From Promethearchaeati archaeon (GTDB lineage Archaea > Asgardarchaeota > Heimdallarchaeia > JABLTI01), in NCBI GenBank assembly GCA_013166835.1, contig JABLTI010000099.1:1-10522 (forward strand): a stretch of DNA of 10,522 bases, read 5' to 3'. The notes under the pieces are model-generated. The model saw only the letters and a list, made by a program, of their open reading frames with translations. It was not told the origin of the DNA and did no database searches. Shown one piece after another: positions 1 through 10,522 of this stretch; position 1 is the stretch's first letter; each line of letters begins with the position of its first letter. Position numbers and translations under genes: made by a program.

Positions 1-590
1 AGTGGTCCTTTTTTCAATCCCTTAGCAATTGCATAAATTTCAGCACTACCCTTTCTTGATGCTTTTGGTTTGTAAAAATAAACAAAATGAAATAATATCT
101 TCAGATTTGCTATAAAGTCTTCAAAGAGATCTCCCATAAATAATTTGCAGACGAATTTTCCTCCTCGTTTCAGGAACCCTGAAGCACACAATCTTAGTGC
201 TTGTTCTGTTAGATAGATTTGTCTTGCGTGATCTGTACTCCAATTTCCGGATACTTTTGGACTAATATCTGACAGGATTACGTCTACTGGATCACCTATG
301 AGTGTTTTTAGTCGTTCCTGTGTTTTAGGATCAGTGATATCTCCTTGTATTGCTATAACATTATCAATTGGTTCTAAGTAATCGAGATCAATTGCATACA
401 CCTTTCCAGTTGGAATTACTAGATGGCTTGCAACTTGAGACCAACCACCGGGAGCTGCTCCAACATCTATTACATAGTTTCCTACTTTGAAAACGTTGAA
501 TTTCTCATTAATTTGTATGAGTTTATATGAGGCTCTTGAGCGGTAGCCTTCCCTAACTGCCTCTCGATAATAGTTTAACTGATATCACAT
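1..590 (-). CDS. rlmE: RlmE/FtsJ-family rRNA 2'-O-methyltransferase (3' end outside the window; start anomalous)
   Basis: My translation: YYREAVREGYRSRASYKLIQINEKF...VIDVGAAPGGWSQVA...AIDL...QGDITD...DVILSDISPKVSG...FVCKLFMG...KPKASRKGSAEIY. The SAM motif and K-D-K-E tetrad are present. The frame is open from 584 to the window edge. The in-frame ATG at 590 is followed at once by TGA. Confidence 0.93.
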
Positions 591-694
591 AAAAAAATAG
601 AGATAATTTTAGACTGATTAACTCTATTTCAAGAATCGAGTACCTTTCTTTGCCACTTCTATATGATGATAAAGATGAAAAACAACAGTACTTA

Positions 695-1090
695 TTACTT
701 TTCTTCTTCCTCTTTCGGTTTGGAAAACAACCATTTTGAGAATAATGGGCAATCTACGGAGGATATAGGATTCCCTATATTACACCTATCAAGTTCATAA
801 CAGGTGAAACATGGACATCCGCCAATGTTATCCCATTGAATCATAAAGGTACTAGTCATTGATTTCCCTTCCAAACACTCATTTAGAAATCGTTTTACGA
901 AATAAGAACCATCTTTTGCTTTCAGCAGCTTGAATTCTTCTCTTACGGATTCATCCCTCAAGAATTTTTCAAGTTCTTTAAAGTTTACAGTTAGAACTTC
1001 AACTAAATCATCTGCAGCTATTTCGGTAACTCTGCGAGTATCAAACATTTCTTGCAGTAATTGCTTGAATTCCTTTGTTATAGCGATCAT
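695..1090 (-). CDS. TFE-beta / RNA polymerase III RPC34(C39)-like protein with C-terminal 4Fe-4S motif
   Basis: The C-terminal PCFTCYELDRCNIGNPISSVDCPLFSKWL has the Cx2Cx5Cx10C...WL pattern of RPC34/hRPC39 and crenarchaeal TFE-beta. The N-terminal part is the right size for a winged helix but is not clearly recognisable. Confidence 0.75.
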   Translation of the reverse strand: MIAITKEFKQLLQEMFDTRRVTEIAADDLVEVLTVNFKELEKFLRDESVREEFKLLKAKDGSYFVKRFLNECLEGKSMTSTFMIQWDNIGGCPCFTCYELDRCNIGNPISSVDCPLFSKWLFSKPKEEEEK

Positions 1091-1275
1091 TATTTTTTCA
1101 TGACCTCATTGTCATTTTCGACTTGTGTTTTTTATCTATTAGTGCAGAATGATAGATCGTCTAGGCTCTATTTCGTTCAGCTTGCTATCCAAATTATCGG
1201 TTTCTTTGTGCGCCTTTAGATAATAGTTTTTGTAAATATAGCATACTCACAACTAACTAAAAAGTATTATGCGTT

Positions 1276-1293
1276 CTTATTTAATAATTTTTC
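1276..1293 (-). promoter_or_regulatory. Candidate BRE/TATA for the TFE-beta-like gene and rlmE
   Basis: Minus strand GAAAAATTATTAAATAAG in the 1091-1398 intergenic gap. The AT-rich background limits certainty. Confidence 0.3.
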
Positions 1294-1398
1294 ACTTTCG
1301 ATTCTTTAGATTGTGAAGTTTTGTTAGTTTCTTTGTATTATTAGCTTCCCCTTAGTGCAATTTCAGATGGTAATTCATGGGAAAAATGATTTCCTTTT

Positions 1399-2208
1399 TC
1401 ACCAAGTTGTGAATCTTTTGTATAATTTTGTTGGATATACGATAAGATAGGAAAAAGTAGCATCGGTTATGCCTTGAACGATATTCCATCCTGCGTATCC
1501 CCCACCAAAACTCAACAAAATTGTGGTCCAATCTGGATCAAAAACATTTACGAATTTCGGCGCCCAACCATTCAAATACATGAAAGCAGGGGCAAAAAGT
1601 AGAACATTCAAAAGAAACATTACAGTAAGTCGAGTTAGAATTGCTAGAACCATTAAGAAGACATAAACACCTATATGATTGAAGGTAGAAGATGAATATT
1701 CGAGTTTCTTAAAGAACTTATTTGATCGTTCTTTTCTTGAAACTACTTTTAGAACTATCCAAGGTATAACAAACATAATGGACGAAGCTATGAATTTAGG
1801 CCACATAGAAAGCCAACCAATACCCTGTTCACCAGGAAAAGCCATTATAGCTAAGCAACCCACAACTGCTGAAATTAAACCACTTCTTATACCAAAAACG
1901 AAAAAGGCTACAAGCATAGGGACAGCCATTATATCTAACCAAGTCATTCCAGGTGCAAAGGTAGGCCCCCAAAAGATGGATTCTAAAGTTGCATCCCAAA
2001 CAAAACCTATAAGTGCACTAAGACCACCAAGAATTGCTCCTGCAGCAATTTCTATGGTAATTGTTCTCCCTTTGTGTTCTTTCATTTCTGGTAAATGCTC
2101 TACAGTATGAAGATCGTGAACATCTTCTTTATTGATATTCTCTTTAGATTTTTCAGAGCATTCTTCTTTCTTTTGAAGATCCGTTTTTTCAGTAAATGTG
2201 GAACCCAC
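1399..2208 (-). CDS. ECF transporter S component (RibU/PanT-like vitamin-binding membrane protein)
   Basis: About six hydrophobic segments. EIAAGAILGGLS followed by WLDIMAVPMLVAFFVFGIRSG is typical of S components. GTG start is preceded by an SD-like GGGTGA. The first ~48 aa form a charged extension. Confidence 0.8.
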   Translation of the reverse strand: MGSTFTEKTDLQKKEECSEKSKENINKEDVHDLHTVEHLPEMKEHKGRTITIEIAAGAILGGLSALIGFVWDATLESIFWGPTFAPGMTWLDIMAVPMLVAFFVFGIRSGLISAVVGCLAIMAFPGEQGIGWLSMWPKFIASSIMFVIPWIVLKVVSRKERSNKFFKKLEYSSSTFNHIGVYVFLMVLAILTRLTVMFLLNVLLFAPAFMYLNGWAPKFVNVFDPDWTTILLSFGGGYAGWNIVQGITDATFSYLIVYPTKLYKRFTTW

Positions 2209-2260
2209 TTATGTCACCCAATTCGTGATAGTGTCTGTGTATTTATTTTTAGTCGATAAA

Positions 2261-2277
2261 TTATAAATAATATTTTC
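2261..2277 (-). promoter_or_regulatory. Candidate BRE/TATA of the S-component gene
   Basis: Minus strand GAAAATATTATTTATAA, ~55-70 nt upstream of the GTG start. Confidence 0.45.
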
Positions 2278-2299
2278 AATTACTCATAAATGAGTAATT
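2278..2299. promoter_or_regulatory. Palindromic operator candidate
   Basis: Perfect inverted repeat AATTACTCAT-AA-ATGAGTAATT (10-bp arms, 2-nt spacer) abutting the candidate promoter. Confidence 0.7.
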
Positions 2300-2335
2300 A
2301 TCCTCAAAGTTGATTAAGAAGGCAAGATATTGAGT

Positions 2336-2351
2336 AAAAATAAAAAATAAA
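2336..2351 (-). terminator. U-tract terminator candidate after rpl31e
   Basis: Minus strand TTTATTTTTTATTTTT, ~15 nt after the rpl31e stop. Confidence 0.45.
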
Positions 2352-2365
2352 GATGTAGAGGTGAA

Positions 2366-2740
2366 TTATTCATCCTCTTCTTCTTCAATATCTTCTTCGT
2401 CGGGTGGACGTAATTCGCCACGACCAGGTCTTCTTCTGACCTCTGGGACTCGTGCTTCAGCAGCAACTTTTCTTTCAACAAGGTAAAGTTCTACAATGCC
2501 TTCATCATCTTTAATGGCTCGCACACGAACCTTTCTCGGAGGTTTCTGAATACCTCGAGCCCAAATGAACTCATTTAGTTCATTATCAATTATGATATCT
2601 TCTGCCTTCATGTGCCTATAGATGAATTGCTTCATAATCCTAATGGCTCTTGGGGCTCTTTTTTGACGAGTAGATAATTTCAACTTCGGATAGAAGGGAA
2701 TTGTGTATATTCGTTCTTCTACCAGTTCATCTTCTGACAA
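2366..2740 (-). CDS. rpl31e: 50S ribosomal protein L31e (eL31) with a charged C-terminal extension
   Basis: ERIYTIP...KRAPRAIRIMKQFIYRHMK...IDNELNEFIWARGIQKPPRKVRVR signature; TTG start. Confidence 0.97.
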   Translation of the reverse strand: MSEDELVEERIYTIPFYPKLKLSTRQKRAPRAIRIMKQFIYRHMKAEDIIIDNELNEFIWARGIQKPPRKVRVRAIKDDEGIVELYLVERKVAAEARVPEVRRRPGRGELRPPDEEDIEEEEDE

Positions 2741-2816
2741 TTTTATTCACTCTCTTTGGTCGGTCTTTTCCTATTACCTATTTTAAATTTACTATTAGTT
2801 TTCATTCAGTTTTATA

Positions 2817-3062
2817 CTAAAAACTAACCTCATATTTCGCAAGGATAGTCTTAATATCACAAATTGTATTCATTGCAGTAATATCATCATCTGAAAGAAT
2901 AATATCGAAGTTTTGCTCTAGCTCGGAAATGATGACCAGGTGAGTCATGGAATCCCAAGCTTCATAATCTTTTCTTGATATTTCTTCTGTGAGTTCTTCT
3001 TTGGCGACGAGTAGTATTTTACTAACAATGTCTATGATTTTATCGTGGTTGTTTTCGCTCAA
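2817..3062 (-). CDS. Acyl carrier protein
   Basis: 81 aa and acidic, with WDSMTHLVIISELEQNFDI (Ser38 is the phosphopantetheine site). The TTG start overlaps the FkbH stop (TTGA). Confidence 0.92.
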   Translation of the reverse strand: MSENNHDKIIDIVSKILLVAKEELTEEISRKDYEAWDSMTHLVIISELEQNFDIILSDDDITAMNTICDIKTILAKYEVSF

Positions 3063-4915
3063 TCTTCTTTCACCGTCAGATATTTTGGAAAGTCTATGGG
3101 TTTCTTCAATTGTTTAAAGGACCATTTTATTGTTCCATCTGTTAATTCTTCTTCAACATCGAAGTTGTGATCTTTAAAGAAGTCTTTTGCCAGAGGATTC
3201 TTTTTAGTTGGTATATACTCAGCTTTTATTTCTTGTGCTTTCGCAGTTATTGCATCATTTATTATTTTCGTTAGAAATGCTGTTTCCACTTTTCTCCCAA
3301 TCACTCTACAACTCATTAGGAATGTGTCGATTTGCCATACCTTCTGATTTTCTTTGTTTACTACAGCAACCCCAACAATTCCTTCTTCTCCAAATTTGTC
3401 TTTTATCTCTAATGTGTAAATATTAAATTTCGCTGTCTTTTTATGCATCTCTACAACTTGGGTTTCAGTATAACGTCGGGTTGTTAAATTAAATTGATTT
3501 GTTCGATTTATTAGACTAGTTACTCTGGGCAGAGCAAATTTATCTGCTAGCTTGATGGTAGCAATGATTTCTAAAGTCTTGATAAACTCATCAATAGATT
3601 GTACTTTCTTCCGGATACCCTCTCTTTGTTTTCTGAAATAGTATTTTTCCCCTCGAGTCAAATCTTCCTTTGTTATTGCTAATGTGTTGAAATCATTTAA
3701 TTGCTCGAGAGTTTTCTTGTAAAGAGCAGGACTTTTCGGCAAATCAACCACTTTGACATCTGGTAATGCTTCTTTTACTCTTGCTCGTTCTACCGGATTA
3801 TCATCAAAGAAGACCATGCTGTCCAATCCAATATTGATTTCCTCAGCGAGCTCAATCATGTTTTGTACTTTATCATTCCAATTAATTCTGTGAGCAGCAA
3901 GATGTGTTTCTTTTATTTGCATGTAAGGATGTTTTTGAAAGACTTCTAAAGCATCTGCTTCGTTGTTTTTGCTGTTTACAGCTAAAATTATCCCTCTTTT
4001 GAAGAGACTTAATAGGGCTTTTTGAAAATCTACGAAATGGTTCCCAGGATAATTAATGTTAAGTTTGATCCCATCTAAACCGTCTTCTCCAATTATACCT
4101 CCCCATAAAGTGTTATCTAAATCTAGTACGATGCATTTCCTATTTCTTCCTTTCAAAGGTTTGATGTAACTCATCAAGCCATAGGAAACTGCTGGTAGGA
4201 ATTTCTCACTAAGTAAGAGTGACCCTCGGTAATACATTGGATAGTTGATGTATTCGTCTTTACCGAATCTGCTAGCGGTTTCATCAAAATCAAAAATGAA
4301 TATTGCACTATCATTTTGAAATTGAGTTTCTAACTTATCATTGATCATCCTGTAGAACCGTTTCAAACCAATTACTCTTTTTTTATCCAAAACTCCCATT
4401 GGTGAAAAGGTTGGTGAAATAAAATTACTAAAAATTATCATGGAATCTGTGCTTTCTGCTAATTTTGATAGAAGATCATTAAGTAATTCGACTATCCTGT
4501 CAATTTCCTCTACAATGATTTTTTCTTCGAGTCGAGTGAAATCAACAAGAAAATTCTCTTCTAATAAAGATTCGAGCTCAATGAAAAAGAATATTATTTC
4601 AGGTTTAAATTTATACAATTTACTTTTAACATCAATGATTTCTTCTTGAAATCTATTGAACGGTGCGACATATATTTCTGGGAAAAGTTCTTCCATTCTG
4701 CAATCAATATCAAGAAATGCTGCTAAGGGATCAATTGTGAAAGAACTTAGTAAAGCGATTTTGATTTTTTGATTTGCTGAGACATCTATTTTCGAGAAAT
4801 CGATCTTTTGTATCTGTTTGTATATTGACCAGTAATTAGAGTAGGATGGTTCCTCTTGAATTTTCTTTAGGAGTTCTTCTTGTTTTTCAAGTGGTGTTTT
4901 TTGAGGGGAATTCAT
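3059..4915 (-). CDS. fkbH: FkbH-like HAD-IIIC glyceryl-ACP synthase, long form with N-terminal extension
   Basis: KCIVLDLDNTLWGGIIGEDG, NSKN, FFDDNPVER, RTNQFNLT, DKFGEEGIVG and IDTFLMSCRV (conserved Cys). About 255 aa precede the HAD motif, including KIALLSSFTIDPL. Confidence 0.95.
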   Translation of the reverse strand: MNSPQKTPLEKQEELLKKIQEEPSYSNYWSIYKQIQKIDFSKIDVSANQKIKIALLSSFTIDPLAAFLDIDCRMEELFPEIYVAPFNRFQEEIIDVKSKLYKFKPEIIFFFIELESLLEENFLVDFTRLEEKIIVEEIDRIVELLNDLLSKLAESTDSMIIFSNFISPTFSPMGVLDKKRVIGLKRFYRMINDKLETQFQNDSAIFIFDFDETASRFGKDEYINYPMYYRGSLLLSEKFLPAVSYGLMSYIKPLKGRNRKCIVLDLDNTLWGGIIGEDGLDGIKLNINYPGNHFVDFQKALLSLFKRGIILAVNSKNNEADALEVFQKHPYMQIKETHLAAHRINWNDKVQNMIELAEEINIGLDSMVFFDDNPVERARVKEALPDVKVVDLPKSPALYKKTLEQLNDFNTLAITKEDLTRGEKYYFRKQREGIRKKVQSIDEFIKTLEIIATIKLADKFALPRVTSLINRTNQFNLTTRRYTETQVVEMHKKTAKFNIYTLEIKDKFGEEGIVGVAVVNKENQKVWQIDTFLMSCRVIGRKVETAFLTKIINDAITAKAQEIKAEYIPTKKNPLAKDFFKDHNFDVEEELTDGTIKWSFKQLKKPIDFPKYLTVKED

Positions 4916-5390
4916 TTTGAATCACTTCTTGAACTGCTTTATCTATATCATCCCAATTTTCATCTAATTTCTCTGCTTGATCTTGACTAATCACTAATGC
5001 CCAAGCAATCGCTGTTTTCTCAGTATGAGCAATACTAACTCTAATTGTTATTTTTTTCAATTGCTGACTGATTTCATCCAGTTTTTTATTGTTTTTGTCT
5101 TTAAAGTCTATTTTAGCAATTGGTTTTTTAGTTTTGTCATGTGATATAAAGACATGATATAATTCTATTTTTACAAATTCATTGATTGCTTTATAGACTG
5201 CTTCTTTGGCTGCGAATATTCCTGCAAAGTGTGGATGAGGATCTTTGTAGGATTGGCAGTATTTAGTTTCATAATCATTGAAGATTTTATTATAAAAACT
5301 TCGATGTTCGTCTATATTATACCGCTGGAATTTTTCTATTTCGATTATATCGATCCCAATTGACCAATTAGACAATGCTTTACCCTCCAA
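4887..5390 (-). CDS. acpS: Holo-ACP synthase (AcpS-type 4'-phosphopantetheinyl transferase)
   Basis: GIDIIE, FAGIFAAKEAVYKA and VSIAH motifs. Overlaps the fkbH start by 29 nt. Confidence 0.93.
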   Translation of the reverse strand: MEGKALSNWSIGIDIIEIEKFQRYNIDEHRSFYNKIFNDYETKYCQSYKDPHPHFAGIFAAKEAVYKAINEFVKIELYHVFISHDKTKKPIAKIDFKDKNNKKLDEISQQLKKITIRVSIAHTEKTAIAWALVISQDQAEKLDENWDDIDKAVQEVIQNEFPSKNTT

Positions 5391-5391
5391 T

Positions 5392-6255
5392 TTAAAATCG
5401 ACGTAAATAATCCCAAAAAGTGAAATTATCTATATCACCTGTTAATAAGCAACAAACTGGAGCATCATGTTTCCAGCTTTTGTGTTTTCGCCAATACTCT
5501 ACTGCTTCTGTTACAGATGGTACCCAAGCATTATGTTTATCCGCTTGCTCCAAGAATAATTTTAATCCATTTATGTATTCCCTTCGACCAATTCTTATTG
5601 GGTGCAAATCAAACATAACTACTCCATTTACTTCTTTTGCTTTTCTTAATTGAATTGTTAATGCTTTCGCAATCTGTTTATCAGAGAAATTGTATTTATC
5701 AATCATGAAGTCATCAGACCACTTGCATAGTGGAATACAAGTGTAAGTTGATTTCTTTCCATTTTGAAATTTGAAATTAAAAAAGTGATAAGTTTCCCGA
5801 TAAGATTGTTGGTAGCCTATTCCGATATCCCAAAGGAAATCAAATTTTTCCAACAGTCGTATTGTTGCTTCAGAATAATTGTTATATGGTGCTCGAAAAC
5901 CTTTGTAAGGTATCTTGTTTTTTTGAAATGCTTTTGTTGCTAAGTATAATTCTTGTTCAACTTGTTTTGGGGATAGGTGTTGATATCTCACGTGTTTATA
6001 ACCATGGATAGCAATTTCGTATGGATAGGATTTCAGAAATTCAGTATAATCCTGGTGTTTATCAGCAATAGATGCTACAAGAGGAAAAGTGAATCCAGCA
6101 TCGAACTCCTCTAATGAGGTAAACATTCGATCCAATAGTTTGTGGAAAGGTTGCATGTGAAAATAGAACATCCTGGCGGACTGTGCGAAGATACGACTTC
6201 CTCGTCTTTTTGCTAGATGTTTTATCCATGAAGTTAAACGACTAATTTTAACCAT
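5392..6255 (-). CDS. Polysaccharide deacetylase (CE4/NodB family), apparently circularly permuted
   Basis: EIAIHGYKH, GFRAPY and FDLHP motifs, with a motif-1-like LLTGDID at the C-terminus. ATG at 6255 (after an SD-like GGTGTGG) is preferred over TTG at 6267. Confidence 0.85.
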   Translation of the reverse strand: MVKISRLTSWIKHLAKRRGSRIFAQSARMFYFHMQPFHKLLDRMFTSLEEFDAGFTFPLVASIADKHQDYTEFLKSYPYEIAIHGYKHVRYQHLSPKQVEQELYLATKAFQKNKIPYKGFRAPYNNYSEATIRLLEKFDFLWDIGIGYQQSYRETYHFFNFKFQNGKKSTYTCIPLCKWSDDFMIDKYNFSDKQIAKALTIQLRKAKEVNGVVMFDLHPIRIGRREYINGLKLFLEQADKHNAWVPSVTEAVEYWRKHKSWKHDAPVCCLLTGDIDNFTFWDYLRRF

Positions 6256-6302
6256 AAACCACACCAAATATTGTTTTGTTATTTTATTATGGGAAATTAA
6301 TA

Positions 6303-6379
6303 CTTTATTAAACTATTTTTCGCTTAATACTTAGAGGTACTACACTTTATTGAACGTATTTTCATCAAAAGTTTTAATT
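6303..6379. promoter_or_regulatory. Divergent BRE/TATA candidates for the two arms of the cassette
   Basis: Minus strand CGAAAAATAGTTTAATAAAG (6303-6322); plus strand CAAAAGTTTTAATT (6366-6379). An SD-like GAGGT lies at 6418-6422. Confidence 0.45.
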
Positions 6380-6428
6380 GGTTATGTAAATATTTGATTA
6401 TAAAACGAGTCTCCTATGAGGTTTCACA

Positions 6429-6902
6429 ATGGGTAAGATTATTGGCAGAATTCTACGTATGATTGCTTGGAATGCTCCAATTTACCAATTCCGTGCGAGT
6501 TTATGGCGGAAATGTGGAGTGAAGATTGGTAAAAGGGTTTACGTTGGAAACCTAGTGTATTTTGATGGTGAATATCCCCACTTAATTACTTTGGAAGATG
6601 ACGTAAGTATTGGTCCTAGTGCATTGCTATTAGCTCATTCTGGTGGCAGTCCTTACCATTCGCAAACTGGAATTTTCAAGCAACTACCTAAACCCATTCT
6701 AATTAAGAGAGGTGCTTGGATTGGGTCAGGAGCAATAATACTCCCTGGCGTTACTATTGGTATTGGTTCAATCGTGTCAGCAGGAGCTGTTGTTAATAGG
6801 GATGTTCCCGATTTCAGTGTAGCAGTAGGTAATCCGGCTCGAGTGGTTTCTAAACTACCAAGACCAGGGGAAGCTGCAAAAGATACGGAGGAGAAAAAGT
6901 GA
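6429..6902 (+). CDS. Hexapeptide-repeat (left-handed beta-helix) acyltransferase, maltose/sugar acetyltransferase-like
   Basis: GVKIGKRVYVG...ITLEDDVSIGP...AH...IKRGAWIGSGAIILPGVTIGIGSIVSAGAVVNRDVPDFSVAVGNPARVV. Confidence 0.92.
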   Translation: MGKIIGRILRMIAWNAPIYQFRASLWRKCGVKIGKRVYVGNLVYFDGEYPHLITLEDDVSIGPSALLLAHSGGSPYHSQTGIFKQLPKPILIKRGAWIGSGAIILPGVTIGIGSIVSAGAVVNRDVPDFSVAVGNPARVVSKLPRPGEAAKDTEEKK

Positions 6903-7315
6903 AAATCAAAAATATTCATCATGTTGGTATAGCTGTTCCTTCTATAGAAGAAGCTCTAAAATTCCACCTAGAAGCTTTGGGGATGAAGCAAGTAACTGAT
7001 ATTGTTTTTGACGAATTACAGAAAGTAAAAGTTGTATTGTTGAGTCCAGAGGAAACAAATCATGAGAATTACAGCTATGTTGAGTTAGTGGAATCTGTAG
7101 GATCTTCACCTGTTGATCAAATACTGAAGCAAAGAAATCATCTTTATCATTATTGTATAGAAGTGTCAAACTTAGAAGAAACTCTTGAAAAAGTACGGAA
7201 AGAACATGCAATTATTGTTTTACCTCCTACACCTGCGAAACTTTTCAATGACAGAAGAATAGCTTTTATATGGACACCAGCTCAATACTTGCTAGAATTT
7301 TTGGAAAAGGGTTAA
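6899..7315 (+). CDS. VOC-superfamily protein, methylmalonyl-CoA epimerase-like
   Basis: IHHVGIAV, YVELVE, LYHYCIEV and LLEFLE give the H/E/H/E metal and catalytic pattern. GTGA overlap with the acyltransferase stop. Confidence 0.88.
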   Translation: MKIKNIHHVGIAVPSIEEALKFHLEALGMKQVTDIVFDELQKVKVVLLSPEETNHENYSYVELVESVGSSPVDQILKQRNHLYHYCIEVSNLEETLEKVRKEHAIIVLPPTPAKLFNDRRIAFIWTPAQYLLEFLEKG

Positions 7316-7418
7316 GATAAGCAATTGTGCTTTCCTAAAATCATCAGTTCGAATAAATAAAATAAGAAATAGAGCGAAGCCAATAAAGGCAATAACGATT
7401 CGATATAAGCTATCATGC

Positions 7419-7574
7419 TTAAACTTTCAAGTTGTTTCTTTGCCAATGTCTTCGTTTGGGATGTTGTCTAACATTTCCGCTAGTTTTCATTACAACCCAA
7501 GTTGGGACACCTCTAGCTCGTCTTGCTGCTTTTGCCATTCTAAGTTTTTTTGGATATGGTTTATTTCTAGCCAT
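7419..7574 (-). CDS. rpl39e: 50S ribosomal protein L39e (eL39); absent from the ORF track
   Basis: My translation: [51 protein letters not shown] (51 aa), with the VPxWVxxKT and RRHW signatures. Confidence 0.97.
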
Positions 7575-7589
7575 GTTGTTGTCCTTCTC

Positions 7590-7928
7590 TTACTTTCTTT
7601 TAAATTCAATGGTACTTTCTCTTTTACCCGATTGAAGCTTCTTTAAAATATCTATTAATTGTTCTTCTGTAATCGGACCTGGTAAATTACTCCTTGAAGC
7701 TATAGTAATCAACTGATTCTCTATGCTTTCCGCGAAATCCGGACGAGCCATACGAATGTTTGCTAATCGGTCTCTCGCTTTCGGAGTTAGGATCTGCCTT
7801 AGGATCATTGCTTTTTGGGCATCAATTTCTGCTTTTTTAGCAGCAACATCTGATTGAGCTTCTGCTTGCGATTGGATTTCAGCTTCTCTTTTTTTGCGCA
7901 ATTCTTCAAGCTCGCGATCTTCAGACAT
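7590..7928 (-). CDS. PDCD5/TFAR19-family DNA-binding protein (MTH1615-like)
   Basis: ELEELRKKR...ILRQILTPKARDRLANIRMARPDFAESIENQLI...ITEEQL. It sits in the usual position between rps19e and rpl39e. ATG at 7928 is preferred; the GTG at 7937 falls in the SD-like GTGAT. Confidence 0.95.
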   Translation of the reverse strand: MSEDRELEELRKKREAEIQSQAEAQSDVAAKKAEIDAQKAMILRQILTPKARDRLANIRMARPDFAESIENQLITIASRSNLPGPITEEQLIDILKKLQSGKRESTIEFKRK

Positions 7929-7960
7929 AATAATCACACATAAATTATGTATTTCTCACA

Positions 7961-8401
7961 CTAATACTTTTTGAGCTCAGGGAATTTCTCTTTAATTAAT
8001 GTCGCCGAGGATTTATCTAGTAAGGAACGCCCTTTAGCTGAGATTGTTCTTCCTTTACGAGATGATGTAATTAATCCTTCTGACTCAAGTTGCTGTAAAG
8101 CTTTACGTATAACAGCACCACTAGCTCTGGTTGATTTTTCTGGACTGTTGCGACCATGTTTTAAACCACCATATGCTTTCCGTAAATGTGAGGTGCCAAT
8201 AGGACCACTAACATAGACTTTTCTTAACAAAGATGCACAACGAACGAACCACCAATCAGGATTTTGTGGGGCGTGCTGCTTAAAGGATCCTGTCTTAACG
8301 TAACTAGCCCATTCAGGGGGAGTAATTTTGTTATACTTCTTAAGTTCGACTGCAATTGTTTGGATTAAATCCTCTGCAGGAACATCGTAAACAGTGGGCA
8401 T
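7961..8401 (-). CDS. rps19e: 30S ribosomal protein S19e (eS19)
   Basis: MPTVYDVPA...PPEWASYVKTG...DWWFVRCASLLRKVY...GPIG...YGG...SGAVIRKALQQLE...GRTISAKGRSLLD. Confidence 0.98.
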   Translation of the reverse strand: MPTVYDVPAEDLIQTIAVELKKYNKITPPEWASYVKTGSFKQHAPQNPDWWFVRCASLLRKVYVSGPIGTSHLRKAYGGLKHGRNSPEKSTRASGAVIRKALQQLESEGLITSSRKGRTISAKGRSLLDKSSATLIKEKFPELKKY

Positions 8402-8443
8402 GTGAATATAACCTTCGAATTTATTTCAATTTGACTTCTCTGC

Positions 8444-9079
8444 CTATGCTCCGAGCCTTCTCTTCTTCGAGGTGGTTGCCCTCTCCGAGTCAGCATTGTT
8501 CATGGTCAGAGATAGATGCGTCTCAGCATCTTTGACATGTATAAAGACTTCTTCTTTATGCTTTGCCGATTGTGAGACTTTACCTTTATAATTCTTTCTT
8601 TTAATAGTTATTTTCTCGTTTTTGATTGTGAGTTTCCCAGAGTAGTAATCGTTTATCGCCAAGTTCACCATCATGAGTAAGTGGTTTCGGAGACTGTTGT
8701 GACCATAGTTCAATGATTCTACTAATCGTCTTAATTCCTTTGATTGATAAATGTAATTATAGAGTTTGAAAGCGGAATGTTGATTTTGCTCGATTGCTTG
8801 TGCTAATTGCTGGAAATCTATTTCACCTTTTTCTTTATCGTAACGACCTATCCTCTTGTATGGTTTCTTCCGACAAATGAGGGAAGCGAGGATGTCAGGA
8901 AAGCACTCCCGTAATTGGTAAGCGATTTCCTCAGCTGAATACAATGGTAAGGAGACATTGGTTTCGGGATTGAAGAGCGTCCAGGAAAGAAAACGAAGCT
9001 CGGAGCGAGTGAATCTGTATTTTGGGAGGGTTTGAGGATTGACCACACTATACTTGTGCCACGATGCTTCACTATCCAA
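8444..9079 (-). CDS. Hypothetical protein (211 aa, basic C-terminal tail)
   Basis: Long ORF that fills the gap and is co-oriented with its neighbours. SD-like GGTGA lies 7 nt before the TTG. No family recognised. Confidence 0.65.
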   Translation of the reverse strand: MDSEASWHKYSVVNPQTLPKYRFTRSELRFLSWTLFNPETNVSLPLYSAEEIAYQLRECFPDILASLICRKKPYKRIGRYDKEKGEIDFQQLAQAIEQNQHSAFKLYNYIYQSKELRRLVESLNYGHNSLRNHLLMMVNLAINDYYSGKLTIKNEKITIKRKNYKGKVSQSAKHKEEVFIHVKDAETHLSLTMNNADSERATTSKKRRLGA

Positions 9080-9178
9080 GGAGAACTCACCAACAAATAG
9101 TTGGAGAGGGGACTAAATAAACACCAAGAAAGAAAAAAATTTTAAAGATAATCTTATTTATACAATTTCTATTTAAAA

Positions 9179-10114
9179 TTAATCTGCTTTTTGCTTCTTC
9201 TTTTTTCGATATTTCACGATTACTGGAATACTCACTGCAATAATTATTGTTGGAATAAGCACTGAAGAAACTATCAGTCCAATTGATGACAAGTAATCCT
9301 TATACGTACCAAGAGTATATCTTGGCAACCTGTAACCAACTAATTGATATTGATATTCCAGTGAAACTTTAACTGCTTGATCATTTAGAACACCCATAGT
9401 CCAACCTCGGAATCCAAAACCGGTAACAAGACCCGATACCTTATCAAAAGCAATATGGAAATTATTCCCAAACTCTACTTCTGCAAGATAATCAAAAGAA
9501 TACCCTATTGCAGGTCCATAAACACCACTTATCTCTCCCCCAAGCCAGCTTTCAAAATAAACAATATTATTTTTCTCTGAATATCTATAATTATATTCAA
9601 GTCCGGGATAATCTTGGGATACAGATTCGAAAGCTGAGAGGAAATCCTCTCCTAAATTCTCAAAGAATTCATGATTTTCAGCTGTAGGATTTATGTAGGG
9701 ATAGATGTTGAAATAAAGACCATTAGTGAAATTATGCATAGACCAAAGATAAACTGATCGATACACAATAATAGAGGTGTACCGCATGAAAAAGGGAACG
9801 AGGGTGGTATACCAATTCTCTAAATACCCAATAAAAAAAGATTCATTGCCGATTGTGAAATTCCCATTAATACCCCCTCCAACATAATTAACAGAGAAAT
9901 CTACTTTGGTTTTTGACGGATAATTAGTACCCTTAAAGCGAAATCCCTTTGCTGAGACAAAATTAGAACCAGATGCAAGATAGATTTTTGAATTCGTTAT
10001 TTTGTAAGTAGAGACATCACCAACGCTCAATTGAGAATGAACTGAGAAAGTTTCGGAAAAACAAAAAATACATAGAATGATTATTATTGATAGTAGTTTT
10101 ACTCTTCGCCTCAA
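9179..10114 (-). CDS. Secreted, C-terminally membrane-anchored surface protein (resembles the Heimdallarchaeia choice-of-anchor S family)
   Basis: Signal peptide MRRRVKLLSIIIILCIFCF; beta-rich body (VGDVSTYKI..., FDKVSGLVTG, VGYRLP); C-terminal TM helix plus KYRKKKKQK. The family assignment is from recalled resemblance only. Confidence 0.75.
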   Translation of the reverse strand: MRRRVKLLSIIIILCIFCFSETFSVHSQLSVGDVSTYKITNSKIYLASGSNFVSAKGFRFKGTNYPSKTKVDFSVNYVGGGINGNFTIGNESFFIGYLENWYTTLVPFFMRYTSIIVYRSVYLWSMHNFTNGLYFNIYPYINPTAENHEFFENLGEDFLSAFESVSQDYPGLEYNYRYSEKNNIVYFESWLGGEISGVYGPAIGYSFDYLAEVEFGNNFHIAFDKVSGLVTGFGFRGWTMGVLNDQAVKVSLEYQYQLVGYRLPRYTLGTYKDYLSSIGLIVSSVLIPTIIIAVSIPVIVKYRKKKKQKAD

Positions 10115-10250
10115 AGAAATATCTCCGTTTCCTCAAATTTACTGAATAAACATATAATTAAGTTGAGTAGTAAGTAGTTATTAACCTTTATTAGGTTGCA
10201 TGAACAAAAGCAACGAGGAAACAAATAAAGAAAAAAGTAGTTGACCTGTT

Positions 10251-10345
10251 GAACAGCAAACCAAAAGAAGTAAGAAAACAAACAAAAAAGAACAAAAACA
10301 ACCAAGCAACCAAAAGAAAAACAAAAAAGAAAACAGAAGAAACCG
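10251..10345. repeat. Low-complexity A-rich tract (U-rich on the minus strand)
   Basis: Only one T (10271) in 95 nt of the plus strand; made of irregular AAAC/AAAG units. Confidence 0.85.
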
Positions 10346-10380
10346 TTCCTCTTAGAATGATTTGCGTTCAGAAAGTTTAA

Positions 10381-10395
10381 GGTTTAAATCTTTCG
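10381..10395 (-). promoter_or_regulatory. BRE/TATA candidate
   Basis: Minus strand CGAAAGATTTAAACC, close to the archaeal consensus. A second candidate, GAAAAAGCATTTAAATA, lies near 10449-10465. Confidence 0.5.
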
Positions 10396-10522
10396 TTTAT
10401 ACCGCTTATCACTATATTTTTCTTAGATATAGAACCAAATTTATAATGTATTTAAATGCTTTTTCAATAGTTTCTGTATTTTACTCAGAACTTTTAATTG
10501 TTGGATTGCGAGTATTTAATGC

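Follow-up and report, generated by a model that had tools for sequence, protein, structure and literature searches.

The locus studied here raises the question of how six non-ribosomal genes came to lie between two ribosomal protein genes that are neighbors in most related archaea, and how the downstream gene might be transcribed in their presence. Relevant text of a published account of Asgard ribosomal clusters (PMC10833476) describes an S19e-COG2118-L39e-L31e core that is kept in the examined Asgard genomes except four. The window, by which we mean the whole 10,522-nucleotide stretch of DNA analyzed, holds this four-gene string complete, in one order and entirely on the minus strand. The same genes, order and orientation are therefore found as in the string described in that text, but in the window six non-ribosomal genes stand between L39e and L31e, an insertion that the text does not describe. 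The ribosomal genes and the elements next to them are as follows.

7961-8401, minus strand: rps19e, first gene of the string (PF01090, 176.6 bits; NF006811, 197.2 bits).
7590-7937, minus strand: PDCD5/COG2118-type dsDNA_bind gene (PF01984, 97.3 bits; NF003268, 114.9 bits).
7419-7574, minus strand: rpl39e, intact, the end of the upstream block (NF002316, 72.8 bits, model positions 1-51 of 51).
7316-7418, 103 nt: convergent spacer between rpl39e and the VOC gene, which forms the upstream junction; its minus strand carries a T-rich tract, TTATTTTATTTATT.
2366-2740, minus strand: rpl31e, intact, with a TTG start (NF002258, 97.5 bits against a cut-off of 68).
2336-2352, minus strand: oligo-T tract CTTTATTTTTTATTTTT directly past rpl31e, predicted to be its terminator.

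Judged from open reading frames and profile matches, 4,678 nt (2741-7418) separate rpl39e from rpl31e, and the direct adjacency of the two genes, normally a matter of tens of nucleotides, is broken. An initial annotation of this DNA had given the distance as about 4.7 kb, and had also described an LbH-VOC arm that meets rpl39e head-on; the VOC gene and rpl39e indeed converge across the 103-nt spacer. The cargo of the gap consists of four genes on the minus strand and two on the plus strand.

6899-7315, plus strand: VOC/glyoxalase-fold gene, methylmalonyl-CoA-epimerase-like (PF13669, 56.1 bits; TIGR03081, 55 bits, under its cut-off).
6429-6902, plus strand: LbH (left-handed beta-helix, hexapeptide) acyltransferase/acetyltransferase gene (PF00132, 40.7 bits).
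6268-6428, between the two arms: divergent deacetylase/LbH intergenic region with AT-rich, TATA-like runs, predicted to house the cassette's own promoters.
5392-6267, minus strand: NodB-family polysaccharide deacetylase gene (PF01522, 43.9 bits).
4887-5390, minus strand: AcpS-type 4'-phosphopantetheinyl transferase (PPTase) gene (PF01648, 50.3 bits).
3059-4915, minus strand: FkbH-type loader gene with FkbH_N, HAD-IIIC and FkbH domains (TIGR01686, 305.5 bits against a cut-off of 146.65; PF21211, 43.8 bits; TIGR01681, 69.6 bits).
2817-3062, minus strand: acyl carrier protein (ACP) gene, which ends the cassette's long arm (PF00550, 22.7 bits against a cut-off of 20.8).

Because the window is a short contig (10.5 kb) from a metagenome-assembled genome (MAG) with an estimated contamination of 6.8%, the split might be suspected to be a chimera of assembly or binning. 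This explanation is exceedingly improbable, given that three other species-level Heimdallarchaeota MAGs recorded as separate isolates (G002, G003 and G007) have both junctions too, as do JGI and Logan contigs. The initial annotation had proposed looking for sequence that crosses both junctions, and such sequence exists in several places. A single contig of G007 spans both, G002 and G003 each carry both on two contigs, and two JGI metagenome contigs carry the junctions. Logan contigs from three studies also bridge them, one covering positions 2000-8000 in one piece, with the Logan runs flagged as possible sources of the window DNA and hence not independent. The junctions are not an assembly artefact.

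The distribution of the split indicates which state of the locus is the unusual one. Of the 40 genomes of the window's class in which both rpl39e and rpl31e are present, 36 have the two genes 20-51 nt apart, and these 36 include six species of the window's genus and the sister genus (G011). Only the window's own genome (G000) and G002, G003 and G007 have the pair split, and in a tree of S19e, PDCD5, L39e and L31e these four species are monophyletic with support of 1.000 and have the empty-site pair G004 and G005 as their sister. Among 39 genomes picked by hand from other families, the pair is adjacent in 38, so that the wide conservation claimed for the string holds up, and a second, independent split of the pair is found in another Asgard family. 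Both flanks, S19e-PDCD5-L39e on one side and L31e-ECF-hyp131-rrmJ on the other, are collinear with those of the empty-site relatives, which identifies the event as an insertion instead of a general rearrangement. Only one type of cargo occupies the rpl39e-rpl31e spacer in the genus. Its breakpoints cannot be placed to the base, the empty-site spacers being unalignable with the filled flanks. The neighboring ECF-S-like membrane gene occurs as two deeply divergent alleles.

The cassette also exists as a block away from this site. In the sister genus (G011), the identical six-gene architecture, with VOC and LbH divergent from deacetylase-PPTase-FkbH-ACP, lies on another contig beside unrelated genes. 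A cassette orthologue is present in 24 of the 201 genomes of the phylum, in three families only, and most of the window's genus is without one (the seven genomes of the genus that have no orthologue are 64-92% complete). In the FkbH tree, the G000 and G007 proteins pair with that of G011 (100/98), followed by genus g4 and then by another class, an order in step with taxonomy. The composition of the cassette is host-like: its GC content (0.348) is close to the mean of the genome's genes (0.346), its tetranucleotide distance falls at the 22nd percentile of the genome, and its codon score, a comparison that the initial annotation had suggested, is in line with the genome at the 28th percentile. 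The dN/dS values of the cassette genes (0.08-0.21) show purifying selection. The insertion is old, as the initial annotation had supposed, because it is common to the four-species clade and because the cassette dS values (0.14-0.32) cover a span comparable to those of the flanks (0.09-0.29).

The occurrence of the block elsewhere in G011, the agreement of the FkbH tree with taxonomy, the host-like composition and the low dN/dS together argue for one old insertion of a lineage-internal block. We consider it likely that the six-gene cassette was inserted once in the ancestor of the clade, as a ready-made block from the same archaeal lineage, and that rpl31e has since been transcribed from its own promoter. 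The block would have entered the normally 20-51-nt spacer in the four-species ancestor, likely by illegitimate recombination or by recombination with a relative's DNA anchored on the conserved ribosomal genes, and no recombinase footprint is left. The S19e-PDCD5-L39e transcript would then end in the T-rich 103-nt spacer, where TTATTTTATTTATT on the minus strand is the predicted rpl39e terminator. Identity across this spacer is 84-86% in G003 and in G007; the G002 sequence has diverged, and no significant fold was found in the spacer.

A somewhat unlikely variant of these events is that the cassette was ancestral to the family, was relocated within the genome into the spacer in the four-species ancestor, and disappeared from the remaining lineages of the genus. 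The congruence of the FkbH tree with taxonomy (the g1 subclade joins G011, next comes g4, and another class follows) and a cassette composition indistinguishable from that of the genome are what such a history would leave, and the position of the g4 cassette 13-14 kb from rpl31e, in all four genomes with both genes on one contig, could hint at an old loose linkage. However, relocation presupposes one move and no fewer than three losses within the genus (G006; G008 and G010; G004 and G005), as opposed to a single gain. Furthermore, homologues of the genes that flank the G011 cassette are absent from the surroundings of the ribosomal cluster over 80 kb in G010 and 40 kb in G006, one weak CBS match aside, and the cassette and the ribosomal locus are unlinked in the other class (f10). 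As for the source of the inserted block, the balance tips slightly toward transfer from a related Heimdall lineage and away from relocation within the genome.

The initial annotation had seen no integrase, transposase or terminal repeat, and this was borne out within the window. Pfam and NCBIfam profiles detect no integrase, recombinase or transposase domain among the 15 window proteins, and a repeat search found only short scattered matches, with no terminal direct or inverted repeat and no target-site duplication shared by both junctions. The window also contains no tRNA or tmRNA that could serve as an attachment target and no Rfam match at gathering level, and neither junction spacer occurs a second time in the genome. 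The marks of a mobile genomic island or integrative element, namely a recombinase gene, repeats, an attachment target and deviant composition, are thus all absent from the window.

The one mobile element at this locus belongs to a relative. It lies at the downstream junction, where two short segments need to be distinguished.

2796-2816, minus strand: the 21 nt past the ACP stop; in alignments, a 3.26-kb TnpB/LAGLIDADG element of G007 is inserted between 2795 and 2796.
2741-2795, minus strand: 55-nt block with the TATA-like sequence TTTAAAATA (2779-2787), AAA before it, and the Shine-Dalgarno-like (SD-like) run GAGAGTGA; a predicted rpl31e promoter plus short leader.

The G007 element encodes a 397-amino-acid protein with OrfB_IS605 and Cas12f1-like TNB domains, features it shares with TnpB elements of the IS200/IS605 family. 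It is without a TnpA gene and pairs tnpB with a LAGLIDADG-like gene of 541 amino acids. The tnpB gene ends about 20 nt from the edge of the element, next to a palindromic run, and a homologous TnpB/LAGLIDADG pair is present in G000 on contig C137 (70% and 38% identity). The element lies outside the six-gene block; since its place is at the junction and it does not delimit the cassette, it offers no explanation for the insertion of the cassette.

The element also bears on the region in front of rpl31e. The initial annotation had placed rpl31e 76 nt behind the ACP gene, with a TATA-like sequence near 2779-2787 on the minus strand, and had left two routes of expression open: a promoter of its own or read-through from the cassette. 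The positions are correct (the 76 nt are 2741-2816, and TTTAAAATA lies at 2779-2787), and the evidence speaks for the first route. The 55-nt block is 100% identical in the window, G002, G003 and G007, compared with 84-94% for other spacers, and the 3.26-kb insertion in G007 falls exactly at its 5' edge, so rpl31e probably has its own promoter within 2741-2795. An A-rich, BRE-like run followed by the TATA-like box (2779-2790, minus strand) lies 38 nt before the TTG start; the box would drive transcription from a predicted start near 2752-2760. The TATA-like motif alone says little, because positional enrichment of such words upstream of genes is weak in this AT-rich genome. Also, rpl31e is the least diverged gene here (dS 0.09), and some of the perfect match across the 55 nt may thus stem from a locally low divergence or from recent recombination. 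The start codon of rpl31e is TTG in the window and ATG in relatives, whether of its own genus, of the sister genus or of genus g4.

If rpl31e had no promoter of its own, it would be read from the deacetylase-PPTase-FkbH-ACP transcript, and loss of the cassette would silence it. The short ACP-rpl31e distance, the shared orientation and the lack of an oligo-T tract in the intervening 76 nt make such read-through possible in addition to independent transcription, but as the only source of rpl31e mRNA it is quite unlikely. In G007, 3.26 kb, including the opposite-strand 541-amino-acid gene, separate ACP from an intact rpl31e that is preceded by the same 55 nt, and that block has its TATA-like box and SD-like run in place. 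Read-through from tnpB into rpl31e is possible in G007. The proposal in the initial annotation that transcriptional dependence locks the cassette in place is not upheld, given that the G007 insertion parts ACP from rpl31e and leaves the conserved block unharmed. Retention of the cassette needs no lock, because selection at a dN/dS of 0.08-0.21 suffices as an explanation.

An adaptive placement, in which co-regulation of the cassette with ribosome synthesis would tie envelope or glycan acylation to growth rate, is very improbable. The arrangement has been kept across four species, and in genus g4 the cassette adjoins an information-processing cluster with ValRS, RpoB, Spt5 and L10. Nevertheless, the two arms have a divergent intergenic region of their own (92-94% identity in G003 and in G007) and are convergent with rpl39e. 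No linkage of the cassette to such genes exists in the sister genus or in another class, and most of the genus does without it.

The genes themselves provide hints regarding the product. The gene content of an FkbH-type glyceryl-ACP loading module is complete: the FkbH domain is joined to a HAD-IIIC phosphatase part, and the ACP is stand-alone and accompanied by a PPTase. The PPTase gene probably starts a few codons inside its open reading frame, because the equivalent frame in G007 has a stop in its first codons and then an ATG. FkbH homologues are described in the relevant text of PMC7489565 as making glyceryl-S-ACP out of 1,3-bisphosphoglycerate, and the tetromadurin polyketide modules Mad7/Mad8 and Mad14/Mad12 treated there likewise place an FkbH-like enzyme beside a stand-alone ACP. 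Unlike the tetromadurin system of that text, the cassette is without a polyketide synthase, a FabH-like gene and the dehydrogenase/methyltransferase set. FkbH and ACP are accompanied here by a NodB-type deacetylase, an LbH acyltransferase and a VOC-fold protein, a combination suggestive of sugar acylation. FkbH would charge ACP with a C3 unit derived from glycerate, which would serve to acylate a de-acetylated amino sugar.

Prokaryotic chromosomes have integration hot spots that are flanked by core genes, and the present locus resembles them in that essential genes border variable DNA. Allelic replacement of the next gene (ECF-S-like) and an IS insertion add to the likeness, whereas the changing cargo of a true hot spot was not seen, with one cargo type only in this genus. 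A bolder, rather doubtful reading is that conserved ribosomal genes act as homology anchors through which related Heimdall species exchange accessory DNA (the cassette, the two ECF-S-like alleles and the TnpB/LAGLIDADG pair), and that the insertion forced a new rpl31e promoter and the change from ATG to TTG. If true, anchors and rewiring would make this a dated natural experiment on what becomes of an archaeal ribosomal operon after it is cut. Overall, the event is a real but fairly ordinary genome rearrangement and brings to light no new type of element or mechanism. Its value lies in being a clean, datable case, with empty and filled sites within one genus, and in the 55-nt element as a specific candidate for an Asgard promoter.

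A multi-gene accessory block has cut a ribosomal gene pair that ranks among the most conserved in archaea. The cell appears tolerant of the cut, with the upstream block likely terminating in the T-rich spacer and the downstream gene likely on a new promoter. The relevant text of PMC10833476 contains a comparable case, an IbpA/HSP20-family gene inserted in the S10-spc cluster of Thor- and Odinarchaeota. In both, a conserved ribosomal run is cut by lineage-specific cargo and the downstream ribosomal gene acquires a new upstream region. The present insertion differs from that case in lying at another junction, in being larger, a biosynthetic block of several genes whose two arms diverge, and in being limited to four species. 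It adds to the published picture in which Asgard archaea, and Heimdall lineages in particular, have looser ribosomal clusters.

The window is contig C260 in its entirety (10,522 nt), from a MAG of 3.56 Mb in 260 contigs, with 84.75% completeness and 6.79% contamination; its genes were assigned by scanning six-frame ORFs against Pfam and NCBIfam. Between rpl39e and rpl31e lie six genes, here called the cassette, and the measured distances agree with the initial annotation: 4,678 nt separate the two ribosomal genes (given as ~4.7 kb), the LbH-VOC arm meets rpl39e head-on, with VOC and rpl39e convergent over 103 nt, and rpl31e follows ACP after 76 nt.

Genes of the window, from right to left (ORF plus Pfam/NCBIfam match unless stated otherwise)
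9179-10114, minus strand, choice-of-anchor S protein
8444-9079, minus strand, 211-aa gene without family assignment (ORF only)
7961-8401, minus strand, rps19e
7590-7937, minus strand, PDCD5/COG2118-type DNA-binding protein
7419-7574, minus strand, rpl39e
6899-7315, plus strand, VOC-fold protein
6429-6902, plus strand, LbH acyltransferase
5392-6267, minus strand, NodB-type deacetylase
4887-5390, minus strand, AcpS-type PPTase
3059-4915, minus strand, FkbH-type enzyme (TIGR01686, 305.5 bits against a cut-off of 146.65)
2817-3062, minus strand, ACP
2366-2740, minus strand, rpl31e
1399-2208, minus strand, ECF-S-like membrane protein
695-1090, minus strand, 131-aa gene without family assignment (ORF only)
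3-401, minus strand, rrmJ, 3' part

Two of these genes deserve comment. For the PPTase ORF, the TTG annotated as its start is questionable; in a sister species that also carries the cassette (G007), a stop stands among the equivalent first codons and is followed by ATG (MANWSIG...), and the true start in the window is probably a TTG about five codons further in. The 211-aa gene upstream of rps19e has a GC3 of 0.45, above that of all 1,691 proxy genes, and the lowest codon score. Beside rps19e in G002, G003 and G007 it has no counterpart within the stretches fetched, and only partial matches of 43-50% were found, in G008 and G010 of the same genus.

The unusual nature of this arrangement is evident from a survey of 41 genomes (the source genome G000 and 40 relatives of its class), which were searched with the window's rpl31e and rpl39e. 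Both genes were found in 40 of them, G001 (64% complete) having neither, and in 36 of the 40 the pair lies on one strand of one contig with a spacing of 20-51 nt. These 36 comprise six species of the same genus (G004, G005, G006, G008, G009 and G010), the sister genus G011 and all 29 members of other families; the only exceptions in the class are G000 and its sister species G002, G003 and G007. The rpl31e family was also run over 201 genomes of the phylum, and local profile searches were applied to the 2 kb on either side of rpl31e in 40 further genomes, which were hand-picked from 150 listed rpl31e rows to spread over families and thus are not a random sample. Here the pair is adjacent at 38 of the 39 loci with both genes, so that the adjacency assumed as the normal state is borne out at both levels. 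The single exception, G042 of another Asgard family, has 1.3 kb between rpl39e and rpl31e, holding a CxxCxxCC-domain gene on the opposite strand (339 aa; L087:626-1955). In G053 of the same genus (L078:1-1958), a CxxCxxCC-domain gene also lies upstream of rpl31e and is followed by a radical-SAM gene rather than rpl39e. Thus, the pair is almost invariant, yet among about 80 genomes at least two independent splits have occurred. A published study notes that all but four of the Asgard genomes it examined retain the S19e-COG2118-L39e-L31e core, and describes ribosomal clusters as looser in Asgard archaea, especially in Heimdall lineages (PMC10833476).

When the fetched stretches were searched by tblastn with all 15 proteins of the window, the empty site was found to read S19e-PDCD5-L39e-L31e-ECF-hyp131-rrmJ. 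All four split genomes retain this order with the six cassette genes added between L39e and L31e, on a single contig in G007 and with each junction on a separate contig in G002 and G003. The same flank order in empty and filled genomes confirms an insertion rather than a general rearrangement. In a tree of concatenated S19e, PDCD5, L39e and L31e, the four split genomes form one clade (support 1.000) whose sister is the empty-site pair G004 and G005, so one insertion on the stem of the clade explains the pattern. Both junctions are bridged by Logan contigs from three studies, one record covering 2000-8000 in a single piece, although the runs are flagged as possible sources of the window DNA and are not independent evidence; the junctions also occur on two JGI metagenome contigs. 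No contig joining across the cassette was seen among the Logan contigs examined.

The route of insertion has left no footprint. A Pfam scan found no recombinase or transposase domain in the window, no terminal repeats were found there and ARAGORN reported no tRNA, in keeping with the earlier view that integrase, transposase and terminal repeats are absent. The only Rfam match in the window at E <= 1 is rhtB, whose 25 bits fall far below the gathering score of 55. The 76-nt spacer between ACP and rpl31e (2741-2816) and the 103-nt spacer between rpl39e and VOC (7316-7418) have no other copies in the genome, show no similarity to the cassette flanks of G011 or of g4, a genus of another family, and fold no better than shuffles (z +0.05 and -0.52). 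The short length and high variability of the empty-site spacers prevent the breakpoints from being placed to the base. The 7-mer TAGTAAA, present both in the spacer of G004 and at the 5' end of the conserved block before rpl31e, could mark the old spacer, a weak hint that was not used, since by a rough estimate such a match would arise by chance about one time in five.

More suggestive is the gene downstream of rpl31e. The ECF-S-like gene exists as two types in the four split species, with 37-40% identity between types. The copies of G000 and G002 are 93% alike and those of G003 and G007 91% alike, and the latter type shares more identity with G010 and G011 (59-64%) than with the sister species. 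Across the four species, the genes next to it show 90-99% identity.

Copies of the ECF-S-like gene
1399-2208, minus strand, in the window
L014:3806-4501, in G007
L026:1177-1884, in a fetched relative's stretch
L027:1626-2432, in a fetched relative's stretch

This looks like allelic gene replacement or trans-species polymorphism, and the neighbourhood is recombinationally active. The pattern fits replacement of the ECF-S-like gene by recombination anchored in the conserved flanks, which makes the same route plausible, without proof, for the cassette.

As to where the cassette came from, its composition gives no sign of foreignness. Its genes have a pooled GC of 0.348, where the 1,691 proxy genes average 0.346, its codon score lies at the 28th percentile, and its tetranucleotide distance ranks at the 22nd percentile among 400 randomly placed windows of the same size; the codon-usage comparison called for by the initial annotation therefore leaves the cassette indistinguishable from its genome. 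The same architecture, with VOC and LbH divergent from deacetylase-PPTase-FkbH-ACP, occurs in G011 on a different contig, between an alpha/beta-hydrolase gene and a caspase-domain gene, and a slightly different arrangement occurs in g4. FkbH orthologues (E <= 1e-100) are present in 24 of 201 phylum genomes, in three families only, and in five of the 12 genomes of the family (the four split genomes and G011). The FkbH tree (27 rows, after two partial rows of less than 550 aa were dropped and the partial genes of G002 and G003 left out) follows taxonomy, grouping G000 and G007 with G011 (100/98), then g4, then another class. Together, this tree, the host-like composition and the copies in G011 and g4 point to a block of lineage-internal origin.

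A single gain of the block from a related lineage needs fewer events than ancestral presence followed by three losses and a relocation, yet with incomplete MAGs and an FkbH tree congruent with taxonomy either history may apply. A search for a closer donor in metagenomes returned nine loci, two of them 94% identical with the same junctions and the rest at 40-45%, and a search of genome contigs returned six, namely four contigs of three sister MAGs, one Nitrosopumilales archaeon and one Adlerbacteria bacterium. In g4 the cassette lies 13-14 kb from rpl39e-rpl31e in all four genomes with both loci on one contig; chance linkage this close is unlikely, though the pattern was noticed post hoc. The g4 cassette (L022, L023 and L024) adjoins genes for ValRS, RpoB, Spt5, L10, FtsY, prefoldin and eIF6.

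Tracing an ancestral site through the genes flanking the G011 cassette proved a dead end, with the G000 carriers on a doubtful contig. Its TPP-enzyme and aldehyde-dehydrogenase genes are found in G000 at C217:537-3666 (87% and 83% identity) and in none of the eight other genus genomes searched. C217 is probably mis-binned or recently acquired, because it starts only 537 nt before the pair. No G011 flank genes were found near the ribosomal cluster of G010 (80 kb) or G006 (40 kb). A second, distant FkbH-like gene in G000 (C104:2677-3747), also seen in G004 (C187), G012 (C38) and G033 (C52), has 33-38% identity to that of the window and presumably is part of another carrier-protein module.

Insertion of the cassette parted rpl31e from its usual upstream neighbour, and the sister species offer clues to how the gene is now expressed. 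The 55 nt before its TTG start (2741-2795) are identical in all four split species. Conservation is lower elsewhere: the 103-nt spacer shows 84-86% identity in G003 and G007 and could not be aligned in G002, and the 161-nt divergent spacer between deacetylase and LbH (6268-6428) is 92-94% identical. A caveat is that no gene of the region has diverged less than rpl31e itself (dS 0.09). Within the 55-nt block, AAA precedes the TATA-like word noted earlier, TTTAAAATA (minus strand, 2779-2787), and 38 nt separate this motif from the start codon; a GAGAGTGA run lies closer to the start, at a distance of 8 nt. G007 has a 3,256-nt insertion (L014:5102-8357) whose position corresponds exactly to the boundary between 2795 and 2796. 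It encodes a 397-aa TnpB (OrfB_IS605, 67.2 bits; Cas12f1-like TNB, 86.1 bits) and, divergently on the opposite strand, a 541-aa LAGLIDADG-like protein. Falling at the edge of the block, this insertion shows that rpl31e can do without ACP immediately in front of it and that what has been kept as a unit is the 55-nt block. The proposal that read-through into rpl31e locks the cassette in place is not supported: the same insertion parts ACP from rpl31e with the block kept. A counterpart of the TnpB/LAGLIDADG-like pair lies in G000 at C137:9963-12882 (70% and 38% identity), and C246 and C107 show partial matches at the DNA level; TnpA was not seen in the modules of G007 and G000.

Of the two sources of rpl31e transcription originally proposed, an own promoter is likely, judging from the invariant 55 nt and the G007 insertion. 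Transcription would begin within the block, near 2752-2760, and yield a short leader. Read-through from ACP may add to expression, because no oligo-T tract lies between the genes. T-rich runs downstream of rpl39e and of rpl31e would fit archaeal terminators. Genome-wide enrichment of TATA-like words was set aside as promoter support, since these words become only slightly more frequent at -48 to -32 upstream of 1,566 proxy genes. All four split genomes start rpl31e with TTG, and its start codon is ATG in G011, g4 and the remaining members of the genus; TTG was rejected as a mark of the split, since some genomes of other families in which the pair is adjacent (L066, L067, L072 and L088) likewise have TTG-only starts.

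The cassette genes are under purifying selection, a sign that the cassette is in use. Between G000 and G007, dN/dS is 0.19 for ACP, 0.11 for FkbH, 0.08 for deacetylase, 0.11 for LbH and 0.21 for VOC. Cassette dS is 0.14-0.32 against 0.09-0.29 for the flanking genes, a similar range, so the cassette diverged in step with its flanks. PPTase (93% nucleotide identity) was left out of the dN/dS comparison because the G007 stop in the first codons of the frame used makes its value invalid. Given the deacetylase and the LbH acyltransferase as partner enzymes, the cassette is predicted to act in acylating a de-acetylated amino sugar.

The locus is valuable mainly as a dated insertion for which both empty and filled sites are available, and for its 55-nt block, a testable Asgard promoter candidate. 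The event itself is a further example of a kind already known, as accessory genes inside ribosomal clusters are among the features reported for Asgard archaea in the study cited here (PMC10833476).

Follow-up and report, generated by a model that had tools for sequence, protein, structure and literature searches.

In the synthesis of lipid A by LpxA, LpxC and LpxD, left-handed beta-helix (LbH) enzymes take acyl groups from acyl-ACP, and a deacetylation falls between the acylations of a sugar of the UDP-GlcNAc type. The Nod-factor acyl swap uses a CE4 deacetylase (NodB), a dedicated ACP (NodF), an N-acyltransferase (NodA) and an LbH O-acetyltransferase (NodL), and in the Dlt system (DltA/C/B/D) a small dedicated carrier protein brings a small acyl group to a cell-surface polymer. 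FkbH domains generally use 1,3-bisphosphoglycerate. According to PMC8949500, they load and dephosphorylate D-1,3-bisphosphoglycerate and leave a glyceryl group on a carrier domain.

The locus described here lies in a stretch of 10,522 nucleotides (the window) of contig JABLTI010000099.1 from the Asgard archaeal assembly GCA_013166835.1. Its six genes, arranged in two divergent arms (Table 1), most likely encode a carrier-protein pathway, self-contained and horizontally mobile, by which a sugar receives a three-carbon hydroxy-acyl group. A literature search for the cassette found no paper.

Composition of the Cassette

The six genes and families named in the first-pass annotation, with their 4-, 29- and 4-nt overlaps and 1-nt gap, all match the list of open reading frames and the profile searches, in which each of the six family calls lies above a Pfam or NCBIfam cut-off. 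Overlaps and gap are computed from longest-ORF starts, and orthologue alignments suggest that the true starts of the CE4 and AcpS genes may lie a few codons further in. The reported lack of PKS/NRPS, MBOAT and glycosyltransferase genes was borne out by a profile scan of 15 ORFs of the window. A 19-residue Kyte-Doolittle scan finds no hydrophobic window of 1.6 or more in five of the six proteins; the LbH protein peaks at 1.95 around residue 103, inside its hexapeptide-repeat region (Pfam Hexapep, 91-124). In the CE4-like and LbH proteins the first 35 residues have a net charge of +8 and helical moments of about 1.5, and these N-termini are predicted to be strongly basic and amphipathic, without a transmembrane segment.

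Table 1. Features of the cassette and its flanks (window coordinates).
Feature	Coordinates	Strand	Remarks
ACP (acyl carrier protein)	2817..3062	-	81 aa; phosphopantetheine Ser38 in W-D-S-M motif
FkbH-type HAD-IIIC phosphatase/glyceryl transferase	3059..4915	-	618 aa; FkbH_N, HAD core, C-terminal Cys domain
AcpS-type 4'-phosphopantetheinyl transferase	4887..5390	-	167 aa; C-terminal extension of ~35 aa
CE4-fold deacetylase-like protein, divergent	5392..6267	-	291 aa
Divergent intergenic region between the two arms	6268..6428		161 bp, A+T-rich; presumed promoter region, judged from sequence
LbH (left-handed beta-helix) acyltransferase	6429..6902	+	157 aa; WcaF / maltose-galactoside O-acetyltransferase type
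VOC/glyoxalase-fold metalloenzyme	6899..7315	+	138 aa; methylmalonyl-CoA-epimerase-like; optional cassette member
Left junction of insertion	2741..2816		spacer, ACP stop to L31e start
Right junction of insertion	7316..7418		spacer, VOC stop to L39e stop
Ribosomal protein L31e, insertion flank	2366..2740	-	PF01198, 68 bits
Ribosomal protein L39e, insertion flank	7419..7574	-	PF00832, 60.3 bits

Distribution and Insertion Site

The cassette genes occur together in 11/11 loci of the same class and in one Bathyarchaeia locus, and the set is complete in 31 of 38 further Asgard loci, the other seven being cut by contig ends; this arrangement is far beyond chance and confirms the conserved unit that had been proposed. 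The novelty earlier ascribed to the host was overstated, since the cassette is common in Asgard archaea (an FkbH orthologue in 53 of 400 genomes) and the AcpS, FkbH, ACP, LbH and CE4 set is also found in Bathyarchaeia. This core stays together through three gene orders; Heimdall-type cassettes read CE4-AcpS-FkbH-ACP with LbH on either side, and those of Thor, Loki-like and Bathyarchaeia genomes have AcpS-FkbH-ACP facing LbH-CE4. VOC is present in 7/11 same-class loci, in the one further same-class locus (g4) and in 8 of 30 uncut f31 loci, and is absent from 22 of the 41 non-duplicate cassettes where presence could be judged. AglB/STT3 lies beside the cassette in seven loci, all from one Heimdall-class genus, and the AglB of the host genome is on a different contig from the cassette. 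Thor and Loki-like cassettes have housekeeping genes as neighbours; near them also lie genes for a geranylgeranyl-reductase-like protein and an HMG-CoA-reductase N-domain. In the window and the orthologous loci examined, the cassette is not accompanied by any glycosyltransferase or acceptor-pathway gene; those orthologous loci contain no other conserved candidate transferase, and the same-class and further Asgard cassettes contain no dehydratase or reductase.

The cassette arrived in the host genus as a 4.7-kb insertion (2741-7418) into the L39e-L31e spacer; L39e and L31e are adjacent, leaving the site empty, in all four same-genus genomes that lack the cassette. The left junction is the same in the same-genus assemblies G002 and G003 and is bridged by contigs of runs X1, X2, X4 and X8, and the right junction is the same in G007 and G003 and is bridged by contigs of X1, X2 and X4. 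One public contig spans 2300-7700, and the junction-bridging contigs come from three or four studies, some of them possibly from the source sample. The cassette is not a chimera, since its junctions recur in three other same-genus assemblies and in public contigs. The 6.79% contamination of the bin and the bacterial look of the ACP, AcpS and FkbH families would fit an assembly or binning error that fused bacterial DNA to archaeal ribosomal genes, but the recurring junctions, the spanning contig, a composition ordinary for the bin (tetranucleotide correlation 0.985, rank 156 of 260) and the single clade (SH-like support 99) formed by FkbH from 15 cassette-bearing archaea make such an artefact extremely improbable. 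The Asgard-like host first suggested is likewise supported by this composition, by the archaeal L31e, L39e and S19e flanks and by the nearest database proteins, whose source-given names are Heimdallarchaeota or Asgard.

Carrier Protein and Its Predicted Loading Enzymes

The ACP scores 22.7 bits against PF00550 (cut-off 20.8); W36 and D37 are invariant in the alignment, S38 is kept in 12 of 13 orthologues, and in orthologue L047 the carrier Ser is replaced by Ala. In a genome scan the ACP gene directly follows FkbH in almost all of 80 loci. FkbH matches TIGR01686 with 305.5 bits (cut-off 146.65) and FkbH_N (PF21211) with 43.8, its D265 and D267 (DxD) and S535-C536-R537 are invariant in 12 sequences, and its best solved relative is BF1531 (3SLR, E 1.1e-52). 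AcpS exceeds the cut-offs of PF01648 (50.3 vs 25) and TIGR00556 (55.6 vs 45.35) and falls under that of the acpS equivalog (47.6 vs 59.8); its IGxD..E and FA.KEA..KA blocks are conserved in 13 orthologues. In all uncut archaeal cassette loci AcpS adjoins FkbH, as it does in one Woesearchaeota locus and one CPR locus, as against only 2 of 72 bacterial loci, and no free-standing ACP or AcpS besides those of the cassette was found in the host genome (85% complete). These observations fit the proposal that the cassette carries an AcpS as its host lacks one. The host is not otherwise free of ACP: its genome also encodes a megasynthase of 3599 aa that contains two ACP domains and a PPTase domain of its own.

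Putative Tailoring and Transfer Proteins

The VOC protein scores 56.1 against PF13669 (Glyoxalase_4, cut-off 27) and 55 bits against TIGR03081, under the cut-off of 114.95, with H8, E62, H84 and E133 conserved in 10 orthologues. Among the 157 LbH positions, the best separator of VOC presence is residue 47, with Gly in all 19 cassettes that have VOC and Ser in 22 of the 24 that lack it, followed by position 38 (Tyr vs Phe); the LbH of the window carries the VOC-present states Gly47 and Tyr38. The residue-47 association amounts to only about three independent switches: out of five independent contrasts three agree, none opposes and two show no change (sign test p = 0.25).

The CE4-like protein is recognized by Polysacc_deac_1 (PF01522, 43.9 vs cut-off 23.1). 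It keeps the His-His, RxPY and LxH motifs and an invariant C-terminal T-G-D-I-D block, the invariant residues being H88, H92, R125, P127, Y128, D185, D186, H222, D278 and D280. At motif 1, the canonical TFDD aligns to F-H-x-x-P-F, so that the Asp-Asp is not at its usual place and His or variable residues replace these canonical catalytic and metal-binding residues. The AF2 model (pLDDT 78.3) finds 3rxz, PuuE 3cl6 and 3s6o as best Foldseek matches (TM ~0.6). Since the motif-1 Asp-Asp is absent from its usual place, and since uncharacterised proteins and PuuE, a metal-independent allantoinase, are among the closest folds, the protein may not be a de-N-acetylase.

LbH scores 40.7 against Hexapep (PF00132, cut-off 27). 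Its best NCBIfam match is the WcaF family (65.7 bits), the second-best is heptaprenylglyceryl-phosphate O-acetyltransferase (residues 9-143; 60.1 bits, far under the cut-off of 300), and its best PDB matches are SACOL2570 and GAT/MAT. The catalytic-type H70 is invariant in 15 sequences, and LbH is the most conserved protein of the cassette (71-79% identity vs 57-60% for FkbH). It does not belong to the LpxA/LpxD type, and most resembles WcaF, maltose/galactoside O-acetyltransferases and WlbB. Because these closest relatives are annotated as acetyl-CoA-type acetyltransferases, mostly O-, and none of the 25 NCBIfam families or 60 PDB sequences listed for LbH is of LpxA/LpxD type, its sequence lends no support to ACP use or N-acylation. 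Full or edge-cut LbH orthologues are present in 56 of the 400 Asgard genomes, 52 of which also have FkbH. The sole FkbH-only genome has a locus ending at a contig edge, and the four LbH-only genomes have a partial FkbH (three) or partial ACP (one) at a contig edge; LbH orthologues are present in the 400 genomes only alongside FkbH or a cassette remnant. This strict co-occurrence supports, indirectly, a dependence of LbH on the ACP system. Docking of the LbH trimer with ACP was marked 'weak support' with a score of 0.59 (best of three controls 0.00). In the calibration, 58 of 80 solved complexes passed the mark, as did 2 of 110 mismatched pairs; passes at 0.60 or below comprise just 7 of the 80 complexes and both mismatches. 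At least 94% of contacts are common to the runs, and partner pLDDT is 82 or higher. Since structures of LbH-ACP complexes are available for lipid A enzymes, the pass may stem from a resemblance to those.

Bacterial FkbH-ACP Loci

Bacterial FkbH-ACP(-VOC) sets, whose FkbH is 30-43% identical to that of the window, were indeed found in polysaccharide loci, among glycosyltransferase and sugar-nucleotide genes (GT4, Bac_transf, epimerase/dehydratase, Asn-synthase-like). The 72 loci contain MBOAT in 17, LbH in 14 and both in one; VOC and MaoC dehydratase occur in 10 each, SDR in 25, VOC with SDR in one, and cassette-type CE4 in two. In a CPR locus, an AAC(3)-type N-acetyltransferase follows ACP.

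Proposed Pathway and Alternatives

The reading that we favor, with modest confidence, is that glyceryl-ACP is made and handed to an LbH of WcaF/maltose-acetyltransferase type, whose sugar substrate the CE4-like enzyme has prepared; donor, acceptor and order of the acyl swap are putative. The strict LbH-FkbH co-occurrence, the LbH residues that track VOC and the weak docking pass lend indirect support to the proposed CE4 and LbH steps. AcpS, a clear member of its family, would by that family's chemistry convert the cassette apo-ACP to holo-ACP. FkbH, judged in the same way, would dephosphorylate 1,3-bisphosphoglycerate on its HAD core, hold the glyceryl group on Cys536 and pass it to holo-ACP, giving glyceryl-S-ACP. 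VOC, where present, might alter the thioester-bound acyl group, most simply by inversion at C2. LbH would then use acyl-ACP instead of acetyl-CoA and transfer the acyl group to a sugar. The CE4-like enzyme would prepare this acceptor; in the simplest case it would cleave off an N-acetyl group, the acetyl being swapped for glyceroyl. The favored acceptor is a sugar at the cytoplasmic side, either lipid-linked (dolichol-type) or nucleotide-linked, because of the basic amphipathic N-termini of CE4 and LbH and their predicted lack of a transmembrane segment; the end product would be a surface or N-linked glycan.

It is possible, but unlikely, that FkbH, ACP and AcpS make glyceryl-ACP while LbH is an ordinary acetyl-CoA O-acetyltransferase on the same product, the glyceryl group being taken by the CE4-fold protein as a transacylase or hydrolase or by an enzyme encoded elsewhere. 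The annotation of all close LbH relatives as acetyltransferases, the atypical motif 1 and a docking pass that is weak by the tool's calibration point this way, whereas the restriction of LbH orthologues to genomes with FkbH or cassette remnants does not. Residues 47 and 38 tracking VOC would also be odd if LbH never met an ACP-borne acyl group, LbH and MBOAT are nearly exclusive partners in bacteria, and the loci examined keep no other candidate transferase together with the cassette. An acceptor other than a glycan appears quite unlikely; the cassette would then acylate a membrane lipid or polyprenyl-glycerol intermediate, or make a small soluble metabolite. The polysaccharide loci of the bacterial relatives, a CE4 fold typical of sugar de-N/O-acetylases and the adjacent AglB of one genus argue against this, even though the second NCBIfam match of LbH, the lack of a travelling glycosyltransferase, the membrane-seeking look of the two N-termini and the lipid genes near Loki-like/Thor cassettes, which are common to just two related loci, would suit it.

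That FkbH loads a group other than D-glyceryl, or that the group is converted before transfer (for example to a pyruvoyl/lactyl type), so that the decoration is not glycerate, is highly unlikely. Many bacterial relatives add MaoC and SDR beside FkbH-ACP, a sign that the acyl group is processed further there, and the rarity of VOC with SDR looks like alternative tailoring routes. However, the FkbH domains treated in PMC8949500 use 1,3-bisphosphoglycerate, and unmodified glyceryl is the simplest product because the archaeal cassette lacks both dehydratase and reductase and more than half of the judged cassettes have no VOC.

Comparison with Known Systems

The favored glyceryl-transfer pathway resembles Nod-factor synthesis in its dedicated ACP, in a CE4 step that would free an amine on a GlcNAc-type sugar before acyl-ACP transfer, and in a maltose/galactoside-family LbH. 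It differs in that the CE4-like protein scores 21.5 against the NodB equivalog (cut-off 240), there is no NodA/NodE homologue, and the acyl group would come from glycolysis, not fatty-acid synthesis. With LpxA/LpxC/LpxD it would share an acyl-ACP-using LbH and a deacetylation step, but LbH is outside the LpxA/LpxD family, the putative deacetylase has the CE4 fold and is not LpxC, and the acyl group would be C3. Dlt-type polymer acylation would share with the cassette a small dedicated carrier protein that brings a small acyl group to a cell-surface glycan or polymer, and is resembled by the MBOAT-containing bacterial and Woesearchaeota FkbH-ACP relatives; the archaeal cassette has neither MBOAT nor adenylating ligase, and would use FkbH loading from a glycolytic intermediate, with transfer probably cytoplasmic. 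Uncharacterised bacterial FkbH-ACP modules, including Bacteroides fragilis BF1531, are like the cassette in their long FkbH with FkbH_N and in the ACP directly downstream, but mostly have MBOAT, in some cases accompanied by SDR and MaoC; AcpS is found in only two of the loci and cassette-type CE4 likewise in two. With FkbH/OzmB-type glyceryl-ACP loading (methoxymalonyl-ACP, tetronate and NRPS FkbH domains) the cassette shares the HAD DxD, the C-terminal Cys motif and the adjacent small ACP. No FkbK/I/G-type oxidase or methyltransferase, ketosynthase, PKS or NRPS accompanies them in the window or the orthologous cassettes examined; their partners, in an archaeal host, are instead AcpS, an LbH transferase and a CE4-like enzyme.

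Gene content and layout

The cassette is a real, conserved and mobile unit. Its six open reading frames, as proposed in the first-pass annotation, coincide exactly in their coordinates with the ORF list (see table), and the overlaps of 4, 29 and 4 nt and the gap of 1 nt claimed between them are reproduced with longest-ORF starts. The family identities given there are borne out, each of the six proteins scoring above its Pfam cut-off, and a simple hydropathy scan agrees that none carries a transmembrane segment (a membrane-spanning stretch in 0 of 6; the hydropathy peak of the LbH protein lies within its hexapeptide-repeat region). The absence of PKS, NRPS, MBOAT and glycosyltransferase genes also stands among the other nine window ORFs scanned. 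No Rfam family and no tRNA were found in the window.

Features of the cassette and of the ribosomal protein genes on either side
Feature	Position	Strand	Type
L31e	2366-2740		archaeal flank
ACP	2817-3062	minus	ORF
FkbH	3059-4915	minus	ORF
AcpS	4887-5390	minus	ORF
CE4	5392-6267	minus	ORF
LbH	6429-6902	plus	ORF
VOC	6899-7315	plus	ORF
L39e	7419-7574		archaeal flank

Host genome and insertion site

The window is one entire contig of 10,522 bp (C260) from a bin of 3.56 Mb in 260 contigs (84.75% complete, 6.79% contaminated), and it does not stand out from that bin in GC content or tetranucleotide usage. Further archaeal genes on the flanks encode a PDCD5-like DNA-binding protein, S19e and an FtsJ methyltransferase, and the nearest database proteins carry the source labels Heimdallarchaeota or Asgard. 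All four same-genus genomes that have no FkbH orthologue show an empty site, with L39e and L31e about 30-45 bp apart and the gene order of the window (S19e-PDCD5-L39e-L31e-ECF component-unknown-FtsJ). The cassette is an insertion between L39e and L31e. All three other cassette-bearing genomes of the genus have the same insertion site; G007 shows the VOC/L39e junction, G002 the L31e/ACP junction, and G003 both, on two contigs. In public sequencing runs, a single contig of X2 covers 2300-7700 with one difference, and contigs of X1 and X4 bridge both junctions, these three runs possibly deriving from the source sample; a contig of X8, a run from a fourth study (coverage 21 of 30 bins), bridges the L31e/ACP junction. 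The chimeric assembly that the first-pass annotation had considered capable of overturning its reading is very unlikely, because the junctions recur in three same-genus genomes and in public contigs. No direct or inverted repeat brackets the insertion; just short scattered matches were found within 2600-7600.

Several other features mark this region. In G007 the L31e/ACP spacer (L024:2524-5527) holds two extra genes, whose products are a 397-aa TnpB/IS605 OrfB-type protein and a 541-aa protein with a LAGLIDADG domain; a second mobile element has struck this junction. One low-depth X8 contig (depth 2.44; shorter side 32 letters) joins 7306 to 7416, omitting 109 bases of the VOC-L39e spacer, and may represent a strain variant or another organism. 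The window also encodes, at 1399-2208 on the minus strand, a 269-aa membrane protein resembling an ECF S-component (PF12822, 25.8 bits, below the cut-off of 30.7), whose alleles in close relatives can differ greatly: identity is 39% in G007 and 37% in G003 but 94% in G002, whereas the adjoining L31e has 98-99% identity in each of these genomes. The gene resembles a cassette exchanged at a constant position. At 9179-10114, on the minus strand, lies a gene for a 311-aa protein with no Pfam family, whose hydrophobic N-terminus, C-terminal hydrophobic anchor, Lys-rich tail and three N-x-S/T sequons make it look like a surface protein; no link between it and the cassette was found.

Distribution, gene order and phylogeny

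The cassette is not restricted to the genome under study; it occurs in other genomes. A tblastn search with the window proteins found the order CE4-AcpS-FkbH-ACP in 11 of 11 same-class loci, all with LbH adjoining, either divergent from CE4 or convergent after ACP, and seven of them with VOC. LbH is the most conserved protein across these loci, with 71-79% identity versus 57-60% for FkbH. When one genome per species was scanned, 80 loci emerged, and profile HMMs from the archaeal orthologues detected all five core genes in the six from Asgard archaea and Bathyarchaeia; the Bathyarchaeia, Loki-like and Thor loci have a different order, AcpS-FkbH-ACP facing LbH-CE4. Among 400 Asgard genomes, 53 have an FkbH orthologue (E <= 1e-100), including members of families f1 (4/11), f3 (11/22) and f4 (1/12) and of a Thor-type group (36/89), with none in the largest family, f20 (0/135). 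The genes named in the first-pass annotation thus keep company elsewhere: besides the same-class and Bathyarchaeia loci, the complete five-gene set is present in 31 of 38 further Asgard loci, the remaining seven ending at contig ends. A Thor-type locus in genome G346 (L165:1-3669) is an interrupted version of the cassette, with about 1.7 kb of unidentified sequence between ACP, at the contig start, and LbH-CE4 plus VOC.

In a FastTree phylogeny of 89 sequences, the FkbH proteins of 15 cassette-bearing archaea form a single clade with SH-like support of 99; closest to it fall one Nitrospinota locus, one CPR locus and two from Clostridia. A donor cannot be named from this quick, unrooted tree.

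The carrier protein and its probable activation and loading

The FkbH protein matches TIGR01686 with 305.5 bits (cut-off 146.65; 307.6 bits in the whole-genome search), and its HAD DxD motif (D265, D267) and S535-C536-R537 are invariant in 12 sequences. The conserved C-terminal cysteine is presumably the acyl carrier, as we take it to be from work on OzmB. The best solved relative is BF1531, an uncharacterised protein of Bacteroides fragilis (PDB 3SLR). By analogy with its family, as described in PMC8949500, FkbH would use 1,3-bisphosphoglycerate to load a partner ACP, and an ACP gene adjoins it in the cassette. This ACP lies barely above the PF00550 cut-off (22.7 vs 20.8) and carries the motif W-D-S-M (W36-D37-S38), the serine being present in 12 of 13 orthologues; since it falls below the cut-off of every NCBIfam ACP equivalog, it is divergent. 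A Loki-like ('Promethearchaeota') orthologue (L047:9819-10055, plus strand) reads W-D-A-M, with alanine at the phosphopantetheine-bearing serine found in all the others, and is either a sequencing error or a dead carrier.

AcpS scores above the cut-offs of PF01648 (50.3 vs 25) and TIGR00556 (55.6 vs 45.35), falls below that of the acpS equivalog TIGR00516 (47.6 vs 59.8), and conserves the Mg-binding Asp/Glu and Lys blocks, IGxD..E and FA.KEA..KA; by these matches it is classed as an AcpS-like PPTase, not a certified equivalog. The suggestion of the first-pass annotation that the cassette brings an AcpS since archaea generally lack one fits the data: AcpS adjoins FkbH in the archaeal cassettes, one Woesearchaeota locus and one CPR locus, and in just 2 of 72 bacterial loci, and the sole free-standing ACP and AcpS in the genome under study are the cassette copies. 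From family membership, the first three parts of the pathway (AcpS, FkbH and ACP) very likely act as proposed.

Two other contigs of the genome under study carry genes with ACP or FkbH domains. On contig C123 (L011:8451-19250, minus strand), adjoining a carboxyltransferase gene, is a gene for a 3599-aa megasynthase comprising an enoyl-reductase-like NMO domain, KS, AT, another KS-like region, a pair of ACP domains, KR, DH and, at the C-terminus, a PPTase domain. Of 61 genomes of the class, 36 have an orthologue (f1 11/11, f2 17/18, f4 5/5, f3 0/22), and this archaeal lineage therefore has a second ACP system with its own PPTase, for which no obvious coverage was found in the literature searched on Asgard archaea and polyketide synthase. 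Contig C104 (L010:1924-3774, plus strand) encodes a second, divergent FkbH paralogue of 616 aa (TIGR01686, 260.6 bits), 36% identical to the cassette FkbH over residues 243-612. It is preceded by a gene for a 302-aa protein without a Pfam family and followed by one for a class I/II aminotransferase of the alpha-oxoamine-synthase type; no ACP was found on this contig with PF00550, and similar paralogues are present in six related genomes.

The LbH transferase

The best NCBIfam match of LbH is the WcaF family (65.7 bits; cut-off 192), other best matches being heptaprenylglyceryl-phosphate O-acetyltransferase (aligned from residue 9), the maltose and galactoside O-acetyltransferases and WlbB. It matches MAT/GAT structures with E 1e-20, and the catalytic-type His70, in the motif A-H-S-G, is invariant. 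Since every curated cut-off is missed, these matches point to a relative, not a member, of the WcaF/maltose-galactoside O-acetyltransferase subfamily. The LpxA/LpxD family is not among the 25 of 40 matched NCBIfam families, nor among the 60 of 84 PDB sequences, listed for LbH.

LbH is closely coupled to FkbH. Of the 400 Asgard genomes, 53 have an LbH orthologue (E <= 1e-50, 54-100% identity) and three more an edge-cut copy; 52 genomes have both proteins. The sole FkbH-only genome ends at a contig edge, and the four LbH-only genomes have a partial FkbH at a contig edge (three) or a partial ACP right where the contig starts (one). Because the strict orthologue is found with FkbH or cut remnants of the cassette, unlike second-tier paralogues of 38-45% identity that occur without FkbH, it is dedicated to the cassette.

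Docking of the LbH trimer with ACP reached 'weak support' (score 0.59; best of three controls 0.00). In calibration, 58 of 80 solved complexes attain this mark, as do 2 of 110 mismatched pairs; the passes with scores of 0.60 or under comprise just seven of the 80 solved complexes plus both passing mismatches. The runs agree in at least 94% of contacts, with a partner pLDDT of at least 82. Since LbH-ACP complexes of lipid A enzymes have been solved, likeness to these may explain the pass. It is moderately likely that LbH transfers the acyl group from ACP.

The CE4-like protein

The CE4 protein matches PF01522 (43.9 vs a cut-off of 23.1), and its model resembles CE4 structures with a Foldseek probability of 1.00 and TM of 0.5-0.6. 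Motifs 2, 3 and 5 (H-x-x-x-H, R-x-P-Y and L-x-H) are kept, with H88, H92, R125, P127, Y128 and H222 invariant in 14 sequences, as are D185/D186. The Asp-Asp of canonical motif 1, catalytic base and metal ligand, is not in place, T-F-D-D-G-P aligning with F-H-x-x-P-F, in which H37 is invariant and the next residue variable. Conservation is highest in a C-terminal block, L-L-T-G-D-I-D, which the AF2 model places on a strand (mean pLDDT 78.3); its invariant T-G-D-I-D may be a displaced motif 1 that would supply the aspartates through circular permutation. The nearest folds are the uncharacterised 'polysaccharide deacetylases' 3rxz, 3s6o and 1z7a, together with PuuE allantoinase and HP0310 of H. 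pylori; ArnD, an enzyme of lipid-linked sugar, ranks 25th, and the cut-off of the NodB chitooligosaccharide deacetylase equivalog TIGR04243 is missed (21.5 vs 240). The N-termini of CE4 and LbH are both basic and amphipathic (net charge +8 in 35 residues, helical moment about 1.5).

The VOC protein and the LbH pocket

The VOC fold is present, and H8, E62, H84 and E133, an H/E/H/E set of putative metal ligands, are conserved in ten orthologues. The best NCBIfam match is methylmalonyl-CoA epimerase, TIGR03081 (55 bits, below the cut-off of 114.95), suggesting a putative epimerase activity. In an alignment of 47 cassette LbH proteins, 43 of them from loci that allowed VOC presence to be scored, residue 47 is the best separator of VOC presence among 157 LbH positions, being Gly in 19 of 19 loci with VOC and Ser in 22 and Gly in 2 of the 24 without. 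Position 38 is next best, with Tyr in 19 of 19 with VOC, and Phe in 19 and Tyr in 5 without. We take residue 47 to lie in the substrate pocket, where the aligned residue of E. coli galactoside acetyltransferase presumably contacts the acceptor. A hydroxyl shifting between two pocket positions as VOC is gained or lost would be the expected response to inversion, by VOC, of the C2 hydroxyl on the acyl group that LbH has to bind. Mapped on an FkbH tree of 41 rows, with two duplicate loci removed, the five independent VOC contrasts comprise three in the same direction, none in the opposite and two without change, too few for the link to be significant (p = 0.25); it is real in the data, resting on about three events.

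Bacterial and CPR relatives

In the 72 bacterial loci, ACP almost always directly follows FkbH. Neighbours within 6 kb, counted by greedy ORF selection and thus as lower bounds, include FabG-like SDR (at least 25), MBOAT (at least 17), LbH (at least 14), MaoC dehydratase (at least 10) and VOC (at least 10); GT4 glycosyltransferases, sugar epimerase/dehydratases, Asn-synthase-like amidotransferases, Bac_transf, a WecA-type GT family 4 transferase, GNAT and a second CE4 type also recur. MBOAT and LbH occur together in one bacterial locus only, as do VOC and SDR. In the CPR locus, ACP is followed by genes for an AAC(3)-type N-acetyltransferase and a methyltransferase. The picture from these neighbourhoods is of a common FkbH-ACP core that feeds alternative terminal transferases in glycan loci, and its MBOAT partners in many bacteria suggest a wider family of glycan acylation systems, of which no account was found in the literature searched.

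Possible target and significance

The cassette adjoins an STT3/AglB gene in seven loci of one Heimdall-class genus, g4, a synteny within that one genus; the other g4 neighbours, and those of the Thor and Loki-like cassettes, are housekeeping genes. In the genome under study, AglB is on a contig other than that of the cassette, and no acceptor-pathway neighbour is conserved across lineages in the g4, Loki-like and Thor neighbourhoods. A glycan target is suggested by the bacterial context, the CE4 fold and the one AglB adjacency, and both this target and the acyl-swap role of CE4 are plausible. The fullest reading, which we offer tentatively and consider somewhat more apt to fail than to hold, is that several archaeal phyla have a native, mobile, carrier-protein system of glycan editing, in which the CE4-like protein removes acetyl, an LbH enzyme of WcaF type, converted from acetyl-CoA to acyl-ACP as its donor, adds glycerate taken directly from glycolysis, and a VOC epimerase, where present, inverts the acyl group while the pocket switches in step (Gly47/Tyr38 vs Ser47/Phe38).

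If true, it would place an LbH enzyme using acyl-ACP outside lipid A synthesis and give archaea a dedicated ACP function unrelated to fatty-acid synthesis. It would also provide a new acyl decoration route for the surface or N-linked glycans of archaea, point to a biosynthetic source of sugar-borne glyceroyl groups, and show the recruitment of an acetyl-CoA-type LbH enzyme to a carrier protein. The presence/absence polymorphism at L39e-L31e offers natural near-isogenic comparisons, and the residue-47 switch is a sharp and cheap handle for biochemical tests.

No published account of the cassette was found in the literature searched, which takes in few subscription journals. What this analysis adds is the exact placement of the insertion in the L39e-L31e spacer, a site left empty in sister species, the genome-wide count of LbH-FkbH co-occurrence and the count of independent support for the residue-47 switch. 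Archaea are considered to manage with hardly any acyl carrier proteins; in this cassette, a dedicated ACP is combined with the enzyme that activates it and a loader fed by glycolysis, as a portable unit common to Heimdall-, Thor- and Loki-type Asgard archaea and Bathyarchaeia. FkbH-ACP loading applied to putative glycan tailoring in archaea, with its own AcpS, is a variant of the known FkbH-ACP scheme.
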